A stretch of 64,000 bases of DNA, taken from the NCBI GenBank assembly GCA_012960975.1, contig DUAE01000033.1:40610-104609 (forward strand), written 5' to 3'. The translations under genes and the position numbers were made by a program. The notes beneath the pieces were generated by a model. It saw only the letters and a program-made list of their open reading frames with translations, was not told the origin of the DNA and made no database searches. Shown here piece by piece: positions 1 to 64,000 of this stretch. Within the stretch, counting starts at the first letter, position 1; every line of letters begins with the position of its first letter. The stretch is from Candidatus Poseidoniales archaeon (GTDB lineage Archaea > Thermoplasmatota > Poseidoniia > Poseidoniales > Thalassarchaeaceae).

Positions 1-1062
1 ACCGAGCGCAACAGCACGCCGTACTGCTTGTAGGGCTTCTTTGGTTCTGCCTTCTCCAGCTGCCAATAATTTTGCCTTTAGCAGCCATGCATCGGCATTG
101 AGACCGTCTTGTTCTATTGCGCCTTCAATAGTCTCTAAAGCCACGCTAATCTCTCCAAGCAGCATCAATTTCGCTGATTTCTCAACCAAACCTTCAGGAG
201 AAGTAGGATTGTCGAATCGGGGGTCAATCGCTTTTCTTGCATGATGCGCGCGTTCAGCAATATCTGTTATTTCAGACAAATTTCCTTCAACCTCAAATTC
301 TTCGCCCAACCCTTCGAGTCGGCGAAGATTGCGGTTTTGCCGAGTATCACCCGTACCGAGTAAGATGACCGCTTGTTCCTTGAGAACCTCGACATCGTCC
401 GGTTCAATGGCTAACAATCTCTCAAGCGTGCGATCAAGAGCATCAACGTCGCCCTGCTCTCGTTGAATTGCTGCCAATGAATGTAGAGGAGATGGATCTT
501 CGGCAGCAATTGAATGAGCTCTACGATAGAAATCAGCTGCTCGTGTCTTTTTACCTGATTCATGTAACAATTCACCAATTCTACGGAGTTCGTTTCCGTT
601 TAATTCCAAATCTTCAGCAAGCATTTCTGCTTCGTTCAATATTGCATCAAGACGCAAAACTAAAGGAATGATTCCTGGTAAAATTACCTTTTCACCTTCC
701 TCGTCGGCCTCACCGATATAATTATTGAGGATTGATTTGGCCGCATGTGTAGCTATCGCACAGGATTCGCTGGAACTAATCGTGACTCCCTGCTCGAATA
801 ACAGGGTCTCGGCAGATTCGAGAGAGCGATGAACTTGAAGTAATTCTTGAACTTCTGGTGTTTCGCCTAATACCGTATCGACACCTCTTGAAAGAAGATC
901 AAGACGGCGAGAGGTGTCGGTCAAATTCCCTTCTAAATTGCCGAGTTTAGTCGCCATTTTGCCTCTTTGATGTATAACCGACCGGTGGCGAAGCCAAAGA
1001 GTCAGCAAAGCGATGCCTAGCAATCCATACAAAGACAGAATGCCTGTAGTCGCCTGTTCCAT
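1..1062 (-). CDS. Membrane-anchored TPR-like repeat protein (3' end runs off the window)
   Basis: Not in the ORF track. Manual translation from ATG at 1062 gives MEQATTGILSLYGLLGIALLTLWLRHR (TM helix), then TPR-like helices (AADFYRRAHSIAAEDPSPLHSLAAIQREQGD; LERLLAIEPDDVEVL). No stop seen in the part translated (to ~360). Confidence 0.75.
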   Translation of the reverse strand, partial: MEQATTGILSLYGLLGIALLTLWLRHRSVIHQRGKMATKLGNLEGNLTDTSRRLDLLSRGVDTVLGETPEVQELLQVHRSLESAETLLFEQGVTISSSESCAIATHAAKSILNNYIGEADEEGEKVILPGIIPLVLRLDAILNEAEMLAEDLELNGNELRRIGELLHESGKKTRAADFYRRAHSIAAEDPSPLHSLAAIQREQGDVDALDRTLERLLAIEPDDVEVLKEQAVILLGTGDTRQNRNLRRLEGLGEEFEVEGNLSEITDIAERAHHARKAIDPRFDNPTSPEGLVEKSAKLMLLGEISVALETIEGAIEQDGLNADAWLLKAKLLAAGEGRTKEALQAVRRAVALG

Positions 1063-1131
1063 TCTTCTGGAGCGGAACTGAGGGACTTTTGATGGCTTCT
1101 ACTGTTGAACAGGCTAATGACGCTGTTTTAG

Positions 1132-1150
1132 GGCGGGACATAGTCCCGCC
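1132..1150. terminator. GC-rich hairpin downstream of dnaG
   Basis: GGCGGGAC-ATA-GTCCCGCC, a perfect 8-bp stem ~20 nt past the dnaG stop. Function inferred. Confidence 0.35.
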
Positions 1151-1170
1151 GAAACAATTAGATTTTCATT

Positions 1171-2337
1171 TCAAAAATCTGTTGCAGAATAAGCTTGGAC
1201 GCCGGATTTCCTAGTGACCTTTCCTACTGTAGAGCCAACCACATTGCCGATGCCCGCTCCAGAGGCGAGTGTGAAAATTCGATCAGTGACCTTGCCTGCA
1301 AAAACTAGGCCGACAGCACCCTCGGATTCAGATAAACTGCTCTCGAGTGCACTCGCACCGATTGGTTTAGATCCTGAACCATCTTCTGAAACGATTATCG
1401 CTTGATTGCGTTTCAAACCATCAAGCATGGTCGCCCATTCTTTGACGCCTTCGGGTGCTTCTAGTAATTCGTCACCACGACCTACGGCCGCATCATCTTC
1501 CTTAGCTAATTCTGACTGAATACGAGAAGTTACTTTACCAGCAGATTCTTTTTGATTCAAGCACTTAGTGATGACTTTTCCTTCAAGATGTTCAACCTCG
1601 CGGCTGACTGGTGCAAATGTAACATGAGTTAGTGATTTGCCTAGTTTTCCACTAAGTTCCATCAGTAAAAGTCGTCCACCGCGATCACCATCAAGGAATG
1701 CGGTTACAACTGTTTTGGTAGATGCAATATCAATAAGTTCAGGCTTAATTCCTGAGCCCATAGTAGCGATTGCATTTTTGATTCCAAACTTCAATAGTTG
1801 GCGAACATCGTTTCGTCCTTCGACGATAATGAGCGCATCACTATCCTTGACACTTGGACCTGCTGTCATTCCTGAGATATCTTTCTCTGCATCCAGTGTT
1901 AAGACGGCTCGAACCTCATCTAAGATATCCCTCGACTCGTCTTGCCCAGAGTTGACCATTTCGAGCAACAATGTTTTCGCTCTACCGATGACAGTATCGC
2001 GCTTAGCAGACACTATATTTTCGATTGATGTTACTTTGATTATGGCTTTGCATGGACCGATTCGATCAATCGTTTCGAGTGCTGCACCGATTACTGCGGT
2101 ACTAACTTGATCGATTGATGACGAAAGATGAATCTCGCCCTGAACCTTTCCTTTATTCTGATTCAGTGAGACATCTACGTGTCCGATACGTCCTGTTCGT
2201 TGCAATTTTCGTAATTGCAATTGTTCGCCAAGCAAACCTTCGGTTTGACCGAAAACTGCTCCGACGACATCCTTTCGTGCGACGGTTCCGTCGCAACGAA
2301 TAGTTGCGTGAATTATGTATTTTCCTTCTTTAGACAT
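1171..2337 (-). CDS. dnaG: Archaeal DnaG-like primase / exosome-associated protein
   Basis: KYIIHA...DVVGAVFGQTEGLLG, TOPRIM motifs IIVEGRNDV and FLDGDRGG. ATG at 2337 is preceded by GGAG. Confidence 0.93.
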   Translation of the reverse strand: MSKEGKYIIHATIRCDGTVARKDVVGAVFGQTEGLLGEQLQLRKLQRTGRIGHVDVSLNQNKGKVQGEIHLSSSIDQVSTAVIGAALETIDRIGPCKAIIKVTSIENIVSAKRDTVIGRAKTLLLEMVNSGQDESRDILDEVRAVLTLDAEKDISGMTAGPSVKDSDALIIVEGRNDVRQLLKFGIKNAIATMGSGIKPELIDIASTKTVVTAFLDGDRGGRLLLMELSGKLGKSLTHVTFAPVSREVEHLEGKVITKCLNQKESAGKVTSRIQSELAKEDDAAVGRGDELLEAPEGVKEWATMLDGLKRNQAIIVSEDGSGSKPIGASALESSLSESEGAVGLVFAGKVTDRIFTLASGAGIGNVVGSTVGKVTRKSGVQAYSATDF

Positions 2338-2565
2338 TATATTTTCTCCTTCGGTTCCCAGCCCCACTTTCGGGGCCTCGTACCCTTTTTCGCCTAATCG
2401 GCTCAGGGTTAGAATGGGCGCGAAACGCCCTCGAGTGTGGCAGATTACCGTAAAGAACGGGGGGATGTCCCCTTCATGAAGGCTCCTATTTCATCATAGG
2501 TTAAAAAAATGATTTGTTCATACTCAAAGGATAGGCATTAAGGTAGAGGGCTGAGAAGGTCGAAT

Positions 2566-3033
2566 ATGGTTGAGGCGTCCTCTGATCGTTTAGCCATTTT
2601 CCGAGGCGTGGCAAGCCTCGCCCTCCACGATGGAAATCTGTCGGGTGGTGAAAAACGATTGTTGACAAAATTGGCTCATTCTCTTCGATTGAAGAAAGAA
2701 GAGCCGGGCTTGGCATACGAATCGATCATCAATGATGGTAAATTGCCTGTAGGTGAAGAAATCAACCAGAATGAAAAGCGTTTAATTTATGGACAAATTC
2801 TTGAATCTTTTCTAATTCATACCGACAGATCTGATGAGGCAATTCAAATGATTGCCTATCTTCGATTGGTTTTTGAAATAGAAGAATCGGAACATCGGGC
2901 AATTATTCGAAGCCTCGACCGGCAATTGGAAGAAATAGTACACCGTACGGTTATCGAAACTGTTCGTTTTGAAATGAAAGATTCAATGGGGCGGTTTTCG
3001 GAAATCATCGATCGGATCCGTCTTCAAAAATGA
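2566..3033 (+). CDS. Hypothetical protein, TerB-like helical domain
   Basis: ALHDGNLSGGEKRLLTKLAHSL resembles the TerB ADGxxxxxE pattern. Confidence 0.5.
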   Translation: MVEASSDRLAIFRGVASLALHDGNLSGGEKRLLTKLAHSLRLKKEEPGLAYESIINDGKLPVGEEINQNEKRLIYGQILESFLIHTDRSDEAIQMIAYLRLVFEIEESEHRAIIRSLDRQLEEIVHRTVIETVRFEMKDSMGRFSEIIDRIRLQK

Positions 3034-3043
3034 GGATTATTGT

Positions 3044-3685
3044 ATGTCTGCTGAAAATCTAGATGGTTTTCTAGCAAAACAGCCCCCTAGTGTTCACCAC
3101 TCTGCGAGAAAGCTTGCAAGAACGGCCCGTCAGGCCTATCCCATTGGCGTTCCTGCATTAATTATGAAATCCAATACCGACCGATTAACGACTTCTTCTG
3201 GCTATTCTTTCTTCCTGGGAACGCCCGATGATTTGCTAAGACGCTTGGCTTCTTGGTTACTTACAAATGCTGGAAAATCGCAGGCAATATTGCTAAAATT
3301 AATTAAGAAATTGTGGAAGAGGCATGGTCGAGAAGATGTTGCTCTAGCTAGTATATTGCTAGCAAATATTGATCATTCTGTTCTTTCGATTGAACTCTGG
3401 AGGACTTTCGAAAATTTAATTCAAAAAACGGAACCAATAGAGGGTTTATTACTCTGCATCGAAGAATTACTTCGTGCCAACCACCAACTTCCAAGTACCG
3501 ATTTATACATCGAATGGCTAGGGGCTGAATCGATTAATAATTACCTAGCCATGTTGACTTGTCATGCTGGAATGGTTCGTGGTGTTTCACCCAATAAAGA
3601 GGTTATCAAACGGATTGAATTGGTTAAAATTCCGAGTGGTGATTCAATATTAAGTCGAATAAAATCAAGATTGACTGAAAAATAA
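3044..3685 (+). CDS. HEAT-like protein, possibly AlkD/DNA alkylation repair family
   Basis: 213-aa ORF. KKLWKRHGREDVALASILL resembles the AlkD LW...RE motif. Confidence 0.45.
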   Translation: MSAENLDGFLAKQPPSVHHSARKLARTARQAYPIGVPALIMKSNTDRLTTSSGYSFFLGTPDDLLRRLASWLLTNAGKSQAILLKLIKKLWKRHGREDVALASILLANIDHSVLSIELWRTFENLIQKTEPIEGLLLCIEELLRANHQLPSTDLYIEWLGAESINNYLAMLTCHAGMVRGVSPNKEVIKRIELVKIPSGDSILSRIKSRLTEK

Positions 3686-3722
3686 GCGCAGCACTCATGG
3701 ATGAGGAGGACGGCGGCGCAAT

Positions 3723-3932
3723 ATGGTTGAGCGCCTTTTACCATCGGATGACCCGATTGCCGAAGAGGTGCTCGAATGGACCATCAAGCGAGATGCCCAA
3801 GATATTACTCAATTAATGCGGTGGATGGAAGGCGAAGAAATACGCCGGGATCGGCAAGTATTTCTTAATCGCGCATTGGACTTGATGGATGAAATTCAAC
3901 ATGCCCTCAATCGGCTTGGCGAACTGAGGTAG
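3723..3932 (+). CDS. Small helical hypothetical protein
   Basis: 69 aa, GGAGG upstream, ends 4 nt before mobA. Confidence 0.6.
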   Translation: MVERLLPSDDPIAEEVLEWTIKRDAQDITQLMRWMEGEEIRRDRQVFLNRALDLMDEIQHALNRLGELR

Positions 3933-3936
3933 TCAA

Positions 3937-4509
3937 ATGCGTTCTCTACTTCTCGCTGGCGGCCGATCATCTCGTATGGGTAAAGACAAAGCTATGATAA
4001 AAATCGATGGCATTGCAATGATTCAAAGGGTTGCACAGGCCCTGGCCGAAGCAGGTAGGGAGCCGATTAGAATCGCGGTTTCTACACCCGAAAAAATTGA
4101 AGAATATTCCACAGAAATTGACTCTTCCTTAGACGTTGAATGGGTTTTAGATGGTGAGCAGTACGCTGGCCCTGTTGATGCAATACTAGAATCCCTGAAT
4201 GATCCGCAATGCGCAAACATCGACTCTGTCCAGCTTGCAACTGTCGATGTTCCATGGATTAACCATGAGGTTTTTTGGGATTTAGAAAAATCTCTTTCAG
4301 AAAATGATGTTTTAGCAATGCCAGCAGACCCAAAACGCGCACATCCACTACTTTCTTTAATTCGCCCGACCGAGCTTTTAAAATTGCTTGAAAATTGGAA
4401 AGGGGCGCCACTTCACGAGACGTTTTCTGAATATCCTCATACATTATTGATGATAGATTCTACACTTTTACGAAATGTAAACCAACCAAGTGACCTCGAT
4501 TATAATTGA
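3937..4509 (+). CDS. mobA: Molybdenum cofactor guanylyltransferase (MobA-like)
   Basis: LLAGGRSSRMGKDKA, GP motif, VDVPW, C-terminal NVNQPSD. Confidence 0.8.
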   Translation: MRSLLLAGGRSSRMGKDKAMIKIDGIAMIQRVAQALAEAGREPIRIAVSTPEKIEEYSTEIDSSLDVEWVLDGEQYAGPVDAILESLNDPQCANIDSVQLATVDVPWINHEVFWDLEKSLSENDVLAMPADPKRAHPLLSLIRPTELLKLLENWKGAPLHETFSEYPHTLLMIDSTLLRNVNQPSDLDYN

Positions 4510-5135
4510 ATTTTTCCCGAACACAAATCATCGATAATTTGAGGATATAATTTGTGTTCGATAATTTTGATTCGGTTTTGTAAATCACTAATCGTATCAT
4601 TTGGAAGAACCTCTACTGCCTCCGATGCCAAAATTAGGCCTTCATCCACACCTTCATCGACGAGGTGTACTGTGCAACCGCTCACCGTAGCACTATCCGC
4701 AAGAGCATCTCTGTGGGCGTGGGCACCGGGATATTCGGGGAGTAATGAGGGGTGAATATTGACCAATCGGCCCTTCCATTTTTTTACAAAACTTGGAGAT
4801 AATATTCTCATATAGCCGCTTAAAACAATTAATTCCACATTAAATTCAGCTAATTTAACTTCAATTTTTTCTTCATGAGTTAGGCGCCGGAGGGATTTAT
4901 CGGGAATATTAGGCAATCGAATTCCGACAAAAGTTACATCGTTCTGTTCACAATAAATTTGTCCACCAGCATTTGGATCCTCAGAGATTACCAATACAGT
5001 TTGGTGTGAACGAGGAATTTTAGTTTGAAATTTGAGAAGAGCACTCAATCCAGACCCTCCGCCAGAAATGAACACGGCGATACGCAATGGATCAATTTTC
5101 GACCCCACCCTTGAGGGGGTGTATGGTAGAGACAT
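4500..5135 (-). CDS. purN: Phosphoribosylglycinamide formyltransferase
   Basis: IAVFISGGGSG, LSGYMRIL, NIHPSLLP, GCTVHLVDEGVDEG, EHKLYP. Start trimmed to ATG 5135. Confidence 0.93.
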   Translation of the reverse strand: MSLPYTPSRVGSKIDPLRIAVFISGGGSGLSALLKFQTKIPRSHQTVLVISEDPNAGGQIYCEQNDVTFVGIRLPNIPDKSLRRLTHEEKIEVKLAEFNVELIVLSGYMRILSPSFVKKWKGRLVNIHPSLLPEYPGAHAHRDALADSATVSGCTVHLVDEGVDEGLILASEAVEVLPNDTISDLQNRIKIIEHKLYPQIIDDLCSGKIQL

Positions 5136-5231
5136 GTCCATGCGTAATGGGGGAAGTGCTTGAGAATTGGGGGGAAGAAGTAGTCTTGTCCTTCCACTCA
5201 ATTTATGTCTGAAAGGCCGCGCGGCTGATTT

Positions 5232-5675
5232 GTGAAAACCTTGCAATCAGTCGATGAAATTATCGGCAAATATGCACGTCAAACCACACCATTACGAAGA
5301 AAATTATACGTTGGTATTGGGATATTGTTCGTCATTTGTGCTATTATTGGCATTTGGGTTCCAGGTTGGCCAACGGTTTCTTGGATGGTTCCTGCGGCAT
5401 ACCTTTTCAGTATTTCAGATGAGAAATACTTTCGTTGGTCATTGACCAATAAAATGTTTGGAGCGAAATTGACTGAGTATTATGCAAATGGGAAATCACT
5501 TCCTAAACATGCGAAAAGAGGGATAATCAGCCTCATCACATTAATGTCAGCATTTTCAATCTACATCACTGATATTAGTGGAGACCCAGGCTATGGTCAG
5601 GTGACAATTGCAGTAATATGGGTCGTGGGGATTTGGTGGTTGGTGAGAATGGTTCCTACTCGTCACGATGATTAG
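5232..5675 (+). CDS. YbaN/DUF454 family membrane protein
   Basis: GIWVPGWPTVSW, FRWSLTNKMFG, several TM helices. Confidence 0.75.
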   Translation: MKTLQSVDEIIGKYARQTTPLRRKLYVGIGILFVICAIIGIWVPGWPTVSWMVPAAYLFSISDEKYFRWSLTNKMFGAKLTEYYANGKSLPKHAKRGIISLITLMSAFSIYITDISGDPGYGQVTIAVIWVVGIWWLVRMVPTRHDD

Positions 5676-5742
5676 TGTAGACCCTGACTAATCTGCCCAT
5701 ACTAAATACGAACGGTCGGCGCAGCGCGAATGAGGTACTGCA

Positions 5743-7236
5743 ATGGTTACGTTCTACGACCTAGGAATTGGTTCATCTTTAGTGCGTGCGCTAAATCGCG
5801 AAGGCATTACCGAACCTTTTGAAGTTCAATGCGAAGTCATTCCTGATGCTTTGCTCGGAAGAGATGTTTGCTGTCGAGCACCGACAGGGTCTGGAAAAAC
5901 TTTGGCATTCGGATTACCGATGCTTGCGCGAATGACGCAGGCCGAATCAAAGCGCCCTACTGCACTGATATTAACACCCACTCGTGAGCTTGCTGAACAG
6001 ATTCGTAAAGTGTTAAATCCACTCGCTAAATCAATCGATCTTGAAACTCTTTCAGTATATGGTGGTACATCTTATGGAAAACAATTCCGTGCTCTTGAAA
6101 ACGGTGTTGATATTCTCGTTGCCTGCCCGGGCCGTCTCCTCGACCTGTTAGGTAGAAACGCCCTCAGCCTCAATGATGTCGAAATTGTTGTTATTGATGA
6201 GGCTGATAGAATGGCAGACATGGGCTTCATGAAGCCTGTTAGTAAAATTCTCGAGGCCTGTGGAAAAGACCGACAAACCGTTTTATTCAGCGCAACACTT
6301 GATGACGAGGTTGCTGTGTTGATCAAAAAATACCTCAAGAAACCTGTTCACATTGGAGTAGGTGCAAAAGAGATCAGCATCGACAGCATGAAACACGTTT
6401 TTTGGAAGACTGACAGGGGTGGAAAAACCACTCTCTCGGCTAATATTGTCAAGCGTTATGGTAGAACAATACTCTTCTGCAGAACTCGCCGTGGCGTCGA
6501 ACAGGTCGGAAAGCAAATGAAAGCTGAACGACTCGATTGTTCGACACTTCACGGAGGCTTAAACCAACGACAAAGAGATGCGGCGATGGCTCGTTTCAAG
6601 AATGGAAAATCTTCTGTCCTAATCGCAACAGATGTTGCCGCTAGAGGAATCGATATAGAGGGGGTATCATGTGTTATCCATTTCGACCCACCTGAAAACG
6701 GCAAGGCGTACAAACATCGAAGCGGAAGAACCGCTAGGGCAGGTGAACGGGGCGTAGTTATTTCATTTGTACAAAAATCTCAACAGAGAGCGGTTAATCG
6801 TATACAGAAAGAAGTCGGCATCAAACGACGCTATACCGAGCCGAATGTTGAGGCGTTGGAAGAGCAAGAAAGCGATCGAAAAGATGAGCCAAATATTGAT
6901 AATATTTCTCAAAAAAAGAGTGCGCCGCGCGCCCATAGCTTTGAATGGAAAAATCAGAGAAAAGGGAAAAGCGCCAATCAAAAACGGCCTGAAAAAAATG
7001 GTAGCAGAAACTCACGGAAACGAGGTGGAAATCGCCCCGAGAAAGAAAGACCTTGGGAAAAGAATAAGCGATATAATTCGAAGAAAAAGGCCAATGCATC
7101 AAGTTCTGATAAAAGTGGAAAAAAGAATAAAAAATACTTTGGAAATAGACCACAAAAAGAGGATGCTCCTAAGCATCAGAGAAGAAATAGAAAGGGTAGG
7201 CGCTCCCGAACTGAAAATAAACAACAAAATCAATGA
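5743..7236 (+). CDS. DEAD-box RNA helicase with basic C-terminal tail
   Basis: APTGSGKT, PTRELA, DEAD, SAT, ARGID, HRSGRTAR, and a Lys/Arg-rich tail. Confidence 0.95.
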   Translation: MVTFYDLGIGSSLVRALNREGITEPFEVQCEVIPDALLGRDVCCRAPTGSGKTLAFGLPMLARMTQAESKRPTALILTPTRELAEQIRKVLNPLAKSIDLETLSVYGGTSYGKQFRALENGVDILVACPGRLLDLLGRNALSLNDVEIVVIDEADRMADMGFMKPVSKILEACGKDRQTVLFSATLDDEVAVLIKKYLKKPVHIGVGAKEISIDSMKHVFWKTDRGGKTTLSANIVKRYGRTILFCRTRRGVEQVGKQMKAERLDCSTLHGGLNQRQRDAAMARFKNGKSSVLIATDVAARGIDIEGVSCVIHFDPPENGKAYKHRSGRTARAGERGVVISFVQKSQQRAVNRIQKEVGIKRRYTEPNVEALEEQESDRKDEPNIDNISQKKSAPRAHSFEWKNQRKGKSANQKRPEKNGSRNSRKRGGNRPEKERPWEKNKRYNSKKKANASSSDKSGKKNKKYFGNRPQKEDAPKHQRRNRKGRRSRTENKQQNQ

Positions 7237-8822
7237 AGGAAAAGTCGCTGTCCAGTAAACAACATCGACATCTTATGTTCGTCGGCGGCATCAATACATT
7301 CCTGATCTCTCATCGAACCTCCTGGTTGAACAACTGTAGTAACGCCGATTTCGTGTGCGGTATCTATACCGTCACGGAATGGAAAAAATGCGTCTGAAAC
7401 CATCATCGAGCCGATTGCCCTATTGCCTGCACGCCGAGCAGCGATTCTAACCGCCTCGACTCGACTCGTTTGACCGGGTCCAATTCCTACCGTCGCAAAA
7501 CCAGTTTCAGACTGGGAGACGAGAACGATAGAATTGGATTTTACCTCAGAGAGTACAGTTGATCCAAAACTGGCTAAAGCAACAAGATTTGCATCGGTTT
7601 TTATTTGTGTAACACATTTTACCGAATCCCAATCAATACTCGGCGGGCCTTGAATTTGAGCCACCCAACCACCATCAATTTGACGTATTCTAACCTCATC
7701 TTCACGTGGTAAGAATTTTGGAATTGTTAACATTCTTCTATTCTTTTTCAACGAGAGGATTTCAAGGGCTTCATCATCGAAACCGGGTGCAATGATGCAC
7801 TCGAGAAAGTGACTACCGATGGCTTCCGCTGTGGCTTTTTCAACGATACTTGTGAATGCTATAACGCAACCAAAAGCAGATTCAGGATCGCTTGCTAAAG
7901 CATTATTCCAAGCTCCAACCTGGGTCGAATCGACTGCGGCCCCACACGGATTTGAGTGTTTGATTACCACGCATGCATGGCTACGTTCGTGATTCAAGTC
8001 CAGCAATAATCCGCGAGCAATTCGCAACGCCCCGTCTAAGTCAAGATAATTATTGAAGGATAATTCCTTGCCGCCGTGTTGAACGGCTGAAGCTAAACCT
8101 TTGGAGCCGCTTGAAGATGAAGCGGGATAAAACGCAGCGGGTTGATGTGGATTCTCACCATATCTTAATTCGGTTCCGAGCTCACTCGCAACATGTATTC
8201 GGTTTGGGACATCCCCCCCGATAAATCTGGATTCTAGCTCATTACTTACTGCCGTGTCATATGCGGCGGTGCATTGGTAGGCTGCAAGAGCGAGGGTTCG
8301 GCGTGTGTCGAGATCTATAGCGGACGGTTTTCCATCTGCTGAAGAAAGGGCTTCAATGATATTGTCGTATTGTTCAGAATTAGTCAAAACCAAACAGTCT
8401 TTGTGATTTTTTGCTGCACTTCGTATCATCGTAGGTCCACCAATATCAATCATTTCGATTAATTCGGCAAGTTCGGCTGGCGGATCTTTTGCAGCAACAT
8501 CTTCGAAAGGATAGAGGTTAACACAGACCAAATCAATGGTTCCGTAACCTAATTGTGCGAGTGTTTCCATATCATCTGCTCGCTCTCGGCGCACCAAAAT
8601 TCCTCCATGTACTGCCGGATGAAGGGTTTTTACTCGACCGTCGAAGCATTCAGGGTGACCGGTTGCATCACTTACATCGATGACTTCGATGCCTGATTCA
8701 CGCAATTTTCGACTTGTTCCACCAGTGGAAAGAATTTTCCAGCCCATGTTCGATAATGATTTTGCGAGTTCGACAATTCCATCTTTGTGGAAGACGCTGA
8801 GCAAGGCGCGGGGTGCTGCCAT
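7230..8822 (-). CDS. purH: Bifunctional AICAR formyltransferase / IMP cyclohydrolase
   Basis: RALLSV, STGGT, GRVKTLHP, IDIGGPTMIRSAAKNH, LRYGENPHQ, SDAFFPFRD, QPGGS. Confidence 0.96.
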   Translation of the reverse strand: MAAPRALLSVFHKDGIVELAKSLSNMGWKILSTGGTSRKLRESGIEVIDVSDATGHPECFDGRVKTLHPAVHGGILVRRERADDMETLAQLGYGTIDLVCVNLYPFEDVAAKDPPAELAELIEMIDIGGPTMIRSAAKNHKDCLVLTNSEQYDNIIEALSSADGKPSAIDLDTRRTLALAAYQCTAAYDTAVSNELESRFIGGDVPNRIHVASELGTELRYGENPHQPAAFYPASSSSGSKGLASAVQHGGKELSFNNYLDLDGALRIARGLLLDLNHERSHACVVIKHSNPCGAAVDSTQVGAWNNALASDPESAFGCVIAFTSIVEKATAEAIGSHFLECIIAPGFDDEALEILSLKKNRRMLTIPKFLPREDEVRIRQIDGGWVAQIQGPPSIDWDSVKCVTQIKTDANLVALASFGSTVLSEVKSNSIVLVSQSETGFATVGIGPGQTSRVEAVRIAARRAGNRAIGSMMVSDAFFPFRDGIDTAHEIGVTTVVQPGGSMRDQECIDAADEHKMSMLFTGQRLFLH

Positions 8823-8869
8823 AACACGACGTAGCGGCATGCGGTTTGAAGAGTTCGTTATCGATGGTT

Positions 8870-10441
8870 TCAATCGCCGCGAGCAGATATTACCTGATCT
8901 ATTCTCAACATACTAATTGCTGTCTCGGTTGCAGATTGCAAAGATTCCTCAATTACCGAAAAAGGATGCCACACACCGATTACTTCGCCAACATTGCCGT
9001 CGATGGTAATGCCTTGAAACGTCGAATTGCTATTTGTTGCCGATCTAAGTTCGAGTATGCGATCGAGCGGCTCGCCACCTGAGTTTTCTACGAGGGTGGC
9101 GGGAATGGTCTCGAGAGCGCGGGAGAAAGCATCCATTGCAAGACGTCCTCGACCCGGTTCACTTTCACTCGCATTACGTATCGCCTGAGCGATTCGAGCA
9201 TGAATTGCACCTGCTCCAGGCAAGACTGCGTCTTCATCTAGCGCTCCCGAAGTGGCTCGCAGTCCGTCGTGTAAGCCACGAATTATTTCATCGGTACCTA
9301 AATCTCCCGAGCCCCCAACCTCTATAGTTAGAACTCGTGGATTTGTACAATTATCAATACGAATAATATCCTCAACCATGTCGCTGGCTTCACGGCGTTC
9401 CCAAGCTAAGGAACCACAATTTCCCAAGTCTGATGGTTGAATATCCATTACTGAGTCGAGTAAATTTGCTCCAGTAGCATCCGCTGAGTTGTTGACTTCT
9501 GATGAGTCCAATTCACCAATTGCAAGAATTTTTGAATCGGCTAATCGATGGAGAATATCCCTGTCTATTTCGCCGCCACAAAGAATAATATTTGTTCCAC
9601 TAGCGATTATCATATCTGCAATATCTCTCTTCCTATCGTGCTCAGCATCAACAAAAGCATCGAGTTGATCTGCTGAGCTAATCTGAATTTCAGCATCACG
9701 TGACATTTTACGAATTTTCAAATCACCAGAAATAACAGCGACTTTTGCGTCGACCAATTTGTTTGGTAAATTGTCCATCAAAACTCGTCGGCGAAAAGCA
9801 ACACCCCTAATAAGACGAGATTCGCTCAGACTGGCGGAATTAGATTTGAACATAGCGACATGTTCAGCGTGAGGGGTTTTACGAGATTTGGAAAGAATCG
9901 TTAAGGCCTCGACAATCAATTCTGAAAAATGGTCGAGTGCTCCCTCGGCTGCCTTTCCTGTAAGAGTGGTTTGAGCAACGCCGAGCAAGCGCTCGGAAGA
10001 TGCGTTTTGCTTGTCTTTTTCCATTTGTTCACAAGCTATTTGGAAGGATTTACGGTAACCGCTGACAAGGGTAAGGGGGTGTAGACCTTTTCGCAGTAAT
10101 GTGTTTGCTTCTTGAAGAAGCGAGCCGCAGAGTAACATTGTTGTCGTCACACCATCACCACAATTTTCCTCTTGTGAATTCGCCATAGCCACCATCATTT
10201 TTGCCGCAGGATGTTTGACCAACAACTCCGCCACAATCTTCGCGCCGTCATTGGTAACAGCAGTATTTCCATCGGTTTTGTAGAGCATTTTGTCTAGACC
10301 ACGCGGACCAAAAGTTGGCTTCAACAAATCCGCAAAAACACGAGCGGCGGTAATTAATTTCTCTTGCACGTCCGTGCCGCTCGTTACCGAGGTTTGCTCG
10401 GGTACAATTACCACTTGTGGCCTACCTGCACCCTCGCTCAT
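8870..10441 (-). CDS. Thermosome (group II chaperonin) subunit, divergent
   Basis: TFGPRGLDKM, TNDGAKI, GDGVTT, PGAGA, ATETAISMLRID. Confidence 0.92.
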   Translation of the reverse strand: MSEGAGRPQVVIVPEQTSVTSGTDVQEKLITAARVFADLLKPTFGPRGLDKMLYKTDGNTAVTNDGAKIVAELLVKHPAAKMMVAMANSQEENCGDGVTTTMLLCGSLLQEANTLLRKGLHPLTLVSGYRKSFQIACEQMEKDKQNASSERLLGVAQTTLTGKAAEGALDHFSELIVEALTILSKSRKTPHAEHVAMFKSNSASLSESRLIRGVAFRRRVLMDNLPNKLVDAKVAVISGDLKIRKMSRDAEIQISSADQLDAFVDAEHDRKRDIADMIIASGTNIILCGGEIDRDILHRLADSKILAIGELDSSEVNNSADATGANLLDSVMDIQPSDLGNCGSLAWERREASDMVEDIIRIDNCTNPRVLTIEVGGSGDLGTDEIIRGLHDGLRATSGALDEDAVLPGAGAIHARIAQAIRNASESEPGRGRLAMDAFSRALETIPATLVENSGGEPLDRILELRSATNSNSTFQGITIDGNVGEVIGVWHPFSVIEESLQSATETAISMLRIDQVISARGD

Positions 10442-10549
10442 TAAAGCGTTCGAGCCAAAGGGCCGTCATGAATCCTTTGAGTCGGAAAATTCGCATTTTT
10501 TCACACTCGGTAGGAGAAATGCTATCCCGCAAACGCCGAGGCGAGAAGC

Positions 10550-11506
10550 ATGAAGGGGGGTGTATTGATGGTAGCAATGTGTCTTTTCATGGTTGGTTTC
10601 AGCCCAATTTATTTACAGGCCTCGGCCCAACCGGCAATAATTCCTGAAATTACTTTAGAATGTTTAGAAGATTCTGTCGAAATTGGAATTGACGCCGCAT
10701 TCGTGACATGTGAAATTGAAAATCCCACTCAATATGTAGAAAAAATCGAACTGACATCAGAATCTGATATTAATTTGGCTCATCCCGAAGAAATCACTTT
10801 GGGTGCAGGAGACTCACAGCAATTCATGGTTGCAATAGATAGTTCTAGTGCGTCAATTTTTGGAGATTATGAAGCAAATATTTCAGCAAAGGTTGTTGAA
10901 GCCAATGATATCGCAGTCAGTTTAATTACATCTACTGAAAGTGACTCGTTCATCATTACAATTGCTGAAACATTGGATTGCGAAGTCACCATGGGGCAAG
11001 GAGGCGGGGCGATTGAAGCGGGAGAAATTGTCATCTTCTCTGCAACCTACCGATGTGATGGAAACCGTGACGGTGTGAAGGTTATTGCTCATCTTGAGCT
11101 TTTTGAGCACGGTGGGAATTCCCCTCATTGGCCGGCAGGTTTTATCGATAAATCGCCACCTTGTGATTTAACCATAAACAATGGCGATGGGGTTGCTTCT
11201 TGCCAATTCACACTTGAGACGCCGGATGAAATTTATTCAGAATGGAAAGGGTGCATGATAATCCTTGACAACACCGTCCGTACCGCAGATACTTGTAATC
11301 AAAACACCAAATTACAACTAACCGTGAAACCAAAATCCACCGGACTGGGGATTGAACTCGGGGGCAATAATTCCATTATTGATCAATTAGGACTGACCAA
11401 AGAACAATTGCCTATTATTGGTGGCGGTATAGGATTGCTCGTAATCATCATCATTGGATTGGTTATTTCCCGCCGAAAAAACCGTGATTATGAACATGAA
11501 CAGTGA
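10550..11506 (+). CDS. Secreted protein with C-terminal membrane anchor (Ig-like beta domains)
   Basis: N-terminal signal peptide, Cys-containing beta-rich body, TM helix followed by RRK. Confidence 0.7.
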   Translation: MKGGVLMVAMCLFMVGFSPIYLQASAQPAIIPEITLECLEDSVEIGIDAAFVTCEIENPTQYVEKIELTSESDINLAHPEEITLGAGDSQQFMVAIDSSSASIFGDYEANISAKVVEANDIAVSLITSTESDSFIITIAETLDCEVTMGQGGGAIEAGEIVIFSATYRCDGNRDGVKVIAHLELFEHGGNSPHWPAGFIDKSPPCDLTINNGDGVASCQFTLETPDEIYSEWKGCMIILDNTVRTADTCNQNTKLQLTVKPKSTGLGIELGGNNSIIDQLGLTKEQLPIIGGGIGLLVIIIIGLVISRRKNRDYEHEQ

Positions 11507-11518
11507 TGTCTAAGCGCC

Positions 11519-11845
11519 TTATCCAAGCACGAGAATGTGCCAACGAATTAGGATTGAAGATACGGCTGCAAGTCCAATAGATTCGTTTGTCGGGAACCCG
11601 AAAGTGTTTGTGAAAATGTAGTACTGAACGGCAGTTAATACAATGAAAATAGCGATAGACTTGAGAGTTGATGCATCCCAAGGAGATTGGGAAATAATAT
11701 GTTGGCGATTATTGAAAATTTTGTACGTAAGGCACACTAGACCGAGGACGATTAAGTGTCCAACCAACCAACCAAGGCTACTTCCAAATGCACTAACAAT
11801 CATATCTTGAAAACCACATAGAACAAATGATGCTATGTCAATCAT
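11519..11845 (-). CDS. Small membrane protein
   Basis: 108 aa with 3 hydrophobic helices. Confidence 0.6.
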   Translation of the reverse strand: MIDIASFVLCGFQDMIVSAFGSSLGWLVGHLIVLGLVCLTYKIFNNRQHIISQSPWDASTLKSIAIFIVLTAVQYYIFTNTFGFPTNESIGLAAVSSILIRWHILVLG

Positions 11846-11968
11846 GAACTCTCGACTGTCTTCAAGTTCTTCAATACACTCAATTCAATCATTGCCTCAA
11901 ATATTATATTTTGAATTCGAAAAAAATACCTGATATTATAGGGAAATGGGGAACCGATATGCCTTAGC

Positions 11969-13234
11969 GTGTCATCTCTACGAAACCTTGTGAGTGATTT
12001 GCGGCCAAAGCTACTCGTTGTCAAAGCGGCAATGGATGTAAATGGCGGAGCGGCCAGAGATTTACTCCGAAATTTACCTGAAATCTCAAAACATTTCCAC
12101 GTTAAATTTGCTTGCTTGAACATCCTTGATTCACAAAAATCATTTCTTCAAAAACAAGGCATTACTGTTTTTGTCCCTGAAGAGCAATGGATCGCGAAAG
12201 GCGGCCTATTCAATGAAATAACTGCGGGGCAAGAACGCAGTTCCGCTAAGGCTTGGCGAGACAGTCCCTCGATTGACGATGCAATAGGATGGGCCGACAT
12301 CATACATTTAACCGGAGGAAATGGTTCAATGGAATTTACACAACTTGTGCCTAAAACTAAGCCAATGCATTTGCATTTTTTAGAATCAAAACCTGGACTG
12401 CATGATGATATCAGCCACCTTAAACCGGATGGGGGCGGACGTTGGAAGCCGCCTCTAATGCATTTATTACAAATTTACCAACGGAAGAAAGTCGAGGATT
12501 CTTTTTCTTTATTCAAAAATAATTCTCGATGGGAGATTTCTGCGAATTCGAAATTTTCTGCAGCTAATTTATTAAGAATTTATCAAATCAGGGGAGATAT
12601 TATCTACCCCTCTGTGGATCTTTCTGAATTTTCTAGGAATTACTCCGACAGTGAAATTCTTGCTTTTAACGAGTTAAATTTGCCACCGAGTGGCTCATAT
12701 CTAGTCACGGTCGGTAGAATTTCTCGCTTCAAAGGAATTTATGAAGCCGTTGAGCATATCAGAAATTCTGGGCTCGCACTAGTTGTCATCGGCGGGGGAA
12801 ATAGCAGAGAAAATGAATCATTAATATCATTTGGAAAAAAAATAGGAGTAAATATTAATGTTCTTTCAGATCTTGATTCTGAAGCCATGCGCGCAGTTCT
12901 AAGGAATTCTGTCGCAGTTATTGGACTAGCTCACGGAGAAGCGTTTGGATTAACTCCCATCGAAGCAATGGCGATTGGTATACCGCCGATTTTTGTCAAT
13001 GAGGGGGGTTATCGGGAAACAATAATTGATGGGGAAAATGGTCGGCTAATTTCACGTCACGATCTGAGCGAATGGAAGGAAGCGTTTGAACAAGCACAAG
13101 ATATTGAAATTCGATCTCGGTGGTCAAATTCAGGCCTACAGAGGATTGCTAAATTAGGATTAAGTCCCGAAAATCATGCTGTAAAATTACAATCCAAGTT
13201 AAATTCCATGCTTTCGATGGAGGAGTCCCCTTGA
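11969..13234 (+). CDS. Glycosyltransferase family 4 (GT-B)
   Basis: IIYPSVD, VGRISRFKG, EAFGLTPIEAMAIG (ExF-x5-E), ETIIDGENG. Confidence 0.9.
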   Translation: MSSLRNLVSDLRPKLLVVKAAMDVNGGAARDLLRNLPEISKHFHVKFACLNILDSQKSFLQKQGITVFVPEEQWIAKGGLFNEITAGQERSSAKAWRDSPSIDDAIGWADIIHLTGGNGSMEFTQLVPKTKPMHLHFLESKPGLHDDISHLKPDGGGRWKPPLMHLLQIYQRKKVEDSFSLFKNNSRWEISANSKFSAANLLRIYQIRGDIIYPSVDLSEFSRNYSDSEILAFNELNLPPSGSYLVTVGRISRFKGIYEAVEHIRNSGLALVVIGGGNSRENESLISFGKKIGVNINVLSDLDSEAMRAVLRNSVAVIGLAHGEAFGLTPIEAMAIGIPPIFVNEGGYRETIIDGENGRLISRHDLSEWKEAFEQAQDIEIRSRWSNSGLQRIAKLGLSPENHAVKLQSKLNSMLSMEESP

Positions 13235-14166
13235 TTGATGAAATAATTAATCTAGAAAAGGTTGGAGAACTTCTTGAATTGGCCGATTATCCTGCATTAT
13301 CAAAAATTGAGGTTCTTTCCGGTGGCTGGGCAAATTCAAATTATCTATTAACATGCGACGATGAAACAAAAGTCGTACTGAAAATTTGGCGAGAAAGAAG
13401 CCCTGATGCGGTTCAAAAAATGAATTCAAGCATAGAATGGATTGCAAAACACGGGGTATCCACTCCCATCCCACTCAAATTGAAAAATAATGAAAACATG
13501 ATCGTAGTCGATGGTTTTGCTTGGATTCTGATTCCATTTATCAATGCTCCATGGATCTCACAAGATATTGCTTCATTAAAATCACTCGGCATTGCCATTG
13601 CTGGCCTTCACGGCGTCCCTAATGCAGGACATTTTGGGACTTATTATACGATGGGAGTCGATATATGGCCGGAGCTTTTTGAACGCGCTGAATCTGAAAA
13701 AAAATGGTCGCCGTTCCTAAGAATGTTAGAAGAAGAATTTATCAAAAAAGATAATAATATCCCATTGAATTTACCCAAAGGCGTAATTCATGGCGATCTA
13801 TTTCAAGACAATATCTTAGGGCACCCAGGAGAAGTTTTAGCGATTCTTGATTTTGAGGATATTTGTTATAATATACTGGCAATTGATTTGGTAGTAGCGT
13901 TTATCGGATGCTGTTGGATTGATGAAAAACCAGTAAAAGAGTTATGGTCTTCACTATTATCTGGCTATGAATCAGTACGCCCTCTCTCGTCAGAAGAAAG
14001 AGCTGCCTTGCCTGAATTATACCGGTACGCCAGCCTTTCGGTCGCTGCTTGGCGTTATCGAAAATTTGTCTTAGATGAAGAAGATTCGGAACATGCTGAG
14101 AGATATTTATTGATGATGAAAAGATTGGAAGAACCTGTTGGGTTTCTGACTGAATATCAAAAATAA
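13231..14166 (+). CDS. Homoserine kinase type II / APH-family phosphotransferase
   Basis: GGWANSNY, GVIHGDLFQDNIL, ILDFED. Overlaps the GT4 gene by 4 nt. Confidence 0.75.
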   Translation: MIDEIINLEKVGELLELADYPALSKIEVLSGGWANSNYLLTCDDETKVVLKIWRERSPDAVQKMNSSIEWIAKHGVSTPIPLKLKNNENMIVVDGFAWILIPFINAPWISQDIASLKSLGIAIAGLHGVPNAGHFGTYYTMGVDIWPELFERAESEKKWSPFLRMLEEEFIKKDNNIPLNLPKGVIHGDLFQDNILGHPGEVLAILDFEDICYNILAIDLVVAFIGCCWIDEKPVKELWSSLLSGYESVRPLSSEERAALPELYRYASLSVAAWRYRKFVLDEEDSEHAERYLLMMKRLEEPVGFLTEYQK

Positions 14167-14177
14167 AGGAGAAAAGT

Positions 14178-14636
14178 ATGGCAGTAATACATTCAGTCAA
14201 TGCTAATCCAAATGGTGGAGTGCCCAAACCTCGGATTAATTTGACTCGGCTCTGCTATGGGGGGGTCGAGGGCGATAAGCAGAACGATTTGCGTTACCAC
14301 GGCGGTCCACTACGTGCAGTATGCCTATATTCTCTTGAAAAAATCAAAATACTGCAAGCTGAAGGGCATCCAATTGATGTCGGCACAACTGGAGAAAATC
14401 TAACGATTAAAAACATTGATTGGGATTCGTTAGAGACAGGAATGGAATTATCTATCGGTGATGCTCGAATTGAATTGACCACCCGCGCTCCACCATGCAA
14501 TATCATTAACGGTTCTTTCAGTGACCTAAATTCGAAGCGTATTTCTCATGAAGACAACCCAGGATGGTCGCGCTGGTATGCAAAAGTTCTGACGGAAGGA
14601 TTTGTAGAAGTTGGCGATTTGGTTATTCGAGGATGA
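14178..14636 (+). CDS. MOSC (YiiM-like) domain protein
   Basis: GGVPKP, GDKQNDLRYHGGPLRAV, GENLTI, RAPPC, WYAKVLTEG. Confidence 0.88.
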   Translation: MAVIHSVNANPNGGVPKPRINLTRLCYGGVEGDKQNDLRYHGGPLRAVCLYSLEKIKILQAEGHPIDVGTTGENLTIKNIDWDSLETGMELSIGDARIELTTRAPPCNIINGSFSDLNSKRISHEDNPGWSRWYAKVLTEGFVEVGDLVIRG

Positions 14637-14707
14637 AACATCGTTTCTAGAACGCGCTTAGCGTGTTCGCCATTCTGAAATAGGGATGGTCGCTCGCCCG
14701 GTTCAAA

Positions 14708-14792
14708 GCAGAGGTACCCGAGTGGTCAAAGGGGCTGGGATGAGGTCCCAGTGCGTAGTGCTTCGCAGGTTCAAATCCTGTCCTCTGCACCA
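14708..14792 (+). tRNA. tRNA-Leu (GAG), intronless, CCA encoded
   Basis: Acceptor stem GCAGAGG/CCTCTGC+ACCA, anticodon arm CTGGG-ATGAGGT-CCCAG, long variable arm, T arm GCAGG-TTCAAAT-CCTGT. Confidence 0.95.
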
Positions 14793-14851
14793 TCTTAACA
14801 ACACCAGCGGTTACGGGACAATTTCAAAGAGCATTCCCTGGCTCTGGAACC

Positions 14852-16903
14852 ATGCGAGCCAGCGCTGTTCCAGTGATTCTCCTTGTTTTGGTGATGATTA
14901 GCCAGTCGCTCGCAGTCATATCCTGCGTAGAATTAGAGAATGGGGCTACGCATCTTGAAACAGACTACGGTGGACCTATCACATATACTGATGAACACAC
15001 ATATGCCACACTAGGATCTTCAGAAAGGAGCGCTACTCTGACTATGCCTGGGGGGCATGACTACGATAGGCCGCTACCTCTCGTAATTGCCCTTCATGGG
15101 TACTCGAGCTCGGGCTCTTTCAATGCATGGTGGATGAGTCTTTATGACAGCGTTCACGAAAATGAACACCTTCTTCTAACACCTGATGGAACTCTGAATT
15201 GGATAGCGATGAGATATTGGAATGCAACAGAAGCCTGTTGCAATTTATTTGGCTCTTCAGTAGATGATGTTTCTTTCCTAGAAGGTCTGATTAGTGAGGC
15301 GGTTGAAAATTACGGTGCAGACCCCTTGGGAGTAGTACTAATTGGCCATTCCAATGGAGCCTTTATGACTCATCGAATGGCTTGCGAAAGGGGGAATTTG
15401 ATTGAATCAATAATCTCACTTAATGGGGCCACATGGAATGATTTCAACAATGATTGTCCAGATACTGGCCGACCAAATATTCTCCATGTCCATTCAACAC
15501 TTGATGGAGTAATACAGTATGATGGAGGTTCACTAAACGGAGCTCAATACCCATCCGCCCCCCAATCAACATCATTCTGGGCCTCTCGCTCTAGTTGCGA
15601 TTCAGCATGGACCAATCTTGGCGCAATCGATTTAACAAATTCGGATGGCTATGCCGAGACTGACAATTTAGAACACTTGAATTGTGCAGATGGCAACAGA
15701 GTATCTCATTGGAGAATCAACAATGGAAGTCACAACCCATCCCTCAATGCTCCTGGTTGGGCGTACAAATCATTAACATGGGGATTAGCAGATTTTGTTC
15801 GTGATTCGGATGGCGATGGTTATCGAGACGACTCGGATGCCTTCGTGTACGACTCTGACGAGTGGGCTGATAACGACGAGGATGGAATCGGGGACAACGC
15901 AGACATAGATGATGATAATGATGGGTTGACCGACTCGGAAGAGGCAAATATCGGCACAAACCCACTCAATTGGGATACGGATGGCGATAAAATTTCTGAC
16001 TTGACTGATTGCGACCCAATAAACGAAGAATTGTACACTGACACCGATTTAGATGGAGTCTGTGACGAGGTGGATGAAGATGCTGATGGGGACAATTGGA
16101 ACAATGACCAGGAATTCAATTGTTTGACTGATTGGTTGGATGTTAGCTCAGTACCATCTGATTTTGACGGCGATAGCGTTTGTGACGTGAAGGATACTGA
16201 TGATGATGATGACGGATACTTCGACGAAAACGATTTGTTTCCCCTCGATGCTAGCGAGTGGTCGGACAATGATGGGGATGGATTTGGAGACAATGCGGAT
16301 ACCGATGATGATAATGATGGCTGGTCTGACGTTGATGAGTTATCATGCGGAACCAGTCCCTGGGGACTCCCAGATCCAGAAGACATGGACGGAGATGGTG
16401 TGTGCGACTTCCTTGACCCTGATATCGATGGTGATGGGCATCCTAACGATGATGACCACTATCCCTTAGATTCCAGTGAATGGGCTGACACAGACAGTGA
16501 TGGAGTAGGCGATAACGCGGACGCGTTTCCAAGCGACCCAAATGAGTGGTCTGACACAGACGGTGACGGAGTCGGCGACAACTCAGATGCTTTTCCAAAC
16601 GAAGCAAACGAATGGAGTGACTTAGACGGTGATGGGGTAGGGGACAACACCGACACCTTCCCAACAGACCCCCTAGAGTGGATAGACGCGGATATCGACG
16701 GCGTCGGTGACAACTCGGATGCTTTTCCAATGGACGTGGAAGAGTGGCTGGACACGGACGGCGACGGCGTCGGAAACAACGCGGACGCCTACCCCCTCGA
16801 TTCTTCTAAATGGGAGGAAGACCCGAATTACGCAATGATTGGGCTGGTAGGCGCGCTAACTATGATTGCCGTTCTAGCGTACACAAGACAGCGACATGAT
16901 TGA
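14852..16903 (+). CDS. Secreted LpqC/PHB-depolymerase-like esterase with thrombospondin type-3 repeats and C-terminal TM anchor
   Basis: Signal peptide, PLVIALHG, WNATEACC, nucleophile GHSNG, many DxDxDG repeats, C-terminal TM helix. Confidence 0.85.
   Translation: MRASAVPVILLVLVMISQSLAVISCVELENGATHLETDYGGPITYTDEHTYATLGSSERSATLTMPGGHDYDRPLPLVIALHGYSSSGSFNAWWMSLYDSVHENEHLLLTPDGTLNWIAMRYWNATEACCNLFGSSVDDVSFLEGLISEAVENYGADPLGVVLIGHSNGAFMTHRMACERGNLIESIISLNGATWNDFNNDCPDTGRPNILHVHSTLDGVIQYDGGSLNGAQYPSAPQSTSFWASRSSCDSAWTNLGAIDLTNSDGYAETDNLEHLNCADGNRVSHWRINNGSHNPSLNAPGWAYKSLTWGLADFVRDSDGDGYRDDSDAFVYDSDEWADNDEDGIGDNADIDDDNDGLTDSEEANIGTNPLNWDTDGDKISDLTDCDPINEELYTDTDLDGVCDEVDEDADGDNWNNDQEFNCLTDWLDVSSVPSDFDGDSVCDVKDTDDDDDGYFDENDLFPLDASEWSDNDGDGFGDNADTDDDNDGWSDVDELSCGTSPWGLPDPEDMDGDGVCDFLDPDIDGDGHPNDDDHYPLDSSEWADTDSDGVGDNADAFPSDPNEWSDTDGDGVGDNSDAFPNEANEWSDLDGDGVGDNTDTFPTDPLEWIDADIDGVGDNSDAFPMDVEEWLDTDGDGVGNNADAYPLDSSKWEEDPNYAMIGLVGALTMIAVLAYTRQRHD
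16478..16813 (+). repeat. Five ~69-bp degenerate coding repeats (23-aa TSP3 units EWxDxDxDGVGDNxDAFP)
   Basis: Visible in both the translation and the DNA (e.g. gacggcgtcggtgacaactcggatgcttttcca). Confidence 0.85.
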
Positions 16904-16927
16904 GTGCCTAGAGCACTTTCGAATACT

Positions 16928-17284
16928 ATGAACTGGATTAGCCTAGTGGGAAAAGGATTGTTTAGCGGAGCCGTAATAGTGACTGCCAGCGAGATTGCAA
17001 AAAGGTCGGCAACCTTCGGGGCCCTAGTTATCTCGCTGCCATTGGCGAGTATTATTGCCCTCTCTTCCCTCTATAACGAAACATCTGATGTTGAAAAAGT
17101 TGCAGAGTTTGCTGAAGGAATTCTATGGCTGGTTTTGCCATCATTAGTATTATTTGTCACTTTACCAATTATGTTAAGAAAAAACATTGGATTTGAAGTT
17201 GCAATGGCCTCTTCAATTATTTTTACACTTATCGCATATGGCATCGGTATTTGGGCTGCACAAGCTATTGGAAATATTTCTTGA
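16928..17284 (+). CDS. DUF3147-like membrane protein
   Basis: SEIAKRSATFGALVISLPL...ILWLVLPSL, 4 TM helices. Confidence 0.7.
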   Translation: MNWISLVGKGLFSGAVIVTASEIAKRSATFGALVISLPLASIIALSSLYNETSDVEKVAEFAEGILWLVLPSLVLFVTLPIMLRKNIGFEVAMASSIIFTLIAYGIGIWAAQAIGNIS

Positions 17285-17285
17285 C

Positions 17286-17708
17286 TTAATTATCATCAAA
17301 TACTTCGATTTCAATATTACGGCGTATTAAATCAGTAAATTTAGACTTATATTGTGTGGCTTTAACACTGTGATTATCGATCCAATGGTAATTTCCACCC
17401 CGTGGTTTTCCAAACAAAAGGGAATGAAATTTGAATCCTTTTTCATTAAGCCAAACTTCGGTTAATTCACGGTGCTCTTCAGTTCTTGCAGAAAAAAAAC
17501 ATATTTGATGGCCTTCGTCATACCAACGATTGATTGTTTCTAAAGCATCAGGATAGGCTTCGGCTGTCACCATTCTCTCGGGTTCTTCATTAGGTATATC
17601 TTCACCTATCGTACCATCAATATCGATAAGATAATTTTTAATTTTAGCAGAAAAAACTGGGCTCGCCCGCATTCCATTCTCATCCAATGCTTCAAGGAAC
17701 TCTTTCAC
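17286..17708 (-). CDS. HAD-superfamily (LNS2-like) phosphatase
   Basis: IDIDGT, FSAR, GKP, WIDN motifs. Confidence 0.75.
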   Translation of the reverse strand: MKEFLEALDENGMRASPVFSAKIKNYLIDIDGTIGEDIPNEEPERMVTAEAYPDALETINRWYDEGHQICFFSARTEEHRELTEVWLNEKGFKFHSLLFGKPRGGNYHWIDNHSVKATQYKSKFTDLIRRNIEIEVFDDN

Positions 17709-17858
17709 AATTTATCGCGGGTTGCGCCCGTACATGAATAAATAGGTCGGCACCTCTCTAAGTCAGCGATTTCGAGATGTTTTGGTTTTTTTGTTATTAA
17801 ATCGGAAAACAGTTTCCGGATTCCGAATGATTATGAATGGAGGGGCGGACGGCGATTC

Positions 17859-18656
17859 ATGCCCGGTACCTTCGATCGGAGCCGCCAATCCGCAGTCGTC
17901 CGATGCGTATCAAAAAAATTTGACCAAGCTATCTCTGTTTATTTCGGCACTATAACTCCCGATGCAATCGCAGCACAAGGAGCGCATGATGCCTATGTTG
18001 CCGCCCTTCGAGCACATGGAACCGAGGTAACTGTCCTTTCAGCACTCGATAAGCATCCGGATTGTTGTTTCGTCGAAGATGTTGCCGTGATGGTCGGCAA
18101 AAAAGCAATCATTCCCAAAATGGGGCACGCGTCTCGTGAAGGTGAGCAAGCGGCAATTATTGAATTCTTGAGTGAGGGGGCTGAAATAATCCATATGAAT
18201 TCCAATTGTACTTTAGATGGTGGTGATGTAGTTTTCTTGGATGATCGTTATCTAATTGGCATCTCAACTCGAACTAATCGGGCAGGAGCAGAATTCCTTG
18301 CGAAATATGTTAAAGATGCTGGCTTTAAAGTTGAATTCATTGAAATTCCAGATTCTACCTTGCACCTAACAACTATCTTTTCATCCCCACGTCCAGGAAC
18401 TCTTGTCGCAGCAGAAGGGCACCTCAGTATCAATCAAATTGGGCACCTTGCTGATGAAATAATTTGGGTGCCAAATTCTGAAAGTTATGCTGCGAATACC
18501 ATGGGATATTCTGGAGATCGGGTTATTATCGCAGCAGGATATCCTACAACCCGCCAATTATTGCTCGACGCTGGATTCAGTATTACAACAGTAGACATGG
18601 ATGCTATCCGTGAAGCGGATGGGTCCCTTACATGCTTATCTCAGTTCAATGCGTGA
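17859..18656 (+). CDS. Dimethylarginine dimethylaminohydrolase / amidinotransferase family
   Basis: PDCCFVEDVAV, SREGE, LDGGDV, RTN, LHL, DGSLTCLS. Confidence 0.85.
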   Translation: MPGTFDRSRQSAVVRCVSKKFDQAISVYFGTITPDAIAAQGAHDAYVAALRAHGTEVTVLSALDKHPDCCFVEDVAVMVGKKAIIPKMGHASREGEQAAIIEFLSEGAEIIHMNSNCTLDGGDVVFLDDRYLIGISTRTNRAGAEFLAKYVKDAGFKVEFIEIPDSTLHLTTIFSSPRPGTLVAAEGHLSINQIGHLADEIIWVPNSESYAANTMGYSGDRVIIAAGYPTTRQLLLDAGFSITTVDMDAIREADGSLTCLSQFNA

Positions 18657-18695
18657 ATCCGTTGCATTCAACAGCAGTGAATATCTCGGCAATTC

Positions 18696-20417
18696 ATGGC
18701 TTCGCGGCGGATGTTAGCATCCAGCATGATAATTATCATGTTACTTGCAACAATAAGCGGTTGTTTCGGAGAAGAAAACAGCAAACCTCGAAATGGTGAT
18801 TTATCAGTCGATATCGAAATGATGACTGGGGGTATTTTTCAAGATGTGGAATTCAACGCAAAGGTTCCGATGTCGGTTTTTATTCCATATTTATTGATTG
18901 ATTCAGCGACGGGATTTGTACAAAATTCAACGGTTATTGATTTAAAATCCGGCGAACAAGAGACAATTTCAATCTTAGCACCACCAAGAGCCGATACAAT
19001 GATTTTCATGTTCGGTGAAATAGGACGGCAAAATTGGCCGATACGCCATCAAGCGGAATCTTGGGTGACATGGATGTCTAATGGAGGGGATAATGGGGGC
19101 TCAACCAATGCCGTACAGAGAGTTGCTGCCGATGAGAATTCAACTTATGATTCGATTAACTATAGTACTGAAACCGGCGGTAAAGTTCTGATTAAATCTG
19201 CTTCAATCGTACGAGATATGGCCATAGGAATCGATGAGGGGGGTGCTCACTCGACTGGAATAATGCATGGTAAAGTAGTCTATGATCGCCTCTTTGAAAT
19301 TACCGATCCGGCTATTTCCCTATTCGATATTGACGGTCGAGAAGGGTACTACGACCGCTGGGCGGGGCAGGGAAACCCATCCTACGAAGATGGGGCTGCT
19401 TATCTTGCAAATGAGTTGAGTTCCTTTGGCCTTGAAGTAAAAACTCATAGATATGAGTTTACAGATATTTTTGGTTCCCAAAATCCAGAAGCATACAATG
19501 TCTGTGCTTACAAATGGGGAAGTGAAGTGATAAACGAATGGTTAGTTTTCGGCGCTCACTTCGATATTGCGCCCCCTGCTAATGCTGTACTGCTAGACCC
19601 TCATGTCACGGGATTACGAAGTTATGGCACCCGAGTCGGGGCTTACGACAATACCGCTGGAACATCGATGGTGCTCGAGACGGCGCGTGTTTTAGCTGAT
19701 TTTGAGTCGCGGCGAACAATGGTATTCTGCCTCTGGTCTGGAGAAGAGGGGGGCAAGCGCGGCTCTGATTATTGGACAGAATATTACGTCGCAGAAGATC
19801 ATCCTGAAGTCACTGTCACCAACTACATCAATCTCGATATGGCTGGAGTAAACTGGCCGGGGGGTGGAGGTGCGCCTCACGGGGATCCTGATCCACAAAT
19901 AGATGAGGGGGGGTATCCGAAAGATGCCGAGGTTTGGCCAATGCGAGTTTACATCGGACCTTCTCTCGATCATGATATCATCAATCAGCCAGGCATGGTT
20001 GGCCTGTCAAATTGGATTGGCTCAGACGCTCTGGGTTTGGAAAATGAAATTGGTACTTTAATTGGAGTAAACTATTCGGCTGACACTTGGAAGACAGATT
20101 CGTGGCTCGATTCTGAGCGACCAGAAATTATCATTTATGAAGATACTACAGCAAGGAGTGATCACGCAAGTTTCCAAGAAAACCTAGGGACTGTTACCGT
20201 CGGGTTTGGTGGCTTGGTCGATGGATATTGGTGCTATCATCAGACTTGCGATACTCTCGAAGAAATGGAGGATTGGATGGACACTACTGGTAAGGATTAC
20301 GGAGACCCAAATACAGGAGTTGCAAACCTTGTCAACAGCCTAGACATGATTACTTGGTGGGCGTTATTGACCTTCTTCCATTGTGATGAAAAACCAGTGT
20401 TAAATGAATATCTTTGA
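18696..20417 (+). CDS. M28 family metallopeptidase lipoprotein
   Basis: Lipobox ISGC, GAHFD, GAYDNTAG, GEEGGKRGS, NLDM, RSDHASF, YHQTCD. Confidence 0.9.
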   Translation: MASRRMLASSMIIIMLLATISGCFGEENSKPRNGDLSVDIEMMTGGIFQDVEFNAKVPMSVFIPYLLIDSATGFVQNSTVIDLKSGEQETISILAPPRADTMIFMFGEIGRQNWPIRHQAESWVTWMSNGGDNGGSTNAVQRVAADENSTYDSINYSTETGGKVLIKSASIVRDMAIGIDEGGAHSTGIMHGKVVYDRLFEITDPAISLFDIDGREGYYDRWAGQGNPSYEDGAAYLANELSSFGLEVKTHRYEFTDIFGSQNPEAYNVCAYKWGSEVINEWLVFGAHFDIAPPANAVLLDPHVTGLRSYGTRVGAYDNTAGTSMVLETARVLADFESRRTMVFCLWSGEEGGKRGSDYWTEYYVAEDHPEVTVTNYINLDMAGVNWPGGGGAPHGDPDPQIDEGGYPKDAEVWPMRVYIGPSLDHDIINQPGMVGLSNWIGSDALGLENEIGTLIGVNYSADTWKTDSWLDSERPEIIIYEDTTARSDHASFQENLGTVTVGFGGLVDGYWCYHQTCDTLEEMEDWMDTTGKDYGDPNTGVANLVNSLDMITWWALLTFFHCDEKPVLNEYL

Positions 20418-20536
20418 CATATGCCGGCTTAATATTAATAGACATGTTTGCTAAACTCTGTTTGCATCGCGGAATTCCTGTCACCTCTTCTCTTACCAAA
20501 GTTTGTTTCAATTCCTTTTCGTGTCCGCGATGCACC

Positions 20537-21379
20537 TTATACGCCCAAAATATCGTAAATGTTTCCAGTTAATGTATGATATGCGATGCTTAGAATCGTA
20601 ACAAAAGATACCCAGAAAATCGGATCAGACCAGGCTTTGATTTTCTTTCCGTCTAACGGTCCAAACGGCAGCATATTAAACGCCGCCAAAATAGCATTTC
20701 CCATCAACCATATTCCCAAAAACCTGTCAATGAATGGGCTCCAATCATTTAGTAAAACCATTCCAACTCCAAATACCCAAAGAGCGACGTTCACAAGAGG
20801 GCCGGCGATGGCAATTTTCCCAAATTGCGCCTTGGTTGTTTGTCCCGCCACCATCACCGCACCAGGCGCCATAAAGACAAAACCGAAAGCTGCGGCGATA
20901 ATTACTCCCCATTTCAAACCGGAAGGAGATGCTCTAAACTCTGCCCAACAACCATATTTCCGTGCGACAATTTTGTGGGCGATTTCATGAAGTAAAAATG
21001 CTGGACCAATGGCTGCTGCATAAAGAGCGCCGCCAATAAGAAATGATAGCGGATTTTGAATTGCTCCATATATCCCCTGAACCGACATAAAAGCAAGTGC
21101 TAACGAAAATGCAATCGTCGCTTGCGTCAAATGCTCAATTTCTATTTTCGAAAAATACCAAATTGAACCAGTGTGTATCGTCGGTTGATGCGGCTGTTGA
21201 GACGTTCCGAAGGATCGAAAAAAGGGTTGGGCACCTTGATTGGAATAGACCACGCGGACGTGTGGCTTTCGCCAATTTCCATCGTCCCGTGTACGAGTGT
21301 GGGTTTTCGAAGAATTACCGAGTTTGTCGAATGGATCTTCGTCCAGCCAATGAGCGCGCGGGTCACGTTTCTCTGACAT
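20537..21379 (-). CDS. Site-2 (M50) intramembrane metalloprotease
   Basis: HEIAH, IAIAGPLVN, FNMLPFGPLDG. Start trimmed to ATG 21379. Confidence 0.9.
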   Translation of the reverse strand: MSEKRDPRAHWLDEDPFDKLGNSSKTHTRTRDDGNWRKPHVRVVYSNQGAQPFFRSFGTSQQPHQPTIHTGSIWYFSKIEIEHLTQATIAFSLALAFMSVQGIYGAIQNPLSFLIGGALYAAAIGPAFLLHEIAHKIVARKYGCWAEFRASPSGLKWGVIIAAAFGFVFMAPGAVMVAGQTTKAQFGKIAIAGPLVNVALWVFGVGMVLLNDWSPFIDRFLGIWLMGNAILAAFNMLPFGPLDGKKIKAWSDPIFWVSFVTILSIAYHTLTGNIYDILGV

Positions 21380-21422
21380 TTCAAACACCTGCGGAAACCA
21401 TATCGTTTGAAGGCTCGTAACC

Positions 21423-21935
21423 TCAATCGCTGTCGAGAAGGTCACCAACCTCTTCCAATAATTCTTCCCATGTTGGGATTTTTTGTTTTGGTTCACCGGC
21501 TATTTTAATGAGTAATTCCTCCCTTTCTTCAGCCCCCAATACCTCTTCTCCCCAAACACGATTAGTCGCAACATTTCGGATTAATGATATTGACTTCTTA
21601 TTTTTTAATGCCTCAAACTTGGCTTGAATTTCTTCCGTTGTAGTGGCAGGGGTAAGGCCGTGATGGGCATCAATCAGCATTTTGTATTGGGCCATTGTTT
21701 CTCCATGAATTGGGTCATCAATATAATCAATCGGTTTCGCAAGCATGGTAACAAATTCTCTAGAAATACGGTCCGCTTTACTTTCAGCAGGGCCGTCTGC
21801 AATCTTATCACGAGTACGAATATGGCTCGATATACAAGATTTGCACCGAGGGGAGCCGGCTACATCGTCGGCATCACAAGTGAGGCAACAAATGGCGAAA
21901 CCCATCTGTTCCATCGCTCGCCGGGGAAGGGACAT
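21423..21935 (-). CDS. Hypothetical protein with N-terminal CxxC...CxxC
   Basis: CCLTC...RCKSC. Confidence 0.65.
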   Translation of the reverse strand: MSLPRRAMEQMGFAICCLTCDADDVAGSPRCKSCISSHIRTRDKIADGPAESKADRISREFVTMLAKPIDYIDDPIHGETMAQYKMLIDAHHGLTPATTTEEIQAKFEALKNKKSISLIRNVATNRVWGEEVLGAEEREELLIKIAGEPKQKIPTWEELLEEVGDLLDSD

Positions 21936-22093
21936 GTTTCAAGGCGTAACGATAAGGGAGAAGAAGGCTACGAATTTATGTTTATGAAAATAATATAAGA
22001 GTTTTTTCTTAATTGTTTGTTTTTTTGTTGAAGCATAGCTAAGAAAGGTCTATTCGGCTAGGGGGCACTCTGTTGGCGAAGGAGAGTCATACT

Positions 22094-22462
22094 ATGAATG
22101 AAGAAATCGGAATCGCTGCCGATATTAAAAAAGAAAAAGGTATACTAGTAGTCGATGCACAACTAACCAACAACGGCACCTTGCCGCTAGAGGATATCAA
22201 GATGTGTGTCAGTTTTGACTCGTCGGAATTTGCCGCCCGAGGAGGAAAATGTACGGACATGGGATATTTGTTTCCAGGAAATGTGCAATCACACACATTT
22301 TCTCTCGAGCCTCGTCATTTAGTAGAAGATTCGCAATTGAAAGTACGTGTCAGAGGAAGGATTCTAGATTCTAGAATCTATCAAGAAATTGATTTGGGTC
22401 ATGTAGATATGAAAGTTGCAAAGAAAGGATATCAGCGCACGCATATTGATTGGTTTGAGTGA
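22094..22462 (+). CDS. Hypothetical beta-sandwich (Ig/CARDB-like) protein
   Basis: VDAQLTNNGTLPLEDI...LFPG pattern, no signal peptide. Start could be 22073. Confidence 0.55.
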   Translation: MNEEIGIAADIKKEKGILVVDAQLTNNGTLPLEDIKMCVSFDSSEFAARGGKCTDMGYLFPGNVQSHTFSLEPRHLVEDSQLKVRVRGRILDSRIYQEIDLGHVDMKVAKKGYQRTHIDWFE

Positions 22463-22514
22463 GTGAGATTATTGATACTTCTATATTCTTATACCGCCCC
22501 TCTTTAGAATTAGC

Positions 22515-24038
22515 ATGGATAAGGATGAATTAATTCATAGTCGAAGATGGATTATTCTTGGAATAATGAGCCTTAGCCTCGTCATAGTGATGCTCAATAA
22601 TGTAACTCTAAACGTCGCATTACCTGAATTATCTAAGGATCTTCAAGCCGATAATACAGAGCTTCAGTGGATTATGGACGCCTATGCACTAATCTTCGGC
22701 GGAACGCTCCTTGTAATGGGAGCGATTGGAGATAGGTTCGGAAGAAAGGGGGCTTTACAACTTGGTTTGATTATGGTAGCCGGAGCATCTGCGTTTACTG
22801 CGATGTATGCCTCATCATCTAACGACGTGATCGCCGCGAGAGCTGTTATGGGTCTTGGAGCCGCTTTAGTGATGCCTGCAACTCTCTCTGTTGTCGTAGT
22901 TGTATTTCCTCCTGAAGAAAGGGGGAAGGCAGTTGGAATATGGGCGGCGATGGCTGGTGTCGGAGCGCCAATTGGATTGCTCGTAGGGGGATGGGCCGTT
23001 GAGAACTATGATTGGCAGATGGTTTTCTGGATAAATGTGCCAATTATTATTCTAGCACTATTACTTGGTTTGTTACTTGTGCCGAAAACTAAGGATGAAC
23101 AAAAAAGGCCCCTCGACCCGATTGGTGCATTACTTTCAGTCGCTGCTCTTGGTTCTATTCTCTATGCCATTATCGAAGGTCCAAGCGCCGGTTGGTATTC
23201 TCCTGAAATTCTAGTAATGGGAGGTTTGGGGATTATTTTATCTGCTATCTTCATTCGTTGGGAACGACGGGCTGAGTACCCTATGTTGCCCCTTGATTTC
23301 TTCAAAGATAGAGGATTTACAATGGGCTTAGTTGCGTTAATGCTCACTTTCTATGTGATGTTTTCATTCATGTTCACACAGATGTTGCACTTCCAATTAG
23401 TTCGAGAGCACACTGCTCTGGAAGCAGCTTTGAGATTTTTGCCTCTACCCCTCGGTTTGATGCCTGCGGCGGCAAATTCTGATCGCCTTGTAGAGAAATT
23501 TGGCAGTAATAATGTCGTAGCTTCTGGACTTACATTAGTAACTATTGGGATGTTGATTTTCACAACTGTAACCATCGATACTGATTACACTAAGCTCGCA
23601 CTGATATTCTTCCTATTAGGGCTCGGAATGGGACTCACAATGGCGCCGGCTACTACCTTAGTAATGGATTCAATTCCAGCCGGTAAAGCGGGAGTTGGTA
23701 GTGCCACTAATGACACCAGTAGGGAGATTGGGGGGGCTCTTGGTATTGCGATTGGCGGGTCTGTTCTAAATGAATATTATCAAAGAAATATGGTAATACC
23801 TGAAGGATTAGAATATCTGGGTCAATTACCCTTTGAATCATTCCCAGCAGCAATGAGAATAGGCGGGGGGTTATTGGGTGAAGGGAATTTACTCGGAGCG
23901 CAATTAATTGAAAATGCTCAATTGGCATTTGTAGAAGGGATGGTTGCTTCAGTCTATGTGGCTGCTGCAATTGCTTTCATTGCCGCCATCTTAGTCAAAA
24001 AATACATGCCTACTCGAATAATAGAAAATAAAAAGTGA
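22515..24038 (+). CDS. MFS drug:H+ antiporter (DHA2, EmrB/QacA-like)
   Basis: NVALP, LQWIMDAY, GAIGDRFGRK, WQMVFWINVP, about 14 TM helices. Confidence 0.92.
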   Translation: MDKDELIHSRRWIILGIMSLSLVIVMLNNVTLNVALPELSKDLQADNTELQWIMDAYALIFGGTLLVMGAIGDRFGRKGALQLGLIMVAGASAFTAMYASSSNDVIAARAVMGLGAALVMPATLSVVVVVFPPEERGKAVGIWAAMAGVGAPIGLLVGGWAVENYDWQMVFWINVPIIILALLLGLLLVPKTKDEQKRPLDPIGALLSVAALGSILYAIIEGPSAGWYSPEILVMGGLGIILSAIFIRWERRAEYPMLPLDFFKDRGFTMGLVALMLTFYVMFSFMFTQMLHFQLVREHTALEAALRFLPLPLGLMPAAANSDRLVEKFGSNNVVASGLTLVTIGMLIFTTVTIDTDYTKLALIFFLLGLGMGLTMAPATTLVMDSIPAGKAGVGSATNDTSREIGGALGIAIGGSVLNEYYQRNMVIPEGLEYLGQLPFESFPAAMRIGGGLLGEGNLLGAQLIENAQLAFVEGMVASVYVAAAIAFIAAILVKKYMPTRIIENKK

Positions 24039-24056
24039 GGAAATATTTTGATCCAT

Positions 24057-24953
24057 TTAGCCCAATCTTCGATTCAATTCAGAAAGTAATTGCTTTGGAA
24101 TTGGGCTCTCAACGGCTTGCCGTACACCGTTTGGATGTTCGAACTCGAGCGAGGAGGCGTGGAGGCAAAGCCGATTGACACTGGCTTTTCCAAATCCATG
24201 CCTAGTATCACCAACAACAGGCGTAGTCAAAGCGGCCATGTGAAGTCGTATTTGGGCTCTTCTACCAGTATCAATTTTGATTCTAATCAAACTGTGAACC
24301 GGGCCTTCTTTCTCTAAATTCCAATGGGTTATTGCTTCCTTTCCAGCCCGGCGGCCCGGTGATACAAGTCTAACCCGCTTATCTTTTGTTTCTTGGATTC
24401 GGGTTGTTTCAGTTCCTGATTCATTAGCAGGTTTTCCATGGATAACTGCATGATAAATTCGTTCCACCGTTCGAGCTTTAAATTGAGATTGAAGATAATC
24501 TCGAGTTTCTGCCGAGCGGGAAAATATCATACAACCAGATGTTTCTCTGTCGAGTCGATGGACGAGATAGGCGCGTGTTTGGCCGTTTGCCCATGCCCAT
24601 TTCGCTACTCTGTCAAACATTGTATCGAATTCTCCCCGGTCTGTAGCAATAGCAAGAAGCCCTGCGGGTTTGTCGGCAACAATTATTTCAGTGTCTGAGA
24701 AAAGTATTGATGGTTCGGGCATTTCGAGTTTTTGGTTTCGCTTTGGCGTATCCCCATCCGCTGATGAGAGAATGGTAACTTTAGTCCCAGCTAATATTTT
24801 TGCATTGGCTCGAGTTGCTCGTTCCTGGCCGACCCTAACCCGGCCGCGGTCAATCATTCGACGAAGAGAATTTCGTTTGGCTGTAGGATGAAGGGATGCC
24901 AGGACTTCGAGGAGGATTGTGTCCTCTGTGGTTTCGACCGAGGGGTCCGGCAT
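24057..24953 (-). CDS. RluA/C/D family pseudouridine synthase
   Basis: S4-like N-terminus, DKPAGL, HRLDRETSG, TGRRAQIRLH, LHA. Confidence 0.92.
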   Translation of the reverse strand: MPDPSVETTEDTILLEVLASLHPTAKRNSLRRMIDRGRVRVGQERATRANAKILAGTKVTILSSADGDTPKRNQKLEMPEPSILFSDTEIIVADKPAGLLAIATDRGEFDTMFDRVAKWAWANGQTRAYLVHRLDRETSGCMIFSRSAETRDYLQSQFKARTVERIYHAVIHGKPANESGTETTRIQETKDKRVRLVSPGRRAGKEAITHWNLEKEGPVHSLIRIKIDTGRRAQIRLHMAALTTPVVGDTRHGFGKASVNRLCLHASSLEFEHPNGVRQAVESPIPKQLLSELNRRLG

Positions 24954-24989
24954 GTACTTGCCAAAAGGTGCTAGTCATCAAACTGACCG

Positions 24990-26024
24990 TTACTTCCACC
25001 ATTCGAGAACTTCGCGATTAACACCAAATTTCTCCTTCCAAATCATACGGGCCGAGGTGAGCAAATTGAAGGGCATAGTTTTCATTAGATTATCAAAAAC
25101 AGATTCTGCCCTAACGCGAGACTCGCCCTTGTCGTGGGGATTTATTATTGAAAGAATTAAATCAAGAAGCTCGGTTAGCTCCTCTAAAGTATTCGGATTT
25201 TTCTTGTCCAAAATTGCCAAAGTTAGTTTGTCCATCGTACCATCTGGGTCGAGGTTGTTGTTTGATTCAAATTCCATCAAGGCTGCTTTTGTTTGAGAGC
25301 CAAAATTACCATCCACGGCAAAATTATGATTGGTCGTCGTGTTCAGTAATTCTTGCAACCTCGATACGTCGTTACCTTGGTCTCCCTCATGCAGAATCCT
25401 AGATCCTAGTTTTCCCACATATGGAGGAGGGGGGGAATTATGAGTTCCGCGGATTATGGTTTTCAGAACAAAATATAGGGGTGCTAAAGCGATTGAGCCG
25501 ACTACCGGAATCGCAAACCAACACCAGGTCCAGTACACCCATTGGGCGCCAAATTGATAATTATCTGAAATACCCAATGACCCCTCAACCCAAGTATGGA
25601 GATCCCAGGCTATCCACGCTAACATTAACCAAAACAACGCGAAAGGAAGAGCAAATGTGTAGCCTGCCATTTCATTTCTACGCCATTCAGGGGTAGGAAA
25701 AATACTCCACCAAATCATTAGCAATCCAAAAATTAATGGAAATGTGGCGAAGAAATTGAAAATGGGAGTCAAAAGGCCCCACCAGATCAGGCCGTCATTA
25801 TCTATACAATATGCGCAGTTCCCTATCCATACTGTATTGAGATAAGTGAGAAAGCCCATGGAGAGGTGGAAGATTAGCCAAGGCACTCCGATAAGAAATG
25901 ACAGCGAAATTGGTCTAAGCAGAGATTTTTCTGGAATTGGATATGCCGCCTGTTGCTCCTTGGTGAGTTTGTGCCAAGGGAGCCCGGGCTTCATCTCCAC
26001 CGGCGTAGGGGTCGAATCAACCAT
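24990..26024 (-). CDS. Four-TM membrane protein with peptidoglycan-binding-like (PGBD) domain
   Basis: LHEGDQGNDVSRLQELL...VDGNFGSQTKAALMEFESNNNLDPDG matches the PG_binding_1 pattern. Confidence 0.78.
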   Translation of the reverse strand: MVDSTPTPVEMKPGLPWHKLTKEQQAAYPIPEKSLLRPISLSFLIGVPWLIFHLSMGFLTYLNTVWIGNCAYCIDNDGLIWWGLLTPIFNFFATFPLIFGLLMIWWSIFPTPEWRRNEMAGYTFALPFALFWLMLAWIAWDLHTWVEGSLGISDNYQFGAQWVYWTWCWFAIPVVGSIALAPLYFVLKTIIRGTHNSPPPPYVGKLGSRILHEGDQGNDVSRLQELLNTTTNHNFAVDGNFGSQTKAALMEFESNNNLDPDGTMDKLTLAILDKKNPNTLEELTELLDLILSIINPHDKGESRVRAESVFDNLMKTMPFNLLTSARMIWKEKFGVNREVLEWWK

Positions 26025-26066
26025 ATAATGTGAGAAGCCGGACGTGAATATGTAGTTTATTGATTA

Positions 26067-26882
26067 CTATAATGAGTTTTTAACGTAATTAACTGCGTTT
26101 CTGAATATCGCCATGCCTTCACCCTCTCCATGCTCGATTTCCTCGCGAGTCCAGGTAGCGCCCAGCCAAGTAGAATGATTGGCTTCAGGATGGGGCATAA
26201 GGCCGAAAACGAGACCGGTTTGGTCGCAAACACCCGCAATGTTTCGCCAACTTTGGTTTGGTGATATTGGATATGGGAGGATATTGTCACTTGCACTAGG
26301 ATAATCGGAATTGGGGTTCACATATCGTACAACGAGTTGGCCGGATTTGGCCCACTCATCCAATAAAGTTCTGTCACCGGTTACGAATTTTCCTTCTCCA
26401 TGTCTTACTGGTACACGCATACGAGTCATGCCTTGAGTCCAGATGCATGGGCTGTTAGAATCGAACTCTAGAGTTGCCCAACGATTTTCATAATGCCCAG
26501 AATCATTTAGGGCGAGGGAAGCGGTTTGTGTTAGGGATACTTCTTCATCTCCAGGTAGCAAACCCATCTTTACTAAGACTTGGAAACCATTACAGATACC
26601 GATTACTGGTTTACCAGACTTAACGAATTCACGAACTTGTTCGCGCAGACCGAAGCGGAGGCGATTACCCATTAGGCGCCCACTACCAAGGTGGTCTCCG
26701 AATGAGAATCCGCCAGGGACTGCCATGATGTGGTAATCATTGAGGCGTACCTCGCCGTTAACGAGCCTGTTTACATGTACTCGCTCCGCCTTGGCTCCGG
26801 CCATTTCGAATACTGCCATTGTCTCGGTCTCACAATTGATTCCGAATCCAGAAAGGACTGCAACTCGTGGGGTGTCAACCAT
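26067..26882 (-). CDS. purQ: FGAM synthase glutaminase subunit
   Basis: GFGINCETE, PGGFSFGD, GICNGFQ, HGEG, GLMPHPE. TAATG overlap with purL. Confidence 0.95.
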   Translation of the reverse strand: MVDTPRVAVLSGFGINCETETMAVFEMAGAKAERVHVNRLVNGEVRLNDYHIMAVPGGFSFGDHLGSGRLMGNRLRFGLREQVREFVKSGKPVIGICNGFQVLVKMGLLPGDEEVSLTQTASLALNDSGHYENRWATLEFDSNSPCIWTQGMTRMRVPVRHGEGKFVTGDRTLLDEWAKSGQLVVRYVNPNSDYPSASDNILPYPISPNQSWRNIAGVCDQTGLVFGLMPHPEANHSTWLGATWTREEIEHGEGEGMAIFRNAVNYVKNSL

Positions 26883-29800
26883 TAGTTCGCACCTCCGTCT
26901 AGTGTGCCTTTCCAAGCCAATCTTAAATCGGCCATTGATGCACTCAGAACCGCATCATCACCATTGTTGAAAGTGATTTGGTCGTCTGCCTCAACACGGC
27001 CCAGTGCGTAGCAGGCGTGACCTTTCATCGCCGCTTCAAATGCGGCGCAATCTATGGTTTTCACACTCACCAATATTCTCCCTAAAGATTCTCCAAATAA
27101 GGCACCCCATGCATCAATACGGCTACAATCAGATGTAATAGATGAGATGTCGATTATACTACCCGAATCGCAGCCGAAGCAACATTCTGCTACAGTAGTA
27201 GCAAGTCCGCCGTCACTACAATCGTGAGCGCTGGCTACAAGACCTGCCCCCATCGCAGCGGTAAGTGAGCGATACATCGAAAGGTTTCGCGCAGTATCGA
27301 TTTCTGGTACAGCCCCCCCTATTCCGCTTTGACCCCCAGAGTCATCTCTAAACATGAAAGCTAATTCGCTTGCCCCTAATTCTTGATGTGTTTCCCCAAG
27401 CAAATATATGTGGTCACCAACATTCTTGAAATCGCTTGAAACGGCCTTTCGTACATCGGAATGATTGCCTATCAAACTGAACAATAATGTTGGTGGAACA
27501 CTGATTTTCTTTCCATCTAATATTGCATCGTTTTTCATAGAATCTTTACCACTTATACAGGGCAAATTGTATGCGCGACATACCTCATCAAGAGCGCGAT
27601 TTGCACGAACTAATTGTGCTAATTTGTAACGCCCGTCCGGAGTTTTTGCGGACTCGACTGAGTCTGGCCAACAAAAGTTGTCTAGACCGGCAATGAGATC
27701 CAAATCAACTCCAACACAAACTGCATTTCGTAGAGCCTCGTCGATACTGGCAGCCGCCATAGCATATGTGTCGATGTCTGAATATCGTGGAGCGATTCCA
27801 TTTGAAATAACAGCACCTTGTGTTTGCCCTTGTATTGGAGCAATTACTGCAGCGTCGCCCGGGGCATCATGATTGACACCACAAAATGGCTTGATTACCG
27901 ATTGTGCGATTACTTCGTGATCATAGGAGCGGACCCACCATTCTTTGCTGGCGACATTTGGGCGAGCCATCAGCTTGCAAAGGATTTCTCCCATCTCGTC
28001 CGCGTTGGCTTGAGGAAAAAGAATCGGTTCGTGAACAGGTGGTGCCCATTCAGATTCAAGTTGTAATTGGGGGCAGCCGTCGTAAAGGAAAGAAATTGGT
28101 AAATCGGCAACCGTTTGTTCTCCGAATCGAACGATAAATGAGCCGGAATCGGTAAAAATTCCGACTGCGGTCGCTTCGACTTCATGAAGATCAGCAAGTT
28201 TTTCGAAAGCTTCGCAGTCGGCCGCACTTACTCCAATTGTCATCCTCTCTTGTGACTCGGACACTAATATCTCCCATGCCGAGAGACCTGCTTGTTTCAA
28301 TGGCACAACCGAGAGGTCCAAGTCGGCTCCACCAGTTAACTCGGCCATCTCTCCAACACTGCTCGAAAGCCCTCCAGCACCATTGTCGGTAATGACTTGA
28401 ATCAAGCCTAAATCCCTCGCTTCAAGCACCATGTCTATCATTTTCTTCTGAGTGATTGGGTCACCAATTTGTACCGCCGAAGATGGGCTTTCTTCGGTTA
28501 ATTCAAGGCTGGAAAAGGTGGCGCCATGAATTCCATCAGAACCAACTCGGCCGCCAACCATGTAGACGATGTCTCCTGGTGTTGGCGTCTTGATGTGTGA
28601 TTCACGACCATCGGGTAACCGACGTGGCATCAATCCTACCGTCCCACAGTAAACCAAAGGTTTGCCTAGATATCGTTCATCGAATATAATTGCCCCGTTT
28701 ATGGTTGGAATACCCGACTCGTTTCCCCCTGCCCGGACGCCAGCATGTACTCCTCGGAAAACTCGAGAAGGATGGAATAAACCTTCAGGGATAGGTCCGG
28801 AATAATTCGGAGGGCCGAAACAAAAAACATCTGTATTTGCAATTGGCCGTGCCCCTAGACCAGTTCCCAAAATATCTCGGTTTACACCGACGATTCCAGT
28901 CATTGCACCACCAAATGGATCCAACGCACTTGGTGAGTTGTGAGTTTCAGCTTTCATACAAAGACTCCAATCATCATTCCAAGCGATTACTCCTGAATTG
29001 TCGTGGAAAATCGAAAGAAGCCAATCTACTTTGGATTGAATGTCTAGTGTCGGCGTCATTATGTGAGTTTTGAAAAGTGAATCTATAGAGCAATCTTCGC
29101 CGGTTTCGGTATCGACGTGGTGAATTTTTGCAGCGAATATCTTGTGTGAGCAATGTTCAGACCACGTCTGGGCTAAACACTCAAGTTCGACGTCGGTTGG
29201 AGCGTTTGGTACAAGTCCTCTCGTCCCTCTTGCGATTCTAACTTTTTTATTTCGATAGTGTGCCTGGATTGCTTGCATTTCTCCTAGGTTGAGTGCTAAT
29301 AATCCGTTTTGACTAATCTCGATTAATTTTTCATCAGAAACTTCGAGATTGACGATTGCCGGTTTTTGTTGTTGTAGTGCCGGGCGGTCGGGAAAATCTA
29401 ACGATGGCCAATTACCCGCTTTGCAATCAATTGAATTTGCAATTATTGCCCGCTCTATCATGCGATTGTGCAATTTACTTGCTAACCATTCTGATGAGAT
29501 TTCTTCCGGAACGCCCCAGAATAGATAGCTCCGGCTTGTAGCAACCTCTGCTCGCTCTGAAATACTTGGGAAAATTGTCAACAAACCATCGAGGCCTGCT
29601 TGTGCTGCGTTATCCGTAACACCGGGTTTGAACCCAGTCGTAATGGCTATTTGGGGGGCTATTGGAAAAATCATTTTGTTATCGAGTAATGTTTCGTTCA
29701 CGCACCCTTCCTCAATGACGGGATCTGCGAATAAATCGAAAACTGTGCGTTGAGCATCTTCATTGGTCATTTCAGCGCGAACCTGATATCCCAATATTAC

Positions 29801-29929
29801 TCGTACTGTACCAACCTCAACTCCATAATTCGAAGCGAGCATTGCCTTGATCGAGTTGCCTCGTGCATCGGGTAAGCCTTCGACATCCTTGGTAGTCACC
29901 TCGTATGAAAAAATCGGTGGGGTCGCCAT
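26882..29929 (-). CDS. purL: FGAM synthase synthetase subunit with fused N-terminal PurS-like domains
   Basis: AQTWSEHCSHK, KAETHNSPS, DGIHGATFSS, DNGAGG, SESQERM, SGKDS, HDCSDGGL. N-terminal DARG and KPGVTDN. Confidence 0.95.
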   Translation of the reverse strand: MATPPIFSYEVTTKDVEGLPDARGNSIKAMLASNYGVEVGTVRVILGYQVRAEMTNEDAQRTVFDLFADPVIEEGCVNETLLDNKMIFPIAPQIAITTGFKPGVTDNAAQAGLDGLLTIFPSISERAEVATSRSYLFWGVPEEISSEWLASKLHNRMIERAIIANSIDCKAGNWPSLDFPDRPALQQQKPAIVNLEVSDEKLIEISQNGLLALNLGEMQAIQAHYRNKKVRIARGTRGLVPNAPTDVELECLAQTWSEHCSHKIFAAKIHHVDTETGEDCSIDSLFKTHIMTPTLDIQSKVDWLLSIFHDNSGVIAWNDDWSLCMKAETHNSPSALDPFGGAMTGIVGVNRDILGTGLGARPIANTDVFCFGPPNYSGPIPEGLFHPSRVFRGVHAGVRAGGNESGIPTINGAIIFDERYLGKPLVYCGTVGLMPRRLPDGRESHIKTPTPGDIVYMVGGRVGSDGIHGATFSSLELTEESPSSAVQIGDPITQKKMIDMVLEARDLGLIQVITDNGAGGLSSSVGEMAELTGGADLDLSVVPLKQAGLSAWEILVSESQERMTIGVSAADCEAFEKLADLHEVEATAVGIFTDSGSFIVRFGEQTVADLPISFLYDGCPQLQLESEWAPPVHEPILFPQANADEMGEILCKLMARPNVASKEWWVRSYDHEVIAQSVIKPFCGVNHDAPGDAAVIAPIQGQTQGAVISNGIAPRYSDIDTYAMAAASIDEALRNAVCVGVDLDLIAGLDNFCWPDSVESAKTPDGRYKLAQLVRANRALDEVCRAYNLPCISGKDSMKNDAILDGKKISVPPTLLFSLIGNHSDVRKAVSSDFKNVGDHIYLLGETHQELGASELAFMFRDDSGGQSGIGGAVPEIDTARNLSMYRSLTAAMGAGLVASAHDCSDGGLATTVAECCFGCDSGSIIDISSITSDCSRIDAWGALFGESLGRILVSVKTIDCAAFEAAMKGHACYALGRVEADDQITFNNGDDAVLSASMADLRLAWKGTLDGGAN

Positions 29930-30051
29930 ATTCCCTCCTCAGTAATGCGCCGATATGGCGGCGTGTCCATGAACAAACCGGTGTAGGCCATAGACCTGAG
30001 TTTACAATCGGGGGGAAAGGCTTGAGATACTTGCAGCAGCGGAGTAGCCCG

Positions 30052-30852
30052 ATGCAACCCGATGAGGAGTGGGGCACGCGCTGGAGAAGTTGTGCAAATC
30101 CTATCGCTCATCGCTTCATGGAAACCGCTTACGAAAAACAATCACTCGTCTGTCTCGCTGCCGACCTGCGCACTATTGATGAATTAGTGAACTTGGTCAA
30201 TGAAGTGGGCCCGCATATTGCTGCTTTGAAGACTCATGTCGATATCGTCGAGGATTTTTCTTCAAAAAATTGGCTAAAATTAGTCGAAGCTGCTGCTGAA
30301 AACAATCTACTTCTTTTTGAGGATCGAAAGTTCGCCGATATCGGGGGAATTTCTCAAAAACAAATGGCTGGGGTTTACGATATTCGTTCATGGTCAGATA
30401 TCGTTACTGCCCACAGGATTTCTGGGCCCGATATTATCGATGGGATTGCGGCTGGTTGGGCTGATGTGCAACGAATCGGGGGTGTGCTTTTACTCGCACA
30501 AATGTCGAGTCAAGGCAACCTGTTGACCGGCAAATATACTGAGGAAACTATCGCCACAGGTAGAGGCTCTCCGCACGTCATCGGATATATTGGAAATGGC
30601 AGTTCTCCGGCCGAAGTGAGTGCTTTACGAGAATTGGTTGGGGAAGGACAAATGATTTGGACGCCCGGCGTTAATCTTGATTCTAGTGCAGCAAAAATGG
30701 GACAAAGATATGGGAATCCACATGATTCCGTGATGGCGGGGGCAGATGCGATTATCGTCGGTTCTGGAATTTACCGAGTAAAAGACCGGAAATTCGCTGC
30801 AAAGGCATATGCTGATGCATCGTGGAACGCTTTGCTCGAAAGAGAGAGATGA
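30052..30852 (+). CDS. pyrF: Orotidine-5'-phosphate decarboxylase
   Basis: CLAAD, LKTHVDI, FEDRKFADIG, TPGV, GQRY, DAIIVG. Confidence 0.93.
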   Translation: MQPDEEWGTRWRSCANPIAHRFMETAYEKQSLVCLAADLRTIDELVNLVNEVGPHIAALKTHVDIVEDFSSKNWLKLVEAAAENNLLLFEDRKFADIGGISQKQMAGVYDIRSWSDIVTAHRISGPDIIDGIAAGWADVQRIGGVLLLAQMSSQGNLLTGKYTEETIATGRGSPHVIGYIGNGSSPAEVSALRELVGEGQMIWTPGVNLDSSAAKMGQRYGNPHDSVMAGADAIIVGSGIYRVKDRKFAAKAYADASWNALLERER

Positions 30853-31088
30853 AATTGGGTTTTGCTGAATTATTAACTTGGTTTGCAGCGATTGGTACGA
30901 TTGCGATTATTAGTTATTTAATCGGAAAAAACTTGTTGACGAGGTGGCGACTTGGATATCGGCTCGAAAACTTAGATGAGAGTTTACGGGATGATGCTTC
31001 GCTGAAAATCGAAGTGATTACGAGCGCGCCGCAAGGTAGTGAAATTTCTACTTCGGTGCCAGCAATTCTATTGGACGAAAGCGAGTAA
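30849..31088 (+). CDS. Small single-TM protein
   Basis: ATGA overlap with pyrF, N-terminal TM helix. Confidence 0.55.
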   Translation: MKLGFAELLTWFAAIGTIAIISYLIGKNLLTRWRLGYRLENLDESLRDDASLKIEVITSAPQGSEISTSVPAILLDESE

Positions 31089-31724
31089 TTTATCGATTGC
31101 TGGTTGTATGTCAATATAACCTAAAAAATTAGCAACTCCGATAGATCCTCCGGCAATTATCAATAGCAGCAGGAAATTGCGCAATTTTTTACTCTTTGCC
31201 TTCACTAAAGGCGATTCGGCGGTGGCCTGCGGCATAGCAGGAAGTGGAGGGAATTCAGGCATAATTGAAATTGGCGGCATCAGCGGTTCGGCTACCCCCA
31301 TTTCAGGATAGAGAGCGTCGAGGTCAGCAACCCCTGGTGCATCGGGAATTTTTCCCATTATCATATCCCAACTTTCATCAATTTGTAATTTTGTCAGGGG
31401 CGTGACTAAGGTGGCTACTGCCCCTGCTGAATATGCTGCATCTTCTGCTTTTTCCAGGCGGGATTTGCTGGTGACAAAAACCAACCGGGCAGTAGCATGA
31501 GATTCGCGAATCTCCAATGCCGCAATGTGGCCGTCCATCGAAGGTATGTCTAGTGCAAGGAAAGTCAAATCGGGGCGGAGTTTGACATATTCATCTACGG
31601 CTTTATCTCCATCATCACATATTTCGATGGCCCATCCCCTTCGAGACAGGACGCTTTTGAGTCTGCCTTCAATAATTGGATTGACGACGACGACGAGAGC
31701 CGTCTTTGTCTCTTCGCCCGCCAT
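31068..31724 (-). CDS. Atypical (Asp-less) receiver-domain protein with Pro-rich linker and C-terminal TM
   Basis: REC pattern (DGDKAV...RPDLTFL..DIPSMDG...AGA) lacking the catalytic residues. Confidence 0.8.
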   Translation of the reverse strand: MAGEETKTALVVVVNPIIEGRLKSVLSRRGWAIEICDDGDKAVDEYVKLRPDLTFLALDIPSMDGHIAALEIRESHATARLVFVTSKSRLEKAEDAAYSAGAVATLVTPLTKLQIDESWDMIMGKIPDAPGVADLDALYPEMGVAEPLMPPISIMPEFPPLPAMPQATAESPLVKAKSKKLRNFLLLLIIAGGSIGVANFLGYIDIQPAIDKLLAFVQ

Positions 31725-31774
31725 GATAATCACCACACGAAAGGATTTCTTCATGAACGACTCGGTCATTCCAT

Positions 31775-33061
31775 TTACTGAATTATCGAGTCAATAAACC
31801 ACTCTGGGTCGAAGTTTAACAAATCCTCGTAGCCTTGCCCGACACCAGCGAGTACGATTGGTCTGCCTGTAGCATGAGCGATCGATAATGCTGCGCCACC
31901 CTTTGCATCTGTGTCTAATTTACAAAGCACTGCGCCATCAAAACTCAAAATTTTCTGGAACACAGTCGCTTGGGTTACGGCGTCATTTCCAGCCAGAGCA
32001 TCTGCTACAAATAACACCAGATGGGGACGGCAGACCCTGTGGACTTTTCGTAATTCTTCCATCAAATTAGTCTTGTTTTGCATCCGGCCGGCTGTATCAA
32101 TGATTACAATGTCGTCACCCTTTGCCCTCGCACTTTCAATAGCATCACGAGCGATCGCTGCTGAATCTCCCCCTCGTTGACTACGAACACATCGAACGCC
32201 AAGGCGCTCGCTGTGAGCAGCAAGTTGGTCAATCGCCCCGGCACGGAATGTATCGGCAGCTGCAAGCACTACTGAATATCCCTCATTTGAGAGGCGGTGT
32301 GCAATTTTTGCAGTAGTTGTGGTCTTTCCTGTGCCGTTTACTCCAACAATCATTATCGAAACTGGGCCGCCGGCAGCGACGAATGCTTGGATGGTTTTGT
32401 CAAAATCCCAATAGCCGGCTTCCAATAATCCGAGTAACGATTTACGGAGCGCTAAATCAACAACTTCCGTTAAAGATTGTTTCTTCGAAATTCGCGCTCC
32501 AATCAAATTCGCCCTCAAGGCAGCAACTACCTCTTGTGTAGCAGAGTGCCCCATATCGGCGCTTAATAATTCAAATTCAAGGTCTTCAAGAATCTTGTCC
32601 AATACGGGGCTATTCTTGATTATTTGACCTCCTCGAGAAACTTCTGATTCGCTTATATCTATATTGAAAGTAGCTGGCTCCACTGCTACTAGTTTCCTAC
32701 CAGTCGTTGATTGCATTCTATCACGAACTTTTGGTTTTAATTCTGTATCAACCAAGTTACCAAGTTCAACCGATGCTGCTCTTTCTGCCCGTTTTCTTTG
32801 CTTTTTACCCCCGGGCTGAGAAAATGGATCGGGGACCAATTGTTCTTGAAAATCATCCCATCCCTCTTCGACTTTGGCTTGAAAATCTTCAAACCCAGGG
32901 GGTGGGGGTGGGGGTGCTGTCTGCTTTATTTTCTCTATAGCCTCGAGTAATTTTCGTCGCTCAATAAGAGCCAGTTCTGCTTCAATTGAGCCTTCTTCCA
33001 CAGCGATTTCTTCTTCTACCACATCTTTGGCTTGTTTTTTAAATCGATCAAATAATCCCAT
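31775..33061 (-). CDS. ftsY: Signal recognition particle receptor FtsY
   Basis: GVNGTGKTTT, DTFRAGA, DTAGR, KLDTDAKGG, GVGQGYEDL. Confidence 0.96.
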   Translation of the reverse strand: MGLFDRFKKQAKDVVEEEIAVEEGSIEAELALIERRKLLEAIEKIKQTAPPPPPPGFEDFQAKVEEGWDDFQEQLVPDPFSQPGGKKQRKRAERAASVELGNLVDTELKPKVRDRMQSTTGRKLVAVEPATFNIDISESEVSRGGQIIKNSPVLDKILEDLEFELLSADMGHSATQEVVAALRANLIGARISKKQSLTEVVDLALRKSLLGLLEAGYWDFDKTIQAFVAAGGPVSIMIVGVNGTGKTTTTAKIAHRLSNEGYSVVLAAADTFRAGAIDQLAAHSERLGVRCVRSQRGGDSAAIARDAIESARAKGDDIVIIDTAGRMQNKTNLMEELRKVHRVCRPHLVLFVADALAGNDAVTQATVFQKILSFDGAVLCKLDTDAKGGAALSIAHATGRPIVLAGVGQGYEDLLNFDPEWFIDSIIQ

Positions 33062-33070
33062 TCACACACC

Positions 33071-33622
33071 TCAATCATCCAATGTAAACTCGGTGCCGCG
33101 CTTCCTCTTGCGCCGCTTGGGTTTCGATTCGGTTGTTTTCGGCACCGCCTCGGTTGATGGAGGGGGTTCTTCGTTAGCATTACCGAACAATTCGGGTTCT
33201 GGACCTTGGAGTTCGGCGATTTGTTCATTGAAAATATTTGCTAAATCTAGAGTTTCTTGCTCCAAATTATTGAATTCTTCTGTTAAATTTTCAATGAGGC
33301 GTGATAATTCCTCACCTCTTTCCGATATTGTTTCAAACGCTTCTGAAAGAGTGTTTTCGGCCTGCACACGACTACCGATATCGATTACTACACCCGGATT
33401 TGATGGAATATCAACGATGATTTGTACACCAGAACCCAATGGAATCATCGCTCCTTTCGTCCCTTCTGGTGGAATTGCGGCCAATGTTTCGATGGTTTGT
33501 ACTTGTTCAATACGGATTTGCTCCAATCTGCCAATCTGTTGTTCAAGGGCTTCCATCCGCTTACGATTAGTGTCAACGGTTTGGGCAATTCGCTGTAGTT
33601 CGGCCCTGTCGGGTGTACTCAT
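33071..33622 (-). CDS. pfdA: Prefoldin subunit alpha
   Basis: Coiled coil, beta hairpin (MIPLGSG...VVIDIGS), coiled coil. Directly upstream of ftsY. Confidence 0.85.
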   Translation of the reverse strand: MSTPDRAELQRIAQTVDTNRKRMEALEQQIGRLEQIRIEQVQTIETLAAIPPEGTKGAMIPLGSGVQIIVDIPSNPGVVIDIGSRVQAENTLSEAFETISERGEELSRLIENLTEEFNNLEQETLDLANIFNEQIAELQGPEPELFGNANEEPPPSTEAVPKTTESKPKRRKRKRGTEFTLDD

Positions 33623-33743
33623 TGAGCCATGGGGGGCGTAGGAGTGCAATGAAGCCGTCGCTTAGGCTAAGATTGTCTACGGTGATGTGAAATCGTCGCC
33701 AAAAGAAGCGGAGAAGAAGATGGGGTCTGAAAGGTGGATAAGA

Positions 33744-34631
33744 TTATTCGCCGTCCCAAATTCCTTCATTAATCATGAATTCCATGACTCTTTCAGAAAC
33801 ATTCGCTCTGTTTCCACCACGAACGCCCGTTGCAGATACTGCGAATACCTCTGGAGGTATGTTGTCAGCCTCGCGGAGTTCGTAGCCTACATTTCGGCCG
33901 TAAGAAATTGCTTCAATATCAGGCATAACCCATGCCTCAACATCTTCGTCGGCGTACCTATGCTCAATCATCCTCTTGCGAACATCTGTTGAGAAGGGGT
34001 CTGAATCTGATACGGGAGTGTCTCGGATACCAACAACTACTCTCTTGCCTTGGTCGAGTTCTCTCTGAATGAGCCATTCGTGCCCAACATGCAAGGGTTG
34101 CCAGCGACCTGGAAGAAGAGTTGCCTTGGGTTTCTCAAACAAGTGTGCTAGTTGCTTTACCATGTCGTCAACTGAATTGCCTTCACTACCACTAGAATTC
34201 AAAGTGATGTGTGCACACTTTGGTTCATCGAAGGGATCGCTAATGCCTGTGAAACTGGATATCTCGCCGGTGCGAGCCTTTGCATAGAGGCCTTTCACAT
34301 CTCTTTCCTCGCAAACTTCGAGAGAGGTTGAGATGTGTACCATTACTGCATTATCTGGGAGAATTTCTAGGATCTTCTCTCGCACGTCTTCGTAAGGAGT
34401 GATGAATGAACAAATAACATCTGTGTGCTTTGAGATCATATTCGCCATCTTAGCAATACCGAGAAGGTGTCTTTCTCGTCCTTCGCGACTAAAATCGTGG
34501 TTAGAGAAGAAGTCTCTTATCGTGTCGCCATCAAGCACTTCACAACCATATATGTCTGCCGCAGCCATAGCGATTGTCGTTTTTCCTGCTCCGGAAAGAC
34601 CTGTAAACCAAACTACCTTGTTGCTCATCAT
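33744..34631 (-). CDS. cysC: Adenylyl-sulfate kinase fused to C-terminal HxGH nucleotidyltransferase domain
   Basis: WFTGLSGAGKTT, LDGD, RDVKGLY, FTGISDPF, then GRWQPLHVGH...YGRNVGY...VSATGVR. Confidence 0.9.
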   Translation of the reverse strand: MMSNKVVWFTGLSGAGKTTIAMAAADIYGCEVLDGDTIRDFFSNHDFSREGRERHLLGIAKMANMISKHTDVICSFITPYEDVREKILEILPDNAVMVHISTSLEVCEERDVKGLYAKARTGEISSFTGISDPFDEPKCAHITLNSSGSEGNSVDDMVKQLAHLFEKPKATLLPGRWQPLHVGHEWLIQRELDQGKRVVVGIRDTPVSDSDPFSTDVRKRMIEHRYADEDVEAWVMPDIEAISYGRNVGYELREADNIPPEVFAVSATGVRGGNRANVSERVMEFMINEGIWDGE

Positions 34632-34740
34632 TACACCTTCTGGGACTGGGTCGAAATATGGCCTGTATTTCATTGCGACGGATGGTTGAGGTCTTTACTA
34701 AAGTGTGAATTCCTATATCTGAAGGACGAGGGGGGGTTCT

Positions 34741-35634
34741 ATGGAGGCCGGGCAGCCAGTGGTTCCTGAAGTCGGTGCTTTTCTTCTAGGTGCACCCAAG
34801 GCAGGCACCACTTGGTTAGCAGATGCCCTTTCTCAACACCCAGGTATTTGTGTATCTAATCCTAAGGAGCCGAATATTGTAGCCACGCACAAAGGAACTT
34901 TTTCTAGAGACGATTCGCCACCGAACTGGAAGGCATATACTGGCTGTTTCGTAGAAAACGGAGTTCGAATAGATTGTTCGGTTCACGCATTGGCCTGCCC
35001 AATCGCTCCTCGGAGAATTAGTGAAACTTGGCCTGATGCGAAATTGATTATTTCTCTACGGGAGCCGGTCAGTCGCACGGTTTCTCATTGGAATATGGCC
35101 ATCAGCACAGAGGAAGATAAAGAAAATAATTTGGATTGGAATGATTTTGAAGTGGCTTGGGCCGACTCTCATTTACAGTGTGATACGCTCTATGGTTCGT
35201 CCATCTCAAGGTGGTTGGAATTTTTTGATTTGGATTCTATTTTGATTATTGATGCAAAGAGAATGAGGATGGAACCATTGAAGGTTTTGAAAGAAATTTG
35301 TGAGCACATTGGCGTCGATGATTATTCCTTTAATTTAGATATGGTACACAACACAAATACTGCTTCTGATCGGCGGCGCCCCACTCTATTCGGCCGCCTA
35401 TTTCGTAGCCTTGCGAATTTATTACCTAATTTCGTAAAGAGACCTATTGTGAAGCGATTACAAAGAAAGGGCGTGGATGTATACAAAATACCAGTTCTAT
35501 CTAGTAAAGCCCCTGAGAAGCGGGAAATCACTGATGCGCAACGATTGATTCTGGCAGAAAAGGTGAATGAAGACCTTTTACTTTTGGAAAAATTGACTGG
35601 TTTTTCAAACCCCGATTGGCCGATTCAGTCCTGA
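34741..35634 (+). CDS. PAPS-dependent sulfotransferase
   Basis: 5'-PSB loop GAPKAGTTWL, KEP, 3'-PB motif LREPVSRTVSHW. Confidence 0.88.
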   Translation: MEAGQPVVPEVGAFLLGAPKAGTTWLADALSQHPGICVSNPKEPNIVATHKGTFSRDDSPPNWKAYTGCFVENGVRIDCSVHALACPIAPRRISETWPDAKLIISLREPVSRTVSHWNMAISTEEDKENNLDWNDFEVAWADSHLQCDTLYGSSISRWLEFFDLDSILIIDAKRMRMEPLKVLKEICEHIGVDDYSFNLDMVHNTNTASDRRRPTLFGRLFRSLANLLPNFVKRPIVKRLQRKGVDVYKIPVLSSKAPEKREITDAQRLILAEKVNEDLLLLEKLTGFSNPDWPIQS

Positions 35635-36437
35635 TGAGCTATCCATTGCTCGTTCCAACGTTCGTCTGCTGCGACCATGAAAAATGGGTTTAATATATTG
35701 TCAACTAAATCATAATCAAGCGTTTTACCAGAAGGCCCTAACACACAACCTCCAGCACCGGTGACTACTGCGTGTGCTGCTGCTATATCCCAACAAGAAG
35801 TGGGCCCAAATCGAGGGTATAAGTCGGCATTACCTTCAGCTACAATACACGCCTTCAAAGAAGAACCCATTCTAATTAAGTCATAATTTCCGAGAGTTTT
35901 TGCAAAAGATTCGTCTTTCTCCCCTCTGTGTGATCCGCTTGCGACTAGCCTTATTGGGTTAGGGGGATTTGATGGGTTTACTCTCATCAAACCAGAACCA
36001 TTTGGGCCCTGTCTTTCTGAAGGATGTAATGCTCCCCCCCACCAAGTAGTATTCGTCACAGGCGCATGAACAACCCCGAAAAGTGGTGACCAACGGTTAC
36101 CGTTTTTCTTCATCAAGGCGATATTAACCGTAAACATCCCATTCCGCTTGATAAATTCCTTTGTCCCATCGAGAGGATCGACCAACCAACAAGTGTTACT
36201 CGAAAGAGGGTCGCCTACATTACCTTCCTCCGAAACAATTGGGAAGTTGTTCAATGACTGTAATCCCTCGACAATGACGTTGTGCGCTGCGATGTCGGCT
36301 TCTGTCAAAGGTGAATTATCACTTTTATTAGAAATTTCAAATCCTTCTGCGCGATTATATATTTCTAAAATCGCAAGCCCTGCATCTTCTGCAAGTTTGA
36401 CAATAGAATCTGCGTCCAAGGGCGTCACTCCGATCAA
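35625..36437 (-). CDS. cysQ: 3'(2'),5'-bisphosphate nucleotidase (PAP phosphatase)
   Basis: KSDNSPLTEAD, SEEG, WLVDPLDGTKEF, GSSLK, YPRFGPT, WDIAAAH. Confidence 0.92.
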   Translation of the reverse strand: MIGVTPLDADSIVKLAEDAGLAILEIYNRAEGFEISNKSDNSPLTEADIAAHNVIVEGLQSLNNFPIVSEEGNVGDPLSSNTCWLVDPLDGTKEFIKRNGMFTVNIALMKKNGNRWSPLFGVVHAPVTNTTWWGGALHPSERQGPNGSGLMRVNPSNPPNPIRLVASGSHRGEKDESFAKTLGNYDLIRMGSSLKACIVAEGNADLYPRFGPTSCWDIAAAHAVVTGAGGCVLGPSGKTLDYDLVDNILNPFFMVAADERWNEQWIAHQD

Positions 36438-36988
36438 AAATCTTGCATTTCATCAGCAGCAGTTTCAAGCTTTGTTCGTGCCTCTTCACTTAGATGATAG
36501 AGGAAGGGGTCTTCGTCCCCTACAATTTCTTTCCAAGAAGACATCGTTCTAGCCCAAATTTCCTGTTCCGAATTCCATTCTAACCAACGATCAACGAAAT
36601 CGCAATGGCGTTGTATCTCATCATCATCATCAGACATTTTTCTCAAAATTGTATTGGTTTGTGCAAGTAGCATACCAAATGGGGCGTTTACTTTGTATGT
36701 TGTAAATGGATTACGTTCTTGCACAACCGTTAGGTGTTCGCGCCAAAGGCCGAATGTAACATCGTAAACCCAGCCAATTAACAGAACTATGGACAGGACC
36801 CCCAGACTAATTCCAATTAAACCAAGATAAGTTGGTTGTATCCCGAATACCGGGTCCATCGCTTTGAATCTCCAACTCACTAATGGCCAGAGGAGGAGGG
36901 TAAGGGTTGTACACCAAAATCCCATTGAAATCAGGGTTTGGCTTTGTTGAATGCGCCAATATTGGCGCATGAAGGATTTCTTCAGCAC
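36434..36988 (-). CDS. Two-TM hypothetical membrane protein, coupled to cysQ
   Basis: 2 TM helices, ERNPF motif, 4-nt overlap with cysQ. Start uncertain (36970-37036). Confidence 0.7.
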   Translation of the reverse strand: MLKKSFMRQYWRIQQSQTLISMGFWCTTLTLLLWPLVSWRFKAMDPVFGIQPTYLGLIGISLGVLSIVLLIGWVYDVTFGLWREHLTVVQERNPFTTYKVNAPFGMLLAQTNTILRKMSDDDDEIQRHCDFVDRWLEWNSEQEIWARTMSSWKEIVGDEDPFLYHLSEEARTKLETAADEMQDF

Positions 36989-37083
36989 AGCATCGCCTCT
37001 CATGATTCTGTTTTCACCGTTGCGCGTCCAGGTCAAGTGAAAGTTTGGTTAGATTACTCCTTAATCATTTCCAAAATGATTGG

Positions 37084-40000
37084 TTATTCCTGAATAATCT
37101 CTTGTTGCATTGGATGCTCTACGATCTCTTGCTCAACCGGTTTCCTTAGTTTCAAGTATCCAATTGTACCAATAATTGTGAACACAACGATTATCGCAAC
37201 GATGAGTCCAGTCATTCCAATTGTAGAAGATGAGGTGCCTTCAGTTGATGGTTGAGAATTATTTTCCTCTTGTTGTTGTGGTGAAATGATTGTAAACGGT
37301 GTTGATGATTGATTCAATACTGAAACTTCTCCAATGCGATTGGTAATGGAAAGAACCCAAGGTTGACTCCAAGTCCCTTCTTCAAATCCTGTATTAATTA
37401 GGAGAGAGAGTCCAAGTTGGCCTTGTGAGGAAAGTTCTCCTACCACTGTAGTTTCTTGAATGAATGATGTTGCCCCCAACACTGTTAATGAAACATCCAT
37501 TGGAAAGGTTCCATCAGTATTGCTGATAATACAACTTACTAGGGTTGCAGTTGTATTCATTTGCAGTGATTGTGTCACTTCAGTACACTGAACATCCACG
37601 TTATATTCAATTGCAGAAGAAGCATCTATCGTATTGGAATATTGTTCACATTCGGTACTATCAGTTGCGTCACAAACCAAAACCTGTACTTCAATTGAGT
37701 TATCCAATAATGAAGATAAAGAAACTTCAATCGCCCAATCTCCATCTTGAATAGAGTGATTATCAAGGAGGGTTGTACCTGCACTAGTAATCGTTACCAA
37801 ACCTTCTCTAAAGCGGAATTGGTGTTGTCCGGAAACTGTTAGATTCAAATCATTTGAATCGAATTGCCATGAGCTAATATCTCCTGAAACAAGAGGGGCC
37901 AGTGGTATTATTTCAAACATTGAAGAAGTAATAACCGTTTGACTTGGGTTTCCATATCCATCGAAAAGGAATGCTGTAAGTTCATGAAATCCAATTTCCC
38001 AATCTGTTGTTTGCAATAGAACTGAAGACATTCCTGTATTGATTGGGGAAATGGTTTGATTAGAAACTTGGGTGCCATTGAAAGAAGCAATAACATAGCC
38101 ATTGATCATCTCGTTTTGGTCACTTGACCATTCCAATTGTACAATCATATCACCTATCAATACGATTTCATCATGATTAATTGCTGTTATTACAGGTCCA
38201 GTCAGATCCACTAAACTAAAGGAATAATCAACACCACTTTGGTATCCATCAACATCTTCAGCCATTTGTCCAGTTGTCTCTGAAATATCAACCTCTAATA
38301 GCCATGTCTTCAAATCATCACGGCTTGGAGTCCAATATGCTGTATAGGCATTTTTGTTTTCATCCCAACCAAGCCAAAGAGCCTCTGAATTTCCTTGTGA
38401 AGGCGTTAAGATGACCGATGCCGATAAATCACTTCTATTATGCTGAGATGTAACCGAAAAAATGAATCCATCAACGTGCAATTCCCATGTGCTGGAATCT
38501 TCAAATACAGATATTACATTATGTGTATTATTTGCTGCAGCCATCGTTATTGAAGTGACCGATGGGAAGGCAGGGCCGATTTCAAATGCATAGGCTTGCT
38601 CTACAAATAGCACATTGCCATGAGCATCGACCAGTTCTAATGCAATATAATTTTGAGTTGTAGCTGTAGGGTTAAATCCTGTTGGATTGAAAGAAGCACC
38701 ATACCTTCCTATGGTGGAAAAATAGAATAACGAATTTGTTATTGCTGGTTTTGTACTATCGCCTTGATGAATCCAAGCTGAACCTGTCAGTGTTGTTTCA
38801 CCAATAACATCTCCAACAGTAATTGCAAATGAATCTCCTACACGAATAGATTTTCCAATATTTTCTCCAATTCTATGATATATTGAATAGAGTTGGGGGG
38901 CGATATCATCAATCCACTGTACAGACAGATCTTTGAGAGTCACCTCATAGTTTTGCAAGTTAAATGGAATTGTATCTCCCGAGACTTGCAATGTGTATTG
39001 AGATAAACAAGATGATATGGCATTATACCAATCATTACAAGTTGCAAATGCATATTGTGTTAGGCTTGATTTCAAATCAATATCATGTGTCCAAGACCAA
39101 GACATCTGAGGATGTTTAGCATCCAATTGTACTGCCATAGTTGTTGAAATATTGAAAATTAGTTGATTCATTTCAACTCCATCTGTTCCAATCGTTCCAC
39201 TACTCGGCCATGCATTGATTAATTGTTGAGTAGTGAACTCAATGTCAACTCCTCCTAATTCTGAATTCATAGCCCCAGTATAAACTGTTGAACTACCCAA
39301 CATCACCTCAATTGTATCTGTGGCAGAATTAATTGGCCAATCTATCCATATATTGAGAGATGATGTTGGAATTGCAAATGTTGGAATTGAAATGTTAACT
39401 GTGTGTGAATTAGAATTACTCACAATCGTAGCATTATCTGAATAACCAATTGATTGTGAAAGTGGACCCAAAAGTGTGCTTCCACCTAGCATAGTCATCT
39501 CAAGATTATTGAGAATATGTGCATCATCCCAGAATAACGTATAGTCGCTCAATTCTGGAGAGTGTGTACCTGTACGATTGAATTGATAAGAAAATTGTAC
39601 AGCAGTTAACCGCAGTAATATTTGGTGTGATAAATTGCCTATATTCCAATCACTCCAATCAGTAGAAGTATCTGTTGTTAAGCCAGAAATTGTGTATCTA
39701 TATTTGAATATTAAACTTGAATTTACTGGAATTGTTGAAGTGTGATTTATCCATCCATCAATAATTTCTCCGCCATTTGGCGACCATGCATCGGTAATGA
39801 AAGAACCGTCATTCTCATCGACCTCGTTTGAAACTGTATAGCCTGCCCAAGTAGAGGAACTGTTGACTCCAGTTGAACCTGAAGAACCCGGCACCCCAGT
39901 TGAACCGGTTCCATATGGTTGGCCTCCACTACCACCACTACCAGCTGAAACAGAAATAGTTCCTTGATTGTAATAATTGGAGACTTTGGTCATTATAGTA

Positions 40001-41082
40001 ATACGGCCGCCGCCGCCGCCGCCGCCGCCATCTCCGCCATGGAAGAGACCGATGCAGGCACCTGAACAGAAACTAGGGGCACCATGCCCACCATCTCCGC
40101 CAACCGCTTCAATAATGCCACCTAAGTCGACATTTACTGTATTTGCTTTAATGAAAATTGAACCTCCACTTCCACCACCAGCACCTGAACCACCTGGTCC
40201 TGAGCCTCCTGAAATCGGATGGCCATTTGTACCATTCTCTCCATTGGATTGGATTGTTCCATTAACATCAATTTGTTCTGCAAATATTCGTATATATCCG
40301 CCGCCGTTTCCACCGCCTGCAGTTGGATGATTTGGACTACTGACTGAACCGCCTTGTGAGCCCGGTTCGGTAGAATTTCCATAGGATGATCCGCCATTAC
40401 TGGGGCCACCTCCACCACTGCCGCCACTGCCGCCATGACCTGCGCCACCGCCGCCATCACTGTAGCCATTGATATTTGCAACAATTGAACCACCAGCACC
40501 AGTACCACCACTACTTATTGCGTTTGCAGAAATGGTTGTTCCAGCCGCAACAACCAGTATTCTAACGGTAATCGTTAGGTTTCCAGTAGCAGTTATTGAG
40601 CCACAAGTTTGGACCCCACAACTTAAATTAAGAGTATCATAACTATGAGAACCTGACCATTGAACGGCATTTTGAATGGTAGTAGAGTTATTTCCTGACC
40701 CTGGCGGTCCTGCATTTGCATTGATTAGTTCAACGCCCGTTGTAGTTACAAATGTATTATTGAGTGTTCCGATCGTTTGAGCATTTGCCATATTATAATA
40801 CATTGATTGAGTTGAAGAATGTGGTAACACTTCTACTCCAACACTTGCATTGAGTAAGCGATGCCCTCCTTGATGAAGAAAAATAGCAGCACCCCCCATA
40901 TCGGCCATTATTGTAGTGGTTGGTGAACCACTGGAGAAAGTGTTGACATCAACGATTTGACTAACTTTTGATGAATTATCAAGTTCTAATAACTCTGATT
41001 CCATAAACAATGGAGAAATCGATGAAATTATTAGAAGAATGCTCAAAAAAACAACTTCTCTTGTATATGCATTGTTTGCCAT
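37084..41082 (-). CDS. Large cell-surface protein: signal peptide, Gly-rich domain, beta-rich repeats, C-terminal TM anchor
   Basis: About 1330 aa, GGGGAGHGG/GGGSGGSI repeats, more than 20 N-x-S/T sequons, TM helix followed by KLRK. Confidence 0.85.
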   Translation of the reverse strand: MANNAYTREVVFLSILLIISSISPLFMESELLELDNSSKVSQIVDVNTFSSGSPTTTIMADMGGAAIFLHQGGHRLLNASVGVEVLPHSSTQSMYYNMANAQTIGTLNNTFVTTTGVELINANAGPPGSGNNSTTIQNAVQWSGSHSYDTLNLSCGVQTCGSITATGNLTITVRILVVAAGTTISANAISSGGTGAGGSIVANINGYSDGGGGAGHGGSGGSGGGGPSNGGSSYGNSTEPGSQGGSVSSPNHPTAGGGNGGGYIRIFAEQIDVNGTIQSNGENGTNGHPISGGSGPGGSGAGGGSGGSIFIKANTVNVDLGGIIEAVGGDGGHGAPSFCSGACIGLFHGGDGGGGGGGGRITIMTKVSNYYNQGTISVSAGSGGSGGQPYGTGSTGVPGSSGSTGVNSSSTWAGYTVSNEVDENDGSFITDAWSPNGGEIIDGWINHTSTIPVNSSLIFKYRYTISGLTTDTSTDWSDWNIGNLSHQILLRLTAVQFSYQFNRTGTHSPELSDYTLFWDDAHILNNLEMTMLGGSTLLGPLSQSIGYSDNATIVSNSNSHTVNISIPTFAIPTSSLNIWIDWPINSATDTIEVMLGSSTVYTGAMNSELGGVDIEFTTQQLINAWPSSGTIGTDGVEMNQLIFNISTTMAVQLDAKHPQMSWSWTHDIDLKSSLTQYAFATCNDWYNAISSCLSQYTLQVSGDTIPFNLQNYEVTLKDLSVQWIDDIAPQLYSIYHRIGENIGKSIRVGDSFAITVGDVIGETTLTGSAWIHQGDSTKPAITNSLFYFSTIGRYGASFNPTGFNPTATTQNYIALELVDAHGNVLFVEQAYAFEIGPAFPSVTSITMAAANNTHNVISVFEDSSTWELHVDGFIFSVTSQHNRSDLSASVILTPSQGNSEALWLGWDENKNAYTAYWTPSRDDLKTWLLEVDISETTGQMAEDVDGYQSGVDYSFSLVDLTGPVITAINHDEIVLIGDMIVQLEWSSDQNEMINGYVIASFNGTQVSNQTISPINTGMSSVLLQTTDWEIGFHELTAFLFDGYGNPSQTVITSSMFEIIPLAPLVSGDISSWQFDSNDLNLTVSGQHQFRFREGLVTITSAGTTLLDNHSIQDGDWAIEVSLSSLLDNSIEVQVLVCDATDSTECEQYSNTIDASSAIEYNVDVQCTEVTQSLQMNTTATLVSCIISNTDGTFPMDVSLTVLGATSFIQETTVVGELSSQGQLGLSLLINTGFEEGTWSQPWVLSITNRIGEVSVLNQSSTPFTIISPQQQEENNSQPSTEGTSSSTIGMTGLIVAIIVVFTIIGTIGYLKLRKPVEQEIVEHPMQQEIIQE

Positions 41083-41157
41083 AATATGTGATATGATATG
41101 GCTCTTAATAGATTTTTTCGGAATCACTCCTTTTTCACCTTGGGCGATGAAGGGTCA

Positions 41158-42087
41158 TCAGGATTCGTCAATAATGAGATTTGAATCAATATATTTCGAA
41201 AGATTTTTTTGAAATTCAAGTTCTTCAGAAAAAACGGTTTCTAGTTCTTTTCTAACTTCTTCGGACAACTCTGGCCTTCGATAGGGTTTGGGTTTGAAGG
41301 CAGGGGAGCGTATTGGGTCTAGAATTGCCTTTCGTAATTTCTGAGTGGGGATTAGAATTTTTACCAAAGATACTAGTAAAGTTGGTGGCGTTCTAACAAA
41401 CCGTGCCCATCTTGCAGAATTTAATATCCCACTTTCATTTTGCTTTGATAAATTTATATCGTCTGAAAATTTTTCAATCCCCAACCATTCTAGTATTTCG
41501 TTCAGTGTTTGGAGGGGGGCTGCTTTGATGGTATTTATTGGTATGATCCTAACTCTGTCGCCTAATTTTTCTACCCATTCAAGAACGGGCTGTTTTAATT
41601 GGGGAAATCGCATAAAACTGTATGTTTGTGGGTTATTTTCATCGATTACAAATCCTGCCTCGCGGCAAAAATCTATCATTTCATCTTGTGTGAGTGTGTA
41701 ATCAATCAATCTTTTTCGATGTTCTTGATGCATGCTTAACATTATATCTATTGGATCTCGGAGTGTAATTATCACCTTCGCTTCTGGCATTTGATCTTTA
41801 ATTGAAGATAGTGCCCTTGTTGAATAGAGGTGAAATGCGGATTTGTCCATTACGTAATTTTCCTTGTTATAGTTAGAAAGATCTGCATATGGAGCTAGGA
41901 TTCCGATTCCCTTTGGATGTATTGGAGAGGTTGGAAATTCTGCAACGCCGGCGATTAAAAATTGACTCTCATTTGGCCATGGATGGTAAATCTGTTTATG
42001 GGACCTGAGCCAATGCATCAACGAGGTTGTGCCGGTTTTTGGACCGCCGACAAGAAGTAAATTTGGCGCGGGTTCGAATCGGTGCAT
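41158..42087 (-). CDS. PAPS-dependent sulfotransferase
   Basis: GGPKTGTTSL, DKSAFHL, ITLRDPIDIMLSM. Confidence 0.85.
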   Translation of the reverse strand: MHRFEPAPNLLLVGGPKTGTTSLMHWLRSHKQIYHPWPNESQFLIAGVAEFPTSPIHPKGIGILAPYADLSNYNKENYVMDKSAFHLYSTRALSSIKDQMPEAKVIITLRDPIDIMLSMHQEHRKRLIDYTLTQDEMIDFCREAGFVIDENNPQTYSFMRFPQLKQPVLEWVEKLGDRVRIIPINTIKAAPLQTLNEILEWLGIEKFSDDINLSKQNESGILNSARWARFVRTPPTLLVSLVKILIPTQKLRKAILDPIRSPAFKPKPYRRPELSEEVRKELETVFSEELEFQKNLSKYIDSNLIIDES

Positions 42088-42140
42088 AACAAATCCTCGA
42101 CCCTTGGGCGGGCTATATTGACTTGAACGCCACGCTCTGA

Positions 42141-42368
42141 TTAGTTGTTGCGAAAGTGAGATACCACTACTGGTGCGATAGACTCTGAGGGGTTGATCTC
42201 TTCGAGTGAAATAATATTGATATTTCTCCGTGGCACCCCGTGGCGGCTACCAAAATTAGAGAAAATTCGGTGTTCGGCATCTCCTTCATCTTCTGCAACG
42301 ATATCTGTGGTGAACTCTTGATTAGTTCGTCCATTGCGGTATGTTCCTATCGCACGGTAAGCCTTCAT
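42141..42368 (-). CDS. rpl18a: 50S ribosomal protein L18Ae/L20a (LX)
   Basis: MKAYR...F...AEHRIFSNFGSRHGVPRRNINI. TTTATA lies ~25 nt upstream of ATG 42368. Confidence 0.9.
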   Translation of the reverse strand: MKAYRAIGTYRNGRTNQEFTTDIVAEDEGDAEHRIFSNFGSRHGVPRRNINIISLEEINPSESIAPVVVSHFRNN

Positions 42369-42505
42369 GGCGCCGGCGACTTTCGGCATTGATATAAACG
42401 CCACTAAAGTTGGTGATGTTGATTTGGGTGTGAATTAGGTGCCTTAATCAGAGACTCTTACTCAAGGTTCAAGTGTATCCTGCGTTGGATTCAATGTGGT
42501 TGAAT

Positions 42506-42967
42506 ATGGCATCTAAGAGCGTCGAGGAGGGGTTTTCTGATGAAGGGGGGGGTTCCCTCTCCGAACGACTTGGGGTTTTCTCTAATACTCAACTGATTGA
42601 AGAAGTGATAACTGTCTGGGATGAGTTAATTCGCTCAGAGCAAGAGTTGGCGAATACACGGCAGCGCTTACGTGCCCTAGAAATAGAATTCTCATCGTCA
42701 AATCAGGAAGTAAATGACCGGGCCCGCACTTCACGTATTGAAGAAGAGCTTCGGGTCGCCAAAACAAAAATTGCTCAGTTAGAGTTGTTTTTAGAAAATG
42801 CAGAAGCAAGGATCCTTGAAAACAACAACCTCCAAACATCAGGGCGTTTTGAGGAATTGCAAAAGGAAAATGTGAGATTGCTACAATCTGAAGAAGAGCA
42901 GCTTCTCTTAATATTAGATATGGAAGAGCAATTGGATAAATTAATTAAAAAATTGAAAGAAGATTGA
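42506..42967 (+). CDS. Coiled-coil hypothetical protein
   Basis: E/L/Q/R-rich heptad pattern. Confidence 0.6.
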   Translation: MASKSVEEGFSDEGGGSLSERLGVFSNTQLIEEVITVWDELIRSEQELANTRQRLRALEIEFSSSNQEVNDRARTSRIEEELRVAKTKIAQLELFLENAEARILENNNLQTSGRFEELQKENVRLLQSEEEQLLLILDMEEQLDKLIKKLKED

Positions 42968-42970
42968 CTT

Positions 42971-43780
42971 TCAAGAGTTCATTTCCGCAATGAATTGAGA
43001 GAGTGCGTTTTGTAACTCGTCGGCGTCATTATATGATTCGGTTAGATTGCCAGTAACTATCCAGTCGGCTCCTGCACTAACCGCGGTTTTCGCAGCAGCT
43101 CCATCTCGAATCCCCCCCCCTACAATTATTGTCAATTCACACGATTCTCTGGCGGTTTCAATCAATTGGGCCGAAACCGGCTTGGCCGCACCACTTCCTG
43201 CCTCTAAGTAAAGCATTTTGAAGCCATAAAATTCTGCCGTTATAGCATATGATGAAACTCGTTCTGTATCGCTTGGTTTGATCAGGTCAACTTGGCCGAC
43301 TTGCCCCACCCTGCCGCCGGGTGCACAGACAAGATAGCCCATTGAAAGAGGTGTGATTTTCGCCTTTTTGATGAAGGGGGCTCCAATGACTTGTTCCTCA
43401 ATGAGATATTGTGGAGAGGTGCTGTTCATGAGCATCATGAAAGTTATCGCATCGGCTTCCGGTGACAATGCGGAAGCGCCTTGTGGGAAAAGAACAACCG
43501 GTACTTTCCAATCTTTTTCGCCTTGTTCTGAAGACTGGGTCGCCGCCCAATTAATCAATTCAAGAGATTCTTGAATCGCAATTATTGTATTGTGTACGTT
43601 GCTCATATCTGTGCCTGTTGAACCACCTACCAGAATCATGCGGCTACCTGCAGTAACAGCAGCAATTGCCCGCTTTGCTGCAACTGAAGGTGATTGGTCG
43701 GCGGGGTCGATTAGGATGGCGTGGCGTGCTTGTGATTGTCTGTTACAGACATAATTAACAACCCAATTTGTACCACCCAT
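42971..43780 (-). CDS. Geranylgeranylglyceryl phosphate synthase
   Basis: LIDPA, VGGST, VLFP, LMNS, YLEAGSGA, VGGGIR, VTGN. Confidence 0.92.
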   Translation of the reverse strand: MGGTNWVVNYVCNRQSQARHAILIDPADQSPSVAAKRAIAAVTAGSRMILVGGSTGTDMSNVHNTIIAIQESLELINWAATQSSEQGEKDWKVPVVLFPQGASALSPEADAITFMMLMNSTSPQYLIEEQVIGAPFIKKAKITPLSMGYLVCAPGGRVGQVGQVDLIKPSDTERVSSYAITAEFYGFKMLYLEAGSGAAKPVSAQLIETARESCELTIIVGGGIRDGAAAKTAVSAGADWIVTGNLTESYNDADELQNALSQFIAEMNS

Positions 43781-43826
43781 ACTCTTTCGAGGGGCGCTTA
43801 CATTCTAAGGTTTCAGAGAGTCGTCT

Positions 43827-44450
43827 TCAAGATTTGATTGTGTTTGCGGTTTTTATTCCATCCTCAATCATATCTTCTAAGGCGTTACGAGGATCTGTTC
43901 CGCACCAAGACATTGTTTGTAACCAAACCTCTTCATTTCTATTTTCACCCTGCCACCACACCTCTATGGTACCATCAACACGCGCCCCAATAATATCAAA
44001 TTCTTTTTCTAAAATATTAGTGGATATCCCTCCCTTCCACTTTTTATTTGATTTTTCTTTTCTAAAATCGAATATATTATCAAATGATTGGGTTGAGTGG
44101 GGGATTAATCCGGCTCCCTCGAATTCGATTCTATCGGTGGATGTTTTTGTGACTTTAGTTCGTAGAAGAATGGTTGCATTTCGTTTAGAAAGAGATATCG
44201 CTATTGATTTTAAGAGCCATGCATGCCGAACCGCAGTTGAAGATTGGTTTGGAGTCTGTAGTAAAAGGCCAGAATGCCACTTACTAGATATCAATGGCCA
44301 TTTGGAGAAAATTCCAGGAGCATCTTCACCAAATCCTGCTTCTGCAGATTCATCAAAAAGAGTGATTGTTGTGTTGTTGTCATTGTCAAGAATTTGATGA
44401 GCACAAATATATGCATCTATGGTAGAACCAATAATTGCCACACCCCTCAA
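43827..44450 (-). CDS. Short, degenerate FAD-oxidoreductase-like protein
   Basis: VAIIGSTIDAYICA...TLFDESAEAG looks like an eroded Rossmann start. TTG start follows GGTGA. Confidence 0.5.
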   Translation of the reverse strand: MRGVAIIGSTIDAYICAHQILDNDNNTTITLFDESAEAGFGEDAPGIFSKWPLISSKWHSGLLLQTPNQSSTAVRHAWLLKSIAISLSKRNATILLRTKVTKTSTDRIEFEGAGLIPHSTQSFDNIFDFRKEKSNKKWKGGISTNILEKEFDIIGARVDGTIEVWWQGENRNEEVWLQTMSWCGTDPRNALEDMIEDGIKTANTIKS

Positions 44451-44455
44451 TATTA

Positions 44456-44647
44456 TCACCTTATTTCTATTGCAAAAACCGGACATATAGGTAAACAAAG
44501 TTCACAATGAGTGCATTTACTTTCTTCAACATCAATTAAAAGATTGTTTAAAGATAAAGCATCAAGAGGACAAATTGCCACACAAGCTGCACAACCAAAG
44601 CAACGAGAATCATTGATGGTAAGTAAGTGATCAGGAGTTTTCAACAA
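44456..44647 (-). CDS. 2x[4Fe-4S] ferredoxin
   Basis: CFGCAACVAICP and CTHCELCLPICP. Confidence 0.92.
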   Translation of the reverse strand: MLKTPDHLLTINDSRCFGCAACVAICPLDALSLNNLLIDVEESKCTHCELCLPICPVFAIEIR

Positions 44648-44685
44648 GTGGGGTGAGTGGGGTTGTGTTTCTCAAATTACCCCAA

Positions 44686-44865
44686 CCCCCCAATTTCCAT
44701 TCGAAAAGAAATAACATTAAAATAAATCTAATAAAAATGGCTTCTATTTATTGATTTACGATATTCATTAGGCTTCTGACACTGAAGGGTATTAATCATA
44801 TCTAGAAATAATATAGTTTCATCAAAAAAGAATAAAATCAACATTACAGTGGAACTCATGGGGGT
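44686..44865. other. Candidate replication origin: inverted ORB-like boxes flanking an AT-rich core
   Basis: Minus strand TTCGAATGGAAATTGGGGGG at 44686-44705, plus strand TTACAGTGGAACTCATGGGGGT at 44844-44865. The 138-bp spacer has 31 G+C by hand count. Confidence 0.5.
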
Positions 44866-44910
44866 CCCATCCGATTCCCTCATCACTAATCACTTACCCC
44901 GCAAGATGAA

Positions 44911-46221
44911 ATGGTTCTTTACACGCCAGGGCGCACAACTAAATATTCATCAAAAAACATTGATTCAGGAATCCAATTTCATTTTCTCGGTGGGGGAAAC
45001 GAAGTTGGGAATGTTGGGTGTGTTATTGAAGATTCAACCGGCACAAGATTGTTGATTGATTATGGATTAGCCCCAACTCGCCCCCCAAAATATCCGGACG
45101 AATGCCCCCCAATTTCTGACGCCATAATCACCCATAGCCACATTGATCATATTGGAATGGCCCCCTGGCTAACCCAACATCAAAATATTCGTTTGCATGG
45201 AACAAGTCTAACTGCAGATGTATCTGAAATAATGTGGCGTGATACGTATAAAGTTTCAAGCATTGAAGGCTATCCATTAGCTTGGGATAAACGAGATATG
45301 GAATATGCCCTAGATTCTTGGTATCCCCATGAATACGGAGAATGGTTCAAGGTGGGCGCGTGGAAATGCCGATTGCATCGAGCGGGCCACTTACCTGGCG
45401 CGGCTATGGTAGAAATCAAAACCCCAACTCATAGTATCCTTTGGTCAGGTGATATTGACACTCGAGACAGCCCGAATACCCTTGGGGCAATTCCTGTGGA
45501 ATGTGACATACTTTGTTTGGAGGGGACCTATGGAGGAAGAGAGCACCCTGACCGCCCCAAAGAAGAGCAAAAGTTAGTCCAAAAAGTGCTTGATATCGTT
45601 GGAAAAAGGGGGGTTGCCCTAATTCCAGCCTTTGCATCGGGGCGGGGCCAAGACATCCTCATGATTTTGCATCAATATGCCCCCCACCTCAATGTCCATT
45701 TTGATGGAATGGGGACGAGAATTACTTCACATTGGTTCGACAATCCACAACATATTCGTGATCCGAACCGACTCAAAGACATGTGGAGATGGGTTAAGCG
45801 TGTTTCTGGTAAATCAGATAGGAAAAAGGCGCTTACTGCGGATGTAATTGTAACCACGAGTGGGATGTTGGATGGAGGGCCAGCGTTGTGGTATCTCAAT
45901 AGGTTGCGGCACGATCTTTCCAATGAAATTTTATTGACGGGGTATCAAGCAGAAGGGTCGGGCGGACGGAAGCTTCTAGACGAGGGAAAAATCAATATTT
46001 TCCGCAATCTTATTCAAATAGACTTAGAGATCACCCGATTTCAACTTTCTAATCATGCGGGCCACAGTGAATTGTGTAATTTTGCAAGAGAATGTAAGCC
46101 AAAACACCTAATTCTTTTCCATGCTCCTGATGAAGGCCGAAATGATATTTTTTCCGAATTAAGTGAAGAAATGGAGACCCATCTTCCAGTTAATGGAAGG
46201 CCAATACAAATAGACCCCTGA
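44911..46221 (+). CDS. Beta-CASP metallo-beta-lactamase ribonuclease (aCPSF2-like)
   Basis: GGGNEVG, THSHIDHIG, AGHLPGA, SGD, EGTYG, PAFASGRGQ, TSGML, GYQAEG, SNHAG. Confidence 0.9.
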   Translation: MVLYTPGRTTKYSSKNIDSGIQFHFLGGGNEVGNVGCVIEDSTGTRLLIDYGLAPTRPPKYPDECPPISDAIITHSHIDHIGMAPWLTQHQNIRLHGTSLTADVSEIMWRDTYKVSSIEGYPLAWDKRDMEYALDSWYPHEYGEWFKVGAWKCRLHRAGHLPGAAMVEIKTPTHSILWSGDIDTRDSPNTLGAIPVECDILCLEGTYGGREHPDRPKEEQKLVQKVLDIVGKRGVALIPAFASGRGQDILMILHQYAPHLNVHFDGMGTRITSHWFDNPQHIRDPNRLKDMWRWVKRVSGKSDRKKALTADVIVTTSGMLDGGPALWYLNRLRHDLSNEILLTGYQAEGSGGRKLLDEGKINIFRNLIQIDLEITRFQLSNHAGHSELCNFARECKPKHLILFHAPDEGRNDIFSELSEEMETHLPVNGRPIQIDP

Positions 46222-46311
46222 TTTCTTTCTTCAGTGAAATTCATAGGCTTTGTGTGTTAACGCTCGCGTATACGGTAGACGCCGTGTAAAGGAAATACAG
46301 GTGAAAAAAAT

Positions 46312-47766
46312 ATGGAAGCATTAGACAAACAATTTGGAATAACAGAAGCAGGAAGCACGGTTGAGGGAGAAATTCGAGCGGGAATAACGACATTTTTGAC
46401 GATGGCGTATATTTTGATAGTCAATCCTTCAATGCTGAGTCTTTTCGGTCAGACAGGAATACCATTTGACGACGCATTATTTGCAACAGCAGTTGCTGCC
46501 TTCGTTGGGTGTGTTGTTATGGGATTATGGGCAAACTTGCCCTTCGCACTCGCGCCGGGTATGGGGCTAAACGCCTACTTTACTTTCGCGGTGGTTCTGG
46601 GTATGGGAATACCTTGGGACGTTGCCCTAGCGGCAGTCTTGGTGGAGGGGGTAATTTTCCTAATCATCTCGCTACCTCAAGTAGGTTGGAGAACAATAAT
46701 GATTAATTCTATTCCCACTGATCTAAAAATCGCTACCGGCGCAGGAATTGGAATGTTCCTTGCAATAATTGGATTGCGAGAAATGGGTTGGATTCAAGAC
46801 GACGGGGCAACTCTCGTAAATCTTGCAAATACCGATGCCTTTACTTATGAACATGGTGCATTTATTGCAATGGTATGTTTAATTTTAACAACCATTTTGA
46901 TAGCACGCGGTCAAAAAGGAGCAATAATCATTGGAATTGCAATAGCTTCAATTTGGGGCTGGGCAACTAAAGCTTACGATCCATACAATGATTTCGTAGC
47001 AGGCGGACCTGGATTCTCCACCTCTCAAGCACATTGGCCAGACATAACAGCTGTAGGATTCGTAGGATTGCCTAGTGAAACAATGGGTGCTGCATTAGGT
47101 GCCCTCGGAGACGTAGGGGCCGACGGAGGAACAACCCTTGGCATGTTCTTGATGGTAATGATAACTTTCCTTTTCGTTGATATATTCGATACAGCAGGAA
47201 CATTATACTCTGTAGGCCGCCAAGCTGGCTACGTTAACGAAAACGATGAGTTGATGAACTCTGACGAGGCGTTCATGTCCGATGCTGCTGCAACAATAGT
47301 TGGAGCACTTACTGGTACTAGCACAACAACAACTTACATTGAGTCAGTTGCTGGTGTAGAAGAGGGTGGTAAGACTGGATTGACCGCAGTTACTGTTGGT
47401 GTACTAATGCTAACAGGACTATTCTTTTCGGATCTTTTCCAGGCCATACCAACCTTTGCTGCTGCACTTGCACTAGTCGTGATTGGTGCAATGATGATGC
47501 GCCAAGCCGCAGATATCGATTGGAATGACAAGGAAATGGCGTTACCGGCTTTCCTAACGATGGTCTTGATGCCTTTCACATACTCAATCGCAGATGGTAT
47601 CGCATGGGGAATTATTGCTTATGTTGCAATCAAGATTGGTATGGGCAAGTGGGATGAGCTAAATCCTGTAATGTGGGCACTATTCGTCTTGATGGCTATG
47701 TTCTACCTGGGCCCCGGTGACCAAAACACCTTCAATTACTTGTTCGGACTTGTCGGACTTAATTGA
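46312..47766 (+). CDS. NCS2/AzgA family purine permease
   Basis: AGITTFLTMAYILIVNP, APGMGLNAYF, DIFDTAGT, YIESVAGV, MPFTYSIADGI. Confidence 0.93.
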   Translation: MEALDKQFGITEAGSTVEGEIRAGITTFLTMAYILIVNPSMLSLFGQTGIPFDDALFATAVAAFVGCVVMGLWANLPFALAPGMGLNAYFTFAVVLGMGIPWDVALAAVLVEGVIFLIISLPQVGWRTIMINSIPTDLKIATGAGIGMFLAIIGLREMGWIQDDGATLVNLANTDAFTYEHGAFIAMVCLILTTILIARGQKGAIIIGIAIASIWGWATKAYDPYNDFVAGGPGFSTSQAHWPDITAVGFVGLPSETMGAALGALGDVGADGGTTLGMFLMVMITFLFVDIFDTAGTLYSVGRQAGYVNENDELMNSDEAFMSDAAATIVGALTGTSTTTTYIESVAGVEEGGKTGLTAVTVGVLMLTGLFFSDLFQAIPTFAAALALVVIGAMMMRQAADIDWNDKEMALPAFLTMVLMPFTYSIADGIAWGIIAYVAIKIGMGKWDELNPVMWALFVLMAMFYLGPGDQNTFNYLFGLVGLN

Positions 47767-47782
47767 GTAGAAATTACGTAAA

Positions 47783-47824
47783 CGGCACCTCGGCTGAACG
47801 GTCAGCCTGAAAGCCGAGGTGTCG
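47783..47824 (+). promoter_or_regulatory. Intergenic stem-loop between permease and apt
   Basis: CGGCACCTCGGCT pairs with AGCCGAGGTGTCG (13 bp, one G-U). Confidence 0.55.
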
Positions 47825-47843
47825 CCACAAGGGGGCGTTCAGT

Positions 47844-48386
47844 ATGTTAGATGAATTCACTAAACGCCTACGAGACACAGTTCGAACAATTCCAGATTTC
47901 CCTATCGAGGGCATTCAGTTTCGGGACATAACACCAGTATTATCTAATGGTAAATTACTCTCAGAAATCACAGATCGCTTTGTCAAGGAGATGAAGGAAC
48001 GAAATTGGCAACCCGATGTGGTAGTTGGTCCAGAATCTCGTGGATTCATCTTCGGGGCACTTTTGGCGGCAAAATTAGGAATAGCTTTTGTGCCGGTAAG
48101 AAAGCCCGGTAAACTCCCTCACGCAATAATTCGAGAGGAATATTCATTGGAATATGGGACCAATGTTATAGAAATTCATAAAGACGCAATAACACCTGGC
48201 CAAAAAGTCGTGATCATTGATGATTTACTCGCTACTGGGGGCACAGTTCGTGCATGCCATCGGCTTTGCAATCGATTAGATGCAAACATACTCGGAAACT
48301 TATTTGTCATCGAATTAGAAGGCCTCGGTGGCTCAGAAAGCTTGGATCCCACCGAGTCGATTTCTTTGATAAAATTCCCAGCATAG
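47844..48386 (+). CDS. apt: Adenine phosphoribosyltransferase
   Basis: IPDFPIEGIQFRDIT, ESRGF, VRKPGKLP, YSLEYG, IIDDLLATGGT. Confidence 0.95.
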   Translation: MLDEFTKRLRDTVRTIPDFPIEGIQFRDITPVLSNGKLLSEITDRFVKEMKERNWQPDVVVGPESRGFIFGALLAAKLGIAFVPVRKPGKLPHAIIREEYSLEYGTNVIEIHKDAITPGQKVVIIDDLLATGGTVRACHRLCNRLDANILGNLFVIELEGLGGSESLDPTESISLIKFPA

Positions 48387-48455
48387 TATTTTGTAATTGA
48401 TAACAGAACCCCGATTCTTTCAAAGGGGTCTCTGCTTTCCCAATAGAAGATAACA

Positions 48456-48989
48456 ATGGCAGACGCGCCACCTTCGCCGCCTCCTCCGCCGAAGCGACCG
48501 CCGAAGGCAAGGCCCGCAAAACCACCAATGCCTCCCGCCCCAGCCAAGGCGCCAAAAAAATCTCCACCCCCTCCACTAGCTCAACCCAAAACAGCCCCTC
48601 CACCTCCACCGAAGCGAAAACAGAAACCAGCCCCTCCTCGAAAAGGCAAACGCCCTGCACCGAAAGGCAGGCCGCAGAAACCGTCTGGAAAACGAAGGAG
48701 AAAAAACCCTCCTGCTAAAAAGAAAGGCCGCAGGATAAAAATCAAACTCGGCTTAAGGGCAAAAAAAATCGATGAAGAAGAAGATACATACACGGACCAA
48801 ATCGGCTGGACAGCAACCGATAATATTCTCGACGCGTATGAAGAAGAAGAATCTAAGGAGCCAGAAATAATCAGTCATCAATGTAGTATGTGTGGTTCAA
48901 TAATGCAAATCCCTCGGCCATCCCTTGAACGATACAAAGTCATCTGCGCTTATTCTGAGTGTGGGCATTCAGATATGATGGGCGTATAA
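48456..48989 (+). CDS. Pro/Lys-rich disordered protein with C-terminal zinc ribbon
   Basis: PPPPPKR-type repeats, an acidic patch, CSMC...CAYSEC. Confidence 0.65.
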   Translation: MADAPPSPPPPPKRPPKARPAKPPMPPAPAKAPKKSPPPPLAQPKTAPPPPPKRKQKPAPPRKGKRPAPKGRPQKPSGKRRRKNPPAKKKGRRIKIKLGLRAKKIDEEEDTYTDQIGWTATDNILDAYEEEESKEPEIISHQCSMCGSIMQIPRPSLERYKVICAYSECGHSDMMGV

Positions 48990-48996
48990 TTAGTAT

Positions 48997-49764
48997 TCAA
49001 AAACCAACCAAATCCATTAATCTTTTTACCGCCGCAAGCAATAAGACTGCCACCAATATCTTTCTGACTATTGATTGATTGGCAGAGGCAGAACCTAATT
49101 TAGAACCGAACAACCCTCCAATAATTACCATAGGAATTGCAAGTATAATTAACTCAGAATCTAATAGAATGCCATTTACAGATGCACTTCCAATAAGGCC
49201 GGCAGCAGAATTTACCCAAATGAAAGCCGCCGATGTTGCGGCGGCCATTTTTGGCGTAGCCCATCCTCTAAGCATTAGAAGAGGAGATAGGAGTATGCCT
49301 CCACCAATACCGACAACCCCACTAATCAGGCCGATTCCGGCCCCCCACGGTAAAATCACTTTCCAGCTAGGGGGCCGAATAGATGTGTCGTAATCTTCAG
49401 ATTTTGAGGTAAAGAGACGCATTGCAGCCAATATCAAAATTAGTGAAAGAAGCAAATCATATGCATTGCCCGTAACGGCCAAGTATCCACCAATAAATGC
49501 CATCGGTACACTTGCAAGAACGAATGGAACTGTGAGTGCCGAACGATGGTGCCCGAGTGAATGGAAATGATAGAATGAAATTGCTGCGACAATCAAATTC
49601 AAACTCCATGCGTGTTGCTTTAACCAGCCCGGATCATTCATCGCGAATGCAGATAAAGAGAGGATTGCGAGATATCCGGAACCACCACCATGTCCTACAG
49701 ATGAGTATAGTGCTGCAACGACTCCGAGGGATAAAATCAGAATAACTAATTCTACATCGAGCAC
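48997..49764 (-). CDS. TauE/SafE (TSUP) family transporter
   Basis: SSVGHGGGSGY and SGVVGIGGGILLSP, about 8 TM helices. Confidence 0.88.
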   Translation of the reverse strand: MLDVELVILILSLGVVAALYSSVGHGGGSGYLAILSLSAFAMNDPGWLKQHAWSLNLIVAAISFYHFHSLGHHRSALTVPFVLASVPMAFIGGYLAVTGNAYDLLLSLILILAAMRLFTSKSEDYDTSIRPPSWKVILPWGAGIGLISGVVGIGGGILLSPLLMLRGWATPKMAAATSAAFIWVNSAAGLIGSASVNGILLDSELIILAIPMVIIGGLFGSKLGSASANQSIVRKILVAVLLLAAVKRLMDLVGF

Positions 49765-49815
49765 ATTCGAACCGATACAGGAAGAACACTTGAACTAAAC
49801 GCCACCTCAACGGTC

Positions 49816-51024
49816 GTGGAGAAAGGAGTATCTGTCGAGCGTGCCATTGAATTGGCTTGTAAATCGACAATGAATTTAGGTACTGAAACAGTCGACTTAT
49901 CAAAATTGTATGGTCGCACCCTTGCCGAATCGTTGAACTCAAAAGTTGACGACCCACGATTCGATAACTCCGCAATGGATGGATGGGCAGTATGTTCTTC
50001 AGATTTTTTGAATGAAATTACAGTTTTGAAAATAGTGGGTACAAGTAAAGCAGGAGGCAAACAACCACCTGAAATCAGAACAGGTCAGGCTTGCCAAATT
50101 ATGACAGGAGCCCCAATGCCTGCTGGCGCCGATGCGATTGTCGTCGTCGAAAATAGTCAAGTCAAGGGTGACAAAGTTACTTTGATCGGCCCAGCGAACA
50201 AGAATTACATTCGTAAAAAGTCGGAAAATTTGTTGAGGGGGGAAGAAACCCTATCTGCAGGTACAAGAATGTCCGCGGCATCGATTTCCCTGACGGCGAC
50301 GATGGGTTTCGCCGAGGTTAAAGTAGTAAAAAAACCAAAAATTGCAATTATTAGTACTGGTGATGAACTTAAATCTCCAGGCGCTGAGTTATTGCCTGGT
50401 GAAATTTACGAGTCTAACTCATATGGAATTAGTGTATTAATTGATAAAATGGGTGGCCATGCGATTCGATTTGAACCAGTAACAGATTCAGTCAATTCCC
50501 TAAGGGAGGCACTGACTGCCGCTGCATCTGAATGCGATGCTATTTTGACTAGTGGTGGAGTTAGTATGGGCGAATGGGATTTCGTAAGAAAATTAATGGA
50601 GGAAGAGGGCGATATGAAATTCTGGCGAATCCAAATGCGTCCTGGAGGGCCGCCCCTTTTTGGTGAATGGAATGGCGTACCAATTTTTGGATTACCCGGA
50701 AATCCTGTAAGCAGCCACGTCGTCTTTTTGATGATAGTGGCACCATGGATTTCTTTTAATTTAGGTTCAGGGGCGCACGCAAACGCTCTTGGTAAATATG
50801 TGCGGGCGAAATTACAAGATCCAATCGCAGGGGCAAAAAATAAAATTTGTTTGCGACGAATCAAAATTACTTCTAAAAACGACGAATTAATTGCTACTAC
50901 GCACACCCATCAAGGTAGTGGCAATATACACAGTCTAGTCGCTCACAATGCGCTATCTATCCTCCCCCCTGGCATCGATGCAAGGGCAGGAGAAAATATT
51001 GATGCTTTCTGGTGGAACGAATAA
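49816..51024 (+). CDS. moeA: Molybdopterin molybdotransferase
   Basis: FDNSAMDGWA, IMTGAPMP, STGDEL, SGGVSMG, GLPGNPVS. Confidence 0.95.
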   Translation: MEKGVSVERAIELACKSTMNLGTETVDLSKLYGRTLAESLNSKVDDPRFDNSAMDGWAVCSSDFLNEITVLKIVGTSKAGGKQPPEIRTGQACQIMTGAPMPAGADAIVVVENSQVKGDKVTLIGPANKNYIRKKSENLLRGEETLSAGTRMSAASISLTATMGFAEVKVVKKPKIAIISTGDELKSPGAELLPGEIYESNSYGISVLIDKMGGHAIRFEPVTDSVNSLREALTAAASECDAILTSGGVSMGEWDFVRKLMEEEGDMKFWRIQMRPGGPPLFGEWNGVPIFGLPGNPVSSHVVFLMIVAPWISFNLGSGAHANALGKYVRAKLQDPIAGAKNKICLRRIKITSKNDELIATTHTHQGSGNIHSLVAHNALSILPPGIDARAGENIDAFWWNE

Positions 51025-51096
51025 TTTTATTATTCTTTGAACCATGAATTCAAGGGCAGCCAATATCACGCTTAACCTGCGCGAGGGGATTAGGAC

Positions 51097-54078
51097 GTGG
51101 CGGACGAGAATAATAATCGCCACTTAGATCGGGGGTGGATCGAGGTTCGCGGCGCTCGAACTCATAATCTGAAGAATATCGACGTTAGTATTCCACGAGG
51201 AAAATTTGTCGTGATTTCTGGTGTTTCGGGTAGTGGAAAATCTAGCTTAGCATTTGATACACTCTATGCTGAAGGGCAGCGGCGGTATGTCGAAAGTTTG
51301 AGCTCATACGCCAGACAATTCCTTGGACAAATGAAAAAGCCAGATTGCGACTCTATCGAGGGGCTCTCTCCTGCAATCAGTATCGATCAAAAACAAGGAA
51401 GCCATAACCCTCGCTCAACCGTTGCAACAGTTACTGAAATTATGGATTATATGCGACTGCTATGGGCTCGAGTAGGGATTCCTCATTGCCCCGAATGTGG
51501 CGATGAGGTTGCCCGTCGAACCGTCCAAGAAATTGTTGATGATGTTTTGTGGCGATTCGAAGGTCACGCGGTTGCAGTGTGGAGCCCAGTAATCCGTAAT
51601 CGAAAAGGCACACACGCAGATTTGTTTTCAGGATTAGTCGAGCAGGGTTATCTTGAAGGAGTGGTAAATGGGCGAGAGGTTAGTTTTGAAAATCCCCCCA
51701 TTTTAGAAAAAAATCTTCGTCACGATATCGATGTCAGAATCGATCGATTACGATTGATTAGAGAGAATCGACAGCGCCTAACCGAGGGGGTTGAAACAGG
51801 AATAAGGCTTGGTGGCGGCACCATTGCAGTTGAAAGTCTTGAATCGGTCAAACCAGAGGAGGGCTCTGATATTTCTGACCAAAAATTCAAAACCCAACAA
51901 GGTGAAAAAATCCCCTATTCCGAAGAATTTGCTTGTCCAAAACACGGGGCATTTTTGCCAGAAATGACACCGCGTGTATTTTCTTTCAACAACCCATTGG
52001 GAGCTTGCCCAACCTGTCAAGGATTGGGCATACAGAGGGAATTTTCCGCGGATCTAGTAATCGATCGAACAGCAACAGTTGCTGAAGGATGCATTAGACC
52101 ATTTCGTAGCTCGATGATGTCGGGGTGGTATCGCACGCAAATGAAACATGTTTGCGAACATTATGGATACTCACCCGACATCAGATTTGGTGAATTGGAT
52201 GAAGATGCCCAAGATGTGTTATTGCATGGGAGTGGAAGTACAGCAATACACTTCGAATTTACTTCTGAAAAAGGTTCCTCCTATCGAATGGTAAGGCCCT
52301 GGGAAGGTGTGTTTGCTCGCATTCGTCGAACTTATACTGAAACCGGCTCAGACAGAACCCGTTCTCGCTTGGCAGCTTTCATGAATGATGAGCCATGCCT
52401 GGATTGCGATGGCCAAAAATTCAATTCCGCGGTTAGCCGAGTAACGGTCGGTAAAGTATCACTTCCCGCAATTTCTTCTTGTAGTGTCCTAGAAGCCTTA
52501 GCGGTTGTTCAGCATTGGCGCTCGGGCGAGTCTGATGAAACATGGAAAAAACTCGATAGACAAAAACCAAACAGCCCGACGATATCACAAGCCGAACAAC
52601 TTGACGAGCGTTCGATCTTCATAGGTACGGAAATTATCAAGGAAATTGAATCACGATTGAAATTTCTCGCTCAAGTCGGCCTAGACTATCTTACTCTAGA
52701 TAGAAGGGCGAGCACATTATCTGGCGGCGAGTCTCAACGAATTCGCCTTGCTACTCAAATCGGAACGAGATTAACGGGGGTTATGTATGTACTCGACGAA
52801 CCGAGTATAGGGCTACACCCACGTGATAATGGGCGACTTCTAGAGACACTCCGCGAACTCACAACTCTTGGCAATACATTGCTTGTAGTTGAGCATGATG
52901 AGGCAACTTTGCGCCAAGCAGATTGGCTAGTTGACATCGGCCCCGGGGCCGGTAAACAAGGTGGTCGGGTACTCGTGAGTGGCGACATCGATGAATTATT
53001 ATCACACAAAGAAAGCGTGACTGGGGCCTACTTGTCTGGTAAAAAGTCAATTCCAATACCAAAAGATAGAATCAAACCAACGAAAGATATGTGGCTAAAG
53101 ATTAACGGAGCTAGGCAGAATAATCTTCAAGATATTGATGTTGCAATTCCGCTTGGTTGCATGGTCTCAATTACAGGAGTTTCCGGCTCAGGTAAATCCT
53201 CCCTAATCGCTTCCACACTTGCCCCCGCTCTATTGAGAGCCTTACACGGAAGTGACAGCTCACCTGGAAAACACGATTCCATCGAGGGCGTCGAACATAT
53301 TGACAAAACCATAGTCATCAACCAAGCTCCCATTGGCCGCACCCCTCGTTCGAATGCTGCTACTTATACGGGGGCATTTGGGCCGATTAGAGATCTATTT
53401 ACTGAAACAATCCTTGCGAAAGAGAGAGGATACAAACCAGGTCAATTTTCTTTCAATGTCAAAGGAGGGAGGTGCGAATCTTGCAAAGGAGCAGGTTCGA
53501 TGAAACTTGAAATGAATTTCCTTCCCGATGTTTGGGTAACTTGCGATATCTGTAAAGGAAAGCGCTATACTAGGGAAACATTGGAAGTGACTTGGAGAGG
53601 AAAAACCATACATGAAGTTCTAGAAATGTCAGTGGTAGAATCTTGTGAATTTTTCAAAAATCAAAAAAGAATTTATCGAATTCTTTCAACTTTAGAAGAT
53701 GTTGGTTTAGGATATATTCGGCTCGGCCAGCCAGCAACAACACTCTCTGGTGGTGAGGCACAACGAGTAAAATTAGCAAGTGAATTACATCGGCCAACTC
53801 GAAGCCACACAATCTACATTCTAGATGAGCCGACGACCGGACTCTCTATGGCGGACGTTCACCAATTGATCGAAGTTCTTTTGCGGCTTCGCAGAAATGG
53901 CCACACAGTAATTGTCATCGAACACCACTTAGATGTCGTCAAATGCGCCGATTGGGTCATTGATCTTGGCCCAGAGGGCGGCGAAATGGGCGGCTATATC
54001 GTTGCCGAAGGCACTCCAGAAGACATCGCGAACAATCCAGCGAGCCACACTGGAAAGCATCTTTTAGATATGATTTGA
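51097..54078 (+). CDS. uvrA: Excinuclease ABC subunit A
   Basis: GARTHNLKNI, two Walker A motifs GVSGSGKSS, EGQRRYVESLS, LSGGE twice, zinc fingers. Confidence 0.97.
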   Translation: MADENNNRHLDRGWIEVRGARTHNLKNIDVSIPRGKFVVISGVSGSGKSSLAFDTLYAEGQRRYVESLSSYARQFLGQMKKPDCDSIEGLSPAISIDQKQGSHNPRSTVATVTEIMDYMRLLWARVGIPHCPECGDEVARRTVQEIVDDVLWRFEGHAVAVWSPVIRNRKGTHADLFSGLVEQGYLEGVVNGREVSFENPPILEKNLRHDIDVRIDRLRLIRENRQRLTEGVETGIRLGGGTIAVESLESVKPEEGSDISDQKFKTQQGEKIPYSEEFACPKHGAFLPEMTPRVFSFNNPLGACPTCQGLGIQREFSADLVIDRTATVAEGCIRPFRSSMMSGWYRTQMKHVCEHYGYSPDIRFGELDEDAQDVLLHGSGSTAIHFEFTSEKGSSYRMVRPWEGVFARIRRTYTETGSDRTRSRLAAFMNDEPCLDCDGQKFNSAVSRVTVGKVSLPAISSCSVLEALAVVQHWRSGESDETWKKLDRQKPNSPTISQAEQLDERSIFIGTEIIKEIESRLKFLAQVGLDYLTLDRRASTLSGGESQRIRLATQIGTRLTGVMYVLDEPSIGLHPRDNGRLLETLRELTTLGNTLLVVEHDEATLRQADWLVDIGPGAGKQGGRVLVSGDIDELLSHKESVTGAYLSGKKSIPIPKDRIKPTKDMWLKINGARQNNLQDIDVAIPLGCMVSITGVSGSGKSSLIASTLAPALLRALHGSDSSPGKHDSIEGVEHIDKTIVINQAPIGRTPRSNAATYTGAFGPIRDLFTETILAKERGYKPGQFSFNVKGGRCESCKGAGSMKLEMNFLPDVWVTCDICKGKRYTRETLEVTWRGKTIHEVLEMSVVESCEFFKNQKRIYRILSTLEDVGLGYIRLGQPATTLSGGEAQRVKLASELHRPTRSHTIYILDEPTTGLSMADVHQLIEVLLRLRRNGHTVIVIEHHLDVVKCADWVIDLGPEGGEMGGYIVAEGTPEDIANNPASHTGKHLLDMI

Positions 54079-54130
54079 GTATCTAGGTAGGCATAAGCCT
54101 TGAGAAGGTAGGGGGGGGCGCTTCTGTTTG

Positions 54131-54871
54131 ATGTACCGTTCAGGTAACCCTGCCCTTTCAGACTCGACCTTTGATAAATCAAACTATCAGGACTCAACCT
54201 GGTGGGACGATAATTCTCAATTCATGAGTATTGAAGGGACTGTTGAAAAAACCACAATTTTATTGCTTATCACAACAACTCTAGCAATTGCAACCTACTT
54301 ATTCATGCCCGTTCTTGCTATCATAGGCTTCATTGGTGGATTCATTCTCGTAATGATAATTGTTTTTTCTGGTTCAACCAATCCATTCTTGATTTGTAGT
54401 TATGCAGCCTTCGAAGGGTTGGCATTAGGAGGCATCACACGAGTTTTTGAAACATATGCCGGCTATCCTGGGATGGGAATACTTGCAGCAGCTCTAACTT
54501 TCCTTATATTAGGTGCAATGTTGTTGATTTATCGGGCAAAAATTATCCAATGGGATCGAAATCTCGCCATCGCAGTATCTTCAGCTCTCCTTGCAATAAT
54601 CCTAATTTATCTAATTTCTTTTATTGGACTGTTTCTTGGTTTTGAGGTGCCTTTGATTCATGGAAGTGGACCAATAGGCATTGGTTTTTCTCTTTTCGTC
54701 ATTGGGATAGGTGCGCTATGTCTTGTAGCAGACTTCGATTTTATTGAGAAAGGAATAGAGAGAGGGGCGCCCAAGCAACTTGAGTGGCGTGCCGCTTTCG
54801 GCCTAATGGTTACATTAATTTGGCTGTATATTGAAATTCTCAGACTTCTCTCAAAACTATCAAGGCGCTGA
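54131..54871 (+). CDS. Bax inhibitor-1/YccA family membrane protein
   Basis: SGNPAL, DFDFIEKG, AFGLMVTLIWLYIEILRLL. Confidence 0.88.
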   Translation: MYRSGNPALSDSTFDKSNYQDSTWWDDNSQFMSIEGTVEKTTILLLITTTLAIATYLFMPVLAIIGFIGGFILVMIIVFSGSTNPFLICSYAAFEGLALGGITRVFETYAGYPGMGILAAALTFLILGAMLLIYRAKIIQWDRNLAIAVSSALLAIILIYLISFIGLFLGFEVPLIHGSGPIGIGFSLFVIGIGALCLVADFDFIEKGIERGAPKQLEWRAAFGLMVTLIWLYIEILRLLSKLSRR

Positions 54872-54875
54872 GTGA

Positions 54876-55514
54876 ATGGAAATTGAACCAATACTCACCT
54901 TAGCTTTAGCCGGAACCACACTCGGCGTTGTTGAAGGAATAAAACCAGGTCCACTATTGACAATGGTATTTCGAGAAACTCTTTCCGGCGGTTTCAAGGC
55001 CGGTCTTTGGACTGCTGCAGCGCCAATATTCACTGATGGCCCACTAATTATTGTCAGCCTAATTGCGGCCGGGTGGTTAGCAACAAATCCGGCCGCCTTA
55101 CTCATTATTTCAGTCGTAGGAGCACTTTTCCTCACTAAAATGGGGGTTGATTGTTTCAGTATTGAACCACCCAATTTAGACATAGGGCAAAAAGACACAT
55201 CAAATTCCTTCAAACGAGGCATATTGACGAATTTACTGAACCCTAATGTGTATGTATTTTGGTTCCTCATTGGCGGCCCTTTGATGGCTCTATATGTTGA
55301 GGTTGAACCACTTGCTCCTATTGCATATGCTTTGACCTTCCTTCTTTCGATAATTATTACAAAATCAATTATCGCCCTTATTCTTGATAGGACGAGGGGA
55401 AATTTTTCCGAGAAGGGCTATCGAACGGCCCTCAGGGTATGCGGAATTCTCATGCTCGGCTTTTCAGCCGGCTATCTTTGGCAGGCTTGGTTATTGGCTC
55501 CGCAAGTTTTATGA
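54876..55514 (+). CDS. LysE family translocator
   Basis: PGPL, GF.AG, FKRGILTNLLNP..FW. Confidence 0.85.
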   Translation: MEIEPILTLALAGTTLGVVEGIKPGPLLTMVFRETLSGGFKAGLWTAAAPIFTDGPLIIVSLIAAGWLATNPAALLIISVVGALFLTKMGVDCFSIEPPNLDIGQKDTSNSFKRGILTNLLNPNVYVFWFLIGGPLMALYVEVEPLAPIAYALTFLLSIIITKSIIALILDRTRGNFSEKGYRTALRVCGILMLGFSAGYLWQAWLLAPQVL

Positions 55515-56030
55515 TTGTTTAACGTCGATTAAAACGATTTGACATTCACGGCAGCGATATCTTCCTCTTCCTCTGCGAGTACGCTGATGCTCTTTGGAGC
55601 ACTGAGTGCACGTCCACAGCCATTTCGCGGCTCTTTTATGCAAATGAGTTCCAAATGATTTACCCATACCTCTGGCTTGGAGATCGGGCCACAGCGCCTC
55701 AAGATCTCGAAAAGTCTTGTCGTGACCAGCAAATCCAAGTGCGTGTAGAAATTCATGATAGAGTAGGAATGCAGCATATCGTTGCCAATCATTGGTTAAT
55801 GCCGCCGGATGAACATCGACACATCGCACATCGACCGGCCCTGAAATCTCTGATTTTCTCACCCCTTTCTGGTATCGACACACAGCATGGAGGCGTTTTG
55901 CATCTCTGCGAAGCCGCCCGAGAGGGATATTTTGTAGTTCATTCACAGGAAGTAAACTGAGTTGAGGGATTTGATGCATGGTGTGAACCACATTTCTGGC
56001 AAGTCTAGTTAGTATCTTCTCATCATCCAT
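55509..56030 (-). CDS. SprT-like zinc metalloprotease with zinc ribbon
   Basis: HEFLH...GHDKTF, CTQC...CREC. Confidence 0.7.
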   Translation of the reverse strand: MDDEKILTRLARNVVHTMHQIPQLSLLPVNELQNIPLGRLRRDAKRLHAVCRYQKGVRKSEISGPVDVRCVDVHPAALTNDWQRYAAFLLYHEFLHALGFAGHDKTFRDLEALWPDLQARGMGKSFGTHLHKRAAKWLWTCTQCSKEHQRTRRGRGRYRCRECQIVLIDVKQS

Positions 56031-56060
56031 TCACTAACCCCTCATTAATGCCAAATTATT

Positions 56061-57524
56061 TTAGGCGGACAAAGTAAGATTACCACCAAACGGCATCGGA
56101 TCTAATGGTCCCATATCATTTCTCAAACTCGGTCCAATTGTGAACGTTGCGAAAATCCCCTCATCAACAATATTATGGGATAATCCAAACCATGGGCGAC
56201 CAAATTGGTCGATAAGAATATCAATAAAATCTCCAAATCCTCCGCACCGATTGTACCCACAATCTGCAGTAGTATCCAAAGGGTCTCCAATATCATTAAT
56301 TTGAACGGTAGTAATCAATGGATTTGGATTGAAAGCATCTGTAATCACTGAAATATATCCGTTCCATGTATTGTTCCCAGTATCTCCAAGATAAGCGAAA
56401 GCCACTCGCCCTTCTGCACCAGCAGCGAGAGCAGGAAATCCCGTGCCAATTAGCCCGGCGGGCGGGGCAATCATCATCGGATCAGACCAAGTATCACCTT
56501 CGTCTCTCGAATAGGAATAATATGGCAAATTGTCTACGCCCATCCACATCGCGTGCAGATTGTTATTTTCGTCCGGATGAATTTGAGCCTCTTCTGCATT
56601 CCAAGTGGCAGCTGTGCCAGTGGTTTCAGTTGGTAATGGGTGCTCAGTCCACGTTAGTCCGCCGTTTTTGCTACGGTAAATTGAATATCCTTCACCGCTG
56701 CATCCAGGATTCCCACGATAGAAATTTCCATCATTGGCGCCAATCATATGGCCAGTCAACCCCCCGCTATTACAATCGACGGGTGCTCCAGAAACTTCGG
56801 GCCCCCAAGTCAAACCCCCATCTTGACTAGTGGAGCAAATTGGGTGTGGGTAATTGCCGTTAACACAGAATACCCATGTTGTTTCATGGGCTAATGCATT
56901 ATATGGTGAAGACGCAATTGTTTGATGATCTTGGACTGACCAACCAGTCGCAATAGAAGGCGGACTCCATGAATCACCATCGTCATCTGACCATTCCACT
57001 GTCATACCCAACAATGCATGCATATCGAATTTCATGATACGATCCGTCCATGGATCAACATAGACATAGGGATCATTCGAATTTGCAACAGGAGCCGTGG
57101 GCGGGTCGTATACATCTACACAAGCATAATTTGATTTTTCGCTTAATCCAATTAATCCTGAACATTGTACGATAGCAGTTGCACCATTTTGTCCATTACC
57201 CCAACTGCTGATGTAGAGATTATTTGTCGAAGTAATCCCAATTGTCGGCTCGAAAGTTGTCATCCCAATCCCATAATATGTTCCTTGTGCACAATAAGGG
57301 GCATTATTGTCGACCAAAATTTCTGAACCATTAATCACCGTCGAAATATTGGTCGCATCGGTCGCATTAGCAAAATGATACCATGTAGTTTGTACAATTC
57401 CCATTTCACATAGGTCGTCAAAAACACTCTCTACCTTCACAGATTTAGGCGAATTATCACCAAAACACCCGGCGACAGCAGGCCCAATAAGTAAGAGAAC
57501 GAAGGCAATCGCTGTGGTCTTCAC
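56061..57524 (-). CDS. BNR/Asp-box beta-propeller (sialidase-like) lipoprotein
   Basis: Lipobox VAGC, several SxDxGxTW-type Asp boxes. Confidence 0.8.
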   Translation of the reverse strand: MKTTAIAFVLLLIGPAVAGCFGDNSPKSVKVESVFDDLCEMGIVQTTWYHFANATDATNISTVINGSEILVDNNAPYCAQGTYYGIGMTTFEPTIGITSTNNLYISSWGNGQNGATAIVQCSGLIGLSEKSNYACVDVYDPPTAPVANSNDPYVYVDPWTDRIMKFDMHALLGMTVEWSDDDGDSWSPPSIATGWSVQDHQTIASSPYNALAHETTWVFCVNGNYPHPICSTSQDGGLTWGPEVSGAPVDCNSGGLTGHMIGANDGNFYRGNPGCSGEGYSIYRSKNGGLTWTEHPLPTETTGTAATWNAEEAQIHPDENNNLHAMWMGVDNLPYYSYSRDEGDTWSDPMMIAPPAGLIGTGFPALAAGAEGRVAFAYLGDTGNNTWNGYISVITDAFNPNPLITTVQINDIGDPLDTTADCGYNRCGGFGDFIDILIDQFGRPWFGLSHNIVDEGIFATFTIGPSLRNDMGPLDPMPFGGNLTLSA

Positions 57525-57569
57525 AGCCTTCGCTGACCCATCGGCTACATCAGATAACCGGAAAAAACA

Positions 57570-59102
57570 TTATCCCATTAGTCGAGTAGAATTTCCACCC
57601 AAAGGCAATTCGGGTAAAGCCCGAAGTTCACCATAAAGGGCAGGGCCCGAAATAAAAGTCCCAATGATTGCCTCTGCGAACCCACCAGCGTTGTGTGCCA
57701 AAGCGATCCAAGGTCTTCCCTCATCATCGATTTCAACATCGATGAAATCACCGAAACCACCACAACGAACATTCCCACAATCAGAAGTTATGTCCAACGG
57801 ATCGCTTTCAAGATTAACTGCAACGCTAGTGATTAAAGGATGTTCAGCAAAAGCATCAGTCATTACAGCCATGTATCCACCCCATCCACAAGCAGCACCG
57901 GATGTTGTATTATTAGCCTCATTACAATCATTTATCTCTCCGATATATCCAATGACGACACGGCCCGAATCACCCGCAAATATTGTTGGAAAACCTGTTT
58001 CTTTCACTCCCGGGGCAGCGACCATCATTGGTTCGGACCAAGTAGCACCTTGGTCCTGGGAATATGCATACCAAGGCATTTCATCGGTAGAAATCCAAGT
58101 GGTATGAACAGCCCCCCCTTCATCTACGGCAACAGCAACTTCGTGAGAATGCCAACCTTGTTGCATCCCAATCTCAGTTGTAATTGTGTGCTCAGTCCAA
58201 GAATAGCCACCATCTAAGGAGCGGTACACCGCAGGGCCTTCACAAGATGGGTTTCCTCGGTAAACCGATCCATCTGAACCACCAGCAACATGCCCGTGCA
58301 AGCCCGAACACTGAGGATAACTTTCAATTGGGTAACCAATTTGTTGAACATCCCAAGTATGGCCGCCATCGAGTGAGCGAGAACATTGTGCTCCATTGGC
58401 CGATGAACCGGTGTTGATGCAATAGACATAGATGACTTCGTGGAAAGCAGTAACTCCCGGGGGCGCAGGCATTGAAGCTATACTCTGGTGATCTTGAGGT
58501 TGGTAGTATCCTTCGACAGTAAATGGCACAGACCAGGAATCTCCATCATTATCTGAATATTCAACAAACATCGCTGCTAAAACATGCATATCGAATTTGA
58601 TAATTCGATCGGTGAATTTGTCGACATACAAGTAAGGGTCATTCGAATTTGGGGTCTGTCCACTATCATCATCTATTGCTCCGAATGGGCCTACATCTTC
58701 CCATGTTTGGCCCTGATCATTGGATCTGATAATATGTGTACCATCGCCCAAACCATTGTAATTCGTAAATAAAATAGCCCCAGATGAAGTTACTCCAATC
58801 GTCGGCTCAAAGGTATCATAACCAGTTCCATAATACGTGCCAGAAGAGAAATAGGGGGTAGAATTTCCACTAAGATTAGCCGTGATATTCGCTGCAGAGA
58901 CCGCCGTAGGATTTGTTGCATCAATCGCTAAAGGAGAATCAACAGTCCCAGGATAATGGTACCAAGTTGTACTCGAGACGGCGCCTTCTTCGAAAACGAA
59001 GGGGCCCCTCTGTTCTTGTGCCGGATCATCATCTTCTCCAAAACAGCCGGCGAAAACTGGTGAAATAAACAACAGTGCAACAAGCACGGCTAGGTTACGC
59101 AT
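57570..59102 (-). CDS. BNR/Asp-box beta-propeller lipoprotein, paralog of 56061-57524
   Basis: Lipobox FAGC, Asp boxes, shared blocks FEPTIG, NSNDPY, KFDMH, QDHQ, RCGGFGDFID. Confidence 0.8.
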   Translation of the reverse strand: MRNLAVLVALLFISPVFAGCFGEDDDPAQEQRGPFVFEEGAVSSTTWYHYPGTVDSPLAIDATNPTAVSAANITANLSGNSTPYFSSGTYYGTGYDTFEPTIGVTSSGAILFTNYNGLGDGTHIIRSNDQGQTWEDVGPFGAIDDDSGQTPNSNDPYLYVDKFTDRIIKFDMHVLAAMFVEYSDNDGDSWSVPFTVEGYYQPQDHQSIASMPAPPGVTAFHEVIYVYCINTGSSANGAQCSRSLDGGHTWDVQQIGYPIESYPQCSGLHGHVAGGSDGSVYRGNPSCEGPAVYRSLDGGYSWTEHTITTEIGMQQGWHSHEVAVAVDEGGAVHTTWISTDEMPWYAYSQDQGATWSEPMMVAAPGVKETGFPTIFAGDSGRVVIGYIGEINDCNEANNTTSGAACGWGGYMAVMTDAFAEHPLITSVAVNLESDPLDITSDCGNVRCGGFGDFIDVEIDDEGRPWIALAHNAGGFAEAIIGTFISGPALYGELRALPELPLGGNSTRLMG

Positions 59103-59152
59103 TGAATCCGCGTCAGAACCATGCCTCTAAATCTAACCGAATTGTTGAGCGA

Positions 59153-60184
59153 CTAGACCCAGTCATTTTCGATTACTCTCTCAGCTGCCGCTAGGATTGA
59201 ATCGGCAGGTGAAATCCAATCCATCCCTAGGTCTTTTTTGGCAGGGAAAGAATCCCAATATATTTTTTTCTTTAGATGACTCCTAGCCCATGACACACTG
59301 ATTTTTGGATGGAACAAAGCAGCAATCAAAGCAAGTGGGTAGGGTAGTTCAAATGAAGGCAAACTCATGTCTGGATATTGAGATTTGAGCAGTTTAGCCA
59401 TCTCTCTCATTGAAACATCTCCTGCGGTTACAAGATAGCGACCCCCATCTTCCCCCCCGCTCAATGCTCTGACATGTGCTTCAGCGACATCTCGAACGTC
59501 TACAACATTGATTTGCATGGGTAGGACAACAGGCATCTCTCGCCTCAACACACTCATCATCAGGGCAAGAGATCCCCGGAGATGGCGGGTTGACATCGGC
59601 GGGCCAAATACCATACAAGGATGAATTGTAACCAATCTTTTCCTTGATTCAACTGATTTTTGAGAGTACCAATTTCGGACAATTCGTTCAGAACTTACTT
59701 TTGCCAATCCATATGGATTATTTTCCAGCGTTGCGTCGTCTGCCCATGTTTCACTAGTTAGCGTAGTTCCATTTTTCCATTTAGTTGGCCTTATCGCTGC
59801 GGTCGAAGAAGTGTGAATAAGGCATCTAACTGAATCACTATTATCGATTGCAGCGACTATGTTTTGGGTTCCGATTACGCTGGGGTCCACAATTTTCAAT
59901 TGCGGGTTTGACGACATTATCATCACAGCGGCCGCTGTGTGGATGACTTCTTCTGCCCCCAAAATTGCATTATTGACCGAATCAATATCAAACAAATCCA
60001 TTTCAACAATTTCTAATGACCCTCCTCGACCAATCTCTAGCGCTTCTAAATGAGCCACTCTGTCAGGGTCTGAAGAATCTCGGACGGTAGCTCTAACATG
60101 CCTTCCGCGGCGCAGCAAGTTAGAAACAATGTGACTACCAATATATCCACTCGCACCGGTTACAACAACAATATTCGAAGCCAT
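59153..60184 (-). CDS. NAD(P)-dependent epimerase/dehydratase (aldehyde reductase-like extended SDR)
   Basis: VTGASGYIG, HTAA, TSSTAA, YGLAK, VDVRDVAEAH. Confidence 0.88.
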   Translation of the reverse strand: MASNIVVVTGASGYIGSHIVSNLLRRGRHVRATVRDSSDPDRVAHLEALEIGRGGSLEIVEMDLFDIDSVNNAILGAEEVIHTAAAVMIMSSNPQLKIVDPSVIGTQNIVAAIDNSDSVRCLIHTSSTAAIRPTKWKNGTTLTSETWADDATLENNPYGLAKVSSERIVRNWYSQKSVESRKRLVTIHPCMVFGPPMSTRHLRGSLALMMSVLRREMPVVLPMQINVVDVRDVAEAHVRALSGGEDGGRYLVTAGDVSMREMAKLLKSQYPDMSLPSFELPYPLALIAALFHPKISVSWARSHLKKKIYWDSFPAKKDLGMDWISPADSILAAAERVIENDWV

Positions 60185-60197
60185 AACCAACGCACCA

Positions 60198-60980
60198 CTA
60201 ACATAGTTCAGCAACAGATTCAACAACCAATGATGGATTTTGACTGGCGCCCCCCAGGTCCCCCAATGTCGTTTCTCCTGAAAGAACAAGAATGCCATGA
60301 ACCCCTGCTCTTTCGGCCATTTCCATATCGGTGTAAAGGCGATCTCCGACCATTGCACATTGCTCCGGTTTCAATCCCAATTCTTCGATTTTATGTAGAA
60401 TCATATCTGGGTTGGGCTTGCCACAAATATGTGTGGGGCTTATTCCAGTGGTGGCTTTGAATAATGCCATGTATGCCCCTGTATCGGGCAATCCTCCTTC
60501 AGGAGAAGGGCAGACCACATCTGGGTGGGATGCAACAAGTGGCACTCCATTATGGAGGTGAATTGAAGCGGCAGTCAATTTTTCATAATTAATTTCAGTA
60601 TCATAGCCTAGTACCACATATTGTGGTTGATTACTATGTGTTTTTATTCCGACTTCTTCAAGCATTGAACGCATACCTTCTGTGCCTACAAGGTATGTTT
60701 CAGTTATTCCTTCTTTAGCCAACCAAGAGAGCAGATCGTGAGTTGAAAGCAAAATGTCCTTTGCTTCTGCAGGAATTCCGAAACCATTCAGTTTTGCTAA
60801 ATATTCAGATACGGATTTTGAGGAATTATTTGATAGGAAGAAGCGCTGAATTCCCCGTTTTTCACATCGATTTAAAAATTCGATAGAACCCTCAAATAAG
60901 TTTCCACCAAGGTAGATGGTCCCATCAAGATCAAGAAATACCGCTTCGATTCCGGTCATATCTTCATTCAAAGCATTCAT
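60198..60980 (-). CDS. HAD-IIA (NagD-like) phosphatase
   Basis: DLDGT, LSNNSS, GKP, MVGDRLYTD, VLSG. Confidence 0.9.
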   Translation of the reverse strand: MNALNEDMTGIEAVFLDLDGTIYLGGNLFEGSIEFLNRCEKRGIQRFFLSNNSSKSVSEYLAKLNGFGIPAEAKDILLSTHDLLSWLAKEGITETYLVGTEGMRSMLEEVGIKTHSNQPQYVVLGYDTEINYEKLTAASIHLHNGVPLVASHPDVVCPSPEGGLPDTGAYMALFKATTGISPTHICGKPNPDMILHKIEELGLKPEQCAMVGDRLYTDMEMAERAGVHGILVLSGETTLGDLGGASQNPSLVVESVAELC

Positions 60981-60988
60981 TTTTTCAC

Positions 60989-62365
60989 CTATGGTAGCAG
61001 TAATGTTTTCATTAGGAACCACGGGCTCCAAAGGACAGTTTGAGATTCTTTACTGGCAATCATTTCAGACATCATTATACCAATTTCAGGTTTTTTAGAA
61101 GCCTTCTTTACAAACCAATTTGTTAATCGCTTCCATTTCATAATTCGTTGTAATTTTGATGAATTAGACAATTCTTTACCTAACACGCCCCAAAGGGCAA
61201 CCATATATTCTTCTGCCGCTTCATTTGTAAAACCATTCGAATGTTTACTAAGTTCAAAATATTGAGCGGTTAATTTGGCTGAAAGAAGTGCATTTCCAAC
61301 CCCCTCTCCACTGAACGGGTCAACCAAACTAGCAGCATCTCCAATGCACATGGCACCCGCCATAGCTGAACGCCGTGGCTGATGTGAGGGAGCATTCTTT
61401 CGAGGGGATCCGAATGGAAGTTGCCATCCTTTCGAAGAACCATCGATCAAAGTTGAATCAGAAAAACGATTTTTGAATCGCGGATGTTCTTCAATGACCC
61501 ACTTCTGAACTTGCTTGAGAGATTTTTTCTTACCCTTTTGTTTTCTTTGTTCAGAAATCAACATGCCTATTCCAACATTTACTATCCCATTTCCTATTGG
61601 AAAAAGCCAGAAATATCCAGGCAATACCTCATCGATAAAATGTATTTCAATTTGTCCTTCATCTCCAGCCAATCCCCCAACATTCTCCCAGTATTGCCTA
61701 TATCCACCACAAAAATGCTTATCGTTTCGATGCGGCTCATGAAAAATTTCCTCAGTAATCGTTCTAGATACCGGGCAATTATAGCCTCCAGCACCTATCG
61801 TTAAGGCTGATGTGTAAGTCAATTCTGGTTCTTCTGACCTACGCCCCCCCAATCTGCATTTCACTCCAGAAATTTGTGAAGTAACCCCTTCCCCCTCAAC
61901 AATAATTTCGGTGACATCATGACCTTGAATGACAGCCCCACCATTTTCTAGAACAATTTCATTCGCTCGTTTGAACATCATATAATCGAACTGAATTCTC
62001 GGTAGAGCGAAACCAGATTGCAAGTCCATTTTTGCATATGCATCTTTAGGTAACATAACCCTAACCTCTGCTCCATTTGCACTGCCGAAGAGTATTGAAT
62101 CAACAACATAATGAGGTGTTGATTCGACTAAATCAAAGACACCCAATTCCTTCACATGGCTAAGTGATTTTCCTCCTACTGCATCGCCACAAACTTTGTC
62201 TCTTGGCCAAACGCATTTTTCGATCAATAATACTTTACAGCCATTCATAGCATTGTATGATGCGGCCGCTGAGCCAGCCGGACCTCCCCCGACTACGATT
62301 ACATCAAAATGAGACCCGTCGTTGGGAATCAAGCCTGTGTCGATTGGTTTTGTCCACTCACTCAT
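60989..62365 (-). CDS. Geranylgeranyl reductase family flavoprotein
   Basis: DVIVVGGGPAGS, PRDKVCGD, PGYFWLFP, NVGIG, GDAASLVDPFSGEG. Confidence 0.9.
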   Translation of the reverse strand: MSEWTKPIDTGLIPNDGSHFDVIVVGGGPAGSAAASYNAMNGCKVLLIEKCVWPRDKVCGDAVGGKSLSHVKELGVFDLVESTPHYVVDSILFGSANGAEVRVMLPKDAYAKMDLQSGFALPRIQFDYMMFKRANEIVLENGGAVIQGHDVTEIIVEGEGVTSQISGVKCRLGGRRSEEPELTYTSALTIGAGGYNCPVSRTITEEIFHEPHRNDKHFCGGYRQYWENVGGLAGDEGQIEIHFIDEVLPGYFWLFPIGNGIVNVGIGMLISEQRKQKGKKKSLKQVQKWVIEEHPRFKNRFSDSTLIDGSSKGWQLPFGSPRKNAPSHQPRRSAMAGAMCIGDAASLVDPFSGEGVGNALLSAKLTAQYFELSKHSNGFTNEAAEEYMVALWGVLGKELSNSSKLQRIMKWKRLTNWFVKKASKKPEIGIMMSEMIASKESQTVLWSPWFLMKTLLLP

Positions 62366-62501
62366 GCTGACACCAATCGCTCGTAGGTAAGTTCGGCATT
62401 CAAACTATGGTATGTTGCTGAGTCAGATTTTCTTTTCTTTTCCGTTTTTTTCAAAGGTAGACTCAGTGAAGTTCAATTGCCCAATCAAACCGCGACAATC
62501 C

Positions 62502-63557
62502 ATGGCTAAGGGGGTCATCGAATCTTATCGAAACTTCCTTCCTGTAGGCCAAAGCACAGAAATTATCTCATTATCTGAAGGAAACACCCCACTTATTTCA
62601 GCCGAACGACTCGTAGAGAAACTGGGAGGAGAGTTCGAGTTATTTTTAAAATTCGAAGGCTTGAACCCAACGGGTTCTTTCAAGGATAGAGGAATGTGCA
62701 TGGCGGTTACTAAGGCCGTGGAAAATGGTGCCAAAGCAATAGTCTGCGCAAGTACAGGCAATACCAGTGCTGCCGCGGCTGCCTATGCGGCTAGGGCTGG
62801 AATTAAGTGCATAGTTCTGATTCCAGAAGGCAAAATTGCTCTCGGTAAATTAGCACAAGCTTTGATGCACGGCGCTCAAACAATTTCAATAAAAGGAAAT
62901 TTTGACGAAGCACTAGATATAGTGCGAAAACTTGGCGAAATTGATGGTTTTGAAATAGTGAACAGCATCAACCCCTATCGTATCCAGGGGCAAAAAACAG
63001 CGGCATTTGAAATCGTTGATGAGTTAGGAAACTCTCCTGATTTTCATTTCTTACCTGTTGGTAATGCAGGCAACATTACAGCTTACTGGATGGGTTATAA
63101 TGAATATAAATTCCATAATAAATCTTCTCAACTTCCGAAAATGATGGGTTGGCAAGCAAAAGGTGCTGCCCCATTCGTTCTCGGTAAACCCATCGACAAC
63201 CCAGAGACTGTCGCTACAGCCATACGCATAGGCCACCCTGCAAGTTGGGATTCAGCGATTGAGGCAGCAAATAATTCAGGAGGCAAGATTGACTGTGTTA
63301 GTGATGAAGAAATTCTCGACGCACAGAGGCTTCTCGCACGTTATACTGGTGTATTTTGTGAACCAGCATCAGCAGCTTCGATTGCCGGCCTTCGTAAATC
63401 CGTAGAAAATAAGCAAATCCCATCAGGGAGTATTGTCGTTGCTACATTGACTGGCCATGGACTCAAAGATCCCGATATAGCAATTAAAATTTCGAAAACA
63501 AAGACAAAACTCGTTGATGCAAACCTAGAATCAGTTATCTCAGCGATTGGATTATAA
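62502..63557 (+). CDS. thrC: Threonine synthase
   Basis: [46 protein letters not shown]. Confidence 0.95.
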
Positions 63558-64000
63558 TTAATTCAAAGCTGCTGCAGCACCATCGTAACTATAGAATGAA
63601 ACCAATGTTTGAGTGTGTCCTACACCAGTAATTCCTGAAAGCCTGTCAAGAATAGAATCTCCTAAATCAGCCATATCTCGCGCTACCACTTCGATAATGA
63701 AATCCCATTGTCCAGTTACGATATGACAGCCTACAACAAATTCTAATCCGGCTATGTCAGAAGCGACTTTTCTCCTATCGGTTAAACCCCTCTCCCCTTG
63801 CCAATTTGCCATGATGAATGCGTGTAATGGCCAACCCAATTCTTGACGGTCCAAATCGATGGTAAATCGTTTGACGATACCTTTGTCTTGCAATCGCCGA
63901 ATCCGATCGTGTACGGTAACTCTAGGCATGTTTAGTAAATCTGCATATGCCTGTGTACTTGCTCGCGAATCTTTTGTTAGTAATTTTACAATTTCTATGT
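63558..64000 (-). CDS. Lrp/AsnC family regulator (5' end outside the window)
   Basis: Reads IEIVKLLTKDSRASTQAYADLLNMPRVTVHDRIRRLQDKGIV (HTH) and VTGQWDF. Confidence 0.88.
   Translation of the reverse strand, partial: IEIVKLLTKDSRASTQAYADLLNMPRVTVHDRIRRLQDKGIVKRFTIDLDRQELGWPLHAFIMANWQGERGLTDRRKVASDIAGLEFVVGCHIVTGQWDFIIEVVARDMADLGDSILDRLSGITGVGHTQTLVSFYSYDGAAAALN

Follow-up and report, generated by a model that had tools for sequence, protein, structure and literature searches.

PAPS synthesis requires an ATP sulfurylase besides an APS kinase, and to our knowledge the enzymes recognised for sulfate activation are of two types, Sat and CysDN. The locus studied here lies in a 64,000-nucleotide stretch (the window) of a Poseidoniales (MGIIb) genome that is 82% complete (G000), and places an APS kinase fused to a small nucleotidyltransferase domain (K-NT) next to two sulfotransferases (ST1 and ST2) and the PAP-removing nucleotidase CysQ (Table 1). 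How, then, does this archaeon make the PAPS that its sulfotransferases would use? The original prediction, drawn from the DNA letters, described one linked six-gene sulfation module, and all six ORFs (the cysC fusion, two sulfotransferases, cysQ, a 2-TM protein gene and a giant gene) were recovered at the positions it gave, along with their translations. It had passed over the absence from the genome of an ATP sulfurylase of either known kind.

We propose, with a probability of about two in three, that the locus carries a sulfation module dependent on PAPS, in which K-NT would act as a minimal PAPS synthase with a non-canonical ATP sulfurylase domain, feeding cytoplasmic, probably glycan-directed sulfotransferases. 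Sulfate adenylylation by the nucleotidyltransferase (NT) domain is a step that we infer solely from gene content and context.

Table 1. Features of the sulfation locus and its neighbours, in window positions
Feature	Position	Strand	Remarks
K-NT fusion (APS kinase + HxGH nucleotidyltransferase)	33744..34673	-	309 aa as called; APS kinase ~residues 16-180, NT residues 181-309
NT domain alone	33747..34133	-	motifs GRWQPLHVGH, IRDT, PDI..YGRNVGY, VSATGVR
Divergent intergenic region, K-NT gene/ST1	34674..34740	.	67 bp, from ORF coordinates
Sulfotransferase ST1, predicted cytoplasmic	34741..35634	+	Pfam matches
CysQ 3'(2'),5'-bisphosphate nucleotidase, PAP-removing	35625..36437	-	TIGR01331
2-TM protein, 200 aa	36434..37036	-	two hydrophobic segments; order-wide backbone gene, not sulfation-specific
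Giant S/T/G/N-rich type-I membrane-anchored surface protein, 1347 aa	37084..41127	-	hydrophobic segments at N- and C-terminus
Sulfotransferase ST2, predicted cytoplasmic	41158..42087	-	Pfam matches

The APS-kinase half of the fusion

By homology, the kinase of the window is a true, full-length APS kinase, predicted to phosphorylate APS at the 3' position. Residues 19-158 of K-NT matched Pfam APS_kinase (PF01583) at 134.5 bits (cut-off 21.1), and the protein scored 133.3 bits against TIGR00455, slightly below the equivalog cut-off of 138.7. An AlphaFold2 model of K-NT (pLDDT 93.1) was matched by Foldseek to the APS kinases 2ofx, 8i1m, and 5cb8 with an rmsd of 1.4-2.3 Å and 35-40% identity over 170-174 aligned positions, and phmmer against solved APS kinases returned E = 1e-29, with the P-loop and LDGD..R motifs of the solved enzymes aligned to the window's kinase. 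Residues G10, G15, K16, and R38 of the kinase were invariant in the family alignment (A1). Because most K-NT homologues are 294 aa long, the true start is probably at 34628, giving a protein of that length. Comparisons between genera indicate a strongly constrained protein sequence, with amino-acid identity of K-NT at 80-89% in most cases against 43-79% for flanking genes, and third-codon positions about as scrambled in K-NT as in these neighbours.

The original prediction had assigned donor synthesis to this kinase. The assignment as a kinase stands on both APS-kinase profiles and fold, but the kinase alone would not suffice, since an ATP sulfurylase is also required and the canonical one is missing. 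Metazoan PAPSS1/2 offer the closest parallel in architecture: like K-NT, they are single chains in which a sulfate-activating domain (predicted in K-NT) follows an APS kinase at the N-terminus, their kinase domains are 37-40% identical to that of K-NT (rmsd ~1.5 Å), and their product serves sulfotransferases rather than reduction, as predicted for K-NT. They differ in the C-terminal part, which in K-NT is ~125 aa long and has no ATP-sulfurylase family match, and in total length (294 aa vs. ~620 aa).

Sulfate activation across the Poseidoniales

The window's own genome (82% complete) yielded no Sat (PF01747), and the search for CysD gave only a 19.6-bit partial PP-loop match. Searches of the same genome gave no above-cut-off match for a PAPS/APS reductase and detected no sulfite reductase domain; with CysH-type and sulfite-reductase genes not found, the earlier view that the locus serves sulfate transfer rather than assimilation holds. 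A search for sulfate transporters identified no clear SulP in this genome, the weak match being a xanthine/uracil-type permease, and returned one PHO4/PiT homologue and two weak DASS matches as putative transporters.

Across the order, Sat (PF01747) was detected in none of 151 genomes, with matches in the control genomes. Full-length CysD was present in 19 of the 151, exactly those with a ~644-aa CysN/CysC, and K-NT in 32. The two donor systems were nearly mutually exclusive: 31 genomes had K-NT only, 18 CysD only, one had both, and 101 neither, i.e., full-length CysD was absent from 31 of the 32 K-NT genomes. Most genomes in this set are MAGs that are 80-97% complete, so that some absences are uncertain, and K-NT genomes without Sat or CysD include one assembled as a single 1.6 Mb contig (G027) and one 97% complete in 5 contigs (G023). 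The sole genome with both systems (G132) belongs to another family, yet carries K-NT on a small contig 92-95% identical to the window's genus, and we regard this contig as suspect.

Genomic context further connects the two systems. A conserved slot in MGIIb lies between the prefoldin and L18Ae genes, and within it CysQ adjoins K-NT in 49 of the 51 loci covering the whole slot, as expected from the earlier suggestion that CysQ belongs with the donor kinase. CysD and CysN/CysC fill the K-NT slot in six relatives, two of them beside the same ST1, CysQ, and ST2. In all six family-f1 loci fetched around CysNC, the 2-TM gene and prefoldin flank CysQ, CysD, and CysN/CysC, with CysQ adjoining CysD/CysNC in each. 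The order in G121 and G133, L18Ae-ST2-TM2-CysQ-ST1-CysD-CysN/CysC-Pfd, matches that of congeneric K-NT genomes except that the donor genes are swapped, and the swapped genes were assigned with curated models (CysD, TIGR02039, 416.8 bits, cut-off 396.6; CysN/CysC, NF004035, 864 bits, cut-off 715). Since the slot is the same and the donor genes are exchanged within it, K-NT would take over the job of CysD + CysN/CysC, doing in the window's genome what that pair does in sister genomes, probably with the same pathway output. The two solutions nevertheless have non-homologous sulfurylase parts (a PP-loop ATPase in the case of CysD, a GTPase in that of CysN) and kinase domains only 37-41% identical, and K-NT, which includes no GTPase, would have no GTP coupling. 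Sulfotransferases occurred in 44 of 50 genomes with PAPS-synthesis genes vs. 11 of 101 without, leaving 11 genomes with a sulfotransferase and no detected PAPS genes and six with the reverse.

Orellana et al. (2019, PMC6864105) have described MGIIb cysD/cysN and cysC as making PAPS, in their words a "sulfate source for sulfotransferases". In its passages on sulfur, sulfotransferases, and PAPS, that paper frames the genes as assimilatory sulfate reduction, describes the CysDN/CysC version alone, and does not mention a K-NT fusion, which its supplementary tables could list; in the present sample, K-NT is commoner than the CysDN/CysC version (32 vs. 19 genomes). It was the only relevant report retrieved in literature searches on MGII/Poseidoniales with cysC, PAPS, or sulfotransferase, and our searches found no report of a new or otherwise non-canonical type of ATP sulfurylase or of an APS kinase-nucleotidyltransferase fusion.

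The nucleotidyltransferase domain as a candidate ATP sulfurylase

The NT domain spans ~110-125 aa and is of the HxGH nucleotidyltransferase type. K-NT residues 186-252 matched Pfam CTP_transf_like (PF01467) at 25.3 bits (cut-off 21), and the presence of both catalytic motifs along with a Rossmann-like fold match places the domain in the HxGH nucleotidyltransferase superfamily. Residues H180, G182, H183, S265, T267, and R270 were invariant or nearly so in alignment A1, which also revealed invariant residues specific to the family, namely R202 in (V/I)RDT and G244, R245, and G248 in YGRxVGY. The motifs take the forms GRWQPxHxGH, (V/I)RDT, YGRxVGY, and ISATxIR. A fold search with the whole fusion was dominated by kinase matches, and the NT domain was therefore modelled and searched separately. 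Its nearest solved fold was an archaeal NMNAT (TMq 0.72, 21% identity), with PPAT also matched, and NMNAT/PPAT were likewise the best sequence matches among solved structures (E = 0.004). No ATP sulfurylase was among the listed fold and sequence matches, and the Pfam ATP-sulfurylase model PF01747 did not match the domain.

This affinity to NMNAT and PPAT and the silent sulfurylase model are what would be expected if the NT domain were instead an appendage for regulation or nucleotide binding, or an enzyme of the NMNAT kind whose fusion had unrelated causes, and if some other, so far unrecognised enzyme encoded in the genome supplied APS. Standalone NT look-alikes are, in addition, common in phages, where NAD-salvage NMNATs are known, and two phage matches are annotated as NadM or NMNAT. 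We consider this explanation rather unlikely, as it leaves unaccounted for the mutual exclusion of K-NT and CysD/CysNC (31, 18, 1) and their shared slot, the fusion of K and NT in both orders, and the frequent side-by-side arrangement of sulfotransferase, K, and NT in viruses. The invariant HxGH and ISxTxxR catalytic motifs further argue against a dead regulatory domain. As for NMNAT, the NT domain scored only 22.5-23 bits against the archaeal model TIGR01527, over profile positions 3-63 alone and far from the cut-off of 181.2, outside the membership of that family, whereas a separate gene in the same genome reached 77 bits over positions 4-163; the profile comparison thus suggests that the NT domain is not the housekeeping NMNAT and that the separate gene is a better candidate. 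Archaeal NMNATs (MJ0541, M. thermautotrophicus) and PPAT share with NT a Rossmann-like HxGH/ISxTxxR fold, but compared with these the domain is ~40 residues shorter, is partnered with an APS kinase, and has invariant residues of its own.

The association with APS kinase extends well beyond MGIIb. Our NT search of metagenome proteins matched 687 representative clusters, and the best 150 of these included 44 K-NT and 24 NT-K fusions. Judging from these sequences, NT has been tied to APS kinase independently many times and in both fusion orders. A single-protein scan of genome contigs recovered close Poseidoniales relatives only. A sister family within the class encodes K and NT as two neighbouring genes, and three genomes with this arrangement (91-97% complete) are without Sat and CysD.

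A PAPS synthase of this kind would work in two steps, with the C-terminal HxGH domain of the 294-aa K-NT converting ATP and sulfate to APS and PPi and the N-terminal kinase converting APS to PAPS, so that the fusion would help to drive the unfavourable sulfurylase reaction towards APS, much as animal PAPS synthase does. Together with CysQ, which would hydrolyse the inhibitory product PAP, these steps would form the constant part of the system, and its variable part would be a set of one to three sulfotransferases, cytoplasmic and of the carbohydrate-sulfotransferase type. On balance, we favour the broader view that this ~110-125-aa HxGH domain represents a third, minimal class of ATP sulfurylase which, with an APS kinase fused in either order or adjacent, would make up a PAPS synthase smaller than any other known, has taken the place of CysDN/CysC across much of MGIIb, and is carried by many marine viruses with a sulfotransferase and often DUF2061 as well.

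Sulfotransferases, neighbouring genes, and viral cassettes

ST1 matched Sulfotransfer_1 (PF00685) at 48 bits and Sulfotransfer_3 (PF13469) at 43.7 bits, and ST2 matched the same models at 25.5 and 40.8 bits (cut-offs 22 and 27). Both sequences contain PKxGTT and R(E/D)Px(4)S, which we take to be PAPS-binding motifs, the usual form of the second being RxPxxRxxS. The nearest solved structures were 3rnl and heparan-sulfate 3-O/N-sulfotransferases for ST1, and 3rnl and NDST for ST2; for these closest solved relatives, bacterial 3RNL and the heparan-sulfate 3-O-/N-sulfotransferases, similarity is low (E 1e-5 to 1e-14). Neither ST1 nor ST2 has a hydrophobic segment, and unlike the heparan-sulfate enzymes they have no membrane or Golgi-type anchor. 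These features match the earlier picture of cytoplasmic, glycan-directed enzymes without a signal peptide: ST1 and ST2 are probably PAPS-dependent and of the carbohydrate-sulfotransferase type, with predicted glycan specificity, and may transfer sulfate to cell-envelope precursors that are glycans or are linked to lipids. The repertoire varies, with ST1 in 22 and ST2 in 12 of the 51 complete slots. CysQ passed TIGR01331 marginally (229.2 bits, cut-off 228.8) and matched PF00459 at 147 bits.

Synteny across relatives retained K-NT, CysQ, and variable sulfotransferases as a linked unit and removed the other two genes from it, such that the earlier interpretation as a whole was partly supported. 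The 2-TM gene, which overlaps cysQ by 4 bp, had been counted as part of the module; it was found in 137 of the 151 Poseidoniales genomes, with sulfation genes present or not, and is a conserved backbone gene neighbouring the module. The same count ruled out a K-NT-specific partner, as which it might have been taken from its presence in all of the first 20 loci. The protein belongs to no Pfam or NCBIfam family and has no Pfam match at E <= 1. It was also compared to DUF2061, and matched neither the Pfam model nor a home-made profile of viral neighbours (into which kinase sequence had also entered); the two DUF2061 genes of its genome are both on another contig.

The giant protein had been put forward as the dedicated substrate, with the six genes forming one functional unit. 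Its gene does lie between TM2 and ST2, and the product is S/T-rich, membrane-anchored, and rich in sequons, with 27 N-x-S/T sites, or 2.0 per 100 aa (98th percentile; background 0.58 across 789 ORFs of at least 250 aa), where its composition, rich in S, T, and N, would by itself predict ~19. Parts of the gene are also matched by contigs from RNA libraries of three studies; across the four runs these were short contigs only, mostly over the giant gene and some over ST2, from libraries that may contain DNA, and the missing coverage of K-NT, ST1, and CysQ carries no weight. A dedicated substrate is nonetheless quite improbable. Of 100 K-NT loci inspected, only that of the congener G081, covered by two fetches, had the giant gene, and the other 98, including that of another congener, G135, were without it, the window itself being the only other case. 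The family, to which no known family matched, is present in 56 of 151 genomes, of which five have PAPS genes and 51 do not. Outside the window's genus, its closest relative (79% identity) comes from a genome of another family (G060), in a genus with no sulfotransferase holders among 24. The low GC of the gene (0.38-0.42 vs. ~0.45 elsewhere) suggests recent insertion. The giant gene is a neighbour of the sulfation module rather than part of it, a lineage-specific, probably laterally acquired insertion into the slot.

Related cassettes are found in viruses. Among the 80 best viral loci, 27 encode a K-NT fusion and 47 adjacent K and NT genes, and 18 have a sulfotransferase-like ORF (home-made profile) in the fetched flank, directly upstream of K in most; all 10 such ORFs tested against Pfam passed. 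A scan of 150 immediate viral neighbours gave 14 matches to Sulfotransfer_1 and 13 to Sulfotransfer_3, along with 3-5 matches to each of several sugar-nucleotide and glycosyltransferase families, and DUF2061 membrane proteins are frequent beside viral K/NT genes. A diverged K-NT in one genome (G102) adjoins a Sulfotransfer_1 gene within a sugar-biosynthesis cluster. Other contexts are different: sister-family K and NT are surrounded by genes of one-carbon metabolism and the SAM cycle, and the ORFs scanned there included no sulfotransferase, and Salvovirus phage K-NT adjoins a COG3236-annotated gene, with no sulfotransferase among its annotated neighbours, most of which are "hypothetical protein". 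The K-NT kinases of Salvovirus phages and G102 are shortened, without the segment that holds CEERDVKGLY...FTGISDPFDEP in the window's kinase. These sulfotransferase-free surroundings and short kinases without the KGLY and FTGI motifs, combined with an adenylyltransferase-then-3'-kinase logic shared with CoA synthesis, could by analogy with PPAT and dephospho-CoA kinase point to another 3'-phosphorylated adenylyl compound as the K-NT product, which is highly improbable for the window, where the kinase is full length, 35-40% identical to solved APS kinases with conserved motifs aligned, neighboured by two PAPS-type sulfotransferases and CysQ, and interchangeable with CysD/CysNC.

If K-NT is the PAPS synthase proposed here, a third, very small type of sulfurylase would change how genomes are scored for sulfation and sulfate-assimilation capacity: K-NT proteins are currently annotated as "adenylyl-sulfate kinase" only, and under this name the pathway looks incomplete. 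For enzymatic sulfation, a PAPS synthase consisting of one 294-aa chain would be of practical use as well. In viruses, the many contigs with K/NT suggest a so far undescribed virus-encoded sulfation capacity, and K/NT with a sulfotransferase could, if functional as proposed, sulfate host or virion glycans independently of host sulfate activation. MGIIb are among the most abundant planktonic archaea, and in these organisms a conserved PAPS supply combined with changing sulfotransferases suggests that the envelope carries sulfated glycans, on which virus recognition and grazing would probably act.

Locus contents and the K-NT protein

The window is part of contig C33 in a 1.59 Mb genome (59 contigs, 82% complete) whose nearest relatives are all Poseidoniales/Thalassarchaeaceae (MGIIb) MAGs. 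ORF calls and translations recovered all six genes of the predicted sulfation module where they had been placed. Housekeeping genes flank them, FtsY and prefoldin to one side and L18Ae and PcrB/GGGP synthase to the other. According to a genome-wide profile search, the sulfotransferases ST1 and ST2 are the only ones in this genome, and both are located in the window.

Genes of the putative sulfation locus
Feature	Coordinates	Strand	Evidence
K-NT (APS kinase, K, with C-terminal nucleotidyltransferase domain, NT)	33744-34673	-	APS_kinase, 134.5 bits; weak CTP_transf_like, 25.3 bits
ST1	34741-35634	+	sulfotransferase family match
CysQ	35625-36437	-	229.2 bits (equivalog cut-off 228.8)
2-TM protein, 200 aa	36434-37036	-	two hydrophobic segments, no family match
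Giant protein, 1347 aa, S/T/G/N-rich	37084-41127	-	N-terminal hydrophobic segment and C-terminal membrane anchor
ST2	41158-42087	-	sulfotransferase family match

Judging from gene content and context, and with a probability of about two in three, the gene originally described as a cysC fusion would encode a minimal PAPS synthase on a single chain, its ATP sulfurylase domain being of a non-canonical kind. The NT domain is predicted to catalyze the sulfate-activating first step, and the K domain would perform the second, from APS to PAPS. NCBIfam assigns the protein to adenylyl-sulfate kinase, with weak NMNAT/PPAT-type matches only across residues 185-250. An AlphaFold2 model of the 294-aa K-NT form was confident (pLDDT 93.1), and its K half superposed on APS kinases from human, plants, bacteria, and archaea (rmsd 1.4-2.3 Å, 35-40% identity), with conserved motifs also aligned in phmmer matches to solved APS kinases (E = 1e-29). 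Modelled alone, the NT half was likewise confident (pLDDT 93.2), and its closest fold was an archaeal NMNAT (E = 3e-4, TMq 0.72, 21% identity), with PPAT also recovered, while its best solved match by sequence was the NMNAT MJ0541 at E = 0.004 only. These fold and sequence matches place NT in the HxGH nucleotidyltransferase superfamily but outside every curated family. A separate, better NMNAT candidate is encoded in the genome (77 bits, full profile), compared to 23 bits over only the first third of that profile for the fused domain.

Across an alignment of 34 K-NT sequences (one sharing 84% identity with the query, the others 27-44%), invariant residues included G174, R175, P178, H180, G182, and H183 (GRWQPxHxGH), R202 within (V/I)RDT, G244, R245, and G248 (YGRxVGY), and S265 and R270 (ISATxIR). 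The ATP sulfurylase Sat belongs to the same superfamily and uses an HxxH motif together with a loop containing Arg. The reaction that NT would have to catalyze, oxyanion attack on the ATP alpha-phosphate, does not differ in its chemistry from that with NMN or phosphopantetheine.

ATP sulfurylases and the exchange of donor genes

PAPS synthesis requires an ATP sulfurylase in addition to APS kinase. The window's genome yielded no match to Sat, no CysD or CysH above cut-off, and no sulfite-reductase domain. Hence, of the donor synthesis originally predicted, the APS-kinase fusion is present and a known ATP sulfurylase (Sat, CysD) was not found in the genome, meaning that the pathway is broken, the sulfurylase gene is unassembled, or the kinase-fused domain performs the first step.

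Across 151 genomes of the order, Sat was detected in none. Full-length CysD (E 1e-50 to 1e-58) was found in 19, and these 19 genomes, with no others, have a ~644-aa ORF that at its C-terminus shares 37-41% identity with the window's kinase. Other PF01507 matches in these genomes were partial (20-28 bits, ORFs of ~320-380 aa), and we read them as other PP-loop enzymes. K-NT was detected at ≥74% identity in 32 genomes, including 4 contig-end fragments. Overall, 31 genomes encoded K-NT only, 18 CysD only, 1 both, and 101 neither; these counts are descriptive, with no statistical test, since the genomes are related and mostly incomplete. K-NT occurs without any known sulfurylase in a genome consisting of a single 1.6 Mb contig (G027) and in another 97% complete in 5 contigs (G023). 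The sole genome with both K-NT and CysD, G132, is a member of another family. Its K-NT is found on contig C43 (~4.6 kb or more) with a 2-TM gene and a broken ST1 (4 TAG stops in the match), all 92-95% identical to the window's genus, while its own CysD/CysNC and 2-TM gene are located elsewhere; C43 is probably a mis-binned contig.

We compared K-NT and its flanking genes at the codon and protein level to loci L042-L055. Between genera, K-NT displayed 80-93% amino-acid identity (80-89% in most comparisons), compared to 43-79% for flanking genes (43-74% for FtsY, CysQ, PcrB, and prefoldin). At third positions of conserved codons, identity was similar in most comparisons (38-46% for K-NT vs. 28-50% for flanking genes). 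This combination of high protein identity and equally scrambled third positions indicates that K-NT is under unusually strong constraint, i.e., purifying selection. Third-position identity to two genomes of genus g6 reached 62-63% for K-NT vs. 37-52% for the flanks, which hints at a more recent exchange of K-NT with this genus.

The kinase-fused domain as sulfurylase can also be considered in light of gene order, for which 20 loci around K-NT and 8 around CysNC were fetched. The K-NT loci share the backbone OMPdc-RR-FtsY-Pfd-[...]-TM2-[...]-L18Ae-orf164-PcrB-orf223-bCASP, where Pfd is prefoldin and TM2 the 2-TM gene, and K-NT adjoins prefoldin in all 20. In the window's own family, all six CysNC loci occupy the same slot between prefoldin and L18Ae, filled with CysQ-CysD-CysN/CysC; for the two CysNC loci of the other family, none of the backbone genes was found in the 20 kb retrieved. 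Gene order is L18Ae-ST2-TM2-CysQ-ST1-CysD-CysN/CysC-Pfd in G121 and G133, whose inserted genes score above the curated CysD and CysN/CysC model cut-offs, and L18Ae-ST2-TM2-CysQ-ST1-K-NT-Pfd in K-NT genomes of the same genus. The slot is a natural gene-replacement experiment: sister genomes encode a GTP-driven, heterodimeric ATP sulfurylase to which APS kinase is fused, whereas here the 294-aa K-NT stands in its place, with the PAP phosphatase and consumers unchanged.

Extent and variation of the module

Among 80 species-level K-NT loci, 51 span both slot boundaries. In 29 of these complete loci the slot holds only TM2, CysQ, and K-NT; ST1 is added in 10 and both ST1 and ST2 in another 10, while the remaining two carry ST1 and ST2 without CysQ. 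Genomes with a sulfotransferase-free slot encode sulfotransferases elsewhere, e.g., 9/9 in genus g9. Across the 151 genomes, 44 combined PAPS genes with a Sulfotransfer_3 match, 6 had PAPS genes only, 11 a sulfotransferase only, and 90 neither. This tabulation is conservative: G102, scored as sulfotransferase only, has a diverged K-NT. In G023, scored as PAPS only, a weak Sulfotransfer_2-like ORF (15.9 bits, below cut-off) lies in the slot (L040:15190-15939, + strand). A different Sulfotransfer_1 gene (~33 bits each) occupies the position of the window's ST2 or giant gene in G135 (L039:12703-13719, - strand) and G065 (L043:12686-13621, - strand). The slot behaves as a sulfotransferase swap site, and the census and co-occurrence indicate that the genes for donor supply and clean-up stay constant while the sulfotransferase set varies.

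The proposed sulfation module is right in outline and partly known already, and comparison with relatives retains K-NT, CysQ, and the sulfotransferases but removes the 2-TM and giant proteins. The 2-TM gene was found in 137/151 genomes, including genera without sulfation genes. The giant gene, originally suggested to encode a putative surface substrate, occurs in the slot only in the window's genome and its congener G081, and is absent from congener G135; its family is found in 56/151 genomes, 51 of which lack PAPS genes, so that its pairing as a dedicated substrate with these enzymes is unsupported by comparative data. The best match outside the genus is full-length at 79% identity in the other main family (G060:C27:1603-5589), in a genus with a sulfotransferase in 0/24 genomes; the 2-TM protein is ~40% identical to most homologues in that family. 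GC falls to 0.38-0.42 across the giant gene. Based on these sequence comparisons, it looks like a recent lateral insertion, i.e., a surface-protein gene transferred between MGIIa and MGIIb lineages. It is also 60% and 49% identical to a gene in G026 (C92 and C54) of the other main family. The protein contains 27 sequons (2.0 per 100 aa vs. 0.58 in background ORFs; ~19 would be expected from its own composition) and may be glycosylated, or even sulfated, in this organism. RNA-library contigs of 96-607 bases from three studies matched parts of the giant gene and ST2 at 90-100% identity (window 37000-40500 and 41600-42100); such libraries may contain DNA, and the contigs show neither strand nor expression level.

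K-NT relatives in other genomes and viruses

A search of the 129-aa NT domain against 1.84 billion representative metagenome proteins returned 687 clusters at E ≤ 1e-3 (226 at E ≤ 1e-10). The best 150 of the 687 included 44 K-NT, 24 in the reverse order (NT-K), 61 at ≤170 aa (some of them fragments), and 21 other or unclear layouts. A sister family within the class encodes K and NT as separate, adjacent genes; three genomes of this kind, 91-97% complete, yielded neither Sat nor CysD. In G309 (L161:9236-10332) and G337 (L162:2639-3405) the kinase-like and NT genes are distinct but overlap, and the kinase ORF of G309 has an additional HAD-hydrolase-like C-terminal part. SHMT is a neighbour in both loci. 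G337 also has SAM synthetase and AdoHcy hydrolase nearby, G309 a Cys/Met PLP enzyme, and the ORFs scanned in the two loci included no sulfotransferase.

A motif scan of IMG/VR viral contigs yielded at least 600 stretches, and 261 of those listed were confirmed as relatives. Among the best 80 loci from these relatives, K and NT are fused in 27 and encoded by adjacent genes, in either order, in 47; 5 show NT only and 1 shows K only. A home-made sulfotransferase profile matched 19 ORFs in 18 of these 80 loci, most directly upstream of K, and all 10 tested against Pfam cut-offs passed. Of their 154 immediate neighbours, 150 were scanned, and the commonest families were DUF2061 (17), Sulfotransfer_1 (14), and Sulfotransfer_3 (13), followed by sugar-nucleotide enzymes and glycosyltransferases (3-5 each). 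A recurrent cassette among viral loci L164-L243 consists of a sulfotransferase, an APS-kinase-like gene, an NT gene, and then a ~146-aa DUF2061 protein (e.g., L217:4177-6261, L211:4174-6344). A kinase and DUF2061 may be fused in L176:4788-5498, an ORF that matched the K-NT profile and also a phmmer query taken from a viral DUF2061 neighbour. The window's own genome carries two tandem DUF2061 membrane-protein genes (C59:72813-73467; L248, 6748-7480), adjoining a TauE/SafE-family anion transporter, a rhodanese-metallo-beta-lactamase protein, and a molybdopterin oxidoreductase with an Fe-S/NrfD subunit. Given this setting and its rank among viral K/NT neighbours, DUF2061 may handle a sulfur oxyanion.

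Within Poseidoniales, G102 encodes a 256-aa K-NT relative beside a gene that matches Sulfotransfer_1 at 80 bits. Around them, a glycan-type cluster (L148, G102:C19:1-9037) includes DHQ-synthase-like, aminotransferase, radical SAM/SPASM, CMP-sugar-type cytidylyltransferase, and SDR genes alongside the short K-NT, Sulfotransfer_1, and an ABC ATPase/transporter, and could make an unusual, sulfated sugar in this MGIIa-type genome. This short K-NT and those of Salvovirus phages of Xylella, Xanthomonas, and Stenotrophomonas lack the kinase segment holding the window's KGLY and FTGI motifs. In Xylella phage Bacata, a 246-aa CDS annotated "adenylylsulfate kinase" (L147, 29138-29878) is a short K-NT fusion that retains the NT motifs and shares 27% identity with the window's protein; related Salvovirus phages, likewise of plant-associated bacteria, carry short K-NT variants too. 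The phage K-NT adjoins a gene annotated COG3236/GTP cyclohydrolase II; no sulfotransferase is annotated nearby, most neighbours being "hypothetical protein". The short kinases and the phage and sister-family gene contexts suggest that function may not be uniform across the wider family.

The passages of Orellana et al. 2019 (PMC6864105) on sulfate and PAPS report cysD, cysN, and cysC in MGIIb, framed as assimilatory sulfate reduction, name PAPS as the sulfate source for sulfotransferases, state that MGIIa MAGs yielded no known sulfate transporter, and make no mention of a K-NT fusion. Candidates for sulfate entry in the window's genome are a PHO4/PiT homologue and two weak DASS matches. Our literature search, with subscription journals mostly outside its coverage and an earlier description thus possible, found no novel or alternative ATP sulfurylase and no APS-kinase/nucleotidyltransferase fusion. 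The new part is the reading of the fusion as a putative PAPS synthase, a K-NT unit common to many marine viruses.
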